From an uncultured Candidatus Saccharibacteria bacterium (GTDB lineage: Bacteria > Patescibacteriota > Minisyncoccia > Phycocordibacterales > UBA9973): a DNA stretch of 64,000 nt. The translations under genes were made by a program, and so were the position numbers. The DNA lies in the NCBI GenBank assembly GCA_964631935.1, contig CAZWAV010000001.1:116482-180481 (forward strand). Reading direction: 5' to 3'. How positions within the stretch are numbered: position 1 is the first letter of the stretch; the number at the start of each line of letters is the position of its first letter. Below the pieces are notes generated by a model that saw only the letters and a program-made list of their open reading frames with translations, was not told the origin of the DNA and did not search any database. Positions 1-64,000 of this stretch are shown in pieces.

Positions 1-909
1 ATGCAGTTATTTTCAAAAACAAGCTTAATAGACGCAAGTCGTGAATATAACAATATTATCTCTTTCAATAAAAATATTAGAAATCATATTGTAGATCTAA
101 AGCAACAAGTAGACAATCTAACTATTTCAAAAAATCAAAAAGAGAGTGAACAGCAGAATTTAAACAAACTAAAAAAATCTTTAGTAGACAAAAAGCTTGC
201 TGTTGATGCTGCGAAGAAAGAGAAAGATACTCTTCTTTTTGAAACAAAAAATCAAGAATCAGCCTATAAGAAACTTCTCGCTGAAAGTCAGAAGAAGAGG
301 GATGCTTTCGAAAAAGATTTAGAGAATTATGAAGCTCAATTAAAATTTATCCTTAATCCAAATCTATTACCAGGGGAAGGATCTGGTATATTGTCTTGGC
401 CTCTTGATAACATATTCATCACTCAGCTATTTGGCAAGACAGTTTCAGCAAAAAGATTGTATGTTTCTGGGTCACACTCTGGTGTAGATTTTAGGGCGAG
501 CATAGGTACGCCAGTAAAATCTATGGGAAGCGGTGTTGTTGTCGGTACTGGTGACACTGATCTATATTGTAAAGGTGCATCTTTTGGTAAATGGGTATTT
601 ATAAAATACAATAACGGTCTATCTAGTACTTTTGGTCATTTATCAGTCATTTCATCAAGCGCCGGACAGAGTGTAAATACTGGTGACGTAGTTGGATTCT
701 CAGGTAATACTGGACATTCTACTGGTCCACATTTGCACGTCGCAGTCTATGCTTCTCAAGGAGCAGATGTGAAGACAGTGCCAAGCCTTAGTTGTAATGG
801 TAAAACATTCACTATGCCTATAGCTCCAGTGAGTGCCTATCTTGACCCAATGCTCTATCTACCTAAGCTATCAGGCTCAATGATTAAGAATGACACCCGA
901 AGAGACTAA
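1..909 (+). CDS. M23 family metallopeptidase with N-terminal coiled-coil (EnvC/NlpD-like); possibly 5'-partial at window edge
   Basis: 302-aa ORF. The N-half is a K/E/Q-rich coiled coil. The C-half carries M23 motifs HSGVD (HxxxD) and GPHLHVAV (HxH). Confidence 0.8.
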   Translation: MQLFSKTSLIDASREYNNIISFNKNIRNHIVDLKQQVDNLTISKNQKESEQQNLNKLKKSLVDKKLAVDAAKKEKDTLLFETKNQESAYKKLLAESQKKRDAFEKDLENYEAQLKFILNPNLLPGEGSGILSWPLDNIFITQLFGKTVSAKRLYVSGSHSGVDFRASIGTPVKSMGSGVVVGTGDTDLYCKGASFGKWVFIKYNNGLSSTFGHLSVISSSAGQSVNTGDVVGFSGNTGHSTGPHLHVAVYASQGADVKTVPSLSCNGKTFTMPIAPVSAYLDPMLYLPKLSGSMIKNDTRRD

Positions 910-924
910 TGATATAATTTTATT

Positions 925-1269
925 ATGAACGAAGAACAACCTAAGCCAGTTGTGCATAAGCATTTTCATATAGGAGCGCTCCTCCTAGCTATTATAATTA
1001 TTTATCTACTATTTAAAGTTAACTTAGAGAAAGCTATAAATTCTCCCCAGTTTCAAAAGAATGTCTCATACATAGAGACCAAGGGTCATGAGTACATAGG
1101 AAAACCATTCTTGTCTTTCTGGACTAGTATCTTTAGTTTAAAATTACAATCTCCTAAACTTGATAATTCAACTTTCGATAACGTAGTTAAGCCAAATAAG
1201 ATACAACAATACTTCGGGAATACTTCAGATGAAACAGTAAATCAACTCAGTTCACCTGTGGCAAATTAA
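925..1269 (+). CDS. hypothetical small membrane protein
   Basis: 114-aa ORF with a hydrophobic segment (ALLLAIIIIYLLF). No recognisable family. Confidence 0.35.
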   Translation: MNEEQPKPVVHKHFHIGALLLAIIIIYLLFKVNLEKAINSPQFQKNVSYIETKGHEYIGKPFLSFWTSIFSLKLQSPKLDNSTFDNVVKPNKIQQYFGNTSDETVNQLSSPVAN

Positions 1270-1327
1270 TTGTTGTAAAATAACAAAAAATATGTAATTA
1301 TCTATGCATTGCCCAATTGGGTAATAT

Positions 1328-1409
1328 GCCCGAGTGGCGGAATTGGTATACGCGCACGACTTAAAATCGTGTCTCGTAAGGGATGTGGGTTCGACTCCCA
1401 CCTCGGGCA
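1328..1409 (+). tRNA. tRNA-Leu (anticodon UAA), type II with long variable arm
   Basis: Cloverleaf read by eye. Acceptor GCCCGAG/CTCGGGC plus discriminator A. Anticodon stem CACGA/TCGTG with loop CTTAAAA. T-arm GTGGG-TTCGACT-CCCAC. Confidence 0.85.
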
Positions 1410-1416
1410 CATTTTT

Positions 1417-2832
1417 ATGGATAAAAAATATTACACTACAATAGGATTAGAGATACACGCAGAACTAAACACAAATTCAAAAATGTTTTGTGGTTGTGTT
1501 AATGATGCTGACGAAGAAAAGCCAAACGTAAATATTTGTCCTGTGTGTACAGCTCATCCAGGAACACTACCTGTCATAAATAAAAAGGCAGTAGAGAGCG
1601 TTATTCGTGTGGGTCTTGCTCTTGGCGCCAATATCGCTGACTTTACAGAATTTGATAGAAAAAATTATTTCTATCCTGATATTCCAAAAGCTTACCAGAT
1701 ATCTCAATATAAGTATCCAATAGTATCAGGTGGCGAATTAAATGGAGTTAAAATTACACGCATTCACTTAGAAGAAGACACCGCAAACAATAAACATGAT
1801 AGGGGGGATTATTCTTTGGTTGATTTTAATCGTGCAGGACTACCTCTTATGGAGCTTGTAACTGAGCCAGTTATCCATAGCGCAAAAGAAGCAGGAGATT
1901 TTGGAAGAGAACTCCAACTCCTTCTTCGCTACTTAGGAGTATCGGAAGCGAATATGGAGAAGGGTCAAATGCGCGTAGAGCTTAATATTTCAATATCAGA
2001 AGATCTAAATACTCTCGGGACTAAATGCGAAGTGAAAAATATAAATTCATTCCGTGCTGTTGAGCGTGCAGCTGAATATGAAATAAAAAGAATGACAGCA
2101 CTACTTGATGCTGGTAAAGGTACAGATATAGTACAGGAAACTCGTGGCTGGGATGAGAACAAGCAGTCCACTTTCTCACAGCGATCTAAAGAGAATGCAA
2201 ATGATTACCGTTACTTCCCAGACCCAGATCTACCAAAGCTCTATCTGAACAAGGCTTTTGATATAGAAAAATTAAAAAAAGAATTACCAGAGATTCCTTC
2301 AGTTAAACGTGCTCGATATAAAAATGATTACGGGATAAAAGACGAGGATATAGAAAGTTATGTAACAGATACAGAACTTGGTATTTGGTTTGAGGATATA
2401 GCTAAAATCTTAAATGATAAAGAGAAGATAAAAGTTGCTTCAAATTATATAACTTCTGATTATACAGGACTTAAGAAAAATAACATCGGTGTTAATCCAC
2501 CCAAGGCTTCAAATTTTGCTGAACTTATAGACATGGTAGCCGAAGGCAAGATTTCATCTCGCTCTGCGAAAGATATTTTAGCTAAGATTGTCATAGACGA
2601 TGGTTCTCCGCTTGAAATTGCAACTCACCTAGACTTAATCCAGAAAAATGACGAAGGTGCACTAAAAGAAATAGTCCAAAAAATCATAGATAATAATCCT
2701 GATATCGTAGCGACATATAAAGGGGGTAAAGAGAATGCCCTCATGTCTTTGGTTGGTCAAATAATGAAAGAAACAAAAGGATCAGCTAATCCTGCTATTG
2801 TTCAGAAGCTTCTAAAGGAGTTGATTAAGTAG
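1417..2832 (+). CDS. gatB: Asp-tRNA(Asn)/Glu-tRNA(Gln) amidotransferase subunit B
   Basis: The track ORF 1309..2832 begins inside the tRNA. The conserved GatB sequence starts at MDKKYYTTIGLEIHAELNT (ATG 1417), with a typical GatB core and a C-terminal YqeY-like tail. Confidence 0.9.
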   Translation: MDKKYYTTIGLEIHAELNTNSKMFCGCVNDADEEKPNVNICPVCTAHPGTLPVINKKAVESVIRVGLALGANIADFTEFDRKNYFYPDIPKAYQISQYKYPIVSGGELNGVKITRIHLEEDTANNKHDRGDYSLVDFNRAGLPLMELVTEPVIHSAKEAGDFGRELQLLLRYLGVSEANMEKGQMRVELNISISEDLNTLGTKCEVKNINSFRAVERAAEYEIKRMTALLDAGKGTDIVQETRGWDENKQSTFSQRSKENANDYRYFPDPDLPKLYLNKAFDIEKLKKELPEIPSVKRARYKNDYGIKDEDIESYVTDTELGIWFEDIAKILNDKEKIKVASNYITSDYTGLKKNNIGVNPPKASNFAELIDMVAEGKISSRSAKDILAKIVIDDGSPLEIATHLDLIQKNDEGALKEIVQKIIDNNPDIVATYKGGKENALMSLVGQIMKETKGSANPAIVQKLLKELIK

Positions 2833-2835
2833 AAC

Positions 2836-2864
2836 TTGACAGATTTAAGTTTAATATATATAAT
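2836..2864 (+). promoter_or_regulatory. sigma70-type promoter TTGACA-17nt-TATAAT immediately after gatB stop
   Basis: TTGACA at 2836..2841, exact 17-nt spacer, TATAAT at 2859..2864. Confidence 0.55.
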
Positions 2865-2870
2865 CCTTTT

Positions 2871-3225
2871 TATGGGTATGAAGTTTATAAAGTGACTTCT
2901 AGACCTGGGGATTAAAGACCCTCCGTATACACGGAGGGTCCTAATTTAAAAATTTTGATCTTTGTTGATAGGGCCGCTATTGGTCCATTCATGTTGGTTG
3001 TTTTAAGGGTTAAAGAGGATTCCCCTCGGTTTTCCGGGGGGAATTTATAAAAAATTTGATCTTTCTAAATTATTTAAGATGCAAGTGTTTGTTTCAGAGA
3101 ACAAACGGCTCTCTTTTTTATAAGGATAAGTAGAGAGCCATTTTAAATCTTTTCTCATATAGCAGCTTTAGCAACTGCATAGTTTTGGTAAGGCCTTTCT
3201 GGAAACAGAGAGGCTTTTTTATTTA
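2871..3225 (+). ncRNA. candidate non-coding RNA (~350 nt, unknown family) between gatB and the DUF1653 gene
   Basis: No ORF of 60 aa or more. It is bounded by a consensus promoter and an intrinsic terminator. It contains two perfect or near-perfect 10-bp GC-rich hairpins (2917..2940 and 3020..3043), each followed by a conserved AATTT(A)AAAATTTGATCTTT box. Confidence 0.3.
3193..3224 (+). terminator. rho-independent terminator
   Basis: Hairpin GCCTTTCTG-gaaa-CAGAGAGGC followed by TTTTTTATTT. Confidence 0.5.
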
Positions 3226-3246
3226 TAAACCTGATATAATTTAACT

Positions 3247-3471
3247 ATGGAATCAAAAGTAAAACTCGGCAAGTATAGACATTTTAAAGGGGGTACAGTG
3301 GAAGTCATTGGTGTCGCCAAAAACTCTGAAAATTATGAGGAGGAATTTGTCGTTTATATCCATCCATATGGAGGTCATGATCAAATATGGATTCGCCCAG
3401 TGGCTATGTTTGGAGAGTTTGTAGAACGTGATGGTCATAAAGGTCCAAGATTTGAATATATAGGTGAATAA
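3247..3471 (+). CDS. DUF1653 family protein
   Basis: 74 aa. Family-typical KYRHFKGG...VVY...G...WIRP...F...PRFEYIGE pattern. Confidence 0.55.
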   Translation: MESKVKLGKYRHFKGGTVEVIGVAKNSENYEEEFVVYIHPYGGHDQIWIRPVAMFGEFVERDGHKGPRFEYIGE

Positions 3472-3487
3472 ATGATATAATTTTGCT

Positions 3488-4534
3488 ATGAAATTATTTA
3501 AAAAGGATTCTAAAAAGATTCGCGTAGCTATTAATGGATTCGGGCGCATTGGCAGAGCATTTGTAAAAGTTGCTTGGGATAGACCAGAGATTGAAATTGT
3601 TGCTGTAAATGATCTTGGATCACTAGACTCACTAGCTTATCTTCTAAAACATGACACTGTATATCGTAACTGGAATCATGAAGTAAAGCATGATGGTAAG
3701 AATATATGGATTGATGGCAAAGAAGTTCATTTCGTTTCTGAAAAAGATACAACAAAGCTTCCTTGGAAAGATTTAAATATAGACGTAGTTGTTGAATCGA
3801 CTGGACTCTTCACTTCATATGATAAAGCAAAATTCCACATTGATGATGGTGCGAAGAAAGTAGTTATTTCTGCTCCGTCAAAAGGTGGAGAAGGGAATGT
3901 CCCAGGCGAAACAATACTTCTCGGTATAAATGAAGAAAAGTTTGGCACATGTGATATAACTTCAAATGCATCTTGTACGACAAATGCTGCTTCTCCTCTT
4001 ATTGGAATTCTTCATGAAGCTATTGGTATAGAGAAAGCAGTTCTTTCAACTACCCATGGATATACAGCATCTCAATCTCTTGTAGATGGTCCAAGCAAGA
4101 AAGACCTCCGTGAAGGCCGTGCAGCAGCTCAGAACATTGTCCCAAGCTCAACTGGTGCTGCTATTGCAGTCACTGAAGCTTTTCCAGACCTTAAAGGCCT
4201 ATTTGATGGTATATCTCTTCGTGTACCAGTACCTGCAGGATCTATAGTAGATATTACATTTATCTCAAAGCGTCCGACTACAGTTGAAGAAGTAAATAAT
4301 ATTTTAAAGAAAGCAGCAGCAAGCGAAAAGTGGAGTACATTATTTGCTATTACAGAAGAGCCATTAGTTTCAAGTGATATTCTCGGTGAATCTCATGCTT
4401 CAATTGCAGACCTTGCTATGACTCGCGTTATTGGAGGCAATCTTGTGAAAGTCCTCGGTTGGTATGATAATGAAATGTCTTACACTCACACACTTGTAGA
4501 CCATGTTATAAAGACAGGGAATACTATAAAATAA
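3488..4534 (+). CDS. gap: type I glyceraldehyde-3-phosphate dehydrogenase
   Basis: 348 aa. NAD-binding INGFGRIGR and the catalytic region SNASCTTN. Confidence 0.9.
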   Translation: MKLFKKDSKKIRVAINGFGRIGRAFVKVAWDRPEIEIVAVNDLGSLDSLAYLLKHDTVYRNWNHEVKHDGKNIWIDGKEVHFVSEKDTTKLPWKDLNIDVVVESTGLFTSYDKAKFHIDDGAKKVVISAPSKGGEGNVPGETILLGINEEKFGTCDITSNASCTTNAASPLIGILHEAIGIEKAVLSTTHGYTASQSLVDGPSKKDLREGRAAAQNIVPSSTGAAIAVTEAFPDLKGLFDGISLRVPVPAGSIVDITFISKRPTTVEEVNNILKKAAASEKWSTLFAITEEPLVSSDILGESHASIADLAMTRVIGGNLVKVLGWYDNEMSYTHTLVDHVIKTGNTIK

Positions 4535-5311
4535 TTATTCCCATTCTCCTCTAAAGACACATTTGGCTTCACCTTTGAGCCAAATGTTTTGGTATGTACC
4601 ATCAGTCTTCTTTTCAAAAGATACAGAGAGGTCACCCCCAGGCATTTTTATATAGCAGATATTACCTATGAACATTCCGAGATTATGTGCAGCAATAGCG
4701 ACTGACGTTGCACCTGTACCGCAAGCCCATGTCTCATCTTCTACTCCTCGTTCATACGTACGTACATGAAATACTCCATCTATAAGCTCCACGAAGTTAG
4801 TATTTACTCCATCTGGATCAGAATATCGGATCTTCCTACCGATTTCAACGACAGGGAAGTTCGCAAGGCCAGTTACAAATGACATATTGTGAGGAGTTGT
4901 ACCTTGGCATATAAATGGCAAATCATTGCGAGTAGTAATTTCATTTATATCCTGCATTTTGAGTTTAACCACATCACCATCTATCTCTGCTTCATGGGTA
5001 CCATCAACGGCTTCAAATATAACATTCCTAGCGTCTTCTACGATTTTTAGCACATGATAAGCAAAATGGACTATACACCTACCGCCATTTCCACACATTG
5101 ATCCGATACTCCCATCATTATTTATAAACACCATCTTGAAATCATATTTTTTTGAGTCTTCTAATAAAATAATACCATCAGCCCCTACGCCGAACCGTCT
5201 ATGGCAAAGGAGTTTAATTTGTTCAGTATCATGTATATCAAAACTACCAGATCTGTTGTCTATGATAATAAAGTCATTCCCAGCGCCATGATATTTATAG
5301 AATTCCATCAT
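4535..5311 (-). CDS. dapF: diaminopimelate epimerase
   Basis: 258 aa. MEFYKYHGAGNDFIIID N-terminus and SMCGNGGRC active-site Cys motif. Confidence 0.85.
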   Translation of the reverse strand: MMEFYKYHGAGNDFIIIDNRSGSFDIHDTEQIKLLCHRRFGVGADGIILLEDSKKYDFKMVFINNDGSIGSMCGNGGRCIVHFAYHVLKIVEDARNVIFEAVDGTHEAEIDGDVVKLKMQDINEITTRNDLPFICQGTTPHNMSFVTGLANFPVVEIGRKIRYSDPDGVNTNFVELIDGVFHVRTYERGVEDETWACGTGATSVAIAAHNLGMFIGNICYIKMPGGDLSVSFEKKTDGTYQNIWLKGEAKCVFRGEWE

Positions 5312-5356
5312 ATATTTTTATTATAATATGTTTTAATTAAATGGTATAATATCCCC

Positions 5357-5791
5357 ATGAAAGTCTATATCGGATCTGACCACGCTGGATATGAATTGAA
5401 AGAAAAGCTTAAAATCTATTTAAGTGAGCTTGATTATGAAGTCGAAGACATGGGTGCATTTGAACTTGAAAAGGACGATGACTATCCAGACTTCATAAAG
5501 CCAGTAGCCCATGCTGTAGCGGATGATCCTGAAAGTTTAGGAATTGTTTTAGGTGGAAGTGGAGAGGGCGAAGAGATGGCCGCAAACAAGGTGGAAGGCA
5601 TAAGAGCCACTGAATACTATGGTGGTAATTTAGAAATTGTAAAACTTTCACGTGAGCACAATAATGCCAATGTTCTTTCTCTTGGGGCAAGATTCGTAAA
5701 AGAAGATGAGGCCAAAGAAGCAGTTAAAATATTTTTAGAAACTCCATTTTCAAATGAAGAGCGACATATCCGTAGAATAGAAAAAATATGA
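5357..5791 (+). CDS. rpiB: ribose-5-phosphate isomerase B (RpiB/LacAB family)
   Basis: 144 aa. MKVYIGSDHAGYELKE N-terminus typical of RpiB. Confidence 0.85.
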   Translation: MKVYIGSDHAGYELKEKLKIYLSELDYEVEDMGAFELEKDDDYPDFIKPVAHAVADDPESLGIVLGGSGEGEEMAANKVEGIRATEYYGGNLEIVKLSREHNNANVLSLGARFVKEDEAKEAVKIFLETPFSNEERHIRRIEKI

Positions 5792-6477
5792 CTGAAGTAA
5801 TACCTGCAATTTTAGTTGAAGATTTTGAAGAACTCAGAGCGAGTATATCTCGCGTTGTAAGTGTTGCTCGAACTGTACAAGTTGATATTTGTGATGGCAA
5901 ATTCACTCCCTACGCTAGTTGGCCAATGCAAGGAAGCGATGAACGGAGCGTCCAAGGTATCTTAAACGAAGAAGAAGGGCTACCTTACTGGGATTCACTC
6001 GATTTTGAATTTGATCTTATGGTTATAAATGCACACGAGCAGTTTGAGTTTTTTACTAGACTAGGTGCTAAAAGAATAGTATTTCACATTGAAGCAGAAT
6101 TAAATAAAGATAAATTCAAAGAATTTTTAGAAGGCATGGATATGTATTTCCGTGAAAATGTACAGATAGGTGTAGCTATAAATACCACGACTCCAGTTAG
6201 TGAACTTGACTCGATAATTTCTCATATCGATTTTGTACAGTGTATGGGCATAGAAAGTATTGGTCACCAAGGTGAACCATTCGACGAGAGAGTGTTAGAT
6301 CAGATAAAATCATTGCGAGCAAAGTATCCAGAGCTTATAATAAGCGTAGATGGAAGTGTAAATGAAAAGACTGCACCACTTCTTGTCAAAGCCGGAGCAA
6401 ATAGATTAGTGGTGGGGTCTGCATTGATGGCAAGCCTTGATGTACGCGAAACCATAAAGAATTTAGAAAGTTTATAA
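5788..6477 (+). CDS. ribulose-phosphate-binding barrel protein, probable ribulose-phosphate 3-epimerase-like
   Basis: 229 aa. It overlaps the rpiB stop by 4 nt and sits in pentose-phosphate context. The DICDGKFTP motif resembles Rpe DxxDGxFVP, but the match is divergent. Confidence 0.5.
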   Translation: MTEVIPAILVEDFEELRASISRVVSVARTVQVDICDGKFTPYASWPMQGSDERSVQGILNEEEGLPYWDSLDFEFDLMVINAHEQFEFFTRLGAKRIVFHIEAELNKDKFKEFLEGMDMYFRENVQIGVAINTTTPVSELDSIISHIDFVQCMGIESIGHQGEPFDERVLDQIKSLRAKYPELIISVDGSVNEKTAPLLVKAGANRLVVGSALMASLDVRETIKNLESL

Positions 6478-6478
6478 T

Positions 6479-7348
6479 ATGGAAAATCTTAATGATACAA
6501 AAATCAAAGATCTAGAGATAAAAGCAAATGATATTCGCCAGAGTATTGTTGAAATGTTGCTTGAAGCAAAATCAGGGCACACAGCTGGGCCATTAGGAAT
6601 GGCAGATATTTTCACCCTGCTCTATTTCCATGCACTAAAGCATGACCCGATACTTCCGGACTGGAAAGATCGTGATCGATTAGTCCTTTCAAATGGCCAT
6701 ATCTGCCCAGTGCTTTACGCAACAATGGCCCATGCTGGCTATATGCCTATCAAAGAGCTTATGACATTGCGTAAGTTCGGCACGCGCTTACAAGGCCATC
6801 CACACCGCGAATATATGCCATGGCTTGAAAATTCTTCAGGGCCGCTTGGTTCAGGGCTTTCGCAAGCTGTAGGTATGGCACTAGCTGACCGCATAGACAA
6901 TGGAAATGGAACAAGTAAGACTATTTACGCACTACTTTCAGATGGGGAACATGATGAAGGCAACACTTGGGAAGCAGTACTGCTTGCAGGAAAGGAGAAA
7001 TTAAGAAATTTGATCGCTATTATTGACCGTAATAATATCCAGATTGATGGATACACAGAAGAAATAATGCCACTAGGCGATATGGCAAAGAAATATGAAC
7101 AGTTCGGCTGGCACGTACAAGAAATTGATGGTCATAACATGAGAGAGATAAATGATGCGATTTGTATGGCGAAAGCTGTCTATGACAAGCCATCAGTCAT
7201 TGTCGCTCGTACAATTCCAGGTAAAGGTGTCAAAGAATTTGAACGGGATTACCATTGGCATGGAGTTACTCCAAACAAAGAGCAAGCAGATATAGCCCTC
7301 AAAGAATTACGAACATTAGGAGGTAAAATTAAAAGCGAGCATGAATAA
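6479..7348 (+). CDS. transketolase, N-terminal (TPP-binding) subunit of split enzyme
   Basis: 289 aa. GHTAGPLGMADIF and GPLGSGL motifs. Confidence 0.9.
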   Translation: MENLNDTKIKDLEIKANDIRQSIVEMLLEAKSGHTAGPLGMADIFTLLYFHALKHDPILPDWKDRDRLVLSNGHICPVLYATMAHAGYMPIKELMTLRKFGTRLQGHPHREYMPWLENSSGPLGSGLSQAVGMALADRIDNGNGTSKTIYALLSDGEHDEGNTWEAVLLAGKEKLRNLIAIIDRNNIQIDGYTEEIMPLGDMAKKYEQFGWHVQEIDGHNMREINDAICMAKAVYDKPSVIVARTIPGKGVKEFERDYHWHGVTPNKEQADIALKELRTLGGKIKSEHE

Positions 7349-7655
7349 TCCAGAAATAAAAATTCCACAGGCAGAAGAATTCTTTAAATCAAGTGAGATT
7401 AAAGAAGTTTCAAAGAGTATTAAGATTGAGTTTTTAAGTCGCTCTATAACTATTATTATTGCAGGGCTTGGTTTAATCACAGTTCTTGCTTGGGATGAAG
7501 CATTAAAAGATTTATACAGAGAAATTGTTGCGAATTCAGATTCAATTACGGGTAAGTTCGGCTATGCGTTAATAATTACACTCGTTTCCGTAATAGTATC
7601 GGTAATACTAACCAGGGTCTTTATGAGAAGAAAAATTAAGAGTTTAGATAAATAA
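7341..7655 (+). CDS. hypothetical membrane protein inserted between split-transketolase halves
   Basis: 104 aa with two predicted TM segments. It overlaps the tktN stop (ATGAATAA) and ends 1 nt before tktC. Confidence 0.5.
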   Translation: MNNPEIKIPQAEEFFKSSEIKEVSKSIKIEFLSRSITIIIAGLGLITVLAWDEALKDLYREIVANSDSITGKFGYALIITLVSVIVSVILTRVFMRRKIKSLDK

Positions 7656-7656
7656 T

Positions 7657-8652
7657 ATGCTCAATCAATCACTCAGACTAAATACAAAACTTTTCAATGA
7701 CGATGTCGAGCAAGTTCCTATTCGTCAAGGATTTGGTGAAGGTTTACTCCAAGCTGGTGTCGAGAATGATCATGTAGTCGCTTTATGCGCAGATCTTACT
7801 GAATCAACGAAGATGAATTTATTTTCAGAGAAGTTTCCTGAGCGATTCATAGAGATAGGCGTCGCAGAACAAAACCTGGCTACAGTGGCCTCAGGTATGG
7901 CTGCAATGGGCAAGATTCCATTTATATCTTCATACGCTATGTTTAGCCCGGGGCGCAACTGGGAGCAAATTCGTACGACAATAGCTTACAATGATCGACC
8001 AGTGAAAATTGCAGGCTCTCATGCTGGTATTTCTGTGGGTCCAGATGGTGGCACACACCAGGCGGTTGAGGATTTAGCTATTACAAGAGTTATACCTAAT
8101 ATGGTTGTCATTTCTCCATGCGACTCTATTGAAGCAAAGAAGGCAACTATCGCATGCGCAAAGACAAAAGAGCCTACATACTTACGTCTTGCTCGCGAAA
8201 AAACCCCCATCATTACCACAGAAGATACACCTTTTGAAATAGGTAAAGCTCAAATAGTTTTTAATCCTGAACAAGGACTTGCGCAAGTTGGTATTATTGC
8301 TACAGGCGCACTGGTCCATAAAGCATTATTAGCCGCAAAAGATTTAGAGAAGGAGGGGATTAAAGTAAAAGTTATGAACCTCGCTACTATTAAACCGCTC
8401 GATGAAGAAGCCATAGTAGCTCTTGCTAAAGAAGCTAAAGCCATAGTAACAGTAGAGGAGCATCAGATTATAGGTGGTATGGGAAGTGCAATTGCTGAAT
8501 GTTTAGCAAAATATTATCCTACGCCAATAGAATTTATAGGTGTTAAAAATGTTTTCGGCCAATCTGGTACTCCAGCGGAACTAATAGAACATTACGAAAT
8601 GGGAGTATCCCATATAATAAAAGCAGTCGAAAAAGCATTGACTAGAAGATAA
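7657..8652 (+). CDS. transketolase, C-terminal (pyrimidine-binding) subunit
   Basis: 331 aa. GVAEQNLATVASGMAAMG motif. Confidence 0.9.
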   Translation: MLNQSLRLNTKLFNDDVEQVPIRQGFGEGLLQAGVENDHVVALCADLTESTKMNLFSEKFPERFIEIGVAEQNLATVASGMAAMGKIPFISSYAMFSPGRNWEQIRTTIAYNDRPVKIAGSHAGISVGPDGGTHQAVEDLAITRVIPNMVVISPCDSIEAKKATIACAKTKEPTYLRLAREKTPIITTEDTPFEIGKAQIVFNPEQGLAQVGIIATGALVHKALLAAKDLEKEGIKVKVMNLATIKPLDEEAIVALAKEAKAIVTVEEHQIIGGMGSAIAECLAKYYPTPIEFIGVKNVFGQSGTPAELIEHYEMGVSHIIKAVEKALTRR

Positions 8653-8673
8653 TTATTAGATATCTTAAAACAT

Positions 8674-9297
8674 ATGAATACACCAAACAAAGTGCTAATG
8701 GGTCAGGCAAGGGAAACCTTAAAAGGTAAGTGGAAATTAGCAGTTAAAGTTACTCTTGTTTACTTAGTGATCATGATAGTGGCTCAGGTTTTACCTGTGG
8801 TCAAATACGTAGCTTCATTTATCATAACAGGACCTCTTACTCTAGGTCTCTCAATATTCTGGCTCTCTTTTTCTAGAGGAAACATTCCAGAACTAGATGA
8901 AATGTTTAAAGGTTTTGATACATGGTGGAGAGCTATAAAAGCTCAGTTGCTAATATCAATATTTACATTTCTATGGTCTTTACTTCTAATCATTCCTGGA
9001 ATCATCGCTTCTTTGTCTTACTCAATGACATTTTTTATTCTCTCAGAAGATAAAAACATTGGTGTAAACGCTGCTATAGAGAAAAGTAAGAAAATGATGT
9101 ATGGATACAAATGGAAATTATGCAGACTTAGTCTAAGATTTTTGGGTTGGAGTCTACTTTGTCTTCTTACTCTTGGTATTGGATTTATCTGGCTTATACC
9201 TTACATGTGGGTAACACTATCAAAGTTTTACGATGATATAAAAAATGACTCACTAGAGAAAGTTCCTGAAATCGTTACTCTCCCTGTAACAGAATAA
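8674..9297 (+). CDS. DUF975-like integral membrane protein
   Basis: 207 aa, multi-TM. N-terminus ARETLKGKWKLAVKVTLVYLVI is typical of DUF975. Confidence 0.45.
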   Translation: MNTPNKVLMGQARETLKGKWKLAVKVTLVYLVIMIVAQVLPVVKYVASFIITGPLTLGLSIFWLSFSRGNIPELDEMFKGFDTWWRAIKAQLLISIFTFLWSLLLIIPGIIASLSYSMTFFILSEDKNIGVNAAIEKSKKMMYGYKWKLCRLSLRFLGWSLLCLLTLGIGFIWLIPYMWVTLSKFYDDIKNDSLEKVPEIVTLPVTE

Positions 9298-9308
9298 AAT
9301 AATTAAAA

Positions 9309-9339
9309 ATGCTATCCAAATATTGGATAGCATTTTAAA
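9309..9339. terminator. bidirectional intrinsic terminator between convergent genes
   Basis: Perfect 9-bp hairpin GCTATCCAA-ata-TTGGATAGC flanked by A-run and T-run. Confidence 0.5.
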
Positions 9340-9355
9340 TTAGTCTATAAGTAAT

Positions 9356-9631
9356 TTAAGCAGTGAAAGTTGGATTAAGCATATCCAGGTTACCCATATA
9401 AGTAATCAACTCAAAATTGATTAATATCTTACGTTCCTCAATTTGTTTATTACTTTGAAGTTCGGTAATCCTTCTTTCGATTCTCTTTAGCTCATTATTA
9501 CTTAAAATACTTTTTCCATTCCACCAGTCTTCAAGCTCTTTACTATACTTAGATAGCATTTCATTAAGAAAGCAAAGTGTTGATCCTTGTGGAATCTCGT
9601 TTGGTAATTGATCAGAAAATTCGTAGTTCAT
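9356..9631 (-). CDS. hypothetical protein
   Basis: 91-aa ORF. No family recognised. Confidence 0.35.
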   Translation of the reverse strand: MNYEFSDQLPNEIPQGSTLCFLNEMLSKYSKELEDWWNGKSILSNNELKRIERRITELQSNKQIEERKILINFELITYMGNLDMLNPTFTA

Positions 9632-9708
9632 AATTGGAAATTTAATGGTTATTATTTATGATTTGAATTTTGTTTGCATCATTATAGCAAACTATTTACT
9701 AAAAGTCA

Positions 9709-9741
9709 AGCAAAATACCCTTTAATTTAAAGGGTATTTTG
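9709..9741. terminator. palindromic hairpin, likely terminator of pfkB-family gene
   Basis: AAATACCCTTTAA-TT-TAAAGGGTATTT perfect palindrome. Confidence 0.4.
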
Positions 9742-9752
9742 CTTCTAGCCTA

Positions 9753-10745
9753 TTAAATCTTCTTTGGTTTATAATCTTCTGGTGCCTTTTGCAAATATTC
9801 TTCGATTTTTTCTTGAGTCAGGAGACCTTTTTGTGCACCAATCTCTTGTGTGACTGACATGGCGTTTATAGGGGCCCAAAGTAATGCTTCTTCCAAGGTC
9901 TTACCCATAGCGAGGCATGCAGTAATAGTAGATTCAAATGCATCACCAGCTCCTGTGCGTTCCTTTGGCACATGAGGATACACTGGCATGAACCACATAT
10001 CTCCATTTTCTTCTCTTGCATATGCTCCTTTTATACCATCAGTCATGACTATAGTCTTAGGTCCAAGAGCGTGGAGCATGTCCATTAACTTTTTCTGATC
10101 CATTTCCTTGGTTGCTAGAATTCTTTGTGCTTCTTCTACGTTACAGAAAAAGATTTCTGTCTTTTCGTATATGTCTTTCAATTTTTCAACACCAAGTTTT
10201 ATTTGGAATGTTCCTGGTTGAAAGGCCAACTTTGTTTCAGGGTGCTCACTTAGCCAATCTGCTATCTCATGGTGAAATCCTTCAGTATTCTCACCAAGTG
10301 ATGATAAATAAATCCACTTAGGAGCCTTAATATCTTTAGGGAAATGGCGCTCGAATGGAGCGTGATTTACAAGTATCGTACGTTCAGGTCCATACCAAAG
10401 TACATAATGGTAGTTTGTAGGAAGTTTTGGATCAATTTCTATATACTCAAGGCTAACGTTATTCTCCGTCAGAGCTTTCATGCAAGCTTTTCCATAATCA
10501 TCATTACCTACAACTCCAGATAGAGCTGAGTGTAAGCCTAAGCGACTTGCAGATACTGCGGCATTAGCACTGTTTCCAACAGCATATATAATTTCATGAA
10601 ATTCAAAAGGGACTTTGTCTCCAAAACGCACACAAAGCCTACAATTCTCTTGATCAAGGTCACAAGTTGCTTCTGCGTCTTTCAATCTTATAAAATCATC
10701 TACTACTAGATCTCCGATAGCTAGAAAATCAATTGGTTTATCCAT
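9753..10745 (-). CDS. PfkB-family carbohydrate kinase (ribokinase-like fold)
   Basis: 330 aa. N-terminal GNSANAAV sugar-binding region and C-terminal GAGDAF ATP-binding motif. Confidence 0.8.
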   Translation of the reverse strand: MDKPIDFLAIGDLVVDDFIRLKDAEATCDLDQENCRLCVRFGDKVPFEFHEIIYAVGNSANAAVSASRLGLHSALSGVVGNDDYGKACMKALTENNVSLEYIEIDPKLPTNYHYVLWYGPERTILVNHAPFERHFPKDIKAPKWIYLSSLGENTEGFHHEIADWLSEHPETKLAFQPGTFQIKLGVEKLKDIYEKTEIFFCNVEEAQRILATKEMDQKKLMDMLHALGPKTIVMTDGIKGAYAREENGDMWFMPVYPHVPKERTGAGDAFESTITACLAMGKTLEEALLWAPINAMSVTQEIGAQKGLLTQEKIEEYLQKAPEDYKPKKI

Positions 10746-10777
10746 ATATGCTCATTATAACATAGTGTGATATAATT

Positions 10778-11650
10778 TTGCACATGAAGACACTGCGTGA
10801 ATGCATAAAAGAAGCAAGCGAAAAAGGTGTGGCAATAGGACATTTTAATATTTCTAATTTAGAAGGCCTGCACGGCATATATCAGGCAGCAAAAAAACTT
10901 TCACTTCCAGTTATTATTGGTGTGTCTGAAGGCGAAGAGGCATTCGTTGGACGTGAAGAAGCAGTGGCTCTTGTTCGAACACTAAGAGAAAAGGATAATT
11001 ATCCAATCTTTCTAAATGCTGATCACCATGCATCATTTGAAAGTGTAAAAGCTTGTATTGATGCTGGTTTTGATATGGCGATTATAGATTGCGCCAAATT
11101 AAGTTTTGAAGAGAATGTAAAAATTACAAAACAATGTGTCGACTACGCTCGCAGTGTAACGAAAGAAACAGGCAGGGATATTCTGATTGAAGCTGAACTC
11201 GGCTATATAGGTTCTGGTTCTACTATAAAAGATACAATACCTGAAGGAGCGGGAGTGCTTACTACAGCAGAAGATGCAGAAAAATACGTCGAAGCAACTG
11301 GTATTGATCTGTTTGCCCCTTCAGTCGGATCTATACATGGACTCATTAAAAGTGGCAAGCCACATATTGATAGTAAGCGAGTTGCGCAGATCAAAGAAGT
11401 TACAGGTATTCCACTAGTGCTACATGGTGGTTCAGGGCTTAGAGATGAAGACTTTACCAATGCAATTAAGGCTGGAATCTCAATTGTACACATAAATTCA
11501 GAACTCAGACTTGCTTATGAACAAGCTGTCGGAAAGTTTATAACAGAAAATCCAGAAGAAATAACGCCAGCTAAAATACTACAGCCAGCAGTTGATGCTA
11601 TTGAGAAGATAGTAGAAGCTCGACTTAACCTTTTTAATAATATTAAATAA
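10778..11650 (+). CDS. fba: class II fructose-bisphosphate aldolase
   Basis: 290 aa. GHFNISNLEG and LNADHHAS metal-binding motifs. A GATATAAT -10 element lies upstream. Confidence 0.85.
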   Translation: MHMKTLRECIKEASEKGVAIGHFNISNLEGLHGIYQAAKKLSLPVIIGVSEGEEAFVGREEAVALVRTLREKDNYPIFLNADHHASFESVKACIDAGFDMAIIDCAKLSFEENVKITKQCVDYARSVTKETGRDILIEAELGYIGSGSTIKDTIPEGAGVLTTAEDAEKYVEATGIDLFAPSVGSIHGLIKSGKPHIDSKRVAQIKEVTGIPLVLHGGSGLRDEDFTNAIKAGISIVHINSELRLAYEQAVGKFITENPEEITPAKILQPAVDAIEKIVEARLNLFNNIK

Positions 11651-11653
11651 TAA

Positions 11654-13372
11654 ATGAAAGACGAAATAAAAAAGTTTTTTAAAGGTGATATAGAGGACAA
11701 CGAAGAATCTCTAAAGAAATATTCACGTGATGCATCACTTCTTGAAGTACGACCAGAACTCGTACTTTTTCCAAAAGGAAGTGATGACATCAAATCTCTA
11801 GTTAAGTGGGTAAATGAAAACAAAGATAAATATCCAAAGCTCGCAATAACTCCACGATCAGCTGGAACTTGTATGTCAGGCGGGGCTATAGGAGAATCTA
11901 TTGTTTTAGATTTTACCCGCTATGTGAACAAGATAGATAAGATAGAGAGAACTTCACCTTTTGAAATTACTCCTAAATATCCAGATGCACACAAAGTTAC
12001 AATATCTGGCTTTGCAACAGTAGAGCCTGGGGTGTACTATCGTGATTTTGAACCTTTAACTATAAAAGATGGCCTATTGTTACCTTGCTATACAGCCTCG
12101 AAAAGTTTGAATGCTCTTGGTGGTATGGTCGGGAATAATTCTGCAGGAGAAAAAACACTTAACTACGGTAAAACAGAAGATTACATAAAAGAATTGAGAG
12201 TAGTTTTTGCTGATGGAAGGGAATACATAGTCAAACCTCTAAACAAGAAGGAACTCTACTCAAAGATTGCGCAAGGAGATTTTGAAGGTGATATATATAA
12301 AAATATATTCCAATTAATAAATAATAATAAAGAAGATATAAAAAAAGCAAAACCAAACGTCTCTAAAAATTCTGCGGGGTATTATCTTTGGAATGTCTGG
12401 GACGAAGAAAAAGAAATCTTTGATCTCGGTAAACTTATAGTAGGCTCCCAGGGAACCTTAGGAATAGTTACAAGTATTACGCTCTATCTTGTTGATCTAA
12501 AAAAAGCCTCAAAACTTGTTGTTATTTTCATGAAAGATATAAAGAGACTTGGTGAACTTGTTGATGTTATACTACCTCACAATCCAGAGAGCTTAGAATC
12601 TTATGATGATGCAACAATGAAACTGGCCATTAAATTCTTCCCAGATTTTCTAAAAAAGAAAGGTATATGGGGGATGATAAAATTCATGTGGAGCTTCTGG
12701 CCAGAAGTATTTATGATGAGTACTTTTGGTATACCTAAATTAATACTTCTTGTAGAATTTGCTGGAAATAGCGAAAAAGAAATAGATAGAGATGCAAAGA
12801 AATTAATGCCAGATTTAAAAAAATTCCCATTTAAAACTCGTATTACAACATCAGCTACTGAATCAGAAAAATATTGGGACATTCGCCGAGAAAGCTTTGC
12901 TCTGCTTCGTAAACACGTTAAAGACAAGCATACAGCACCATTCATAGATGACATTATAGTCAAACCTGAATTTCTCCCTGAATTTTTACCAAAACTAAAT
13001 ACTATACTAGATAAATATCCAATCACTTATACAATAGCGGGACATGCTGGTAATGGTAATTTCCATATTATTCCTCTTATGGACTTTTCAGACCAAAATA
13101 CATCTCATATTATCTTAGACCTTTCTAAAGAAGTTTATGATCTAGTTCTAGAATATAGAGGTTCGACTACGGCTGAACATAATGATGGTATTATCCGCTC
13201 ACCATTCTTACTACAGATGTTTGGAGAGAAGATATATAAGCTCTTTGAAGAAACTAAAAATATATTTGATTCTAAAAATATTTTTAATCCGGGTAAAAAA
13301 GTTGGCGCAACTATGGATTACATAAAAGACCACATTATTAAGGAGGGTCACGACTTGTCTCACAAGATATAG
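11654..13372 (+). CDS. FAD-binding oxidoreductase (FAD_binding_4/GlcD-like)
   Basis: 572 aa. N-terminal FAD-binding PCMH-like region (TPRSAGTCMSGGAIG) and a C-terminal FAD-oxidase domain. Confidence 0.7.
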   Translation: MKDEIKKFFKGDIEDNEESLKKYSRDASLLEVRPELVLFPKGSDDIKSLVKWVNENKDKYPKLAITPRSAGTCMSGGAIGESIVLDFTRYVNKIDKIERTSPFEITPKYPDAHKVTISGFATVEPGVYYRDFEPLTIKDGLLLPCYTASKSLNALGGMVGNNSAGEKTLNYGKTEDYIKELRVVFADGREYIVKPLNKKELYSKIAQGDFEGDIYKNIFQLINNNKEDIKKAKPNVSKNSAGYYLWNVWDEEKEIFDLGKLIVGSQGTLGIVTSITLYLVDLKKASKLVVIFMKDIKRLGELVDVILPHNPESLESYDDATMKLAIKFFPDFLKKKGIWGMIKFMWSFWPEVFMMSTFGIPKLILLVEFAGNSEKEIDRDAKKLMPDLKKFPFKTRITTSATESEKYWDIRRESFALLRKHVKDKHTAPFIDDIIVKPEFLPEFLPKLNTILDKYPITYTIAGHAGNGNFHIIPLMDFSDQNTSHIILDLSKEVYDLVLEYRGSTTAEHNDGIIRSPFLLQMFGEKIYKLFEETKNIFDSKNIFNPGKKVGATMDYIKDHIIKEGHDLSHKI

Positions 13373-13376
13373 ATTT

Positions 13377-13859
13377 ATGAAAAGCAAAACATTGTCTGTA
13401 AAAAAATCTAAGACAGGAATGGGTTTATTTGCTGAGAAAAATTTTAAATCTGGAGATTTAATTGTAGAACTCAAAGGTAAATTAATAACCTGTTATGAAG
13501 ATGAAAATATAGATGAGGAAACCAGATCAAATACTATAAGATTTAATAATGAGAAATTTTTAAGTCCAAAAGGGGAGATTGGTGAAATGGTAAATCATTC
13601 ATGTAATCCAAACAGTAAAATTACGAAAAAGAACAATAAGCTTGTTCTCATTGCTATTAAACCTATCGGAAAGGGAACAGAAATTTTCTTTGATTACTCA
13701 ACAGTACTTGCAAATGATGATATATGGACTATGAAATGTAAGTGTGGGGAGAACAACTGTAGAAAAGTAGTGAAGAAATTTAATTCATTATCTAAAAAGC
13801 TTAGAAATAACTATATAGAATATAGTATAGTTCCAAAATATATTTTAAGAATAAAATAA
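13377..13859 (+). CDS. SET-domain protein (putative protein-lysine methyltransferase)
   Basis: 160 aa. NHSCNPN and FFDY motifs plus a Cys-rich post-SET CKCGENNCRK. Confidence 0.7.
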   Translation: MKSKTLSVKKSKTGMGLFAEKNFKSGDLIVELKGKLITCYEDENIDEETRSNTIRFNNEKFLSPKGEIGEMVNHSCNPNSKITKKNNKLVLIAIKPIGKGTEIFFDYSTVLANDDIWTMKCKCGENNCRKVVKKFNSLSKKLRNNYIEYSIVPKYILRIK

Positions 13860-13905
13860 ATTCACATATTTGCTATGGGGCAGTTTTTATGCTATTATCA
13901 CACCC

Positions 13906-14556
13906 ATGCAAACATTAACCGCAACAAAGCGAAGTAAGACAGATAAGTTGGGTGCTGTGCGAAGTAACGGCATGGTCCCAGCAGTCGTCTATGGCGCTCG
14001 TGTGGAAAACACATCAATTTCCGTACCGAGTGTCGACTTCATAAAAGCTTGGAAAGTCGCCGGAGAATCAAGTACTATCGTGCTTGACCTCGAAGGTAAA
14101 AAAATTGATGTCCTTATTCATGACCTCCAAGTCGATCCAGTTAAAGGATTCCCTATACACGTGGATTTCCTTGCTATCGATATGAATAAGACTGTAGAAG
14201 TTCAAGTTCCTATAGAATTCATAGGAGTAGCTCCTGCAGAAAAGAGTGGTCTAGGTGTACTTGTTAAAGTTATCCATGAAGTTGAAATTGAGGCTCTTCC
14301 AAAAGATTTACCTCACAACATCGAAGTGGACTTATCTTCACTAGTTGCTCTTGGTGACCAAATACACATAAAAGATGTGAATCTTCCAAAAGGTGTAACA
14401 ATGAAAACACCAGCTGATGAAGTAGTCGCGCTTATATCTGCAGTGAAAGAAGAAGTTGAGGAGGTTGCTCCAGTAGACCTATCATCTATTGAAGTGGAGA
14501 AGAAAGGAAAGAAAGATGAAGAAGGAGAAGGTGATTCAAATTCTGAAGCAAAATAA
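13906..14556 (+). CDS. rplY: 50S ribosomal protein L25/general stress protein Ctc (long form)
   Basis: Start chosen at MQTLTATKRSKTDK. L25 beta-barrel region with an acidic C-terminal tail. Confidence 0.85.
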   Translation: MQTLTATKRSKTDKLGAVRSNGMVPAVVYGARVENTSISVPSVDFIKAWKVAGESSTIVLDLEGKKIDVLIHDLQVDPVKGFPIHVDFLAIDMNKTVEVQVPIEFIGVAPAEKSGLGVLVKVIHEVEIEALPKDLPHNIEVDLSSLVALGDQIHIKDVNLPKGVTMKTPADEVVALISAVKEEVEEVAPVDLSSIEVEKKGKKDEEGEGDSNSEAK

Positions 14557-14622
14557 TATACTCTAATTATAAAATTCCTTGAGATTTCGGTCTCAAGGAA
14601 TTTTATATGTTATAATAGGACC

Positions 14623-15993
14623 ATGGAAAGATTAATCCGATATTTTTTTTCTGTTATCCTTTTGATAGCAATAACAATAAGTAGTTTCAGTTACGGAGCA
14701 ATAAATACAGTATATGCTGATCAAGCATTGACCAATGCCCAAGCTGATAAGGCACGCCTTGAGGCAGAACTGTCTGGGCTTGAGCAAGAAATAGCCCAAA
14801 AGCAACAAGAACTTAACGCACAGAAAGGCCAATCAGTGTCTTTATCTCGAGATATTGCTATTTTGACGACTCAAATCAAAAAATCTAAATTAGATATTCA
14901 AGCAAAAACACTTGTTATTAAGAAACTTGGCGGTGAAATAAAAGAAAAAGACAAAACAATAGAGAATCTAACAACAAAAATTGAAACAGAAAAAGAATCT
15001 CTGGCTCAACTGGTCAGAAAAGATAGAGAGATAGATGATAAATCTATGGTTGCATTTATTTTATCCAAAGACACTATGTCTCAAGCCTATGGCGATATTG
15101 ATGCATTTGCGTCTATAAAGTTAGGTATCAAAAAATCTGTAAATGAAATCAGGGGTGTAAAGAACCAAACCGAAGCAGAAAAGAAATCTCTAGAGAAGAA
15201 GAAAGATCAAGAAACAGATGTAAAAGTCCAACTTGAAACTGCCAAGAAACAAGTAGAAGCAAATGAGAACGCAAAGCAACAGCTACTTGTAGTAAGTAAA
15301 GACAAAGAGAAAACTTACCAGCAGATACTCGCCGATAAAGCAAAACGTCGATCAGAAATTCTTGCTGTACTATTCAACCTTCGTGATGTGTCAGCTATTC
15401 CATTCGGGAAAGCTCTTGAGTACGCTAATGCAGCATCAAAGGTTACTGGGGTCACACCTGCATTTATTCTTGCTATAATTACTCAAGAAAGTAACTTGGG
15501 TACTGATCAAGGTTCTTGTTATGTTACAAACATGGCAACTGGTGAGGGGGTTAGTTCAAAGAGCAATAAAACTTACAAAAACGTTATGAAGCCAACTCGT
15601 GATGTTGGACCATTTACTGATATTACTCTTGCTCTTGGGCGTGACCCAGCTAAAACTTTAGTCTCTTGCCCTATAGCATCTGCAGGAAGCTCAAGTTGGG
15701 GTGGAGCTATGGGACCTGCTCAGTTCATACCATCCACATGGAAAGGTATGGCTAGTAAGGTAGCAAGAGCTCTTGGAATAAACACAGCAGATCCATGGAA
15801 TCCGAGAGACGCATTTATGGCATCGGCCCTTTTCCTTTCAGATCTAGGTGGATCAGGAGACAGCTATACTGGCCAAATAAGAGCTGCTTGTAAATACTAT
15901 GGCTCTGGGGGGTCAACTTGTGCTTACGGTAGACAAGTTATGACGAAAATGGCCAATATTCAGACCAAAATGATCGACCCATTGCAGAACTAA
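14623..15993 (+). CDS. lytic murein transglycosylase-like protein with N-terminal signal/TM and long coiled-coil
   Basis: 456 aa. Coiled coil over residues ~35-240. The C-terminal region carries TQESNLG and [10 protein letters not shown], MltB/Slt-like motifs. Confidence 0.65.
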
Positions 15994-16018
15994 TAATTGT
16001 GTGCTATTATTGCGCAAT

Positions 16019-16231
16019 ATGAAAAAAGATATCCACCCAAAATACAACAACGCCACACCAGTAACTTGCGCTTGCGGAGCGTCTTTTACTGTGGGCTCAA
16101 CAATGGACAAAATGGCTATTGAAATCTGTAGTCAATGTCATCCATTCTATACAGGTAATGATAAGATCCTCGACACTGCAGGACGAGTAGACCGTTTCAA
16201 GAAGCGTGCTGCTGTAGCAAAAAAGAAATAA
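16019..16231 (+). CDS. rpmE: 50S ribosomal protein L31
   Basis: [11 protein letters not shown]...CxC...CxxCHPFYTG. Start placed at the internal ATG of the track ORF. Confidence 0.85.
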
Positions 16232-16244
16232 CGTTTTTAAATAA

Positions 16245-16279
16245 AAAACTAGTCTTCGAGAGGAGCTAGTTTTTTATTT
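16245..16279 (+). terminator. rho-independent terminator after rpmE
   Basis: AACTAGTCTTCGAGAGGAGCTAGTT hairpin followed by TTTTTATTTTT. Confidence 0.55.
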
Positions 16280-17239
16280 TTGCTATATAATAACTATATG
16301 AATCTGGATTTAGACCAATTAAAGAAAGACCACAAGACAAGCTATCATGCATTAGAGTACGAGAGGCTTTTGGTTGAGGAACAGAAAGTTCTGGAGATGG
16401 TAACTCAAGATGAATCATTGCGTGATCTTGCTGAAGAAGAATTACAGAATATTCGCTTCCAAAAAGAAGCTATTGAGCGCCAACTTGAAGAAATAATGAA
16501 AGCGGACAAAGAAGAAGAGGAATTTCCTAATGAGGTAGTCCTTGAAGTCCGTGCGGGCGCCGGCGGAGATGAAGCATCACTCTTTGGTATTGAACTAGTA
16601 GAAATGTATGAACGCTTTGCCGATAACCATGGGTGGAACTGCAAGCATTTAGATGAATATACTCTGGAGATAAAAGGTAAGGATGTTTATAAACTTCTTC
16701 GTTTTGAAACTGGAGTCCATAGAGTCCAGCGTATTCCTGCTACAGAGAAAAATGGCCGTATACACACTTCTACTGCATCAGTCGCGATTTTACCAATTCG
16801 TAAAAAAAGCAAGATAGTTATTAATCCTGCAGATCTTGAAATGGAGTACTCACGCTCAGGTGGAGCTGGAGGACAGAACGTGAATAAAGTTGAGACAGCT
16901 GTACGACTTATACACAAGCCGACAGGCATAGATGTCCGTTCTACTAGTGAGCGTAATCAGCTCGGTAACCGTGAGAAAGCTATGAGTATCCTGATATCGA
17001 AACTCCAAATGCTTCAAGATGAAGAGGAAGCAAAAAAGTATTCAGGAGACAGAAAGGCACAAATCGGTACAGCCGATAGAAGTGAGAAAATACGCACCTA
17101 CAATTTCCCTCAAGACCGTGTCACTGATCATCGTATCAAGCAATCCTGGTCCAATATCCCAGGTATTATGTCTGGGAATCTCGATAAGATAATAGAAGCT
17201 ATGCAAGCCGGCGTAGTCGGAGACGCAGAAGAAGAATAA
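16280..17239 (+). CDS. prfA: peptide chain release factor 1
   Basis: GGQ motif ([17 protein letters not shown]) and PAT tripeptide (RIPATEKNG) indicate RF1. The start could instead be the internal ATG at 16298. Confidence 0.85.
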
Positions 17240-17246
17240 ACATATA

Positions 17247-17831
17247 ATGAAAGAATTCTTAGGAATATTAGCTATAGCACTTTCATTTTTTAGTGCTGTT
17301 CCATATATTTTAGATATTTTAAAAGGGAAGACTAAACCTCATCTCTTTACTTATATAGTTTGGACTATAGTCACAACATTAGCATTCCTTGGGCAACTCA
17401 CAGCCGGAGCAGGACCAGGAGCATGGACAACAGGAGCTATGGCATTTCTTACCCTTTGCATATTGATAGCTTCTATAAAACATTCAACAAAAGATATTAC
17501 TAAACTCGATATATTTTTCTTTGTTACTTCTCTTTTAGCCATAATTCCATGGTTACTAACAAAAGACCCAACTATATCTGTCGTAATAGCAACATTTATA
17601 GATGTTTGTGCGTTCTTTCCGACAATAAGAAAAACATTCAGTGACCCTAATAGTGAGACATTAGTATCTTGGATACTAAACCTAATTCGTCACCCACTTG
17701 CAATTCTCGCTACGACTAACATTGTCTTAGCTACATACATCTACCCAGCCTCTCTTTTTGTCATGAATGCCGTAGTTGTATACGTAATAATTAGAAGGAG
17801 GCTTGTCCTTAGGGCGACTAGTGGATTGTAA
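17247..17831 (+). CDS. hypothetical integral membrane protein
   Basis: 194 aa with about 6 hydrophobic segments. Confidence 0.4.
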   Translation: MKEFLGILAIALSFFSAVPYILDILKGKTKPHLFTYIVWTIVTTLAFLGQLTAGAGPGAWTTGAMAFLTLCILIASIKHSTKDITKLDIFFFVTSLLAIIPWLLTKDPTISVVIATFIDVCAFFPTIRKTFSDPNSETLVSWILNLIRHPLAILATTNIVLATYIYPASLFVMNAVVVYVIIRRRLVLRATSGL

Positions 17832-18015
17832 ATTTGACATACGTGTGGTATACTTTCGCCCAGTAGTTGTTATACGTTTTGGTTATTAGTTTCATACTGA
17901 ACTGTTTTAAACATTGAGTATGTAAATGAAATCAGGCACTAAGCGATTACATTTATAAATTAGTTTTCTTCGAGCAGACGTATGAAAGTATTCTGCAAGA
18001 AGCACATTGTCATAT

Positions 18016-18303
18016 ATGGCAAAAAAGTTATATGTCGGAGGTCTTCCTTATAAGACGACTAACGATGAGCTTAAGTCTCACTTCGAGGCTGCAGGCCCAG
18101 TTGCATCAGCAACTATTATTATGGACAAGATGACAGGTCGCTCAAAAGGTTTCGGTTTCGTAGAAATGGAAAACGATGCTGATGCTGCGACAGCTATCTC
18201 AATGTTTGATGGTAAAGATTACGAAGGTCGTAATCTTACAGTCAATGAAGCTCGACCTATGGAAGAGCGCCCAGCAGGCGGCGGTTTCCGTGGAAACAGA
18301 TAA
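18016..18303 (+). CDS. RRM-domain RNA-binding protein with Gly/Arg tail
   Basis: RNP2 LYVGGL and RNP1 KGFGFVEM motifs. Confidence 0.8.
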   Translation: MAKKLYVGGLPYKTTNDELKSHFEAAGPVASATIIMDKMTGRSKGFGFVEMENDADAATAISMFDGKDYEGRNLTVNEARPMEERPAGGGFRGNR

Positions 18304-18332
18304 TATATTTATCTAAAACTCTATCTCAAAAA

Positions 18333-18360
18333 TACTCCCTTATGGGGGTATTTTTGTTTG
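18333..18360 (+). terminator. probable terminator after RRM gene
   Basis: ATACTCCC-tta-TGGGGGTAT hairpin followed by TTTTTGTTT. Confidence 0.4.
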
Positions 18361-18438
18361 CAAAATATACATTTTATTGATATATTGCTAGTGTCGTTCA
18401 TTGAACGGGCTTTTTTAGTTAAATCAGTCTTTAAGTAT

Positions 18439-18510
18439 GCGTGTGTAGTTCAGTGGTAGAACGCTGTCCTGATAAGACAGAGGTCGAAGGTTCGATTCCT
18501 TCCACACGCA
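18439..18510 (+). tRNA. tRNA-Ile (anticodon GAU)
   Basis: Acceptor GCGTGTG/CACACGC, anticodon loop CTGATAA, T-arm GAAGG-TTCGATT-CCTTC. Confidence 0.85.
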
Positions 18511-18534
18511 CAAGGCACGTCGCCTTTTCTTTTT

Positions 18535-18792
18535 ATGGAAAATAGTAATAAAAAACAACCCATGTGGAATAGTGAATATATAAAAGTATTCAGTAAGATT
18601 TCTGCTTGGATTATCGGTCCAGTACTCGTTAGTGCTTTGGTTGGTAATTATTTAGATAAAAAGTTTAATTCGAGTCCTTGGATTCTAGGAGTTGGACTCG
18701 CAATATCATTTACAGTTTCAATGGTTGCTATAGTAAAAATTGCTAAGAAATATGACACGGAAGTTTTAAAAGAAAAAGATGGAGACAAATAA
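18535..18792 (+). CDS. AtpZ/AtpI-like small membrane protein preceding atpB
   Basis: 85 aa with two TM helices. It sits immediately upstream of and overlaps atpB, as ATP synthase protein I/AtpZ genes do. Confidence 0.5.
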   Translation: MENSNKKQPMWNSEYIKVFSKISAWIIGPVLVSALVGNYLDKKFNSSPWILGVGLAISFTVSMVAIVKIAKKYDTEVLKEKDGDK

Positions 18793-19678
18793 TTTAGAAT
18801 TAAATACACCCCAAATAGTAGAATCACAAGAAATATCTCATGAGTCTACTCTTTTTGCTGAACCTATTGGACACATAGGCTCACTCCCTGTAACAAATTC
18901 TCTTTTCACCACTTGGATTGTAGTGTTAGTCGTTCTCATATTTTCTCTAGCACTCAAACTGAGAATAAAACAGATTCCTAGGGGATTCCAGAATTTCTTT
19001 GAATTTGTCATAGAGGGAGCGATGACTTTAGCTGACCAAGTGACAGGGGATAAGAAAATAACAAAAAAAGTCTTTCCACTAGCATTTACTATTTTTATAT
19101 TCGTACTTCTTTCCAACTGGCTAGGAATTTTACCTTTGGGTGGCTTTGGTATCATAGAGACCACAGAACACGGTAAGGCTTTTATTCCATTTATCCGAAG
19201 TGGCACAGCAGATATCAATACGACTCTTGCTCTTGGTTTGGTGGCAGTTATAGGCTCAAACATCTTCGGAATTATATCTATTGGCGCCTGGAAAATGTTC
19301 AATAAATATGTTAATGTAAAGGCGTTCGGAGAGATTATAAAGAAGGTTCGAAAAGAGCCAGCAATCCTTATTTCAGCTCCGATAATGTTCTTTGTGGGTA
19401 TTCTTGAGCTTGTCGGTGAATTTGCAAAAATTGCCTCACTCTCATTCCGTCTTTTTGGAAATGTATTTGCAGGTGAAGTGCTACTCATGGCTATGAGTAC
19501 AATTTTGGCGTATGTATTACCACTGCCATTTATGGGTCTTGAGATATTTGTCGGTCTTATTCAGGCATTCATCTTCTCGTTACTCACACTTGTATACTTC
19601 ACGATTGCAGCACAAGATCATGAAGAGCATGATGAGAAGCATACACACGAAGAAGAAGTTAAACACGCGACAGCGTAG
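18779..19678 (+). CDS. atpB: F0F1 ATP synthase subunit a
   Basis: 299 aa. Conserved LSFRLFGNVFAGE with the essential Arg. Confidence 0.9.
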   Translation: METNNLELNTPQIVESQEISHESTLFAEPIGHIGSLPVTNSLFTTWIVVLVVLIFSLALKLRIKQIPRGFQNFFEFVIEGAMTLADQVTGDKKITKKVFPLAFTIFIFVLLSNWLGILPLGGFGIIETTEHGKAFIPFIRSGTADINTTLALGLVAVIGSNIFGIISIGAWKMFNKYVNVKAFGEIIKKVRKEPAILISAPIMFFVGILELVGEFAKIASLSFRLFGNVFAGEVLLMAMSTILAYVLPLPFMGLEIFVGLIQAFIFSLLTLVYFTIAAQDHEEHDEKHTHEEEVKHATA

Positions 19679-19745
19679 TCGGAAATTACTTTTGGAAATG
19701 GTCTGGTGAACCGACCCGAGGACCTTTCTAAAAGTAATTTCCGAC
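19679..19745. repeat. 67-bp imperfect palindrome between atpB and atpE
   Basis: Arms TCGGAAATTACTTTTGGAAA and TTTCTAAAAGTAATTTCCGA with one mismatch, about 20 bp each, enclosing a 27-nt loop that has its own GGTC/GACC stem. Confidence 0.5.
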
Positions 19746-19760
19746 GAAGCTTGGAAATAA

Positions 19761-20018
<258 letters not shown>

Positions 20019-20131
20019 AGCTTATCTACTCGCTTGCGTCTCTATCAGCAGGCGAGGCAGTTAGCTCCTCATCACTAGAAATATTTTAGTTGTGAGAAGC
20101 TAGGTGTATTTATATAAATAATTAATTTAAT

Positions 20132-20623
20132 ATGGACTCATTCATTTCAACATTTCACATAGATTGGAAAATCCTCATCGCCCAGGCGGTGAATTTCGGT
20201 ATTATATTCCTCGTACTTTATTTTTTTGCATTGAAACCTTTAAAAAAAGTTATGGGTGAACGTACAAATGTTATAGAAAAGGGGATACAAGACGCCAAAG
20301 ACAATGCTCGTTTAATGGCTACAACTAAGACAGAGTATGAGCAAGTTATAGCAAAAGCTAGAGAAGAAGCTCATGCACTATTCCAAGAAGGCAAGCGTGA
20401 AGCTGAAGCAAAGAAAACAGAAATGATAGAAAAAGCTCAATCTGAAGTAGAGATGATGATAGCAAGTGGCAAGAAGAATCTTGAGGCTGAAAAAGTAAAG
20501 ATGGTAGAGGAAGCAAAGAATGAAATAGTTTCTCTGGTTGTCGCTGCTACCGAGAAAGTATTAAAAGATGGAAGCGATAAATCTGTAAACGAGAAAGCTG
20601 TAAAGAAGATAGGTAACATATAA
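20132..20623 (+). CDS. atpF: F0F1 ATP synthase subunit b
   Basis: 163 aa. N-terminal TM followed by a long charged helix. Confidence 0.85.
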   Translation: MDSFISTFHIDWKILIAQAVNFGIIFLVLYFFALKPLKKVMGERTNVIEKGIQDAKDNARLMATTKTEYEQVIAKAREEAHALFQEGKREAEAKKTEMIEKAQSEVEMMIASGKKNLEAEKVKMVEEAKNEIVSLVVAATEKVLKDGSDKSVNEKAVKKIGNI

Positions 20624-20624
20624 T

Positions 20625-21032
20625 ATGAAATTACGTTCAACTAAAACTTTAGCTCAAGCCATATACGAAACCACAAAAGGCAAAAGTGGTGTTGAACTTA
20701 CTAGTGCACTTGAAAAGACACTTTTGTTCCTGGACAAAAATCAGTTACTAGGTAAATCAAAAGAAATACTTTCACAATTAGAGAAAATCATAGATATAGA
20801 AGAAAAAGTACTAAGGGCAAAAGTAAGGAGCGCAGATGTTCTATCAAAGAAAATGATTGATGAATTACAAGAAAGTTTAAAGAAGAGGTACAGAGCAAAA
20901 ACAGTTGAGATAGATAGTACAGTAGACGCAAAGCTAATCAACGGATTAAAAATAGAAGTGAACGATGAGATTATAGACCTGACACTAAGCAACCGATTAC
21001 ATCAATTACAAACACATTTAATAAAGAACTAA
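20625..21032 (+). CDS. atpH: F0F1 ATP synthase subunit delta (OSCP), unusually short
   Basis: 135 aa in the canonical position between atpF and atpA. Confidence 0.65.
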
Positions 21033-21033
21033 T

Positions 21034-22536
21034 ATGGCCAAAAATACAATTGTAGAAAATTTAAGAAAACAAATTGAAAAGTTTCAAGTAGAAGCAAAAG
21101 CCGAAAAAGTAGGCCATGTTATTGAAGTATTCGATGGTATCGCTCGAGTCTCAGGACTCTCTGATCTAAAGGCCTCAGAAATGGTGACTTTTGCTGGTGG
21201 TGAAGCAGGTGTTGCTCTTAACCTTGATGAAGATTCAGTTGGTATCATTATTTTGGGTGGGTTCTCAAACATCAAAGAAGGTGATGAAGTGAAAGCTACA
21301 GGTGAAATCCTTTCAGTTCCAGTTAGTGATTCTCAGATCGGTCGTGTACTAAACGCTCTTGGTGCTCCTATTGATGGCAAAGGTAAAGTTGCCTCAAGTA
21401 AGCTATATCCTATTGAGCGTGTCGCATCAGGGGTGATGAGTCGCCAGGGTGTCGACCAGCCAGTCCAGACAGGTATTAAAGCTATCGATGCTATTATTCC
21501 AGTCGGTCGTGGCCAGCGTGAGCTTATCATTGGTGATCGTCAGACGGGTAAGACTGCTATTGCAATCGACGCAATTCTAAACCAAAAAGGTCAGAACATG
21601 ATCTGTGTCTATGTCTCAATTGGCCAAAAAGATTCGAAACTTCGCAAACTTCAAACTCGCCTAGAAGAAGGTGGGGCTATGGATTACACAGTCATCGTAT
21701 CTGCTGGCTCATCTGAAGCTGCAGCTCTCTCATACATCGCTCCTTATACTGGAGTTTCTATTGCTGAGTATTTCATGGATCAAGGTAAAGATGTATTAAT
21801 AATATACGATGATCTTTCAAAGCATGCTGTAGCATACCGTGAGATTTCACTTCTTCTTCGTCGTCCACCAGGCCGTGAAGCTTATCCTGGAGATGTGTTC
21901 TACTTGCACTCACGCTTACTTGAACGTGCATGTCGTAAGAATAAAGATTACGGAGGTGGATCAATCACTGCTTTCCCAATCATTGAAACTCAAGGTGGAG
22001 ATATTTCTGCATACATTCCGACAAACGTCATCTCTATTACAGATGGTCAGATCTTCCTTGAGACTGATTTATTCTATAAAGGTATACGCCCTGCAGTGAA
22101 CGTCGGTAACTCTGTATCACGTGTGGGAGGAAGTGCTCAGATTAAAGCTATGAAAAAAGTGGCAGGAACTTTGAAACTTGATCTTGCGCAATTCCGCGAA
22201 CTTGAAGCTTTCTCTCAATTCGGTTCAGATCTCGATGAATCTACCAAGCGCCAGCTTGAACGTGGTAAACGTGCAGTCGAAGTTCTTAAACAGCCCCAAT
22301 ACTCACCAGTGGGCACCACAAAGCAAATTGTGACTCTCTATGCTCTTGTGAAAGGTTATATGGATACAGTACCAGTAGATAAGATCAAGCAATTCGAAGA
22401 AGAGCTTGCTGATTACGCAGAACAGAATGCGAAAGATTTCTATACAGATATAGAGAAGAGTAAAATGTGGACAGATGAATCAGAAGCTTCGCTCAAGAAA
22501 GCGATTGAAGATTTCGTAAAGACATTTGTAAAATAA
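21034..22536 (+). CDS. atpA: F0F1 ATP synthase subunit alpha
   Basis: 500 aa. Walker A GDRQTGKT. Confidence 0.95.
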
Positions 22537-22545
22537 AATTAGTTT

Positions 22546-24820
<2,275 letters not shown>

Positions 24821-24826
24821 TTAACT

Positions 24827-25267
24827 ATGTCAAAACTATTATTAAAAATTGTCACTCCAGAGAAACTTATTCTCGAAGAAGAAGTTGATCAAGTTACTCT
24901 CCCTAGTACGGAAGGGGAACTTACAATACTTCCAGAACATATTCCAATGATCGCAGGTCTTGCATCTGGCGATGTCGTAGCGTTCACAAATGGAGAGCAG
25001 GTACCTTTAGCAGTCTCTGGTGGATTCATCGAGGTAAAACAAGTAAATGGCAAGACCGAAGTAGCCATTCTTGCAGACTTCGCAGAACACGTAGCAGATA
25101 TTACCGAGGAAGCAATCAAGCACGCAGAGGCTAAAGCTCTCGATCTTAAGAAGCAGGCTGAGAATAAAGAAATAGTAGATTTCGAACATTTCGCTGCTGA
25201 ACTTGAGCGCTCACTTACTCGTGTAAAAATCGCTGATAAATGGCGAACTCGCAAATATAGGAAATAA
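24827..25267 (+). CDS. atpC: F0F1 ATP synthase subunit epsilon
   Basis: 146 aa. Beta-sandwich followed by a helical hairpin. Confidence 0.85.
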   Translation: MSKLLLKIVTPEKLILEEEVDQVTLPSTEGELTILPEHIPMIAGLASGDVVAFTNGEQVPLAVSGGFIEVKQVNGKTEVAILADFAEHVADITEEAIKHAEAKALDLKKQAENKEIVDFEHFAAELERSLTRVKIADKWRTRKYRK

Positions 25268-25295
25268 AAAACGCGGATATTAAGTCCGCGTTTTT
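25266..25295 (+). terminator. rho-independent terminator of atp operon
   Basis: AAAAACGCGGA-tattaag-TCCGCGTTTTT. Confidence 0.6.
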
Positions 25296-25303
25296 CGATC
25301 TAT

Positions 25304-25729
25304 TTACTTTATCTTCATATCCAACATCTTGCAATCGACAAGAATCATATCTAATAATTTTTGTATTGCATCATCATCAAACTTTACAGCATAGATAATT
25401 TCACCTTTTGCGTTTGCAGTTATAATTCTGTTTTTTGTGCAATTTGAAGGTAAAAGTAGATTGTTTTTATAATGAACTGAATCAATTTCCAAACCTTCTT
25501 CATGAAATACAGTAAATCTAAATCCATATTCACTATCTTTGTCTTTTAAATAAACTGAAAAATTCATGCTGGTTTTATCTAAAGAATCAATATACCTATC
25601 AAATTCTAGGCCTTTGTTTTTTAAGAAATCTGTAACAATATTAACTATCTTTTTTAAATTGTTTTGATTTCTTTGTCTTACTTCTTTTATGTTTACAAAT
25701 GAAATGATCTTCTTTTTCTGCTTTTTCAT
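25304..25729 (-). CDS. hypothetical protein
   Basis: 141-aa ORF with a K-rich N-terminus. Confidence 0.35.
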   Translation of the reverse strand: MKKQKKKIISFVNIKEVRQRNQNNLKKIVNIVTDFLKNKGLEFDRYIDSLDKTSMNFSVYLKDKDSEYGFRFTVFHEEGLEIDSVHYKNNLLLPSNCTKNRIITANAKGEIIYAVKFDDDAIQKLLDMILVDCKMLDMKIK

Positions 25730-25745
25730 TATAGAAATTTTTAGG

Positions 25746-25800
25746 GGTTAAAAAATGCCAAAGCCCTCAATTAATTTGAGAAATTTGGCATTCCTTAACC
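25746..25800. promoter_or_regulatory. large imperfect palindrome (operator-like) in divergent promoter region
   Basis: 17-bp arms GGTTAAAAAATGCCAAA / TTTGGCATTCCTTAACC with 15 of 17 positions complementary, separated by 21 nt. It sits between the divergent 25304..25729(-) and trhO(+) genes. Confidence 0.4.
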
Positions 25801-25882
25801 TAACAAGAATTAATTCTTTTATAGCACTTTTTATGTCTTTCGTCAAGTAATAATAAGCATATTTTTTGGTATATTAGATGTT

Positions 25883-26836
25883 ATGAAAAGTAATTTTACG
25901 ATAATACTATTCTATAAATATACTCATATAGATGATCCTAAAGCATTTAGAGATGCTCAATTCGAGTTATGTAAGCGCCTTGGAATGAAGGGCCGTATGA
26001 TCATAGCCCATGAAGGCATAAATGGCACATTTGAAGGTACAAATGAGGCTTGTCGCGAGTATATGGATCTCATGAAAGCAGATCCTAAATTTGCTGATAT
26101 ACACTGGAAGATAAGTGAAGGTACGACAGACGGCACAGCTTTTCCACGACTCTCTATAAAAACTCGCAAAGAAATAGTATCACTACACTTAGGTGATGAG
26201 GCCGACATTGATCCGAATCAAATCACCGGCACCCATTTGAAGCCTGAAGATTTACATAAATGGTATGAGGAAGGTAAGAAATTCCACATTGTAGATATGC
26301 GTAACGATTATGAACTTCGTGTCGGTAAATTTGAAGGTACCGTTTTCCCAGACTTGAACAATTTCCGCGATCTCAAAAAGAACATTAAGAAAATTGAAGA
26401 TTTAAAAGATACGACAGTACTCACCGTCTGTACAGGTGGTGTGCGATGCGAGAAAGCATCTGGTCTTTTGGTACGTGAAGGGTTCAAAGATGTTTATCAG
26501 CTTGATGGGGGAATAGTGAGCTATATGGAAAAATACCCAGGTCAAGATTTCAAGGGTTCACTGTATGTCTTTGATAAAAGAATTGTTATGAATTTTAATG
26601 ATCCCGAAAAACATGAGATTATTGGTCGCTGTAGTAAGTGTGATGTTCCAAGCGAGCACTATGTGAACTGCGCCAATCTCATGTGTCACGATCATTTTAT
26701 TTGCTGTGAAGATTGTTTAAGGACTAGCGCAGAAAACCATCCTCCATATGGTGAAGCTTATTGCAACATCTGGTGCAATATCAAATGGAAATGGTATCAA
26801 TTTAGAAAGAATTTAAAACTCCATTTAGCTAAATAA
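25883..26836 (+). CDS. trhO: rhodanese-domain tRNA U34 hydroxylase (UPF0176/YceA/TrhO family) with Cys-rich C-terminal extension
   Basis: 317 aa. Family-typical ILFYKYT N-terminus, a rhodanese active-site Cys (CTGGVRCEKA) and a C-terminal CxxC cluster. Confidence 0.8.
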   Translation: MKSNFTIILFYKYTHIDDPKAFRDAQFELCKRLGMKGRMIIAHEGINGTFEGTNEACREYMDLMKADPKFADIHWKISEGTTDGTAFPRLSIKTRKEIVSLHLGDEADIDPNQITGTHLKPEDLHKWYEEGKKFHIVDMRNDYELRVGKFEGTVFPDLNNFRDLKKNIKKIEDLKDTTVLTVCTGGVRCEKASGLLVREGFKDVYQLDGGIVSYMEKYPGQDFKGSLYVFDKRIVMNFNDPEKHEIIGRCSKCDVPSEHYVNCANLMCHDHFICCEDCLRTSAENHPPYGEAYCNIWCNIKWKWYQFRKNLKLHLAK

Positions 26837-26898
26837 GCCATTGACACTTCTGTAAAGTAAAAGTATTATTTATTCATTAATAAATAATACTTTTTAAT

Positions 26899-27465
26899 AT
26901 GGATCCAATAAATCAGGCTAGTGGTGGTTCAAAGAAAGGGTTATATATCGGTATTGGTATTGTGGCTATTTTAGTTCTTGGTTTTCTATTGCGTAATTCA
27001 TTTGGTATGACACGCAATGTTAGTGTCGGTGGGTATAACGCAGAGGTTACTAAGAAATTAGATGGTTCAACAACTTATAAAAGTGATTATGGTACAGCAA
27101 CCGTAAATAGCAATAAGTGGCCAGACAACTGGCCAACAGATGTACCTAAATATAGTAATTCTACTGTCACAACCGCTGGAACAACAAATGCACAAGCTGG
27201 CCTAGAAGCATTTAACGTTGTATTTACAACTTCTGACAATTCTCAAACTGTACTCGATTTCTATAAGAGTGGGTTAACATCTTCTGGTTGGGTATCTCTG
27301 TATTCAGGTAAAGCGATTACTGGTACACAAGTCGGAGCAAATATCACTGTTAGCGCAAAGAAAGACAAGAGGAATGTTAGTCTAGTAATCACAGATTTAG
27401 GTGGCGGACAGACAAGAGCCACTCTAATGACTTACACAATGCCAGAAGTCAAAACTGGGCTGTAA
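26899..27465 (+). CDS. hypothetical membrane-anchored protein
   Basis: 188 aa with an N-terminal TM (LYIGIGIVAILVLGFLL) and a T/S-rich extracytoplasmic region. Confidence 0.35.
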   Translation: MDPINQASGGSKKGLYIGIGIVAILVLGFLLRNSFGMTRNVSVGGYNAEVTKKLDGSTTYKSDYGTATVNSNKWPDNWPTDVPKYSNSTVTTAGTTNAQAGLEAFNVVFTTSDNSQTVLDFYKSGLTSSGWVSLYSGKAITGTQVGANITVSAKKDKRNVSLVITDLGGGQTRATLMTYTMPEVKTGL

Positions 27466-27532
27466 TCTCTTAATAAAAACCCTTATTATTTAATAGGGGT
27501 TTTTATATTTATAGTTATCCACAGATATTCTC

Positions 27533-27561
27533 TTGACTGTGAACGAGCGTTCACATATACT
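27533..27561 (+). promoter_or_regulatory. sigma70-type promoter (TTGACT-17-TATACT) with embedded Cheo-type LexA box TGTGAACGAGCGTTCACA (27538..27555)
   Basis: The perfect palindrome GAAC-N4-GTTC fills the -35/-10 spacer upstream of the small-ORF/lexA operon. Confidence 0.6.
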
Positions 27562-27599
27562 GTATATGTAGTCGATTTAGTAATAAATCAATAAAATAT

Positions 27600-27806
27600 A
27601 TGAACAGAGAACAATACGTCAAAATAATAGAGAGGGAATTGCATAACCTCAACAAGAGAATCGACATGAAGATTCTCCAAGGTGTAGAATACAGGAGAGA
27701 GGCTCGCGAGCACAAGATACTACAGAAGAAAATGCTTCAGCATTCTCGAAAGAGTTTCTTTGGAAAGTTTATATCTGCAGTACCTCAATTTCTAATATTT
27801 TTCTAA
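27600..27806 (+). CDS. small hypothetical protein co-transcribed with lexA (possible SOS-induced membrane-targeted peptide)
   Basis: 68 aa. Charged helical N-part and a hydrophobic C-tail (FFGKFISAVPQFLIFF). Its stop lies 2 nt before the lexA ATG. Confidence 0.45.
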   Translation: MNREQYVKIIERELHNLNKRIDMKILQGVEYRREAREHKILQKKMLQHSRKSFFGKFISAVPQFLIFF

Positions 27807-27808
27807 TT

Positions 27809-28375
27809 ATGCAAAACGAATACAAAAATAAACTCCTATCTTTTTATAATAGAGAAAAGCGCATGCCTACATATACTGAAATGATGCGTCTTTTCGGTTT
27901 CAAATCCAAGAATGCAGTTGCGAGACTAGTCGATAAATTTATCGATGCAGGTTTAGTTGCCAAAGATCACCTAGGTAGGCTTGTTCCAGATCAATCATTC
28001 GATAGTATTCCAATGTTGGGACTCGTCAAAGCTGGCTTTCCATCAGACGTTGCCGAAGAATCTCGTGATACAGTGAACCTCGATGAATATTTAGTTACAA
28101 AGAAAGACAATACCTACATGCTCGAAGTTGATGGTGATTCCATGATTGATGCACACATTGCCGATGGCGATATGGTCCTTGTTGAGAAGACAGACAAAGC
28201 CAAAGACGGTCAAATAGTTATCGCCGACGTAGATGGTGAATTCACAATGAAATATTTCCGTAAGAGTGGCGACAAAGTGTGGCTTGAACCTGCCAATAAA
28301 GATTTCAAAAATATCTATCCTGTTACTTATCTAACTATCACTGCCGTTGTGAAAGCCGTCATTCGCAAGTACTAA
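27809..28375 (+). CDS. lexA: LexA repressor (S24 peptidase)
   Basis: 188 aa. N-terminal wHTH, cleavage-site region and catalytic Ser in VDGDSM with Lys in FTMKYF. Confidence 0.85.
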   Translation: MQNEYKNKLLSFYNREKRMPTYTEMMRLFGFKSKNAVARLVDKFIDAGLVAKDHLGRLVPDQSFDSIPMLGLVKAGFPSDVAEESRDTVNLDEYLVTKKDNTYMLEVDGDSMIDAHIADGDMVLVEKTDKAKDGQIVIADVDGEFTMKYFRKSGDKVWLEPANKDFKNIYPVTYLTITAVVKAVIRKY

Positions 28376-28389
28376 TGTTACAATAGCTT

Positions 28390-30060
28390 ATGACTCAAGC
28401 ACAGGCACTTGCCATTATGAAGACAGGAGTGAATGTGTACCTCACAGGATCTGCTGGAAGTGGAAAGACTTATCTTCTCAATCAATATATTTCATACCTA
28501 AGCGACCACGACATCCCCGTGGCTGTTACTGCATCCACTGGCATTGCTGCTACTCACATGAACGGCATGACCATCCACGGCTGGGCAGGTATTGGCATCA
28601 AAGATACCATGGATGAGCACGATATCGAACTCTTAGAAGGCAAGCAATACTTATGGAAGAGATTCGAGAAAGCTCGAGTGCTTATTATCGATGAAGTCTC
28701 TATGCTTCACGCACATCGTCTCGATATCGTCGAGCGTGTATGCCGAAGATTTAAAAGAAGCGATAAGCCTTTTGGAGGATTACAAGTTATTCTCTCTGGT
28801 GATTTCTTTCAGCTTCCTCCGATCAATCGTTCAAATGAACCAGATCTGAAAGACATGGTCCTCTATAGCGAGGCGTGGCGCATAATGGCTCCAGCTATTT
28901 GCTACCTGACTGAACAACACCGCCAAGACGATGAGATGCTCACAGGTATACTCAATGCTATACGCGACAATTCTATAGACACACTTCATTACGAAGAATT
29001 AGAGAAAAGATTAAATGCCGAGCTTGCAGATGGTGTACGCCCGACAAAGCTCTACACCCACAACGCCAATGTCGACACGGAGAACAGTGCCGAACTCGGA
29101 TCAATAAAAAGCGATGAGAAAATGTACAAGATGACTTCGACCGGTCCTGAGGTACTTGTAGAAATATTAAAGAAGAGTTGCTTAGCTCATGAAGAATTAC
29201 GACTGAAAGTCGGAGCAGAAGTCATGTGCATCAAGAATAATTTCGAAGCCGGATATGTGAATGGCTCAAGAGGTAAGGTCATCGCATTCCTAGATTCAGA
29301 TAATACTCCGATTATAGAGCTCTATAATGGCAAGACCATATACGCTACACCTGAGACATGGGCCATAGAAGAAAATGGTAAGGAGAAGGCGAGCATCAGC
29401 CAGTTACCGATACGCCTGGCTTGGGCTATTACTATCCATAAGAGCCAAGGTATATCACTCGATAATGCTGAGATAGACCTCTCTCGAGCTTTTGCCTATG
29501 GTATGGGATATGTAGCGCTCTCACGCGTGCGTACCCTCGCTGGTATTCGACTTATAGGGTTCAATCCTGACTCTCTTCGTGTTGACCCGAAAGTCTTAGA
29601 ATTCGACCAAGATCTTCGCAATGAAAGTACTCAGAATGAACTCATGTTCGGCAAGTTAAAGAAAGGCGAGCAAGAGAAACTTGAACATGATTTCATTTCT
29701 CGTATGGGTGGAATGATAAAGAAAGGCGACAAGAGAAAAGAAGCTCCGGTTAAAATTTCAACTGTTATGGTGACTAAAGAATTACTTGATCAAGGCAAAT
29801 CCATAAAGGAGATCTGCAAAGCACGAGATCTGACCCCAGGTACCATCACTCACCATATCGAACAGATCATCGAGCAATATCCAGAAACAAATATTTCTCA
29901 TATCAAGCCAAAACAAAAACATATAGACATAGTAAAGAAAGCTAACTCCACGCTCGAAGGTGAAGAAGTAGGGAAGTTAAGTCCAATCAAAATGATATTA
30001 GAGAAAGATGGGCACAAGTTATCATTTGAAGATATAAGATTGGCTAAATTATTTATATGA
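28390..30060 (+). CDS. Pif1/RecD-family ATP-dependent DNA helicase with C-terminal HTH domain
   Basis: 556 aa. Walker A LTGSAGSGKTYLL, Walker B LIIDEVSM and motif ITIHKSQG typical of SF1B helicases. It has a C-terminal HTH-like tail. Confidence 0.8.
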   Translation: MTQAQALAIMKTGVNVYLTGSAGSGKTYLLNQYISYLSDHDIPVAVTASTGIAATHMNGMTIHGWAGIGIKDTMDEHDIELLEGKQYLWKRFEKARVLIIDEVSMLHAHRLDIVERVCRRFKRSDKPFGGLQVILSGDFFQLPPINRSNEPDLKDMVLYSEAWRIMAPAICYLTEQHRQDDEMLTGILNAIRDNSIDTLHYEELEKRLNAELADGVRPTKLYTHNANVDTENSAELGSIKSDEKMYKMTSTGPEVLVEILKKSCLAHEELRLKVGAEVMCIKNNFEAGYVNGSRGKVIAFLDSDNTPIIELYNGKTIYATPETWAIEENGKEKASISQLPIRLAWAITIHKSQGISLDNAEIDLSRAFAYGMGYVALSRVRTLAGIRLIGFNPDSLRVDPKVLEFDQDLRNESTQNELMFGKLKKGEQEKLEHDFISRMGGMIKKGDKRKEAPVKISTVMVTKELLDQGKSIKEICKARDLTPGTITHHIEQIIEQYPETNISHIKPKQKHIDIVKKANSTLEGEEVGKLSPIKMILEKDGHKLSFEDIRLAKLFI

Positions 30061-30338
30061 TAAAAAAGAAAACTAAGAAATTAAGTTTGTTTACAGAGCG
30101 AGTACTAAATATTGTCTCTAGTATAAAGCGCGGTCAGACTATGACTTATAAAGAAGTGGCAGAGAGAGCCGGCAGCCCAGGGGCGGCCAGAGCTGTAGGA
30201 TCTATTATGAAAGCCAATTACAAGCCAGGTGTACCTTGTCATCGTGTTATCCGAAGTGATGGAATTATAGGTGAGTATAATCGTGGCGGCCCTAGAGAGA
30301 AATATAAAAAGCTCAAGAAAGAAGGTGCAATAAAGTAG
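30057..30338 (+). CDS. methylated-DNA--protein-cysteine methyltransferase (MGMT/Ogt) DNA-binding domain protein, stand-alone C-domain
   Basis: 93 aa. PCHRVI active-site cysteine motif and the TYKEVAERAG HTH. Its start overlaps the helicase stop (ATGA). Confidence 0.75.
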   Translation: MIKKKTKKLSLFTERVLNIVSSIKRGQTMTYKEVAERAGSPGAARAVGSIMKANYKPGVPCHRVIRSDGIIGEYNRGGPREKYKKLKKEGAIK

Positions 30339-30342
30339 GGAA

Positions 30343-31158
30343 TTAATTCATGGTTGCTCTATCTTTTATTTCTTCTAATTCTTTTATACGTTGGTCAATA
30401 TTATCCCCTAGACCTCTCATAGATATAAATTCATCCCAATCTGGAGAATCAAAAAAGGAGATTGCTTCCTTTACTTCTTCACTCTTTGCATATCTTTCCA
30501 TCTCTAAAGAGATCAGTTCTTTTTTGAGAGGTATTAATTTGGCATTTATATTTTTTATTTTCTCTGAGAGTAATATTTCGGCTTTCCAATCTAGTAATTT
30601 TGCAACACCGCTTGGCTTAACCAATCCAAGAGATATAATCTTTGTTATCTTGTCTGAAATTTCACTACTTTTTAGTAATTTTGAATTATTTGGATCTTTA
30701 AGAAGAGCACCTCGAACTTCTTCCTCAGAGAGAATTTCACGCCATTTATGATTAGCCAGAGTCTGATCAATTACATCTCGCTCCAAACGAAGTGGTTCTT
30801 GTTCACTTTCGATTTCATCTTTTTTGTACTCAATTATGGTGATTTCTTTTTCCAATCGAGGAACTTGATTAAGCTCTACAATCTGCTTTGCGTACTTTTT
30901 CTGTAATAATTCTAATTTTTCTCTATCTTTTTTATTATTTTCCAAAAGCTCTGTACGGCCCTTTTTTTGAATATTCTCTGCTTGTTTTATGTCTTCGATT
31001 GATGCCTCTGATACATCCCATGTTGAATCGATAGGTTCAGTTGATTCTCCTTCATATTTTTGTTCGGGATCATCATAGTTGAGCTTTCCGCTTAATTCTG
31101 CTTTCTTTTCAAGGTCTTTCACATCTTCTTTAGTGATACCTTTAAATGTTTCTTTCAT
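30343..31158 (-). CDS. hypothetical coiled-coil protein
   Basis: 271 aa, E/K-rich with heptad patterns. No family recognised. Confidence 0.4.
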   Translation of the reverse strand: MKETFKGITKEDVKDLEKKAELSGKLNYDDPEQKYEGESTEPIDSTWDVSEASIEDIKQAENIQKKGRTELLENNKKDREKLELLQKKYAKQIVELNQVPRLEKEITIIEYKKDEIESEQEPLRLERDVIDQTLANHKWREILSEEEVRGALLKDPNNSKLLKSSEISDKITKIISLGLVKPSGVAKLLDWKAEILLSEKIKNINAKLIPLKKELISLEMERYAKSEEVKEAISFFDSPDWDEFISMRGLGDNIDQRIKELEEIKDRATMN

Positions 31159-31220
31159 GTGTTAATTATACCACTTAATTCCTAGTAAATTTAACCAAAA
31201 AGGAATATAATTAACTCGTT

Positions 31221-31769
31221 ATGCAAACACGTTTAATTTCAATAATCATAGGTGCGGTACTCATAGTAAGTATGGGGTCTTTAGTTTATAAGACAAAAAA
31301 GCCAGTAATCTTGCCTACTGAGGAAGGCACAACAAGCGAATCACTCCTTAATGACAATTCCAAACCTGCTCAAACGACTACTCCAGTAAAGCCTAGCACT
31401 CAGCCATCAGTCAAAAAGTATGTATCAGACGATGATGATGACGAAAGTGATGACGATGACAGAGGTAGTACAACAAGCCCAGTAGTAACTCCAAAACCAG
31501 TCACCACCACTCCACCACCTACTACAACAGGAGGAGGTATTACTCTTGCGACCATAGCTAAACATAATTCACGTTCAAGCTGTTGGTCAGCTATCAATGG
31601 TAGTGTGTACGACCTGACAAGCTGGATACCGAATCACCCAGGAGGAGAGCAGGCTATTCTTTCACTTTGTGGTATTGATGGATCAAATGGCTACAATAGT
31701 CAGCATGGTGGGAGCTCAAAGCCGGCTAGAATACTCGGAGGATTTAAAATTGGAACTTTTGCAAAGTAA
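31221..31769 (+). CDS. membrane-anchored cytochrome b5-like heme-binding domain protein
   Basis: 182 aa. N-terminal TM, a D/E run (DDDDDESDDDD), a T/P-rich linker, and a C-terminal cyt-b5 fold with YDLTSWIPNHPGG. Confidence 0.6.
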   Translation: MQTRLISIIIGAVLIVSMGSLVYKTKKPVILPTEEGTTSESLLNDNSKPAQTTTPVKPSTQPSVKKYVSDDDDDESDDDDRGSTTSPVVTPKPVTTTPPPTTTGGGITLATIAKHNSRSSCWSAINGSVYDLTSWIPNHPGGEQAILSLCGIDGSNGYNSQHGGSSKPARILGGFKIGTFAK

Positions 31770-31775
31770 AATTTT

Positions 31776-32183
31776 ATGAATATAAATATAAATATAACAA
31801 GACAAGAGTTCGGTATGCATTTACTCCGCTTAGGGCTTTCTGCCGTTTTCCTTTGGTTTGGATTCTCGCAATTAATAGATAGCCTTTCTTGGGTAGCGAT
31901 CGTTCCAGATTGGGCTGTAAACCTTTTGCATATGCCTCCAGCTATGATCGTCATGGCTAATGGAGTATTTGAAGTGGTACTTGCAAGTCTACTTGCTATG
32001 GGATTCTTTGTGCGAATTATTTCTTTCGTACTTGCCCTTCACCTTATATCTATTGCTTTTGATTTTGGATTTTCCGCCACAGGTATCCGCGACCTTGGTC
32101 TAGTTATAGCTTCTTTTGCTCTATCGTTCATGTACACGAAGAAAGAGAACTCAGCCCCAGCTACACCAATATCAAATATATAA
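31776..32183 (+). CDS. DoxX-like small membrane protein
   Basis: 135 aa with about 4 TM segments. N-terminal LRLGLSAVFLWFGFSQL is typical of the DoxX family. Confidence 0.45.
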   Translation: MNININITRQEFGMHLLRLGLSAVFLWFGFSQLIDSLSWVAIVPDWAVNLLHMPPAMIVMANGVFEVVLASLLAMGFFVRIISFVLALHLISIAFDFGFSATGIRDLGLVIASFALSFMYTKKENSAPATPISNI

Positions 32184-32185
32184 AC

Positions 32186-32413
32186 ATGTACATACATGTG
32201 AAAGTTACCACTGGAGTAAAGAAAGAAGTATTCAAGATAAAGAACGATGATCATTTTGAAATTTCTGTTCGCGAGAAAGCTGAGCGTAATCTGGCCAATA
32301 CTCGCGTAATAGAGCTTGTCGCTCTTCATTTCAATATTCCAATATCTCACATCCGTATAATCAATGGTCACCACAGCCCAAGCAAACTTTTATCAATCAA
32401 TAATTTAATCTAA
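32186..32413 (+). CDS. DUF167 (YggU-like) protein
   Basis: 75 aa. VKV...G..N...A.L..LA..F.V..S.I.I..G..S..K pattern. Confidence 0.5.
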   Translation: MYIHVKVTTGVKKEVFKIKNDDHFEISVREKAERNLANTRVIELVALHFNIPISHIRIINGHHSPSKLLSINNLI

Positions 32414-32519
32414 AATTTATGGGACTTGTATTCATGCTATTCATATTCTGTATTGTACTTATCCTTATTAAGGTAGAGCGTGATAGGCAAGAGAAGAATG
32501 GAGGAGGTCATCACTAAAT

Positions 32520-32936
32520 GTGGTATTATTGGTGTATATGAACAATTCATACAACTGGTACTCTACTCTTATAAAGCCTACCTGGTCACCACCTTCATGG
32601 CTTTTTGGGCCAGTATGGACATTCCTTTATATTCTTATCACCATATCTTTTGGTAAAGTATTCATGATGCTATATCAGAAGCAAATATCTTTTATGGTTG
32701 CGCTTCCATTTATCTTAAATCTTATTTTCAACTTTTCATTTACTTATTTTCAATTCGGATTAAAGAACAACCTCCTCGCTGCCATCGATATAGTCCTTAT
32801 ACTCACTACCATCATCTGGGCGATGATCGCCATCTTCCCATATGCCAAGTGGATTACTTATATTCAGATACCGTACCTGCTTTGGGTATCATTTGCGACG
32901 ATCCTACAGCTAACTATCACTTACTTAAATAGATAA
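32520..32936 (+). CDS. TspO/MBR family tryptophan-rich sensory protein
   Basis: 138 aa. WYSTLIKPTWSPPSWLFGPVWTFLY is diagnostic of TspO. Confidence 0.7.
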   Translation: MVLLVYMNNSYNWYSTLIKPTWSPPSWLFGPVWTFLYILITISFGKVFMMLYQKQISFMVALPFILNLIFNFSFTYFQFGLKNNLLAAIDIVLILTTIIWAMIAIFPYAKWITYIQIPYLLWVSFATILQLTITYLNR

Positions 32937-32938
32937 AG

Positions 32939-33385
32939 ATGAATTTAGACTTTATTGGATTGTTCATATTAATAGCAGGGTTTATCATCGGACTCGGGTC
33001 CGTGACCGTGATTGATATTCATGGATTTTTAGGCAGAAAGTCATCTTACTGGACAGAAGCTACTATACGCACCCACAAGGTCACAAAGCCACTTATCTGG
33101 CTTGGAACTATACTTGCGATAATTGGTGGTCTTATATTTTATCGTAATGAATCACTCTCTAACATCCCTTACTATCATGCATTAATTGCCTGCGTGCTTA
33201 TAATCAATGGCATTTTCTTGTCTTTCTACGTCAGTCCATTTTTATTAAAACAAGAGCGCGAAGGGAAGCAGAGCGAGCTTTTGCCTTCATCGCTACAGAA
33301 TAAAATAATTGTAAGCTTAATATTTTCTGATATAGGTTGGTGGGGAGGCTTAGGATTGTTAGTTTACTATCTCATCAATCATTAA
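32939..33385 (+). CDS. hypothetical integral membrane protein
   Basis: 148 aa with four hydrophobic helices. Confidence 0.4.
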   Translation: MNLDFIGLFILIAGFIIGLGSVTVIDIHGFLGRKSSYWTEATIRTHKVTKPLIWLGTILAIIGGLIFYRNESLSNIPYYHALIACVLIINGIFLSFYVSPFLLKQEREGKQSELLPSSLQNKIIVSLIFSDIGWWGGLGLLVYYLINH

Positions 33386-33390
33386 TCTTC

Positions 33391-33846
33391 ATGCCGAAAA
33401 AGATCAAGGATAATTCAGACATAATTTTTAAACCGCAATTAACTCCAAAGCAAATGCTAAAGCTTGGTGTATTCGGTGGCTACTATTTTGAAGTTAAAAC
33501 AAAGGATATCCCAAAAGAAATAATAAAGCTCGCAAATATTTCAAAAACCAAAAAGAAAGACCCTAAATTAAATTATTTCAAAGTGAGCGCTAGTCAGCCA
33601 CTTTCTGTATGGCAAAAGAAGGGTTGGATAAATAAAGTTGATCCAAATGGTTGGTTCGAATGGTATATAAAATATTTTTATGGAAGAAGATTAGATAAGG
33701 AAGACGCGAGGCAGATAAAGAGGTGGTATATGATGCGCCGGCACATAACCCAAGTGAAAAACAATTGCAGGGTGAGTGATACATTCTGCCGTCCCCGTCA
33801 AAGACAAGCCCTCCTACACTGGGCATATGATTCGAGAAAAATTTAA
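33391..33846 (+). CDS. hypothetical protein
   Basis: Start chosen at MPKKIKDN, avoiding overlap with the upstream gene. Basic and W-rich, with no family recognised. Confidence 0.35.
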   Translation: MPKKIKDNSDIIFKPQLTPKQMLKLGVFGGYYFEVKTKDIPKEIIKLANISKTKKKDPKLNYFKVSASQPLSVWQKKGWINKVDPNGWFEWYIKYFYGRRLDKEDARQIKRWYMMRRHITQVKNNCRVSDTFCRPRQRQALLHWAYDSRKI

Positions 33847-34127
33847 TGAAAAAAGTTTATAAAATAAAAGCGAAGGTTTGGCGATGGCCTGGAGATGCCG
33901 GCTGGCATTTCGTAAATGTAGACAAAAAAATATCTGAACAAATACGCAAGGCTTACCCAAAAGGCTTTGTAAAGATTAGAGCCCAAATAGGGAAGACCAT
34001 ATGGGATACATCGCTATTTCCACACAAACTCTCAGCCTCATATCTCTTGTCTGTCAAAGCTAGTGTTCGTAAAAAAGAAAGTATTTTCGAAAGTGATGAA
34101 GTAAAAATTGAGTTTCGAATTAAATAA
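33846..34127 (+). CDS. DUF1905 family protein
   Basis: 93 aa. The WHFVNV...GFVKIRAQIGKTIWDTSLFP...DEVKIEF pattern is typical of DUF1905. Confidence 0.5.
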   Translation: MKKVYKIKAKVWRWPGDAGWHFVNVDKKISEQIRKAYPKGFVKIRAQIGKTIWDTSLFPHKLSASYLLSVKASVRKKESIFESDEVKIEFRIK

Positions 34128-34129
34128 TT

Positions 34130-34624
34130 CTAAATCTCCTTAAGTAAATCCTCCACATCAAGAGGCTCGGTGACCATTTCGACGAGGCCGTCGTTTGAAA
34201 CTTTCCATTCTGAGCGTGGGCGGTCACAGTAAAGCTCGACTCCGATACCGTCGGGGTCGTTTAGATATATGGCTTCAGATACTCCATGATCTGCAGTGCC
34301 TGTGAGAGGGTAGCCCGCATCTATGAGACGCTTGAGGACAAGCGCAAGCTCGCGGCGTGTAGGGAAGAGAATTGCATGGTGGTAGATACCACTGTGGCCC
34401 GCAGGTGGAGGAGTAGCGCCTTTGCCAGCCCACGTATTGAGCCCTATATGGTGATGGTAGCCCCCAGCAGAGAGAAATACAGCTGACGTGCCATATCGAG
34501 CTGTAACCTCAAATCCCAAGATATCACGATAAAAAGCTAGAGATCTATCTAAGTCTCCCACGGTCAAATGCACATGACCTATTTGTACGTCTTTGTGTAT
34601 TTTGTTGTCATTTTCTTTTACCAT
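34130..34624 (-). CDS. VOC-family (glyoxalase/bleomycin-resistance/dioxygenase) protein
   Basis: 164 aa. Paired beta-alpha-beta-beta-beta modules with metal-ligand His/Glu positions (HVHLTV, HHHIGL, E near the C-terminus). Confidence 0.7.
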   Translation of the reverse strand: MVKENDNKIHKDVQIGHVHLTVGDLDRSLAFYRDILGFEVTARYGTSAVFLSAGGYHHHIGLNTWAGKGATPPPAGHSGIYHHAILFPTRRELALVLKRLIDAGYPLTGTADHGVSEAIYLNDPDGIGVELYCDRPRSEWKVSNDGLVEMVTEPLDVEDLLKEI

Positions 34625-34742
34625 ACTTATATTATACCAGACCCGTCAAGCGGCTAGTATTGCTACTCTTGACATTTTAGATATTTTATATATAATTTGC
34701 TGAAATTAACCCCATCCTTTTTAAACTCTAATACACAAAATT

Positions 34743-35612
34743 ATGAAAAAACTATTTTTCTTAATACCTATTTTTGCTCTCTTTTCCTGCGAACCAGAAA
34801 AAGAAACAAAACCATTCTTGGATGCTGATGGTATACCTATGCCGACTCACTATTTCACTAATGACTTTACAGGTAAGATGCTGGACAGTACTGAGATCGG
34901 AAAACTCAATCGCAGGCTCAAAGCATACGAAGACAGTACGACAAATCAGATTGTGGTTATCTGCCTCCCTAAACTTCCAGACAATAAAAATGGAAATACA
35001 TGGAATCTTGAAGAGCTCACTACTGAAACTTTTCGTAAATGGGGAATAGGACAGAAAGATAAAAACAATGGTGTATTGTTTCTTATTGCTTTTGATGACC
35101 ATAAGAATCGTATTGAGCCTGGATATGGCCTCGAAGGAGCATTACCTGACATTATCTGCAAGCATATTCTCGATGAAAATGTAAAACCACATTTTGAAGA
35201 CGAAAAATATTACGAGGGTATTGATGAGGCTATAACAAAGATGGAGAAAGCTATCGCCGGTGAATATTTGGCAGAACGAAAAGCCGAAAAAGATGAGTAC
35301 AATTTCTGGATCTGGCTTGCTGTCGGTTTAGGGATCGCAGGACTTCTAGGATTCATCCGACTCATCATTGCTGCAATAGTAGGAGGAGCATATGGTGGTT
35401 TCTATTGGTACTACATGCACCCACCACTACATGATATACCTGAAGCTATTGCTGCTGTATTTATTTGTGCGGTACTGGGAATTATAGCTAAATTCGTTAT
35501 CGAAGCTGGTATTGGATTTGATGGTAGTAGTAGTGATAGTTCTGGAGGTAGTGGAGGGTTCTTCGGGGGAGGAGGTGGCTCTGGAGGTGGCGGAGCCAGT
35601 GGAAGTTGGTAA
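34743..35612 (+). CDS. TPM-domain (phosphatase-like) lipoprotein with C-terminal TM and Gly-rich tail
   Basis: 289 aa. Lipobox LFSC, a TPM domain core, then a TM and a GGSGGFFGGGGGSGGGG tail. Confidence 0.6.
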   Translation: MKKLFFLIPIFALFSCEPEKETKPFLDADGIPMPTHYFTNDFTGKMLDSTEIGKLNRRLKAYEDSTTNQIVVICLPKLPDNKNGNTWNLEELTTETFRKWGIGQKDKNNGVLFLIAFDDHKNRIEPGYGLEGALPDIICKHILDENVKPHFEDEKYYEGIDEAITKMEKAIAGEYLAERKAEKDEYNFWIWLAVGLGIAGLLGFIRLIIAAIVGGAYGGFYWYYMHPPLHDIPEAIAAVFICAVLGIIAKFVIEAGIGFDGSSSDSSGGSGGFFGGGGGSGGGGASGSW

Positions 35613-35738
35613 AATATGTTTTTAATTAGAATATTGTACGGTCGCTTCTTTAAGAAGTGGCCGTTTTTATTTATTGACTTTTCAAGTAAAATGATGTAGA
35701 AAGTAGACAAATATTGAAAACAATTTAAACAAAAGTTT

Positions 35739-36368
35739 ATGAAAAAAGTTAGGAAACAGCAAGGGCCATTCTCGAACGCGGCCATAAAGAAATTACTCAA
35801 GCTTCATAATGCAATCAATGACCAAAAGTACAGGAAAGAATCTTTCAAAGAAAAATTGAAGGAACACGTGGTTAAAGGGTTTAAAATGCCTGAGAGAGCA
35901 ACAGTTGAGAACGCTTTGCAGGCGATGTACAAATACAAATCCAAAACCAAGTACAATTCTAAACTTTTGACAGGTATCATTGACGGTAGGTTTACTGAAA
36001 AAGGCTCAGCATGGGTACATGTAACAAATGAAAAAGATGATCTGGTTTGGACCAGGGAATTCTACAGGATAACTCCGAAAATCCTGATCGAGCGTTTATT
36101 GCCATATGCAATTGTTGCAAAAAATATCGCCGACGGCAGACCTCCTGGAATGAAACTGGCTTTTGCTGTAGGATCCGAAACTGAGTATGTATGGAAATCA
36201 AGCAATGGCCGGAAAGTGATACCTTTAAATTTAAACGATTACTTTACCAGTTTAACTAAGGAGCAAGTTGCTTTTGTTAAAGCCAACGAATCAAGTCGTA
36301 ATTCATATTTGCGCAGAACAGAAGGCCAGGTAACAAGACAAAGTAAAATCCAGAAAACCTGGAAATAA
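35739..36368 (+). CDS. hypothetical basic protein
   Basis: 209 aa. No family recognised. Confidence 0.4.
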   Translation: MKKVRKQQGPFSNAAIKKLLKLHNAINDQKYRKESFKEKLKEHVVKGFKMPERATVENALQAMYKYKSKTKYNSKLLTGIIDGRFTEKGSAWVHVTNEKDDLVWTREFYRITPKILIERLLPYAIVAKNIADGRPPGMKLAFAVGSETEYVWKSSNGRKVIPLNLNDYFTSLTKEQVAFVKANESSRNSYLRRTEGQVTRQSKIQKTWK

Positions 36369-36391
36369 AACAGTGTGAAAACATTAATAGC

Positions 36392-36423
36392 ATCCCATCT
36401 GCGAAAGCAATGGGATCTTTTTT
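36392..36423 (+). terminator. rho-independent terminator (plus strand)
   Basis: ATCCCAT-ctgcgaaagca-ATGGGAT followed by CTTTTTTATTTTT. Confidence 0.5.
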
Positions 36424-36434
36424 ATTTTTAGTAA

Positions 36435-36473
36435 TAAAAAAACTGATAGAGGACTTTCGTCATATCAGTTTTT
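36435..36473 (-). terminator. sequence-conserved GNRA-capped hairpin terminator element, copy 1
   Basis: A-run, then CTGATA-GAG-GAC-TTTC-GTC-A-TATCAG, then T-run. On the minus strand the tetraloop reads GAAA and is followed by U7. A second copy is at 46483..46517. Confidence 0.45.
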
Positions 36474-36490
36474 ATGCTTAAAACCTCCCG

Positions 36491-36985
36491 TTATTTTTCT
36501 TTATTTTGAACCTCAGTAATAGTAATGGAAACAATATCTGAAAATAGAATTTCGATAATATTATTAGAATTATTATCGAAGGTTCCCAATATAAATTGCC
36601 CTTTACTGTCAACAGGTCTCTCTTCGAGGAACTTCCTTTCACTTTTTACACCAACCTTTAACCATAAACGCGGTGCATCAATAGGTAAACCATTTATTGA
36701 GTCGCCTTTTTTAAATACTTTTATTCCAAAGACAGAAGTTGTAAACTGCCTATCTTCCAATGGATATTTGAATAAAACTTTTTCTTTAAACGTTCTAGTT
36801 TTTAGAACTTTAAATTTAAAGCTTACTGTCATTAAATAAGATTTATTTACTAAATCATATTTATTAGCAAAATCTTTTAAAAGCTTTTCTTCCCAATAAT
36901 TATAAGCATCTTCATTGCTGATAATTGATGGGTTTGAATTTAGGATAATCATCCGCGGGGTGGGTATGGCTGTATTTGCGTTCAT
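36491..36985 (-). CDS. hypothetical protein
   Basis: 164 aa. No family recognised. Confidence 0.4.
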   Translation of the reverse strand: MNANTAIPTPRMIILNSNPSIISNEDAYNYWEEKLLKDFANKYDLVNKSYLMTVSFKFKVLKTRTFKEKVLFKYPLEDRQFTTSVFGIKVFKKGDSINGLPIDAPRLWLKVGVKSERKFLEERPVDSKGQFILGTFDNNSNNIIEILFSDIVSITITEVQNKEK

Positions 36986-37074
36986 GTTTTGTTAATTTAC
37001 AGGTTAAAATTAGTATGACTTTAACATAAATTAAAGATAAAGTCAATATTTAACTTAGTTAAAATTCTCCCATT

Positions 37075-37102
37075 CAAAAAACCGCCAGATGGCGGGTTTT
37101 TT
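37075..37102. terminator. bidirectional intrinsic terminator-like hairpin
   Basis: CAAAAAA-CCGCC-agat-GGCGG-GTTTTTT. Confidence 0.45.
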
Positions 37103-37265
37103 GAATAGTATCAATGTACAATTTTTATAGAGCAGTGATGATCAATAGTCATGTGCGTCTACATCTATAGTGACGGTTCATAACTAGTATTCTTACAAGA
37201 TTATATTTATTTAAATAAATGCTCCCTTATAAAGAGAGCATTTTTAAATTCAGTCAGAAATTTTT

Positions 37266-37847
37266 TTACAAAGCTACTTGCTTTTGAACCATTATTTTAC
37301 GTAAGTTTATTAAACCATAACGCATCCGGCCCAATGCAGTATTGATACTACATTTGGTCAAAGCTGAGATCTCTTTGAAAGAGAGACCTGCGTAATGACG
37401 AAGTATCATAACTTCACGTTGATCTTCTGGAAGAATATCGATCATTTTCCTTACATTATCATGACTCTGATCAGTCATCATCCGCTTATCTACGCCAGGC
37501 TGAGAAAAGTTCAAGACTTCAAATATGTCGCGATCATCGCTTGTCTTAATGGTCGGAGTACGTTTCACTTTCCTGAAATGATCAACACATAGGTTGTGTG
37601 CAATACGTATTGCCCATGGTACAAATTTACCCTGGTCAGTATAACGACCGCCTCGCATAGTGTCTATAATCTTTAAGAACATATCCTGGAAAATATCTTC
37701 TGCAAGGTATTTATCTTTTGTAAGCAGATAAATAGAAGTAAAAATTTTGTCCTTGTGGCGCAACATCAAGGCGCCCAAAGCTTCAGCTTCTCCGTTTATA
37801 TATAAATGGATAAGTTGTTGGTCGGTTTTATTGACATATTTTTTCAT
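37266..37847 (-). CDS. RNA polymerase sigma-70 factor, ECF subfamily
   Basis: 193 aa. Region 2 (FQDMFLKI...WAIRIAHN) and region 4 (EVMILRHYAGLSFKEISALT) are present. Confidence 0.8.
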   Translation of the reverse strand: MKKYVNKTDQQLIHLYINGEAEALGALMLRHKDKIFTSIYLLTKDKYLAEDIFQDMFLKIIDTMRGGRYTDQGKFVPWAIRIAHNLCVDHFRKVKRTPTIKTSDDRDIFEVLNFSQPGVDKRMMTDQSHDNVRKMIDILPEDQREVMILRHYAGLSFKEISALTKCSINTALGRMRYGLINLRKIMVQKQVAL

Positions 37848-37968
37848 GTGTAAGGTTTTAAAAGATGAGTGGAAAAATTTCCTGTGGCCTTAAATTTAAT
37901 AGTACAACTTAGTACCATGCGTGTCAAAATTTTAATATTTTAATCCACATTTACTTATTGGCTTTGAG

Positions 37969-38463
37969 GTGTACAATACAAATATGAAAAAAACAATCTG
38001 GGTCATAGTGGCAATTCTTATTATTGGGGGCATCGTTTATTTTGCTAAATTTAAAAATACTGGTTCTGTGGCGGTCCACAAGGAAGGAGATCCTATCTGC
38101 TACGCTTACCACCAGGAGGCTACACCTAAAGCACCATACAAGGTAGATGAGTATATAAAGCTTGCTATTTTGGGTAATGTAGCCAAAGGCACAAAGACTG
38201 GCACACAAAGTGGCCCAGACATGACCAATGGATACACAGGTACCTTGGAAGGTACTTCCGACAAAGATACTATCAATGTACTTTATTCATACGAGATAGA
38301 AGGATCAAAAAATATGGAAAAGGAAATATATAAAGTTGTTCCAGCTGGGCTCGAGAAGTGGAGATACGTACTTGTAAATAGAAATGAAGTTCTGACTCCA
38401 GACACAACAAGCGAACCAAAGATAATTCCTTACAACACAATCGATTGTAAAGATGTCAAATAG
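37969..38463 (+). CDS. hypothetical secreted/membrane-anchored protein
   Basis: 164 aa. N-terminal signal/TM KKTIWVIVAILIIGGIVYFA. Confidence 0.4.
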   Translation: MYNTNMKKTIWVIVAILIIGGIVYFAKFKNTGSVAVHKEGDPICYAYHQEATPKAPYKVDEYIKLAILGNVAKGTKTGTQSGPDMTNGYTGTLEGTSDKDTINVLYSYEIEGSKNMEKEIYKVVPAGLEKWRYVLVNRNEVLTPDTTSEPKIIPYNTIDCKDVK

Positions 38464-38565
38464 CTAAATAATTGACAGACATGTACGGACTTGTATACTT
38501 AGAGCAAGGAGTGTTACATCCTTGCAATTTGCTCAAAAAAATCAATCATCAAAAAAAATCGTCAC

Positions 38566-38940
38566 ATGAAAAAGATTCACTCTGTTTCCATTATGGCAAT
38601 GATAATTGCAATAATGATGATGATGCCTTCTTCTGTTAGAGGAGGTGTTGTATCTCAAAGTGGTATAACTTTTACGCCTAAAGAAGACCCAGTAATTATT
38701 ACTGTATTTCCAAATCCGGCGATAAGAGATATATACATCAGGGGAGAAAATGTTGACCTTCATAACGCTCTGGTGCAGGTAATTGATGCAAAAGGTAAGG
38801 CTGTTGAAGTTCTTATGAGGCAGAATGGTAATGGCTATGAGATCCGTTTAGGTAAGGATATCCGGGCCGAAATACTGTTCATAAGAATAATAACCAAAGA
38901 TGGAAAAAGCTACTCAGCTAAAGTGATAAAAGTTAATTAA
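38566..38940 (+). CDS. small secreted protein consisting of signal peptide plus T9SS (Por) C-terminal sorting domain-like region
   Basis: 124 aa. The C-terminal ~75 aa (VFPNPA...LVQVIDAKGKAV...GYEIRLG...YSAKVIKVN) match the T9SS CTD pattern known from Bacteroidota. Confidence 0.5.
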   Translation: MKKIHSVSIMAMIIAIMMMMPSSVRGGVVSQSGITFTPKEDPVIITVFPNPAIRDIYIRGENVDLHNALVQVIDAKGKAVEVLMRQNGNGYEIRLGKDIRAEILFIRIITKDGKSYSAKVIKVN

Positions 38941-39097
38941 GATGGGAAACCGCTCAAAATAAATACCGGTGAAAGCCTCTATGCTTGTCGTACTACTATC
39001 CTATATAGATACGACAAGCTTTTTTATTAGCTATCCTGCTAGATAAGAGTATACTGAGATAGGATCGATATTATCATTTAAATTCATAACATTAAAT

Positions 39098-39319
39098 ATG
39101 GAAACTCAAACTAATATAACTCCAGCACCAGAAGGAAACAGTTCAGGTGCAAACACAGTCCTTCTTGTTCTAGTTGTAGTAATTCTTTTAGGATTCGGAT
39201 ACTGGTGGTACAAGCACAATAGAGGATCAGCAGCACCAGCACAGAACAATCCATCTATAAACGTAGATGTGAATCTACCAGCCTCTAGCTCAAGTACTTC
39301 AACAACACCAGCTCAGTAA
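39098..39319 (+). CDS. hypothetical small membrane protein
   Basis: 73 aa with one TM (VLLVLVVVILLGFGYWWY). Confidence 0.3.
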   Translation: METQTNITPAPEGNSSGANTVLLVLVVVILLGFGYWWYKHNRGSAAPAQNNPSINVDVNLPASSSSTSTTPAQ

Positions 39320-39352
39320 AACTTAACTAGTGATCCTTTGACATATTAATTA

Positions 39353-39550
39353 ATGTGGGTCTTAAAGTTTAAGATACTTGCATTAGTTTTTAATCAGAGT
39401 ACTATGGTAAGTGAGTTTCGCAAGTATGACGGATATGACAGTAATGAAATATCTTCAGTAGCAATATTGATAGCGCTTGTGGGTCTCATAAAAAAAGTGC
39501 AACAATTTTTATTAATTGAGGCGCTTTTTTTATTTGTATTTGAGGATTAG
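39353..39550 (+). CDS. hypothetical ORF (weak)
   Basis: 65-aa ORF only. Confidence 0.2.
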   Translation: MWVLKFKILALVFNQSTMVSEFRKYDGYDSNEISSVAILIALVGLIKKVQQFLLIEALFLFVFED

Positions 39551-40024
39551 TGATATAATAAGAATATGAAAATAATTAAAAAAAGAAATGTTAAAGCTCA
39601 AATCCCGCTTCCAGTAAAAGGGGATAAGAAGACAGACTTTGCTATCAAGCATCCTCCAAGCTTAAAACCGAAAAATAAACGCGCAAAGTAAAATAAAAAC
39701 CGCTGCCATAAGACGAGCGGTTTTTTCATTAAACCTAAAACCAAACTAAATAATTTTATCTTATTCTCTTATTCGAAGAAGCAGAATAATTTTTTGCCCA
39801 CATCAAAGCCTTATACATCAGCCAGATAATGAATATAAAGATCAGTGACCAAACTAAATATCCAGAGGTTTTTTCCCAATTGATAGCAATAAATATTGTA
39901 TTCATAACACAGATTTTAAGGTTTTGGAAAAATGTTTAATTCACTAGTATTTAAGTACTTTTGGTATATTTTGTCAACTATATGTGCTATAATAAGCGTA
40001 TATTAATAGTAACCTAAATATATT

Positions 40025-40210
40025 ATGGCAGTACTAAAAGCATTGTGCATGAAGTGTAGAGATGATAAGAATAAGCCGACTATGCAGGAGATGAAGAATC
40101 CTGTAGTCTCAGAAAAGAATGGTAGATACTCTGCAAAGGGCCAGTGTGCTGTGTGTGGAGGAAACATGTTTAAGTTCATGTCAAAGGCAGATGCTGAGGC
40201 AATGAAATAA
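40025..40210 (+). CDS. small zinc-ribbon protein
   Basis: 61 aa. CxxC...CxxC (CMKC...CAVC). Followed by the hairpin terminator AAAATACCCCTTAAAAGGGGTATTTTATTT. Confidence 0.4.
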   Translation: MAVLKALCMKCRDDKNKPTMQEMKNPVVSEKNGRYSAKGQCAVCGGNMFKFMSKADAEAMK

Positions 40211-40251
40211 TCAGATAAATAAAATACCCCTTAAAAGGGGTATTTTATTTA

Positions 40252-40380
40252 TTACTGTTTCTTTTTGCGACTTGCTGCTTTCTTTTCAAGCATTACTTTC
40301 TTTATAGCTAGACGCTTCTTTGTTTTACGAGAGTGTCGTGACTTTGGTTTAATACCAAGGTTAGTGCTTCTTTTTGCCAT
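40252..40380 (-). CDS. unannotated small basic protein (42 aa), possible ribosomal-like
   Basis: Hand-translated: MAKRSTNLGIKPKSRHSRKTKKRLAIKKVMLEKKAASRKKKQ. It is below the 60-aa track cutoff. Confidence 0.25.
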   Translation of the reverse strand: MAKRSTNLGIKPKSRHSRKTKKRLAIKKVMLEKKAASRKKKQ

Positions 40381-40486
40381 ATAATTTTTTATTACTAATA
40401 AATGAGTACTCATTATACTTCAAAATCTGTAATAATCCAATTATTCAAACATCGCAAGTAAGCTCTTTATCTGCTAGTATAAAAAG

Positions 40487-41053
40487 ATGAAGATAACTTC
40501 TACAAAATTCATAAAAGGAATAGTTGGAGATGACGACATTCTTGCAAATGGTATACCTCAGATAGCTTTCATTGGTCGCTCTAATGTGGGTAAATCGAGC
40601 CTCATTAACGCTATAACAAACAGCCGAGAATCTCGTACAAGCTCTTACCCAGGAAGTACTCAGGAAATAAATATATTCCTCATAAATGATTCCTTCTACT
40701 TAGTCGATCTTCCAGGATACGGCTTTGCTCGCGCCTCAGGTGCAGGACGTGAGAAGATAGGGGAGCTTATAGACTCTTATCTATTTAATTCAATATACAC
40801 CCAGAAAAAAGTAGTGCTCATTGTCGATGCGAATGTAGGCATGACAGATAGAGACATCACTATGTTTGAAGAGTTGGAAAGATATAATAAAGATTTTATT
40901 ATTGTTCTTTCTAAAATAGATAAAATGACTCAGTCAGAATACCACAAGAAAATAGCTGAGATTAAAAAAATGACAGGGAATCATGTTGTCATTCCATTCT
41001 CTTCAAAAAAGCGAACAGGCCTTGAAGCTCTAGTAGACGAAATTTTTAGTTAA
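40487..41053 (+). CDS. engB: ribosome biogenesis GTP-binding protein YihA/YsxC
   Basis: 188 aa. G1 GRSNVGKSS and G3 DLPGYG. Confidence 0.85.
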   Translation: MKITSTKFIKGIVGDDDILANGIPQIAFIGRSNVGKSSLINAITNSRESRTSSYPGSTQEINIFLINDSFYLVDLPGYGFARASGAGREKIGELIDSYLFNSIYTQKKVVLIVDANVGMTDRDITMFEELERYNKDFIIVLSKIDKMTQSEYHKKIAEIKKMTGNHVVIPFSSKKRTGLEALVDEIFS

Positions 41054-41070
41054 TATGATAATATAAGAAT

Positions 41071-41604
41071 ATGGACGTACTTGCACACATGCTCTGGACT
41101 AACTACGGAGCTCGAGTTGGAAATAAAAAATTAGAAAAGGAAAAGAAGCCATTAATAAAGCTGGCTTGGGCAACTTTCTGGGGAGTATTCCCAGATTTAT
41201 TTGCGTTCACTATTCCATTCTGTATTGCTATTTTTAATATAATATTCAAAGGGCAATCACTGGCATCCATGAGAGATCACCACGGCCTTGCTAGCGGGTT
41301 CGATATAGCCAGCTTCTTGTATCAATTCAGTCATAGCATTGTTATATGGGCTGTAGTATTTGCTTTAGTATGGTTCCTATACAAAAGACCAAGATTAGCA
41401 CTTCTCGGTTGGGCTCTTCATATCCTTATCGATATTCCTTCTCATGCAGCGACATTTTACCCAACACCATTCTTATTTCCAATATCGGACTTTCGCTTTA
41501 CCCATGGAGTACCATGGTCAAACGTGTGGTATATGATAATAAATTACTCACTCCTCCTTTTAGCAAGTCTTTACTTCTTTTCAAGGAAAAAGAAAACTGA
41601 TTAA
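41071..41604 (+). CDS. membrane-bound metal-dependent hydrolase-like protein (DUF457/YdjM-like)
   Basis: 177 aa, multi-TM, with conserved His (LAHMLW, HILIDIPSH). Confidence 0.4.
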   Translation: MDVLAHMLWTNYGARVGNKKLEKEKKPLIKLAWATFWGVFPDLFAFTIPFCIAIFNIIFKGQSLASMRDHHGLASGFDIASFLYQFSHSIVIWAVVFALVWFLYKRPRLALLGWALHILIDIPSHAATFYPTPFLFPISDFRFTHGVPWSNVWYMIINYSLLLLASLYFFSRKKKTD

Positions 41605-41631
41605 TTTTAATTAATTTGATATAATAGATTT

Positions 41632-42261
41632 ATGAAACAACATAGATTTGAAGCACTTGCAGATAGCATCTTTGCTATTGTTATGACCATCTTAGTGTTT
41701 GAAATACGAGTGCCGATATATGACGGCATAGTGAGCGACAAAACTCTTTTTGACGCAATTATGAACATTTATCCTCTTTTCCTAAGTTACCTACTGAGTT
41801 TCTCTCTGCTTTTCACTTACTGGAGAGCTCATCATTTTATAACTTCAGTACTAGCAAAAAATATTGATCTCAAGTTGTCTAATTTAAACGCATTATTTTT
41901 CCTTTTTGTAGGACTTGTGCCATTCTCATCACATCTTCTCGGTGCATATAGCTATACTGAGACAGCAATAATAACTTTCGCTGTAAATATAATTTTAATC
42001 GGCTTAACACTCTACGCAATGCGCCAGCATATAATAAATTCACCAGAAATTAAAAATGCACCCACCACACATGTGGAGAATGCTCATGCAAACGTACGCA
42101 CACTCTTGCCTGTAGTAGTCGCTCTTATTGCTATTACTGTATCATTCTTTGATAAACCAGTAGCCTTGGCCTTCTTTACAATAGCGATACTTTTTAACCT
42201 ATCGAGCCGAAGTACTCACTACATGTTCGTAGTGGTTGATACGCTAAACCCTAATAAATAA
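41632..42261 (+). CDS. DUF1211/TMEM175-family membrane protein (putative K+ channel)
   Basis: 209 aa. FEALADSIFAIVMTILVFE, RxxxFSDGxxAIxxTLL-like signature. Confidence 0.6.
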   Translation: MKQHRFEALADSIFAIVMTILVFEIRVPIYDGIVSDKTLFDAIMNIYPLFLSYLLSFSLLFTYWRAHHFITSVLAKNIDLKLSNLNALFFLFVGLVPFSSHLLGAYSYTETAIITFAVNIILIGLTLYAMRQHIINSPEIKNAPTTHVENAHANVRTLLPVVVALIAITVSFFDKPVALAFFTIAILFNLSSRSTHYMFVVVDTLNPNK

Positions 42262-42325
42262 AAACGCTCCACTACAATAAAATTGTAGGGAGTCGTTTTT
42301 CATAAGATTGAGGTCTTTGCTATAT

Positions 42326-42604
42326 CTAAGCCATACCGATTACGAATCCTGTTGTCATTACAACAGTAAAAATAATCATCATGGGCACAATATGCCAGTT
42401 GCCTGATACAAGATCGATAGTGTCTCTAATGTCTCTATTTTTGTCTACTAAAACATATAGTAGATAGAAAGTTGAAACAATAGTAATGACATACAAGAGA
42501 AAGGATAATAGAGGAATCTCTATACTTCCTAAAAAAACTGTAAGCAAGAAACTTGCTACTAATAATCCTGTGATTGAAAGGTACGGGTGATTTTTCTTTT
42601 TCAT
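42326..42604 (-). CDS. hypothetical small membrane protein
   Basis: 92 aa with three hydrophobic helices. Confidence 0.35.
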   Translation of the reverse strand: MKKKNHPYLSITGLLVASFLLTVFLGSIEIPLLSFLLYVITIVSTFYLLYVLVDKNRDIRDTIDLVSGNWHIVPMMIIFTVVMTTGFVIGMA

Positions 42605-42727
42605 AGAAAAGGTTTTGGTTAAAAATCGAGTGACTTGCGTATATTATAACATATAATAAAGTCAATTGTCAATATGAAAAATACACTTAATTACAAAGAT
42701 TAAATCCTATAAATGGTATAATAAAGC

Positions 42728-43849
42728 ATGTCTAAAAATCGACGAAGAATCATAATATTAATATGTCTTATTATAATAATCGTATTGGTAGCGGGTGGAA
42801 TTAGAGCTTCAAATGAGAAAAAGCGTAAGTTTCAAGAATTAACTGCGCAGGTACAGGGATACTCTACGACAACATCACAGAGAGTGAATAGCGCTGTTAT
42901 TACTCTCCCTGAAGAAAATACTCTTGTTGGACTACAAGATGGTAAAGGATCTTATAAACTTAAAAACTCAAAAAATGAAGGAGTAGTCATAATGGAGAAT
43001 AATTACCTAAAGACTCAATTTGTAGAAGGTATATATAAGAAAAAAGATCCAAGGCAAGATGCTATAGCCCCTATGACAGTAAGTGGTGATTCACATAACG
43101 GATCAACATATTTAATCCTGTTTAACGACCGAGGAGATGCGGCGATTGAAAAGTCATATGCTTGGATAGGTGGAGATGATAATATAATCATAGATAGTAT
43201 TAAAACATTACCTGCTGATAAAAAAGATGAGGAGTACAAAGTTGATCTATTTTATCGAAAAGATAATAAACCAAAAGAGTTAACCATACCTGTTGTGGAT
43301 GGGCACTTTAAACCAGAGGTTGATAAATCAGAGGCACCAACCAATGGCACTGCACCTTCAACACCAAGCACTACTCCACCAAAAACAGCAACGAACAACA
43401 ATCCTCCAGTAAAACCTACAACACCATCATCGCCCGTAATGTGCACCATGGAAGCCAAAGAATGCCCAGATGGATCTTTTGTAGGGAGGTCTGGCCCTAA
43501 ATGTGAATTTGCAATATGTCCTTCACCTCAGCAATCAACAAGCGCAGTAATTAATCAGAAGATATTTAGTAATGGAATTTACATAACACCACTTGAGATA
43601 GTGGAAGACAGCAGATGTCCAGCTGGTGTGAATTGTGTCTGGGCAGGTAGACTACGAATAAAAGTAAAATTAGAGAGGGGAGGACAGACCAATGAAGTCA
43701 TGACTGACCTTGGAGTAAACTCTGTAGTATTTATGGGAAAGAAAGTCACTCTTGTAAGAGCAACTCCAACTCCTAGACCAGCAGACGCTGTGCCATCAGG
43801 AGATTATAGATTTGAGTTTTCTGTAACCGACAAAGCAAGCCAGAACTAG
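42728..43849 (+). CDS. hypothetical secreted protein with T/P-rich linker and Cys-rich C-terminal region
   Basis: 373 aa. N-terminal TM, a PSTPSTTPPKTATNNNPPVKPTTPSSP linker and 6 Cys near the C-terminus. Confidence 0.45.
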   Translation: MSKNRRRIIILICLIIIIVLVAGGIRASNEKKRKFQELTAQVQGYSTTTSQRVNSAVITLPEENTLVGLQDGKGSYKLKNSKNEGVVIMENNYLKTQFVEGIYKKKDPRQDAIAPMTVSGDSHNGSTYLILFNDRGDAAIEKSYAWIGGDDNIIIDSIKTLPADKKDEEYKVDLFYRKDNKPKELTIPVVDGHFKPEVDKSEAPTNGTAPSTPSTTPPKTATNNNPPVKPTTPSSPVMCTMEAKECPDGSFVGRSGPKCEFAICPSPQQSTSAVINQKIFSNGIYITPLEIVEDSRCPAGVNCVWAGRLRIKVKLERGGQTNEVMTDLGVNSVVFMGKKVTLVRATPTPRPADAVPSGDYRFEFSVTDKASQN

Positions 43850-44004
43850 CGTTTCTTTTCTCTCCAATCGTATTCTTCTTCCTCATCATCTTTCTTATCC
43901 ACAATAGGAGTACCACAATTAGCACACTCTGTATCATAAGAACGCAAACCACATCTTGGACAAACTGGTTCTTTCTTTTCTTCTTGTTCAATTTCTTCTT
44001 CCAT
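43846..44004 (-). CDS. unannotated small acidic zinc-ribbon protein (52 aa)
   Basis: Hand-translated: MEEEIEQEEKKEPVCPRCGLRSYDTECANCGTPIVDKKDDEEEEYDWREKKR. CPRC...CANC. It shares a palindromic CTAG stop with the convergent upstream gene. Confidence 0.3.
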   Translation of the reverse strand: MEEEIEQEEKKEPVCPRCGLRSYDTECANCGTPIVDKKDDEEEEYDWREKKR

Positions 44005-44167
44005 ATATAAAGAATATATTATAAAAGTAAAAGTTTTGCAAAATTTTTCTATCTACATGCTATAATATATTTATTATTAATAAAATAATTTTTAAATACA
44101 TATGGCAAAAGGAATGGGTGCTCGCAAAGAAAAGAAAAAACCAAAAGCTGCAAAGAAGAAATAAATA

Positions 44168-44205
44168 CAAAACACCCCTCCGATTTCTCGGAGGGGTGTT
44201 TTGAT
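44168..44205. terminator. strong bidirectional intrinsic terminator
   Basis: CACCCCTCCGA-tttc-TCGGAGGGGTG with flanking A-run and T-run, between a K-rich mini-ORF and csp. Confidence 0.6.
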
Positions 44206-44210
44206 ATCGC

Positions 44211-44408
44211 TTACGCGCGTTGTACGTTTACAGCACTAGGTCCCTTTGCAGTTTCCTCAGTGTCAAAAGTAACAGCGTCACCTTCACGTAGTTCGTCGAA
44301 CTGTACGTTTACAAGAGAGTTACTGTGAAAGAATAAATCCTTCGCAAGTCCTTCTGCTGTGATGAAACCGAAACCTTTATCAGTAAGCTTTTTTATTGAG
44401 CCAGTCAT
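44211..44408 (-). CDS. cold-shock protein (CspA family)
   Basis: 65 aa. RNP1 KGFGFI and RNP2 VFFHS-like motifs. Confidence 0.85.
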   Translation of the reverse strand: MTGSIKKLTDKGFGFITAEGLAKDLFFHSNSLVNVQFDELREGDAVTFDTEETAKGPSAVNVQRA

Positions 44409-44696
44409 GATTTTAGTTTAGATAAATGATAATTACAAATAAGATGAATGTTCGAAAGTCGACTCTTCTAAAGATACCCTTACGTGGCGCAATTATACAA
44501 TTTACAGATTTTTTTGTCAATGATTGTTTATGAGATAGGGGATAGTGCCTTTAAGTAAAGACCATAAAGCTTGACAATGTAAGCTCTAGATGCTATTCTG
44601 TAGAAGTTGAAATACTCCTTAGTGCGTGTCATAAGTGTTTCAATTTTGTCTCAACTCGAGGCAATTATTTATTTTTGAAACACGTAAAATTTAATT

Positions 44697-46079
44697 ATGG
44701 CTACATATAGCAAACAAGGCCCAAAGCGGGCTTCTTCATATTCATCTGGACCAAAGCGTGGTCCTTCAAGTCGTCCAAGTTCAGGAGGTCATTCTTCGGC
44801 TCGACCATCTAGTTATAAACCTGGAGCAAGATCAGGTGCTAGTACTTCACATAAGCCTTCATTTGGCTCAAAACCTTCATATAATAGCCACAGGCCACAC
44901 GGTGGGGCCGCACGACCATCTTTTGGTGGCAACCGAAGAAGTGGTGGTGGTAGAAAGAAAGGTAATTCATTTGAACGTATTGATGTTTCTCGATTTATAA
45001 GCAAAGCTACAATAATAGAAAAGGAGGAGATTTACATACCAACTCATACATTCTCAGATTTCGCTATTGATGAAAAACTTAAAACTGCAATCGCAAATAA
45101 ACAATACATTTACCCAAGTCCAATCCAAGACAAGGCTATTCCTCATGCCTTAGAAGGACGAGACATATTAGGTATAGCAAACACTGGTACTGGTAAGACA
45201 GCAGCATTTCTTATACCTCTTATAAATAAAGTTTTAAAGAACCCAAAAGAGACAGCTATCATAATCGCTCCAACTCGCGAGCTAGCACTTCAAATCGAAA
45301 AAGAATTTATTGAATTCACGAGAGGTATGAAGATGTGGTCTGTATCATGCGTAGGAGGCGCACCAATATTTGCCCAAATTAAAAATCTACGTCGTGGATG
45401 TAACTTTGTAATAGGTACACCAGGACGACTTCTAGACTTAGTAAAGAGAAAAGAAATAGATCTATCAGACACTCGTTCAGTTGTTCTTGATGAAGCAGAC
45501 AGAATGCTCGATATGGGATTCATTGAAGATATTAAATTCCTATTAGAAAAAACTCCAAAAGATCGTCAGAGTTTCTTTTTCTCAGCAACCCTTCCAAAGC
45601 CGATCGAAACACTTATTAATACATTTGCAAATGATCCAGTACGAGTACTAGTAAAGACTCGGGACACTTCAAAGAACGTGGAGCAAGATGTCATCCGCGT
45701 TGCTCGTGGAGCTGAAAAGATAGATGTACTATCTGAACTACTTTCTGGTCCAGAATTTAAGAAAGTTGTTATATTCTCTGAAATGAAACATGCAGTAGAG
45801 AAGCTGTCTGTAGAACTTATCAAAAGGGGATTCAAAGCAGGATCTATACACGGTGACAAGCGTCACAATGAGCGTCAGCGCACTCTAAAGCGATTTAAGG
45901 AGGATGAACTGAATATCCTTGTAGCTACCGACGTAGCGGCTCGTGGACTTGATATTCCAGATGTCACTCATGTTATAAACTACGAAATACCTCAGACTTA
46001 TGATACATATGTCCACCGCATTGGCCGAACTGGCCGTGCAAGCAAGAAAGGCGTAGCGCTTACATTTGTTGGAGCGTAA
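44697..46079 (+). CDS. DEAD-box ATP-dependent RNA helicase with N-terminal R/S/G-rich low-complexity region
   Basis: 460 aa. Q-motif, Walker A ANTGTGKT, DEAD (VLDEADRM), SAT and HRIGRTGR. Confidence 0.85.
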   Translation: MATYSKQGPKRASSYSSGPKRGPSSRPSSGGHSSARPSSYKPGARSGASTSHKPSFGSKPSYNSHRPHGGAARPSFGGNRRSGGGRKKGNSFERIDVSRFISKATIIEKEEIYIPTHTFSDFAIDEKLKTAIANKQYIYPSPIQDKAIPHALEGRDILGIANTGTGKTAAFLIPLINKVLKNPKETAIIIAPTRELALQIEKEFIEFTRGMKMWSVSCVGGAPIFAQIKNLRRGCNFVIGTPGRLLDLVKRKEIDLSDTRSVVLDEADRMLDMGFIEDIKFLLEKTPKDRQSFFFSATLPKPIETLINTFANDPVRVLVKTRDTSKNVEQDVIRVARGAEKIDVLSELLSGPEFKKVVIFSEMKHAVEKLSVELIKRGFKAGSIHGDKRHNERQRTLKRFKEDELNILVATDVAARGLDIPDVTHVINYEIPQTYDTYVHRIGRTGRASKKGVALTFVGA

Positions 46080-46153
46080 TTGATTGACATTTATAGATTA
46101 GAAATGTATATTATTTTCGATATCAGTTTTTTTAACCAATAAACCAACTTGTT

Positions 46154-46390
46154 ATGGGAAGCAATAAAAAGCCATCCAAAACGTTAAAGAAAAGATTAGC
46201 TACCACAAAATCAACCAAGGCCCGAACTCATCAAAAAAAGGCAATAGTTGAAGCCAGCAAAAAGAAGAAGCTAAAATCAGAAGGAGATGAAGTTCATTTG
46301 CAAGACAGCAAAACAGTTAATGGCAAAAGAATTCCTCGTTACATTCAAAAAGAAGAGGAGGAAAATAAACTGCTAAGGAAAACTGCTTAG
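46154..46390 (+). CDS. hypothetical K-rich basic protein
   Basis: 78-aa ORF. Confidence 0.3.
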   Translation: MGSNKKPSKTLKKRLATTKSTKARTHQKKAIVEASKKKKLKSEGDEVHLQDSKTVNGKRIPRYIQKEEEENKLLRKTA

Positions 46391-46437
46391 GTTTTGTTAA
46401 ATAAAATAACAGGTGAGGTGATGATCCATGCAAAAAG

Positions 46438-46468
46438 GCCGGGTACAGCAATGTATCTGGCTTTTTAT
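46438..46468 (+). terminator. rho-independent terminator (plus strand)
   Basis: GCCGGGTAC-agcaat-GTATCTGGC (with G.U pairs) followed by TTTTTAT. Confidence 0.4.
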
Positions 46469-46482
46469 CTATTCAAGTAAAT

Positions 46483-46517
46483 AAAAAACTGGCAGAGGAC
46501 TTTCGTCATACCAGTTT
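46483..46517 (-). terminator. sequence-conserved GNRA-capped hairpin terminator element, copy 2
   Basis: AAAAAA-CTGGCA-GAG-GAC-TTTC-GTC-A-TACCAG-TTTT. On the minus strand the stem change gives a G.U wobble. Confidence 0.45.
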
Positions 46518-46538
46518 TATCAAAAACCCCAATTTATT

Positions 46539-46991
46539 TTAACCCTTTTGAAGCATATATACCCCAAAAATAATAATTACTATACTGAATACTTTTTGCA
46601 TACTTATATGTTCTCTTAAAATTATCCAAGCGAACAATGTAGTAGCAACCGGCATCAGGCAACTTATCATAACAACGTATTTTGATATATCAAAACCTGA
46701 GTTTGATGACAGCAAAGAACTGTATGTTACCATCCCAATACCATTAAGAATTGCGGCTAAGGTTATGATCATCAATCCTTTTGGTGTAGCACCTGTTGAT
46801 ATCTGAATATCATTTTTTAAGTACATATAGGCAATAGCTGTTAGTGCTGTCACCAGGCAAATGAAAAAGGTTATTGTGGAGGGTTGTAACTTAGACATTT
46901 TGGCAAGATTAGGCCAAATTGACCAAACAATGACGCAAGTCAAGGTAAGAGTTAGTGGATTTTGCATGAGCTTATTATTTTTATGGTTCAA
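46539..46991 (-). CDS. hypothetical integral membrane protein (4 TM, possible small transporter)
   Basis: 150 aa, hydrophobic throughout. Confidence 0.4.
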   Translation of the reverse strand: MNHKNNKLMQNPLTLTLTCVIVWSIWPNLAKMSKLQPSTITFFICLVTALTAIAYMYLKNDIQISTGATPKGLMIITLAAILNGIGMVTYSSLLSSNSGFDISKYVVMISCLMPVATTLFAWIILREHISMQKVFSIVIIIFGVYMLQKG

Positions 46992-47318
46992 TTAAATTGA
47001 GTTTAGTGTACATCATTTTTCAATTTTGTCAAATATATAAAATTGCAAAAAATATCTTGAGTGTTAAAATAGCTCGCGACTAATATTTAATTAGTCACAC
47101 TCACATAGGGAAGTCGCTTTAACTTTAATTAGTGAGCGGCTTTTCTGTTTATATATACGTGTGATGCATATAAACCTTTATTTATAAAAATATAAAGAAC
47201 AAATCGTTATTATAGCTTATATGAAAAACCCAATGTAACGTCGTAAAAGATATATTGTACGACACTCATATATAAATAAAGCCTTGGCCTATAAAGGCTC
47301 AGGTACCACTTCCCTAGG

Positions 47319-48254
47319 CTAGTTTTTAGACCCAGAGGTATTAGTTGATAGACATGTATTAAATGCACGAACTCCAGTATTGTATTCCGAAATTTTTTGT
47401 TTCAAATCTAAAATCATTTGATTATATTTTAAGACAAGTGAGTTGTAATCAGTAATCTGCTCATTTGGGGTCTTCCCTGCGTATATTACCCCACTATCTA
47501 TCTTGCTACGTCTAAGGCTTAGATCAGTCTCTAGAGTCTTAAGATCTTTTTGGTTGAGTTTAATAATTCCATGCAAAGCTTCATTTATAGAAGGACAAGC
47601 ACTCCTTGGTAGGCCAAAATGCTGAACAGCGAGCCATGTATCATGACCATCGAACATTCCACGCCCCACAGCGACACCTATTTCGGTATAACTTTTATTT
47701 AAAATATTTGCGCGATGTCCCGGACTTGCCATCCATGCATCAAGAAGAGCTTTGGCGTCTTTAAAATTACCTAATGCAAGATTCTCTCCAATAACAATAT
47801 ATTCGTATGATACCCTATCACCTAAATCAGAAACTCCTATTCCATCTGGAGATATGTGCTCAAAGTATTGTTGTTTGAACATATCATTTAATTTTAACTG
47901 AGCAGAGAAATCTAATTTAGAATTTTCTTTAAGCGCTAGTAAATTACCATTGGATGCTCTGTTTGAATTTGTTAAAGCTATGACATCTTTTACTGAGAGC
48001 TTTACATTTGCTGTATCAGAAGTAAGACTATCTGTTACCTTCAAGGCTCCTGGTGTAATTACTTTCTTTAAAAGACTAGATACTTGCTCAGCTTTTATTA
48101 GTATATTGTCTTTTGTAGTACTATCTGGGTATTTATTTATCTTCCCTTCTATATAAGATACCGCACGATTATAGGCGACTTTAACATCATCTTTGACAAC
48201 AAATAGTGATAGTAAAACAAATATTATTATTATGATTTGATAAGAAATTTTCAT
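47319..48254 (-). CDS. secreted CAP/SCP/PR-1-like domain protein
   Basis: 311 aa. N-terminal signal/TM and a C-terminal CAP domain (GENLA...SPGHRANIL...YTEIGVAV). Confidence 0.6.
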   Translation of the reverse strand: MKISYQIIIIIFVLLSLFVVKDDVKVAYNRAVSYIEGKINKYPDSTTKDNILIKAEQVSSLLKKVITPGALKVTDSLTSDTANVKLSVKDVIALTNSNRASNGNLLALKENSKLDFSAQLKLNDMFKQQYFEHISPDGIGVSDLGDRVSYEYIVIGENLALGNFKDAKALLDAWMASPGHRANILNKSYTEIGVAVGRGMFDGHDTWLAVQHFGLPRSACPSINEALHGIIKLNQKDLKTLETDLSLRRSKIDSGVIYAGKTPNEQITDYNSLVLKYNQMILDLKQKISEYNTGVRAFNTCLSTNTSGSKN

Positions 48255-48257
48255 AAA

Positions 48258-48656
48258 TTATTTACATGATGTTGATGGACTGTAGCCTGATTTCTCAGCA
48301 TCCGAAGCAGTATCGAACCAGACTTTATTTTCTTCTTTTATTCTATTGGCACCTTTGCATGATGCACTATAATATAGTTTACCATTTTTTGAGGCGACAT
48401 AGTTACCCTCTTTTGAGATATTTGTACCTTGAGATTGTTTTTGTTTTACAGTAGAATAATTTCTTAAACTTTTTTCTTCATTTGCTACAACACTAGTGCT
48501 TTTTATGGAGCCAGGATAGACCTTATCTATCATAGATAGTCTCCCCAAACCAAAAGAAGAAAAACCCACTAAAATAAGGATAATAAGGTATATGGGCATA
48601 AAATTGCCATTTGCCATGCCCCTCTTGATTTTATGCAGGAAGTCATGTATACTCAT
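48258..48656 (-). CDS. hypothetical membrane-anchored protein
   Basis: 132 aa. N-terminal TM and 2 Cys in the C-terminal part. Confidence 0.4.
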   Translation of the reverse strand: MSIHDFLHKIKRGMANGNFMPIYLIILILVGFSSFGLGRLSMIDKVYPGSIKSTSVVANEEKSLRNYSTVKQKQSQGTNISKEGNYVASKNGKLYYSASCKGANRIKEENKVWFDTASDAEKSGYSPSTSCK

Positions 48657-48706
48657 ACAACATTATTATAAATAATAAAAGGGCTTAAGACTAGCTTAAA
48701 TTATAT

Positions 48707-48979
48707 ATGGCACATAGGAAGGCCGGCGGTTCCGCCAAAAACTTAACAGACTCAAATCCAAAGTACCTCGGTACTAAGCTTTACGCTGGCGAAAAGGCAA
48801 AAGCAGGATCAATAATTATCCGCCAACGTGGTACTAAAATCCTACCTGGTAAAAACGTAGCTATGGGTAAGGATCATACCCTATTTGCTCTGACTCCTGG
48901 TACAATTAAATTCGGCACAAAGAGAAAAGTAAACTTTAACCGAACCTCTTCAGTCAAAAAAATCGTTCACGTAATATAA
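48707..48979 (+). CDS. rpmA: 50S ribosomal protein L27
   Basis: 90 aa. [13 protein letters not shown]-terminus. Confidence 0.9.
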
Positions 48980-48982
48980 ATA

Positions 48983-49010
48983 AAAACCTCAACTAAAGTT
49001 GAGGTTTTTA
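48983..49010. terminator. bidirectional intrinsic terminator
   Basis: AAAAACCTCAAC-taaa-GTTGAGGTTTTTATTT. The T-run overlaps the stop of the convergent repeat-protein gene. Confidence 0.55.
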
Positions 49011-50879
49011 TTTACAAGAATTATTTATAAATCCAATTGTAACTTGTCCAACATATCCATCTGATTGGATATTAAAGTATGTCTGCATGCGTTTTATTGC
49101 TTTCTCTGAGATAGGCCCCAGATTGCCATCCTCTTTACCTGCATTAAACCCAAGTCTATTTAAATGGGCCTGGAGTATTTTAGCTTCTTTCACAATTCCT
49201 TTCGTATAAGAATTATATTTACCATCTACTGATCCCAATTTTAATTTTTGAGTTATCAATCTATCAGGAGCACAAAGTTGTACCACCTTATCAAGGCTAT
49301 TAAACTGATCTGGGAATTGCTTTATGATTGCGTCTGCTGCTTGCGTATTACCTATGGCAAGCAGATTTTGCACCCGACTCTGAGCGGTCGAATGGCTACT
49401 CCTACTCGATACGGTTGTACTACACGTTGTACCACCATCAGTAATAGTCCAACCATACGTACTGATAATACTTGCTCTTTGGGTAGCTGATGTACAATAC
49501 GTACTATTTCCTCCATCAAATGTTACATTTGATTTCAAAGCAAGTGCTGACCATTTTGTAATAAGTGCATCATAGTTTGTAGTAGAGAGTTTTACTCCAT
49601 TAAACATATTATTCATATAACTAACATTCGACACATCCCAATCACTAATATCTTGATCAAAAGACACTGCACTATCAAACAGGCTCGATAAAGACAGGAG
49701 GTTTGATACATTCCACGAATTTAATGGCTGATTAAATGAGGTTGCGCTATTAAACATTCCTTCTATTGATGAAGAAGATGATATATCCCAAGAATTTAAC
49801 GGTTGATTAAATGAGGTTGCTTGCTGAAACATAGAATCCATACTAAGTACATTTGATACATTCCACGAGTTTAAAGGTTGATTAAAAGATGTCGCACCAC
49901 TAAACATATACCCAATATCTACTACAGAAGACACGTTCCAAGAGTTTAATGGTTGATTAAAAGATGTCGCACCATTAAACATACTATTCATACTCTGTAC
50001 ATTCCCAACATTCCATGGGTCTAATGGTTGATTAAAAGATGTCGCTCCTTCAAACATACTACTCATGTCTGTTACTGAAGAAGTATTAAAATCATTTACA
50101 ATCCCATTAAACGAAGTTGCCCCTTTAAACATATTACTCATATTAGTCACTGACGATGTTGTTGTCCAGATAAAACCTTGATTAAAAGATGTCGCTCCTT
50201 CAAACATACCACCCATGTTTGTTACTGAAGAAACATCCCAACTTCCTAGATATTGATTAAAAGACGTTGCCCCTTTAAACATATTACTCATATTTGTTAC
50301 AACTGGGGCAAACCAAAAAGCAATACCAGAGTTATTAAAAGATGTTGCTCCTTCAAACATGCTACTTACAGTAGTAACATTTGTAAAATCCCAAGAAGAA
50401 GTATCAGGATTGACAGATGTCGCATCTCGAAACATCCCACTCATATCGGTCACAGTAGATAGGTTAGGTGCATCTCCGGCATTTATCACAAGATTGTTCG
50501 CCCCATAAAATGCATTGGCCATAGAAGTCCACACCTGGGAGCCCCATGACTCTACAGACAATATTTTACTTTTGTCTCCTCCGTTATTAAAGTATATACG
50601 TGGAAACGCCCCAGAAATAGTGATCGTATATGTTCCCGGAGATGAGTAAGTATGAGTGATGCTCCCTGTCACACCAGTATTCGAATTAGTATCCCCCCAG
50701 TTAACAGTATAGTTGTAAGTATCGCCAGTATGTGTAGGTATTGTTATTTGATTTGAAGTAGATACTCCCGGATTATCAGTCTTCCATGTTGTAATAAATT
50801 CACCTACAGCAAAAGCACTCTTTGGTAATATGAGTATGTTTAAAAATATAAAGAATAGAATATATGTTATTTTTTTCAT
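49008..50879 (-). CDS. large secreted surface protein: signal peptide, PKD/Ig-like N-domain, ~11 tandem 26-residue repeats (DUF285/TIGR02167-like), C-terminal peptidoglycan-binding domain
   Basis: 623 aa. The unit ...MFxGATSFNQPLNSWNVSxVxxMxx... has a 26-aa period. The C-terminus carries a PG_binding_1-like region, LNRLGFNAGKEDGNLGPISEKAIKRMQ. Confidence 0.7.
   Translation of the reverse strand: MKKITYILFFIFLNILILPKSAFAVGEFITTWKTDNPGVSTSNQITIPTHTGDTYNYTVNWGDTNSNTGVTGSITHTYSSPGTYTITISGAFPRIYFNNGGDKSKILSVESWGSQVWTSMANAFYGANNLVINAGDAPNLSTVTDMSGMFRDATSVNPDTSSWDFTNVTTVSSMFEGATSFNNSGIAFWFAPVVTNMSNMFKGATSFNQYLGSWDVSSVTNMGGMFEGATSFNQGFIWTTTSSVTNMSNMFKGATSFNGIVNDFNTSSVTDMSSMFEGATSFNQPLDPWNVGNVQSMNSMFNGATSFNQPLNSWNVSSVVDIGYMFSGATSFNQPLNSWNVSNVLSMDSMFQQATSFNQPLNSWDISSSSSIEGMFNSATSFNQPLNSWNVSNLLSLSSLFDSAVSFDQDISDWDVSNVSYMNNMFNGVKLSTTNYDALITKWSALALKSNVTFDGGNSTYCTSATQRASIISTYGWTITDGGTTCSTTVSSRSSHSTAQSRVQNLLAIGNTQAADAIIKQFPDQFNSLDKVVQLCAPDRLITQKLKLGSVDGKYNSYTKGIVKEAKILQAHLNRLGFNAGKEDGNLGPISEKAIKRMQTYFNIQSDGYVGQVTIGFINNSCK
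49440..50370 (-). repeat. ~78-bp tandem coding repeats (about 11 units) inside the surface-protein gene
   Basis: Protein-level 26-aa periodicity. The DNA units are degenerate. Confidence 0.6.
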
Positions 50880-50940
50880 TAGAAGCTCTCATATTATAAC
50901 ATAAAATGAACATAGAAAATTAAATTTACAGGGAATATAC

Positions 50941-51384
50941 TTATTTCTGAGCTTCTACAAGTATTTCACACTTCCCTACTTTGTCACCTTTTTTGATTGT
51001 GACCTTGTGAGATCCTAATTCTTTTATATGATCTATGACGATAGAATGCTCATCGATGGTGATACCAGTATTTTTTTCTATAGCAGAAGCAACATCGTGA
51101 GCACTAACTGATTTAAATAGATGCCCTTTTTCGTTGGCTTTAACAAAAATTGTAATCTTTTTATTGTCTATGGAAGAAATAAGTTCATTAAATAGCTTAC
51201 TTTCTTCTTCTTTCTTTTTATTCATTCCGGCCTTCTTGGCTTCCAGTCGTGCAAGCGCTTGTGGAGTCGCAAGTTCTGCTAATCCTTTAGACAAGAGTAC
51301 ATTTTGAGCATAACCTTGGGCGAAATCTTTTACATCATATCTATTGCCAACTTTAGGAATATCTGTAAGTAATATAACTTTCAT
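50941..51384 (-). CDS. rplI: 50S ribosomal protein L9
   Basis: 147 aa. MKVILLTDIPKVGNRYDVKDFAQGYAQN. Confidence 0.85.
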   Translation of the reverse strand: MKVILLTDIPKVGNRYDVKDFAQGYAQNVLLSKGLAELATPQALARLEAKKAGMNKKKEEESKLFNELISSIDNKKITIFVKANEKGHLFKSVSAHDVASAIEKNTGITIDEHSIVIDHIKELGSHKVTIKKGDKVGKCEILVEAQK

Positions 51385-51390
51385 ATTTAA

Positions 51391-52611
51391 TTAAGGTTTA
51401 GCTGTTAATATTTCGACAGCTTTATCCATCTGTGGATCTTTCTTTGCGTCAAAATCTTTTTGTGTAAATGGGACACTTACATCTGGATCAAGACCATGCT
51501 CTGATATAGATAGACCATTAGGAGTTAGCCATCTTGCTACTGTGACTTTCAATGATGTGTCTTCTGTAACTGGTAGTAACTCCTGCACAGATCCCTTACC
51601 AAAAGTCCTAGTACCTACTAGAGTCGCTATGCCATGCTCTTTTAATGCACCAGCTAGTATTTCGGCAGCAGAAGCCGAACCACTATCGACAAGTACAACG
51701 AAATCAAGTTTATCATCAAATAATTTTGGTCCGTGACTACGATAGACTACGGGCTTTTTATTTTGACCAAAGTCTTCGCTTACTATTGTCTTACCTTCAT
51801 CTATAAATAGAGAACCAATGTTTACTGCTGCATCGAGGTATCCTCCTGGATTGCCACGCATATCAAGGACCAATTTATGAGATCCAGAAGATATAAATCT
51901 ATCTATTGCACCCTTGAATAGGTTCGCTGAATTCTCTGAGAAGCTATAAAACTTTATGACAAATATATTGTCTGCACGTAATTCTGTATCTATAGTAGGA
52001 ATCTCTATGTTCTCTCTTATCATTTTAAATTCACGAGTTGTACGCTCTCCAGGCCGAAGGATGACAAGTGTTACTTCAGTGCCTTGTGGCCCACGAATAA
52101 GATTAATAGCTCCATCTACAGTCATATCAGTAGTTTCTGTTTTGTCTATTTTTAATATCTTATCTCCAGACTTTATTCCAGCTTTTGAAGATGGTGTATC
52201 TTTGAGTGGAGAAATTATAGTTAACAATTTGTCTTTAATACCAATCTCGGCACCTATTCCTCCAAATGAGCCGTGAATTTCTTCGTTGAATAACTTATTC
52301 TCTTTTGGTGAGAAAAATACTGTATATGGATCCCCTAGCGAAGAAGCCATACCTGAAATAGCACCATAGACACGATCTTGATCAGTGACTTTGTTTGCGT
52401 AGATAGATTTTTCATTTAACAAATTCCAAACTTTCCAAAAAGAATTAAAGTCAGCTTTATTTTCAGCTGGTACTTCTTTATTTGTGACAGATAGGACTTT
52501 TTCTATTTCTGGTCTGCGAGAATATCCTACATATGTACCCAAACTAAAAACCCCTCCAATAAGTACTATGGATACGATTATATAGATTAGTGTCTTTTGA
52601 TTTTGTTTCAT
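51391..52611 (-). CDS. ctpA: carboxyl-terminal processing protease (S41 family) with PDZ domain
   Basis: 406 aa. N-terminal TM, a PDZ domain, and the S41 catalytic region GSASAAEILAG...K. Confidence 0.85.
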   Translation of the reverse strand: MKQNQKTLIYIIVSIVLIGGVFSLGTYVGYSRRPEIEKVLSVTNKEVPAENKADFNSFWKVWNLLNEKSIYANKVTDQDRVYGAISGMASSLGDPYTVFFSPKENKLFNEEIHGSFGGIGAEIGIKDKLLTIISPLKDTPSSKAGIKSGDKILKIDKTETTDMTVDGAINLIRGPQGTEVTLVILRPGERTTREFKMIRENIEIPTIDTELRADNIFVIKFYSFSENSANLFKGAIDRFISSGSHKLVLDMRGNPGGYLDAAVNIGSLFIDEGKTIVSEDFGQNKKPVVYRSHGPKLFDDKLDFVVLVDSGSASAAEILAGALKEHGIATLVGTRTFGKGSVQELLPVTEDTSLKVTVARWLTPNGLSISEHGLDPDVSVPFTQKDFDAKKDPQMDKAVEILTAKP

Positions 52612-52631
52612 TAGGTCTAATTATCGCAAAA

Positions 52632-53858
52632 TTATTGCTTGATTTCAAGGTCGAGCGCAGAAGGCGTATACTTATTCCTTGGGTCCCACAACATCCATGA
52701 ATTAAGACCATTGTCATACACAGCTTTCATCTCAGAGCGAATCATAGCGCCTGTGTAAGTAGCCCCTAAATTGAAGTCTTGTAGCCAAGGACGTATCTTA
52801 TGAATATCTTGACCAGGAACCGCGTTAGTCTTTTTAACAGCACCACTTAGTGCTTTATGAATTATTTCATACGGGTGATCAGCTGGGTTCTTGAATCCAT
52901 CTTGACCACTAGGATAATGAGATGGGTAGACCATTGGTGCTAAATAATCAAAATATGGTAGAGCTTTTTCCCAGACTTGGCCGATTCCCATATCATCTGT
53001 CGATTCAGTTGTAAGACCGAAGAGATCTGCTGAAGTTATGATATTATCATTCTTTTTCACTTCTGTTGATAAATATTCAAAGAATGCTTTCAAGTTATCT
53101 GATCTTGTTGCACCAGCAGCGAGATGGTAATTGATATCTTTTATATTTCCATCTGATGGGTAACGGATGTAATCGAAATTGATCTCATCAAACCCTTCTG
53201 CATATGCATCATGAGCAATAGCAACTATATACTTCCAGACTTCTTTATTTGCTGGATCAAGGAATGATAAACCTTTATTGTCTTTCCAAACTTTTCCATC
53301 ACTTTTACGAGTTATAGCCCACTCAGGCTTTGCTTTAGTCATGTATGGATCTTGGAATACAGCAACGCGACCGATTATATAGATATTTTTTTGATGGAGC
53401 ATGTTTGTAAGACTGCGTATGTCTGAAATACGTCCTTCTACAGAGCCGAAATTATTTAAGTCTTTACTAGATGTCTGAAAACTAATTCTACCTGTAGAAT
53501 CTTTTACATCGACAACAATAGAATTGAGCTCAGTGTCATCTATGAGTTTTATAATGGGGTCGCGATACTTTGAATTACCAGCAACCCAACTTGATATGTA
53601 TACTGCTTTCACCGCAGATGGAGTCTTGATATGTATTACGGGCACAGGAGCAGGTGGCGTAGAAATATTAGCTATTGGGGGAGTAACGACATCTATGGGT
53701 TTATTACTATCTACTATTTCATTACTCGTAGTGGCTTTTAAGCTATTGTACTCAACTTGTCCCGTAAACATTGGCCATTCATAATAAACAACAACCCCAC
53801 ATACTACTAGTGTGAGGCTTGCAAGTAAAACTTTTTTCTTATTTTTCGTAAATGGCAT
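52632..53858 (-). CDS. putative TIM-barrel glycoside-hydrolase-like protein (GHL/DUF4015-like), membrane-anchored
   Basis: 408 aa. N-terminal TM, a P-rich linker, then a domain with alternating beta/alpha character. The family assignment is tentative. Confidence 0.4.
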   Translation of the reverse strand: MPFTKNKKKVLLASLTLVVCGVVVYYEWPMFTGQVEYNSLKATTSNEIVDSNKPIDVVTPPIANISTPPAPVPVIHIKTPSAVKAVYISSWVAGNSKYRDPIIKLIDDTELNSIVVDVKDSTGRISFQTSSKDLNNFGSVEGRISDIRSLTNMLHQKNIYIIGRVAVFQDPYMTKAKPEWAITRKSDGKVWKDNKGLSFLDPANKEVWKYIVAIAHDAYAEGFDEINFDYIRYPSDGNIKDINYHLAAGATRSDNLKAFFEYLSTEVKKNDNIITSADLFGLTTESTDDMGIGQVWEKALPYFDYLAPMVYPSHYPSGQDGFKNPADHPYEIIHKALSGAVKKTNAVPGQDIHKIRPWLQDFNLGATYTGAMIRSEMKAVYDNGLNSWMLWDPRNKYTPSALDLEIKQ

Positions 53859-53859
53859 T

Positions 53860-54072
53860 TTATTCCCCGCTTCCTATATTATCTACAAATGTTTTGCTTA
53901 TATCAGCTTCTGGCATATTTTTCTTGGCCTGCATATAAAAAAGGTATCCTATATACATTATAGTCAAACCAGTAATAACAAAAAGGAATGTTCGCCACAA
54001 GGACGGGAACCCAGAAAAAGGTAACAATATTACCCATAAACCTATTATCAAAAGTGCTCGTTCTTTTCTCAT
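53860..54072 (-). CDS. hypothetical small membrane protein
   Basis: 70 aa with two TM helices. Confidence 0.35.
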   Translation of the reverse strand: MRKERALLIIGLWVILLPFSGFPSLWRTFLFVITGLTIMYIGYLFYMQAKKNMPEADISKTFVDNIGSGE

Positions 54073-54091
54073 ACAAATTATTATAGCTTAT

Positions 54092-54781
54092 TTACCTGGG
54101 AGCGACAATAACAACAAACTCCCCTCTTTGCTTGTCTTTATTAGTATTAAAATATTCAATAACTTCCTTTGATGTACCCCTAATAAACTCTTCAAACTTT
54201 TTTGTAATCTCTCGAGCAATGACTATTTCACGATCAGGAATTGATTCATCTAGAGATGACAATGTTTTCATCATTCTATGAGTAGACTCATAGAAAACCA
54301 CCATTTCTTTCTTGAGAGCAATCTCCTTAAATAAAGTAGATCTACCCTTCTTGTGTGGCAAAAATCCCAGGAAAGTAAAGGAAGCTGAGGATACACCACT
54401 AGCAGAAAGACTCGCAATAAGGGCACTTGGGCCGGGTATAGGCACAACCTTTGCATCTTGACCAAGCTCTTTATAAACATTTGATACTAGTAGTACTCCC
54501 GGATCAGAGATACATGGAGTTCCAGCATCTGAAACAAGAGCTAGATTCTGGCCTTCTTTTAGCATGCTAATAATCTTAGATTCTTTAGCTCCAGTGCTAT
54601 GTGCATGATAACTCATACTTTTTGTATGTATATCATATCGATCGAGCAAATTCTTAGTGGTGCGAGTATCTTCACACAAAATACAATCCACTTCTTTAAG
54701 CACGCGAATAGCACGAAGAGTAATATCTTCAAGATTCCCTATTGGAGTGGCTACTATAAAAAGAGTACCTATACTATTCAT
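54092..54781 (-). CDS. rsmI: 16S rRNA (cytidine1402-2'-O)-methyltransferase
   Basis: LFIVATPIGNLEDITLRAIRVLKEVDCILCEDTR. Start placed at MNSIG. Confidence 0.85.
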   Translation of the reverse strand: MNSIGTLFIVATPIGNLEDITLRAIRVLKEVDCILCEDTRTTKNLLDRYDIHTKSMSYHAHSTGAKESKIISMLKEGQNLALVSDAGTPCISDPGVLLVSNVYKELGQDAKVVPIPGPSALIASLSASGVSSASFTFLGFLPHKKGRSTLFKEIALKKEMVVFYESTHRMMKTLSSLDESIPDREIVIAREITKKFEEFIRGTSKEVIEYFNTNKDKQRGEFVVIVAPR

Positions 54782-54932
54782 GTAGAGCAATTATAGCACA
54801 AAACAAAAGCTATTATCTTTTGATAAATAAGGCTATATTTGACATAAATGATATATATGCTAGAATACATAAGAATTATTTATGTAACCCCAGTTAAATT
54901 CTGGATTTTTAAAACTTAAAACTCTTAGAGAA

Positions 54933-55736
54933 ATGAAAAAGTTAAAAACCCCCAACTCGACCTTGATGAGCAACTACATCAAAAACATTACATTCTTAAC
55001 AGTACCAATGCTGTATATATTGTATATATTTACAGCATCTTTTAAAAAAATGGACCCTGGTAATGTCGGCAATCTAATTATCACAACATTTCTTACTTAC
55101 ATACTTATACACATAAGTGCTTATAAGTATTTAAGGAAAGATAATTATGTTGAGAAAATTAAACTGCAGGTAATTTTAACAAACCTATCACTTGAAATAG
55201 CTATATTTTTATTGGCTACAACAAAAATAGGTGGTTATATACCTAATACACCTGGCATAATATGTGCTATAGCTTGCTGGATTATCCTTACCGTGATTTT
55301 TACAAGATCTCAAATTAAAGATTGTGGTTCGTTTAAAAAAGCTTTTTCTGGTAGCAATTTATATGAGACATTAATTATCATGACAATGATAACATTTTTT
55401 ATATTTTTTGTGAGCCAGATGTTTATTTTATGGGCAACGCCTTACATATGGGTACCATTCGTAACCGGTTCAATAATGCTTGGGACTATTTACAGGAATG
55501 GAATAGTCCACGAAAGTAGCGAATTTCGGTTTAACTTATTTACCCTTATCCCTATCCTTATTGGTATTGGTATTATTTTTCACTTCTTTTATGAGAAAGT
55601 TTTTGGTTTCCCTTTGTGGAAAATTATATCTGTTATAGCGATAGTATCTTTCTTAATTTTTGCTTTTGATCGTATAAGGATACACAGACAAAAATCACAG
55701 GCAGAGGTTGATGGAGCAGGAGCTGCTCATGCATAG
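54933..55736 (+). CDS. hypothetical polytopic membrane protein
   Basis: 267 aa with about 7 TM. Confidence 0.4.
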   Translation: MKKLKTPNSTLMSNYIKNITFLTVPMLYILYIFTASFKKMDPGNVGNLIITTFLTYILIHISAYKYLRKDNYVEKIKLQVILTNLSLEIAIFLLATTKIGGYIPNTPGIICAIACWIILTVIFTRSQIKDCGSFKKAFSGSNLYETLIIMTMITFFIFFVSQMFILWATPYIWVPFVTGSIMLGTIYRNGIVHESSEFRFNLFTLIPILIGIGIIFHFFYEKVFGFPLWKIISVIAIVSFLIFAFDRIRIHRQKSQAEVDGAGAAHA

Positions 55737-55796
55737 AAAATATTTTAGTTTTAGATTATTGTTTATTCCCAATTGTTTTTACGATTGGGAATTTTT

Positions 55797-57041
55797 TTAT
55801 GCATTTTTACCAGCAACAAAACCTGTAGTCCAGCATAATTGCAAAGAGAACCCTCCAGAAGGTCGTGTAATGTGAAGTAGATCCCCCACTATATACAGAT
55901 TGTCATAGAGTTTTGATCGCATGGTCTTAGTGTCTATTTCTGTAAGAATAACTCCGCCATCAGCCACCACGGCCCTATCGTAGCCCATGAGACCTTCAAT
56001 ATTTACCGGCAAAGCTTTGAGTGTATGGACTATAACCTTTCGCTCTTCTTTTGTAATACTGTGAACCTTTGTATTAAAATCAATATTTTCAAAAATCATT
56101 TCCATGCCTTTCGCTGTACCAGGAGGAACTATTTCTTTAAAAACATTTCTCAGGGTTTTATTTTTGTTTGCATCAAATATCTTTATAATCTTTTTTTCAA
56201 GTGATCCTAGATCTGTATCGGGATAGGCATCAATTTTAGCTGTGACTTCCCCACCATGAAGTAGATCAGCAACTTTTTTAGAGCTATTGAGAATAAGAGG
56301 ACCAGAAAGTCCAAAATGTGTAAATAATATCTTTCCTGTTTTAGAGAATTGCTTCTTGCCTTCTAAATAAAAAGTAATCTTCATAAAAGTGAGAGATACA
56401 CCAGCTAGTGCATGCACCCATTTATCAGAAAGCTTGAGTGGTACGATGCTCGGTGTTGGATCTTTGACTGTGTGGCCTATGTCTTTGAGCCATTTGAATC
56501 CATCACCAGTTGAACCTGTCTCTGGATGAGACACTCCGCCTGTAGCAAAGATAAAAGATTTGGCTTTCCAAATCCCATCTTTAGTTTCAACTCCGATTAT
56601 CTTTCCGTTTTCTTTTATTATTTTATTTACTGGACTACCTGTTTTAACAGTAACCTTACCTTTTTCAACATATTTTTTCAAAACATTAAATACATCTGTA
56701 GCTTTTTCTGTATATGGAAAAGCGCGCTTTCTTGCCTGCACCACAAGAGGAAGCTGCTTGCCCTCAAAAAATTTAAAAGTATCTTTATTATCAAATTGAG
56801 AAAATGGTGAATACAGGAAATCTTCAGCAGTATCATAGAATTTCAAAAACTTTCTAGGGTCTTCTTCGGCGTTAGTCACATTACATCTCTCTCCACCAGT
56901 AATACGTAACTTCTCACCAAGAGACTTGTTTTTCTCAAGCAGTAAGACTTTCTTGCCTAAGCCCGCTGAAGTACCAGCTGCCATCATGCCAGCTGCTCCT
57001 CCACCCACCACAATAACATCGAATATTTCAGGTTGTTTCAT
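55797..57041 (-). CDS. NAD(P)/FAD-dependent oxidoreductase, HI0933/BaiN-like flavoprotein family
   Basis: 414 aa. Rossmann DVIVVGGGAAGMMAA and family-typical length. Confidence 0.75.
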   Translation of the reverse strand: MKQPEIFDVIVVGGGAAGMMAAGTSAGLGKKVLLLEKNKSLGEKLRITGGERCNVTNAEEDPRKFLKFYDTAEDFLYSPFSQFDNKDTFKFFEGKQLPLVVQARKRAFPYTEKATDVFNVLKKYVEKGKVTVKTGSPVNKIIKENGKIIGVETKDGIWKAKSFIFATGGVSHPETGSTGDGFKWLKDIGHTVKDPTPSIVPLKLSDKWVHALAGVSLTFMKITFYLEGKKQFSKTGKILFTHFGLSGPLILNSSKKVADLLHGGEVTAKIDAYPDTDLGSLEKKIIKIFDANKNKTLRNVFKEIVPPGTAKGMEMIFENIDFNTKVHSITKEERKVIVHTLKALPVNIEGLMGYDRAVVADGGVILTEIDTKTMRSKLYDNLYIVGDLLHITRPSGGFSLQLCWTTGFVAGKNA

Positions 57042-57178
57042 ATATAAACAATATAAACTTATTGCAGTCTAGCATGGAATTTCATAATTAAAAAAGATTG
57101 ATTAATATAAAACATTGACTAGATACCTCTATGCTTGTAGTATGTAAATGAATTATTAACCCTTTAAAAAATCTTTAT

Positions 57179-57745
57179 ATGTCTTACCTTAATAGTTACT
57201 TTCTGCACCCCGAAAATAAATTTAAGTATGTAAATGACAGAATACTCTGGGATCATATATTCTATAGGCCGTTTCCTGTAGACTGTAATGATAAAAATAA
57301 AGGTATTGTCATACTTAGTGATTATTTCTTTGTAGAAACAATATTCATAAGAGATAACGAGTGTTTCTATCGAGAAACAAAACGAATATGCACAAAACCT
57401 ATATTCCACGAAGTGGAGAGTAGTGAGAGGAATACTGCATTCCTTTGTCTATGTAATTTTTTAATGCGTTACAACAGGAAGCATATAATGTGTTATATAG
57501 ATATACCTAAACACCCTGAGGTGGAAATAAAAGAAGACTATCATCCTATTGCATTTTATTACAATTCACCTATATATCCCAGAATAGATGATAATAAATG
57601 GTTGGAAATAGATTTTTGTAATAGAAGTTTCTACACAGAATGCTACCTTTACAGTCTTAACACTATGGATGGTGCATTTAGTGGTAATGGGACTTCAATG
57701 TTTTATAGTTTCCAATGTTTCTGTGGATTTTTATTGCAGTATTAA
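57179..57745 (+). CDS. hypothetical Cys/Tyr/Phe-rich protein
   Basis: 188 aa in a very AT-rich stretch. No family recognised. Confidence 0.3.
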   Translation: MSYLNSYFLHPENKFKYVNDRILWDHIFYRPFPVDCNDKNKGIVILSDYFFVETIFIRDNECFYRETKRICTKPIFHEVESSERNTAFLCLCNFLMRYNRKHIMCYIDIPKHPEVEIKEDYHPIAFYYNSPIYPRIDDNKWLEIDFCNRSFYTECYLYSLNTMDGAFSGNGTSMFYSFQCFCGFLLQY

Positions 57746-57766
57746 AAAATGAGATAGATCTATGAA

Positions 57767-57800
57767 GCCAACATGTTAATAATGTTGGCTTTTATTTTTT
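57767..57800 (+). terminator. rho-independent terminator
   Basis: GCCAACAT-gttaata-ATGTTGGC followed by TTTTATTTTTT. Confidence 0.5.
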
Positions 57801-57809
57801 GATATCTGT

Positions 57810-57838
57810 TTGACAAAATGGTAAAAATATGCTAATTT
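57810..57838 (+). promoter_or_regulatory. putative promoter TTGACA-17-TAATTT
   Basis: A consensus -35 with a weak -10, upstream of a structured leader. Confidence 0.35.
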
Positions 57839-57860
57839 AAAATAAATCAGAGTGGTAAAT

Positions 57861-57913
57861 TTGATTTGGTTACCATAGATCCCCTACTTAAGGGTTTGCG
57901 GTAACCAAATCAA
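57861..57913 (+). promoter_or_regulatory. structured 5' leader: 14-bp inverted repeat enclosing a small hairpin, ending 10 nt before ATG of 57924 gene
   Basis: TTGATTTGGTTACC ... GGTAACCAAATCAA, with an internal CCCT-actta-AGGG stem. Confidence 0.4.
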
Positions 57914-57923
57914 CCTAAAAGCC

Positions 57924-58448
57924 ATGAAGAAAATAATGATGCTCTTGATATCTTTCATAAGTTTATCAATAGCAAAAGCACAGGAGCAAAAAGAAAAACA
58001 TTCATTTAAAGTAGAGTACATAACCCTTGGCGCAATGCTGACCGGTGGAGTAAGCTACGCTCATATACCCGACGAGAAGCCATTTGCCTGGTTCTATACC
58101 GTATCACCGAGTCTAAACTTGATAACAACAAAAACTCACCATCATGTAATGTATGAAGTGATATCCAACAGCTTCCAGACATTAAATGGATATTTGTTAC
58201 CGAGGAATTGGGATATTTATTGTTTTTATCAGAAAAACTTAAAGGACCCAGATCAATACGGAAGTATAGGCATAGAAAAAGTTATCGTGCCTGATAAAGC
58301 TGAGTGGCTCGACATAGTGTTCTTTATTGAAGCCGGTACAGATTTTCACGGATTAACGAGTTATTCTACGGGAATAACTTTACATCCGCAATGGATTTTC
58401 TTCGACAGAAGTACGGTGTTAAAAAAAGTACCTCAAATTAATTTATAG
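57924..58448 (+). CDS. hypothetical secreted protein
   Basis: 174 aa. Signal peptide MKKIMMLLISFISLSIAKAQ. Confidence 0.4.
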   Translation: MKKIMMLLISFISLSIAKAQEQKEKHSFKVEYITLGAMLTGGVSYAHIPDEKPFAWFYTVSPSLNLITTKTHHHVMYEVISNSFQTLNGYLLPRNWDIYCFYQKNLKDPDQYGSIGIEKVIVPDKAEWLDIVFFIEAGTDFHGLTSYSTGITLHPQWIFFDRSTVLKKVPQINL

Positions 58449-58561
58449 CTCATGTAGAGCTAGTAGGAAGCAGTCTCCAAAATAGGAACTGCTTCTTTTT
58501 TATATATTAAACAAAATAAAAGCCATCGTTTTACTGATGGCTTTTTTAATTTATTTACCTA

Positions 58562-58966
58562 TTATCTGAATAGGTGTATATGGGATATTGTCCCTTTTCC
58601 CTTTCCGTAGATTTTTATGATATCAACCTGACTGTTGGATATTTTTATTTTATCTCCTTTTTTGATTTGAAATCCAAAAGCCCCATCTCTACCTGGCCCA
58701 AAATTGTAAGCAAAACTGATATGGTGGTAGTAGGGTTTGTTGTGGTAGCGCATTAGTCTGAGGCTTGCATGCTCCTTCATTGCAACACCCCTTTCTCCCC
58801 TTTCTTTAGCTTTTTGTTTTGATTTTGTCTTGATATCTCTGGGTTTTGAAAACTTAATCTTAAATGTTCCAGTAGCAGAAACCGTTTTAACTCCTAACAA
58901 GACCTTTCTGAATTCATCAGCAATCTCTTTTATGTTTCTACGGGTTATTGTCTTAAAATTCTTCAT
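58562..58966 (-). CDS. hypothetical basic protein
   Basis: 134-aa ORF. Confidence 0.35.
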   Translation of the reverse strand: MKNFKTITRRNIKEIADEFRKVLLGVKTVSATGTFKIKFSKPRDIKTKSKQKAKERGERGVAMKEHASLRLMRYHNKPYYHHISFAYNFGPGRDGAFGFQIKKGDKIKISNSQVDIIKIYGKGKGTISHIHLFR

Positions 58967-58995
58967 CCTTATTTATTTTTAATGGTTAGGTAAAA

Positions 58996-59364
58996 TTACA
59001 ATTTTTCAGATTTAAATTCATCCAACTTTATACGTTCTGGATGATCATCCACTACACATATTGTCACAATTCCAGCATCTGGATTTTTCTTTGCAACAAA
59101 ACGGTAATCTTTGAATGTTGTTGGTTTTGTTGGGCTTTCTTTTGTAAATTCCAGGCCGTCTATATAGCATCTGAGAAATGCTTCTTTGTTATATTTAGAC
59201 CAGAAAGCATTTTGTTTTAGCTCGTCTAGTGAGAACCAGAATTTCTGATCTTCGACTATGCGTACCTTTTTTGCATGTAAATTTACACGTTGGCAATACC
59301 CTTCTATGGGGTATACACAAAAAATAAAACCTAAAAATAGGATTAAGTTGATTGGCTTTTTCAT
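58996..59364 (-). CDS. hypothetical secreted protein
   Basis: 122 aa. Signal peptide and a Cys after the cleavage region. Confidence 0.4.
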   Translation of the reverse strand: MKKPINLILFLGFIFCVYPIEGYCQRVNLHAKKVRIVEDQKFWFSLDELKQNAFWSKYNKEAFLRCYIDGLEFTKESPTKPTTFKDYRFVAKKNPDAGIVTICVVDDHPERIKLDEFKSEKL

Positions 59365-59615
59365 TATCGTAATTTTATTGGTTAGTTAAGATTGTTTGAA
59401 TTACTTTAAACTCCATATAGAAATATAAAGTAATTCAAACAAAATACAGCAATAAAAAAATATGTCAAAGAACTATTACTGCTATTATAATAGCACGATT
59501 AACCTAGTTCGTCAAATAGAATTAGTAAATTTATTAATAATTGACATCAGTATGCTTAATGTTAATATTGTGAGTGAAACTAGTAGTTTGCTGTTTCTTA
59601 AAAATCAATACTCTT

Positions 59616-60932
59616 ATGGCAAAGAAAAAGGCAACCAAGACTTTCGTTTTGGATACAAATGTTATATTGCATGACTCTTCATGTATATATAAATTTGAGG
59701 AACACAATATTGTATTACCTATACAAGTTATCGAAGAACTCGATTCCTTTAAGAAAGGATTCGAAACGATAAACTTTCACGCAAGAGAATTTTGTCGAAT
59801 GCTCGACGACCTTTCTTCAGATAAAATATTTAATGGTGGGGTGTCTTTGGGTAAAAACTTGGGAAAACTAAGAATATCTCTTTCTCTTCCATGGCACGAT
59901 ACTGTTAAAGAAAACCTGCGTGTGCAAACTGTCGATGCAGAAATTATAAACCTGGCATATTGTTTAAATGATGGCAAGAAAGACGGTATTGTGATCATAG
60001 TTTCAAAAGACGTAAACCTGCGTTTGAAGGCTAAGGCATTAGGGGTTATGGCTCAAGATTTTCTCCACGAGACTGTTGTTAATATTGATTTATTGTTCGA
60101 AGAAGTAAAAATCATTGATGCGTCAAAGGAATTGATAGATAACTTGTATAAAGACGCAAATCCAGTTCCTCACATAATTAAAGGCGCAAAAGAAAACCAG
60201 AATTTTATTTTAAAGAACGACAAACAATCAGTACTTGTCAGAAATAAAGATGGCTCATTAAAAGCAATCCTAAAAGACAAATTGTATGCTTTTAACTTAA
60301 AAGCCAAAAATTCAGAACAAGCATTTGCGATGGATGCTTTACTTGATCCATCAATAACATTGGTAGCGATTGAAGCTAAAGCCGGTACGGGCAAGACAAT
60401 AATTTCATTGGCTTCCGGATTACAGCAATTAAAAGACAATCGTTATACAAAAGTATTTTTTTCACGTCAAACCATTTCTATGGGAGATCGTGAGATTGGT
60501 TTCTTGAAGGGAGGCATTGATGAAAAAATTGGCCCATTTATGAATGGGATGAAAGACAACCTTGATGTCCTCAGCAATCTTCATAAAACCAATGATGAGA
60601 AGATTAAAAAATTTCAGACTGCTGAGTTGCTTTTAGTCGAGCCACTGCCATATATTAGAGGCAGGAGCTTAAATAAAGTATTCTTTATTATTGACGAAGC
60701 TCAAAACCTTACACCACACGAGGTAAAAACCATAGTAACCCGTGCAGGAGAAGGTACAAAGATAGTGTTGATTGGTGATACTCACCAAATAGATCATCCT
60801 TATCTTGACCAGAGATCAAATGGATTAAGCTACTTAATCCAGAAATTTAAAAACCGGTCGTGTTTCAGTCATGTACATTTAATAAAGAATGAAAGATCAG
60901 CACTAGCTGAACTTGCAGGAGAACTTTTGTAA
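59616..60932 (+). CDS. PhoH2-type protein: N-terminal PIN domain fused to PhoH-like ATPase
   Basis: The PIN acidic residues sit in VLDTNVILHD. The PhoH region has Walker A EAKAGTGKT and Walker B FIIDEAQN. Confidence 0.8.
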   Translation: MAKKKATKTFVLDTNVILHDSSCIYKFEEHNIVLPIQVIEELDSFKKGFETINFHAREFCRMLDDLSSDKIFNGGVSLGKNLGKLRISLSLPWHDTVKENLRVQTVDAEIINLAYCLNDGKKDGIVIIVSKDVNLRLKAKALGVMAQDFLHETVVNIDLLFEEVKIIDASKELIDNLYKDANPVPHIIKGAKENQNFILKNDKQSVLVRNKDGSLKAILKDKLYAFNLKAKNSEQAFAMDALLDPSITLVAIEAKAGTGKTIISLASGLQQLKDNRYTKVFFSRQTISMGDREIGFLKGGIDEKIGPFMNGMKDNLDVLSNLHKTNDEKIKKFQTAELLLVEPLPYIRGRSLNKVFFIIDEAQNLTPHEVKTIVTRAGEGTKIVLIGDTHQIDHPYLDQRSNGLSYLIQKFKNRSCFSHVHLIKNERSALAELAGELL

Positions 60933-61092
60933 AAAATTTAATTAAACAACAAAAAGAGCAACTTTCGTTGCTCTTTTTTATATTTGACATTAATATCAAA
61001 AGTGTTAAAATGATCAAAAAATAAAGAGGTTTGAATGACCTTAGCGGGTAAAAATTAACTTTATCCCCTGTGGTCATTTAAACCCCTCGATT

Positions 61093-61569
61093 ATGCCATC
61101 TGTACAAGAAATAGAAAAAATCGTTAACAAATTTAATGAACCATTTTTTAAAACAGAAGATAAACCTTATTATGTTCAATCGTATGTTGGCATTAGGCCA
61201 AGCAATTTATCTGATGATAAATTTGAGATATTCTTTATTGAAAATGACATACAGGAATTAGTACGAGCGAAACTAATATGTTTTCTGTTTAAAATTTTAA
61301 ACGAATTAAAAATTGTTCCCTCAGAAATTAACTACGTAATTCCAGATAATACTTGTAACCCAGAATACTTTTCTTACCCTATTACTCCTGAAGAATTAGG
61401 TTTTATACCGATGGGTAATGAATACGATGCTTCAAAATTTAAGCTTCCTGCTGAAAAGTATTATGAGTATTACAACAAGCGTTACTATAAGTACCCTTTG
61501 GTGCCTGGTGGTCATAAATTTTATGACGTAGAATTCAAGTATGTTTGGGTTCATGGTATTGTAATTTAA
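61093..61569 (+). CDS. hypothetical protein
   Basis: 158 aa, Y/K-rich. Confidence 0.4.
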   Translation: MPSVQEIEKIVNKFNEPFFKTEDKPYYVQSYVGIRPSNLSDDKFEIFFIENDIQELVRAKLICFLFKILNELKIVPSEINYVIPDNTCNPEYFSYPITPEELGFIPMGNEYDASKFKLPAEKYYEYYNKRYYKYPLVPGGHKFYDVEFKYVWVHGIVI

Positions 61570-61604
61570 CAGGAACATAAATTATTTTCGGTGGTTCATT
61601 AGGT

Positions 61605-61641
61605 AAGGGGTCGGATTTTATCCGGCTCCTTTTTTTATTTG
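61605..61641 (+). terminator. rho-independent terminator
   Basis: GGGGTCGGAT-ttt-ATCCGGCTCC followed by TTTTTTTATTT. Confidence 0.5.
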
Positions 61642-61713
61642 TGACCCTACAGGGAATCGAACCCTGATTACCGCCTTGAGAAGGCGATGTCCTAACCGTT
61701 AGACGATAGGGCC
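61642..61713 (-). tRNA. tRNA-Glu (anticodon CUC)
   Basis: Minus-strand cloverleaf. Acceptor GGCCCTA/TAGGGTC (one G.U), anticodon stem TCGCC/GGCGG with loop TTCTCAA, T-arm CAGGG-TTCGATT-CCCTG. Confidence 0.8.
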
Positions 61714-61759
61714 AATATGTAAACGTAAACTTATTTTAAATTTTAATAATTTATAAATT

Positions 61760-61812
61760 CGCCTTCTTACGGCGATGTCCGCTATATTCTAATTTGGTTA
61801 GACGATAGGGCC
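61760..61812 (-). pseudogene. partial tRNA-like duplicate (5' acceptor/D-stem 16 nt and anticodon-stem 10 nt identical to tRNA-Glu; no T-arm)
   Basis: GGCCCTATCGTCTAAC...GGACATCGCC are shared with the tRNA-Glu 46 nt downstream. The D-loop and anticodon loop differ, and the 3' half is absent. Confidence 0.4.
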
Positions 61813-61854
61813 AGTAGCGAAAATATAGCATTTTTGGATAAAAAAGCAAAAAGA

Positions 61855-61887
61855 AAACGCGTCTAAATTAATAGACGCGTTTTAAGT
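61855..61887 (-). terminator. intrinsic terminator for minus-strand small ORF
   Basis: AAAACGCGTCTA-ttaatt-TAGACGCGTTTT, followed on the minus strand by a T-rich tract. Confidence 0.45.
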
Positions 61888-61909
61888 TAAGATTTTGAAC
61901 AGGCGGCTT

Positions 61910-62086
61910 TTAACCGTTGGCAATTTTTTTAATTCCGGTAGTATTACCGAAATCCACAATTTTCCCAGTGGTCGTCTGGTTTTGTTTTCTGGCAGCATTT
62001 AATGTGCTTTGTACATTTTGCAATTTCTTTGCATCATGCTTTTCTCTTGGAGAAGAGTAGCCTCTTCCGTACTGGTTTTTGCCCAT
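61910..62086 (-). CDS. unannotated small hypothetical protein (58 aa)
   Basis: Hand-translated: MGKNQYGRGYSSPREKHDAKKLQNVQSTLNAARKQNQTTTGKIVDFGNTTGIKKIANG. It has its own terminator. Confidence 0.25.
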   Translation of the reverse strand: MGKNQYGRGYSSPREKHDAKKLQNVQSTLNAARKQNQTTTGKIVDFGNTTGIKKIANG

Positions 62087-62188
62087 TTTGGTTTTTTTAA
62101 AAGATTAAAAAATATAAAAGGTACAATCTATCAGAAGATAAATTGACTTACAATATATTACATATTTGACTAGTTTGTCAATAGGAGG

Positions 62189-63511
62189 CTACCGATTCTG
62201 CCATTCTTTCTCCTGACGGCATAGGAGCTTGGATTTGAGCTCAGGATGGGCCATTATAGCCTCTACAGCCCTCTCTAGGCGTATACCTTGTGAACCTTTG
62301 AGTAATACTACATCCCCTGCTTTTACTGTATCTTTAAGGAAAATAGCTGCTTGCTTGGAAGTATCTAATCTTTCAATTTTTTTCTCTGGTAATCCTTTCT
62401 CTATAGCGCCTTCAGCTATAAACTTGGATCGATGACCGACAACGACAAGTATATCGGCAACATCAGAAACTTTTTCACCAATTTCTCTGTGAGCCTGCTC
62501 TGTCATCTTTCCGAGTTCAAGCATATCACCTAGGACTGCGATTTTCCTCTTCCCTTTCATGTCTTTTAATACATCAATTGCAGCTTCCATGGCTATAGGT
62601 GAAGCATTGTATGTATCATCTATTAAGATAGAGTTGTTTATACCTTCGAGTAAAGATAGTCGTCCTGGTGGGGTCACATACTCTGTAATCGCATTTATAG
62701 ACGCAAGCAAGTCGCAACCTACTTCATGAGCCACAGCCAAAGCAGATAATGCTTGTCCAACATAATGCATACCTACGATATGCGGAAACATGACAGGAAA
62801 AGTATTACCATCATATTCCAATTTAAAGCTAATACCTTCTGGTATCGATAATCCATGCTCATCTACATATTTATAGTTTGGATAAGTACCATGATAAGTG
62901 GCGTTCTCATGTAGACCATAAGACACAGTTCGGCGATTAGCTTGAGAATGGAGAGCGTAAACTTTATCATCATCATGATTAAGCACAAGCACACCGTTTT
63001 GCTTTAAAGCAAAAGCGAGGCTACTCTTTTCTTCAATTATTTTTTCTACGCTACTAAAGAATTCTACATGTACTGGCTTATCAGGGAAACAAGTTACTAC
63101 CACAATATCTGGAGCGAGCCACTTTGCAATACTTTTAATATCATTTGGTTTACCAGCACCAACTTCAAGGATTAGCCACTCCGGATACGTCTTGGTCCAC
63201 CACATTAGAATAAATCCTTTTATAATATTTTCAATCCAAACAACTGGGTTATTCCAACCATTTGGAATTCCTAGTATGGTAAGAGGTAATCCAATCTCAC
63301 TGTTGTAGCTCTTCTCGCTTTTGCGGACTGTTTTAAATTTGGATAGTACAGTAAAAATGGCATCCTTTGTAGATGTCTTACCGACAGATCCTGTGATGGC
63401 GATAATTTTGGGTTTATATCGTACAAGCACGATGCGCGCCTGCCAAGTTAGAATTTTTATAACAATTTTTTTAAAGGTTTTTTTCATATTATCTATCTGG
63501 AGGAACATCAT
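62189..63511 (-). CDS. murF: UDP-N-acetylmuramoyl-tripeptide--D-alanyl-D-alanine ligase
   Basis: 440 aa. P-loop IAITGSVGKTSTKD. The start may be the internal ATG at 63487, which avoids overlap with the PBP stop. Confidence 0.85.
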   Translation of the reverse strand: MMFLQIDNMKKTFKKIVIKILTWQARIVLVRYKPKIIAITGSVGKTSTKDAIFTVLSKFKTVRKSEKSYNSEIGLPLTILGIPNGWNNPVVWIENIIKGFILMWWTKTYPEWLILEVGAGKPNDIKSIAKWLAPDIVVVTCFPDKPVHVEFFSSVEKIIEEKSSLAFALKQNGVLVLNHDDDKVYALHSQANRRTVSYGLHENATYHGTYPNYKYVDEHGLSIPEGISFKLEYDGNTFPVMFPHIVGMHYVGQALSALAVAHEVGCDLLASINAITEYVTPPGRLSLLEGINNSILIDDTYNASPIAMEAAIDVLKDMKGKRKIAVLGDMLELGKMTEQAHREIGEKVSDVADILVVVGHRSKFIAEGAIEKGLPEKKIERLDTSKQAAIFLKDTVKAGDVVLLKGSQGIRLERAVEAIMAHPELKSKLLCRQEKEWQNR

Positions 63512-64000
63512 AATAATTCATTAGGAATTTGCTGATATTTATAAAAGGTGGGATCAATGTCTGGGAAGCATATTTTACTTGCTTTGGATTTTTCAAGAAT
63601 AGAAAGACTAGGAATTTCGGGTCATATGCTGGGAAGTATCCAAAGAACGAGTGCATATGCCGATCCTCATAATACCCTTTTCCATTCTCCATTGCCACCT
63701 GAGCCGTTCCAGTCTTTGAACCGACACTATAGTGCTCAAATTTATGGCCTCCATTGTCATACGACTCAAATACATGAACTAGCATTCGGCTAATCGTATT
63801 ACTTGTCTCTTTCTTTATTATACCGTCACGTGTGATAGGATAATCGATAACTTTAGACAATCCATCATCGTAGCGAATTTGTTTTACTAAGTGAGGAGTG
63901 ATTAAATTACCACCATTAGTAATCGCAGAGAAAGCTCTTACAGCTTCTATCGGAGTCAGAGCTATACCTTGGCCGAAAGCAGCGTTGGCGTATTCGATAT
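63489..64000 (-). CDS. penicillin-binding protein transpeptidase domain (FtsI/PBP2-like), 5'-truncated by window edge
   Basis: The frame stays open to position 64000: ...YANAAFGQGIALTPIEAVRAFSAITNGG...SKTGTAQV (KTG motif). The C-terminus ends at 63489. Confidence 0.8.
   Translation of the reverse strand, partial: IEYANAAFGQGIALTPIEAVRAFSAITNGGNLITPHLVKQIRYDDGLSKVIDYPITRDGIIKKETSNTISRMLVHVFESYDNGGHKFEHYSVGSKTGTAQVAMENGKGYYEDRHMHSFFGYFPAYDPKFLVFLFLKNPKQVKYASQTLIPPFINISKFLMNYYDVPPDR

Follow-up and report, generated by a model that had tools for sequence, protein, structure and literature searches.

A strain-variable single-gene cassette between rplI and rpmA encodes a predicted surface protein with DUF285/PARCEL repeats and a candidate peptidoglycan-binding anchor

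The gene found between rplI and rpmA in the 64-kb stretch of DNA analysed here (the window) forms an accessory cassette that varies between strains and includes its own 5′ spacer and terminator. Its product is probably a Sec-exported, wall-anchored surface binding protein, a reading that we favour with reasonable confidence and for which we infer export, anchoring, disulfides, ligand binding and adhesion. The gene was recovered intact on the minus strand at exactly the coordinates given in a preliminary description of this DNA, with the start ATG 3 codons downstream of an in-frame stop, and the 623-aa protein has an identical counterpart (P0001) encoded on a 360-kb contig of an NCBI assembly. 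The elements of the cassette are the following:

48990..50940, minus strand: single-gene accessory cassette between rplI and rpmA, composed of the 5′ spacer, the ORF and most of the terminator
50880..50940, minus strand: 5′ spacer of 61 nt, from the rplI stop to the ATG, with a putative own promoter and RBS
49008..50879, minus strand: coding sequence, 623 aa plus stop, ORF intact
48979..49012, both strands: perfect 15-bp hairpin, then a T-run on either strand, bidirectional intrinsic terminator

The cassette was present in the window, in contigs L081, L170, L174 and L177 and in the Logan contig L077, and it was absent at the rplI-rpmA site in L082-L086, L175 and L176; beyond L082-L086, five contigs without the cassette were found. 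In L082, L083 and L084, whose flanks were ~90.5% identical to the window at the nucleotide level, homology stopped at 50941 (the rplI stop) and restarted at 48989, and the intervening 1951 bp gave way to a stretch of about 21 bp that has another hairpin. Similarly, rplI and rpmA were only 28 bp apart in L085 and L086. The spacer carries TGTTATAAT about 20 nt upstream of the ATG, read from the sequence as an extended –10-like motif, and a putative own promoter of the cassette gene is placed there, on which a consensus promoter scan was uninformative. At the opposite border, the terminator is common to the convergent DUF285 gene and rpmA, with RNAfold energies of –17.1 and –17.3 kcal/mol on the two strands, and it was missed by a consensus pattern scan. 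No mobile-element genes adjoined the DUF285 gene and no target-site duplications were seen by eye at the cassette borders. A recent foreign insertion detectable by composition was ruled out by the GC content of the gene (36.3% vs 36.8% in the window), and a paralogue family inside the window was discarded, as this was the single DUF285 ORF (n = 1) in the 64 kb.

The protein itself is organized in the following features:

50808..50879, minus strand: signal peptide, aa 1-24, MKKITYILFFIFLNILILPKSAFA, with an AxA cleavage site and without lipobox, called by rule
50514..50807, minus strand: N-terminal beta domain, aa 25-122, PKD-related, with NWGD and HTYxxPGTYT motifs, running into the first repeat
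49608..50513, minus strand: 12 DUF285/PARCEL units in tandem, aa 123-424, all of 25 aa except two of 26, predicted LRR-type solenoid
50178..50209, minus strand: longest exact intragenic repeat, 32 bp, copy 1 (copy 2 at 50028-50059)
49580..49990, minus strand: central repeats (units 8-12), variable zone and site of a 150-bp length difference
49416..49607, minus strand: degenerate 13th unit and helical C-terminal cap, aa 425-488, LSTTNYDALITKW...YC...WTITDGGTTC
49275..49415, minus strand: linker, Ser/Thr-rich and short helical, aa 489-535, low to medium pLDDT
49011..49274, minus strand: predicted C-terminal wall-binding module, aa 536-623, with Cys536, a beta extension, PG_binding_1 and Cys622

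The signal peptide claimed earlier was recognized by rule as Sec-like, since the N-terminus consists of MKK, a 15-residue hydrophobic stretch and PKSAFA with the predicted cut before VG, without a lipobox Cys; residues 2-16 were modelled as a helix by AF2. No Cys occurs in residues 1-461, and a lipoprotein was ruled out because the first Cys is residue 462 and the score against the Mbov_0838 lipoprotein family (NF045896) was 210.2 bits vs a cutoff of 500, which excludes membership. Searches of the 623-aa protein, which ends in ...INNSCK, revealed no LPXTG motif, lipobox or TM segment and no Pfam match to Por_Secre_tail or to Gram-positive anchor families. An enzyme was also discarded, catalytic families being undetected in the profile searches.

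Chance cannot account for the repeat signal. DUF285 (PF03382) matched with 390.5 bits vs a cutoff of 25 (E = 9e-119) in 5 stretches and TIGR02167 with 36.4 bits vs 30 in 6 stretches, in agreement with the family proposed in the preliminary description; the present NCBIfam name of TIGR02167 is 'PARCEL repeat-containing surface protein'. The units start at aa 123, 149, 174, 200, 225 and so on up to 400, and a degenerate 13th capping unit follows at 425, which corrects the previous count of about 11 repeats to 12 plus the cap. The period formerly given as 26 residues (~78 bp) was measured by unit spacing and TRF as 25 aa (75 bp), the two units of 26 aa being both N-terminal, and TRF reported periods of 75 bp and also 150 bp, with 69-77% matches. 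The units conform to the pattern MFxGATSFNQPLNSWNVSxV described before, with F2, A5 and S7 invariant, M1, T6, F8 and N9 near-invariant, and positions 3, 4, 11-14, 21, 22, 24 and 25 variable. The 75-bp units had been regarded as near-identical in DNA, but their pairwise identity was 55% on average and 79% at most, and the longest exact repeat spanned 32 bp, in two copies standing 150 bp apart. A classical phase-variable contingency locus was ruled out, as the units are too diverged, and no simple-sequence or short-period tract of note was found by TRF in the gene.

A structure prediction, proposed as a check in the preliminary description, modelled the repeats as a right-handed curved solenoid of LRR type, one turn per repeat, matching solved LRR proteins, together with a C-terminal three-helix bundle. 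The solenoid is acidic (K+R 6, D+E 22). A PDB sequence search with the 623-aa protein retrieved no relative (best E = 0.14), and the fold comparison alone was informative. Preceding the solenoid, the N-terminal domain was predicted by AF2 with seven beta strands at pLDDT >90, and homologues with the same domain pass the PKD threshold, partly through two modules summed. The PKD/Ig-like domain proposed earlier is partly supported: the domain's own scores against PKD (PF00801, 19.6 bits vs 23.5) and PKD_4 (PF18911, 21.8 bits vs 27), both at aa 49-89 and covering only the middle of the profiles (positions ~26-66), were below threshold. The domain is therefore related to PKD, but here not a bona fide Pfam PKD member.

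Following the array, the cap contains helices at 433-444 and 465-475 (AF2, pLDDT about 98) and Cys462 and Cys486, which are conserved across the family, and the subsequent linker is not conserved in the homologue P0039. The PG_binding_1-like C-terminus noticed before was clearly retrieved by the profile (PF01471, 50.8 bits vs 23, E = 2e-13, aa 566-615, profile positions 5-54 of 57), and this region was modelled as a three-helix bundle like solved PG-binding domains; the charge balance of the anchor differs from that of the solenoid (K+R 13, D+E 7). PG_binding_1 is also known in enzymes and zymogens, where it has no anchor role. It accompanies SleB, CtpB, phage endolysins, L,D-transpeptidases and Zn DD-peptidase, whereas no wall-modifying enzyme is attached to it here, and the present subtype is set apart from those domains by a beta extension at its N-terminal side (NGxYNSYTKGIV) and by two flanking Cys residues. 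Many large non-enzymatic proteins end in this subtype, and the anchor is modular: 287 cluster representatives retrieved with its profile at E<=1e-30 carry it, mostly at the extreme C-terminus of proteins of 400-1900 aa, beside mutually unrelated passenger domains such as GH18, beta-helix/NosD, PD40, PA14, LamG, GLUG and InlB-B repeat.

The same module could act in the reverse topology, with the protein released or loosely held, PG_binding_1 gripping the peptidoglycan of a partner or host, and the LRR contacting the surface of the producer or another factor. The PG_binding_1 domains of phage endolysins target a foreign wall, be it from its outer or its inner side, and endolysins (5nm7, 3bkh) are among the folds closest to the anchor; moreover, the protein has no recognizable covalent anchor, and Patescibacteria are widely believed to live attached to other cells. 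Against these points, the presence of the subtype at the end of hundreds of large proteins with diverse passengers is a general self-anchoring pattern, and strict purifying selection acts on the anchor whereas the LRR part varies, the opposite of what would be expected if the anchor tracked varying host walls. We regard this arrangement as rather unlikely.

In the favoured reading, the protein would be exported by Sec from a Patescibacteria (Paceibacterota-like) cell, the signal peptide being cut between AFA and VG. The genome is Patescibacteria-like, judging by the S41 peptidase encoded by a neighbouring gene: its homologues, 70-76% identical, bear the names Patescibacteria or Paceibacterota. 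The DUF285 protein would be fixed to the peptidoglycan of the producing cell, non-covalently, by its C-terminal PG_binding_1 module, which a disulfide between Cys536 and Cys622 probably staples, and the flexible Ser/Thr-rich linker would project outward the acidic, rigid LRR solenoid, formed by the PKD-like N-domain, the 12 DUF285/PARCEL units and the helical Cys-containing cap. The core of each 25-aa unit would be built by M1, F2, A5, S7, F8, N9, W15 and V20, and the variable positions listed above may constitute a ligand-binding surface. The protein would most likely serve to bind, adhering to a partner cell or a surface polymer; an adhesin role is only suggested. The gene would diversify as 150-bp two-unit blocks are duplicated or deleted and as central repeats are replaced.

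Comparison with a sister strain revealed an allele longer by exactly 150 bp, corresponding to two units, with the gap positioned at about 49989. The sister strain has two more units, and therefore repeat number varies between strains, as had been anticipated; the near-identical units invoked as the cause were not found in the present allele. In the sister allele, the two-unit blocks were 88% identical and had a common exact repeat of 61 bp. The variable zone showed 82-85% nucleotide identity to the sister strain vs 95-100% around it, and its dS was 0.715 vs 0.05-0.09 in the rest of the gene. The two strains differed most in the 61-nt spacer, with 68% identity and 30 bp of indels. The dN/dS reached 0.72 in repeats 1-7; it was 0.05 for the N-domain, 0 for the anchor and 0.01-0.07 for the neighbouring genes, values based on few substitutions (16 nonsynonymous vs 6 synonymous). 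Further alleles were not found in a scan of metagenome contigs, which retrieved distant relatives only (<=55% identity).

The repeat array could have been collapsed, expanded or made chimeric by assembly, in which case the 623-aa product would not be real as such. In fact, short-read graphs break in the gene: L077 was 100% identical to window positions 54379..50180 and ended within the 32-bp exact repeat, as a k=31 graph would; independent confirmation of this allele covers its first ~700 bp only, and the allele of the sister strain exceeds it by 150 bp. The ORF, however, is intact and in register with all units of 25-26 aa, and the units are diverged enough for reads of 100-150 bp to span them. 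The central units of the window share 69-88% identity with their counterparts in the sister allele, so the window does not represent a collapsed copy of that allele, and a 684-aa allele with equal repeat count was recovered from two separate samples, 2 nt different. An artefact is highly improbable.

The same polymorphism could reflect a variable surface coat or decoy, in which the solenoid shields the cell or is itself the target of phages or predators, and presence/absence and repeat shuffling would serve phage escape, not host binding. Presence/absence, raised repeat dN/dS and a replaced central block are typical of phage-receptor and antigen-variation loci, and the PARCEL proteins of Mycoplasma are variable surface antigens (PMC2996958). 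Such a coat is nevertheless quite improbable here: only one copy exists within the window, neither a silent-copy reservoir nor an invertible promoter nor a simple-sequence tract was found as a switching means, and LRR solenoids, including all fold-comparison matches, are overwhelmingly ligand-binding scaffolds.

Proteins of this type are familiar: databases contain thousands of homologues, labelled automatically as 'BspA family LRR surface protein'. Roske et al. (2010) described the PARCEL unit as 75 nt with a 25-aa period in variable surface antigens of Mycoplasma (PMC2996958). The present protein shares with these proteins the tandem unit of 25 aa (75 nt) defined by the HMMs (for example, Mycoplasma mycoides LppQ and LppC and M. 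bovis MbovP0145), and resembles them in the conserved hydrophobic and variable hydrophilic positions, in the surface targeting, here predicted, and in the sporadic, accessory, strain-variable spread that suggests horizontal transfer. The Mycoplasma members are lipoproteins with a lipobox, from cells that have no wall, whereas here the signal peptide is predicted to be of type I and the C-terminus to bind peptidoglycan. As regards dyad symmetry, k-mers paired with their reverse complements (k=6-10, up to 150 nt apart) showed no excess over synonymous-codon and codon shuffles, by a method differing from the authors' MEME palindrome search, and the arms detected were weak, with 71-80% complementarity; the authors noted that divergence may erode this symmetry (PMC2996958). 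A DUF285 protein of Mycoplasma bovis binds host beta-actin (PMC8707762).

Other LRR surface proteins were more remote. Tannerella forsythia BspA is made of ~23-aa LRR_5 (PF13306) repeats, a Pfam family different from DUF285, and hmmscan found no match to LRR_5 or any other LRR family in the 623-aa protein even at E<=1; the crystallised BspA-like LRR protein of Bacteroides (4fs7, BACOVA_04585) was alike at the fold level only, with 12% identity. Listeria internalins, especially InlB, which combines LRRs with non-covalent GW wall-association modules, belong to a 22-aa LRR subtype, have an inter-repeat Ig-like domain that is absent here, and are anchored by GW/SH3-like modules or LPXTG instead of PG_binding_1.

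The closest sequence relatives belong to another phylum, Bacteroidota, at 42-53% identity. The whole module, i.e. the PKD-like N-domain (FITTWKTDN...WGDG...HTY), about 12 units and the helical Cys cap, is common to the 'BspA family leucine-rich repeat surface proteins', for example those of Flavivirga eckloniae (P0014) and Muricauda (P0007 and P0030). These relatives often have two modules in ~1000 aa, compared with one here, and end in a Por_Secre_tail for outer-membrane attachment, where the present protein has PG_binding_1. Among 36 homologues, a T9SS sorting domain was found in 14 and PG_binding_1 in 5, and the homologues carry an anchor suited to their own envelope. It is conceivable, albeit doubtful, that a Paceibacterota episymbiont acquired the cassette recently as a strain-specific determinant of host attachment, in which a captured Bacteroidota-type DUF285 module had its T9SS sorting domain swapped for a Patescibacteria-type Cys-bracketed PG_binding_1 and was placed between rplI and rpmA by recombination. 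If so, presence/absence and two-unit changes would set which partner cells a strain attaches to.

In the literature searched, nothing tied DUF285 or PG_binding_1 to surface proteins of CPR/Patescibacteria. Candidates for attachment proteins that can be pinned down in uncultured Patescibacteria are very few. The locus offers a clean single-gene presence/absence polymorphism and two sequenced length alleles among near-identical strains, and therefore a tractable marker of whether surface-protein content tracks host association. The DUF285 module is joined to a T9SS tail in Bacteroidota, to a lipid anchor in Mycoplasma and to a peptidoglycan-binding tail here. Moreover, in a homologue from a Saccharimonadota MAG the same module is the ectodomain of a histidine kinase, and consequently DUF285 arrays can be considered binding or sensing modules, not necessarily adhesins.

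Comparative genomics gave the most informative result on the DUF285 locus, the value of which lies less in the type of protein than in a clean presence/absence and copy-number polymorphism within an uncultured Patescibacteria population. In seven contigs of cassette-less relatives (L082-L084, L175/L176 and the more distant L085/L086), rplI and rpmA were separated by 28-32 bp. The flanks were ~90.5% identical to the window in L082-L084 and L175/L176, the latter pair with an identical L27 protein. Against these relatives, homology stopped at 50941 (the rplI stop) and restarted at 48989, so that the intervening stretch is, on these alignments, a single-gene accessory cassette. Since nearer and more distant outgroups alike had no cassette, its gain in the lineage of the window and the sister-strain contig L081 would be the more parsimonious reading. 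The features of the region are as follows:

48990..50940, 1951 bp: cassette, made up of the ORF with its 5′ spacer and the greater part of its terminator
49008..50879, minus strand: DUF285 ORF, 623 aa, exactly where the preliminary description had placed it
48258-48656, minus strand: small protein, C-terminus matching the Ada zinc-binding domain (24.4 bits); with the next gene listed, immediately past rpmA
47319-48254, minus strand: secreted CAP/SCP-domain protein (311 aa, hydrophobic segment at its N-terminal end)
44697-46079, plus strand: DEAD-box helicase extended at its N-terminus, ahead of the core, by ~100 low-complexity residues with much S, G, R, P and K

The surroundings are of housekeeping and envelope type (rpmA, rplI, an S41 C-terminal processing protease, DUF4015, the CAP-domain protein and the helicase), with no transposase or integrase among the neighbours, and the CAP/SCP-domain and Ada-like genes were conserved in all relatives, with or without the cassette. 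Named homologues of the S41 protease (70-76% identity) belonged to 'Patescibacteria group bacterium' or 'Candidatus Paceibacterota'. The gene, the only DUF285 ORF in the 64-kb window, has the same GC content as the window (36.3% versus 36.8%). The hairpin differed in each version of the locus, that of the window being a perfect 15-bp stem that folds with –17 kcal/mol on each strand and extends into the two stop codons. Contig L087 (7630-8075; JGI 3300045378, Ga0490020_001363) encodes the same S41 protein as L085, departs from it within the rplI 3′ end and reads on into a fragment bearing a Peptidase_M23 motif that falls just short of its cutoff (28.4 bits). It represents either a chimera or a further structural variant of the stretch between rplI and rpmA.

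The syntenic L081 (JGI 3300045313) carries an intact orthologue of 684 aa, with 14 units plus the helical cap and a signal peptide 11 residues longer. The predicted variation in repeat number was borne out: a single indel near 49989, exactly 150 bp or two units long, distinguishes the two alleles. Blocks of two units at aa 311-360 and 361-410 of the longer allele were 88% identical and had a 61-bp exact repeat in common, which suggests that a 150-bp block was recently duplicated in tandem. That the repeat array is an assembly artefact is highly improbable. Logan contig L077 (SRR12404947), 100% identical to window 54379..50180, independently confirmed the gene's first ~700 bp and ended within a 32-bp exact repeat, the longest in the window allele, as expected of a k=31 graph. 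The 684-aa allele was assembled independently, with 2 nt different, in a second JGI sample, with partial copies in two more. On L081 (2115-4169; Ga0489987_000026), JGI annotated just the C-terminal 208 aa of this ORF, from a GTG start, leaving the DUF285 part invisible in that annotation; all 684 aa are annotated on a nearly identical contig of sample 3300045318.

Identity between window and L081 was mosaic across 43008-53000: 100% over 43008-47200, 95-100% to 49580, and 88-95% upstream of the gene (beyond 51000). Synonymous divergence was about 0.10 on the downstream side of the gene and jumped to about 0.45 on its upstream side, which suggests a recent homologous recombination between strains with a breakpoint at the 5′ end of the gene. 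Substitution rates also varied along the gene.

Nei-Gojobori comparison of window and sister alleles; with small counts and an ambiguous central-repeat alignment, dN/dS and dS values indicate a trend only
Neighbouring genes: dN/dS 0.01-0.07
N-domain: dN/dS 0.05
Repeats 1-7: dN/dS 0.72 (16 N, 6 S)
Central repeats 8-12: dS 0.715, ten-fold the rest of the gene
PG-binding module: 0 nonsynonymous, 4 synonymous changes

The high dS suggests that the central repeats diverged through replacement, whether in recombination or in gene conversion, and not through point mutation. A contingency locus was considered and rejected.

By HMM criteria, the product is a genuine member of the DUF285/TIGR02167 (PARCEL) family. 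Pfam searches recovered two of the domains proposed initially, DUF285 (E=9e-119, 390 bits, cutoff 25) and PG_binding_1 (aa 566-615, E=2e-13, 50.8 bits, cutoff 23), and the NCBIfam score exceeded the cutoff of TIGR02167 (current name 'PARCEL repeat-containing surface protein'). The accessory, patchy distribution of the gene fits this family; the 'palindromic' DNA property of PARCEL was not detected in it by a k-mer test. BspA in the strict sense is of LRR_5 type, and the protein does not belong there. The proposed PKD/Ig-like domain held in part: PKD (19.6 bits) and PKD_4 (21.8 bits) were below cutoff and spanned just the middle of each profile, whereas homologues had a significant PKD match at equivalent N-terminal positions, so that the N-domain is best described as PKD-related, yet not a Pfam-grade PKD domain.

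The ATG is preceded, three codons ahead, by an in-frame stop, and a type-I signal peptide is predicted, as anticipated (MKK, a 15-residue hydrophobic stretch and PKSAFA|VG). The first Cys is residue 462, ruling out a lipoprotein; a Mycoplasma-type lipoprotein was rejected on this ground and on the score for model NF045896, far under cutoff (210 versus 500). The twelve units begin at aa 123, 149, 174 and 200 and from there recur at 25-residue intervals up to aa 400; a degenerate thirteenth at aa 425 continues into the helical cap. This spacing and the Tandem Repeats Finder periods (75 and 150 bp, 69-77% matches) correct the 26-aa/78-bp period reported before to 25 aa/75 bp, the canonical DUF285/PARCEL period (PMC2996958). 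Nor are the DNA units of the window allele near-identical, pairwise identity of the 75-bp units averaging 55% and peaking at 79%.

Export by Sec, anchoring to the own wall, ligand-binding display and strain diversification together form the most likely reading, and a probable one. The signal peptide would be cleaved on export, the basic C-terminal module would be held non-covalently on the cell's own peptidoglycan, and the acidic LRR solenoid would be displayed outward, its variable positions binding a partner-cell or surface ligand; block duplication/deletion and repeat replacement would diversify it between strains. Module swapping is the main argument that the tail would anchor and the solenoid bind. 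The tail profile matched 10,553 cluster representatives at E<=0.001 (287 at E<=1e-30), in most best matches at the extreme C-terminus of 400-1900-aa proteins, and the passenger domains of nine scanned carriers were mutually unrelated (GH18, right-handed beta-helix/NosD, PD40 propeller, PA14, LamG, GLUG, InlB B-repeat, Ig-like). Conversely, 14 of 36 DUF285 homologues ended in a T9SS sorting domain and 5 in PG_binding_1, and a Saccharimonadota histidine kinase (L021, below) has the DUF285 module as its ectodomain. A PG-binding module directed instead at the wall of the partner is unlikely. As to ligands, the sole experimental precedent for DUF285 is the binding of beta-actin by Mycoplasma bovis MbovP0145 (PMC8707762), and our literature search found no paper on CPR members of the DUF285 family. 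A role as coat, decoy or phage target with no specific ligand is unlikely.

The DUF285 plus PG_binding_1 architecture was already present in databases (homologues P0039, P0016, P0079 and P0087). The closest full-length homologue of this architecture, P0039 (632 aa, 48-50% identity), is encoded at 955-2853 of L078 (Logan SRR12404947_281878), from the same sequencing run as the window strain; the GC of this contig differs (42.5% versus 36%), so that a second organism of the SRR12404947 community carries such a protein. On L079 and L080, the contexts of P0121 and P0087, further DUF285 plus PG_binding_1 genes have disulfide-handling genes in their vicinity (a DsbD-like/thioredoxin fusion, DsbB), which agrees with extracytoplasmic Cys-containing products, although coincidence is possible. 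In another CPR lineage, L021 (7524-12572; Candidatus Saccharimonadota MAG JBPOHZ010000008.1) encodes a 1682-aa membrane histidine kinase in which N-terminal TM segments are followed by a long DUF285 array (E=3e-194), PKD, HisKA (weak) and HATPase_c, an order that makes the DUF285 module the extracellular sensor of this two-component kinase.
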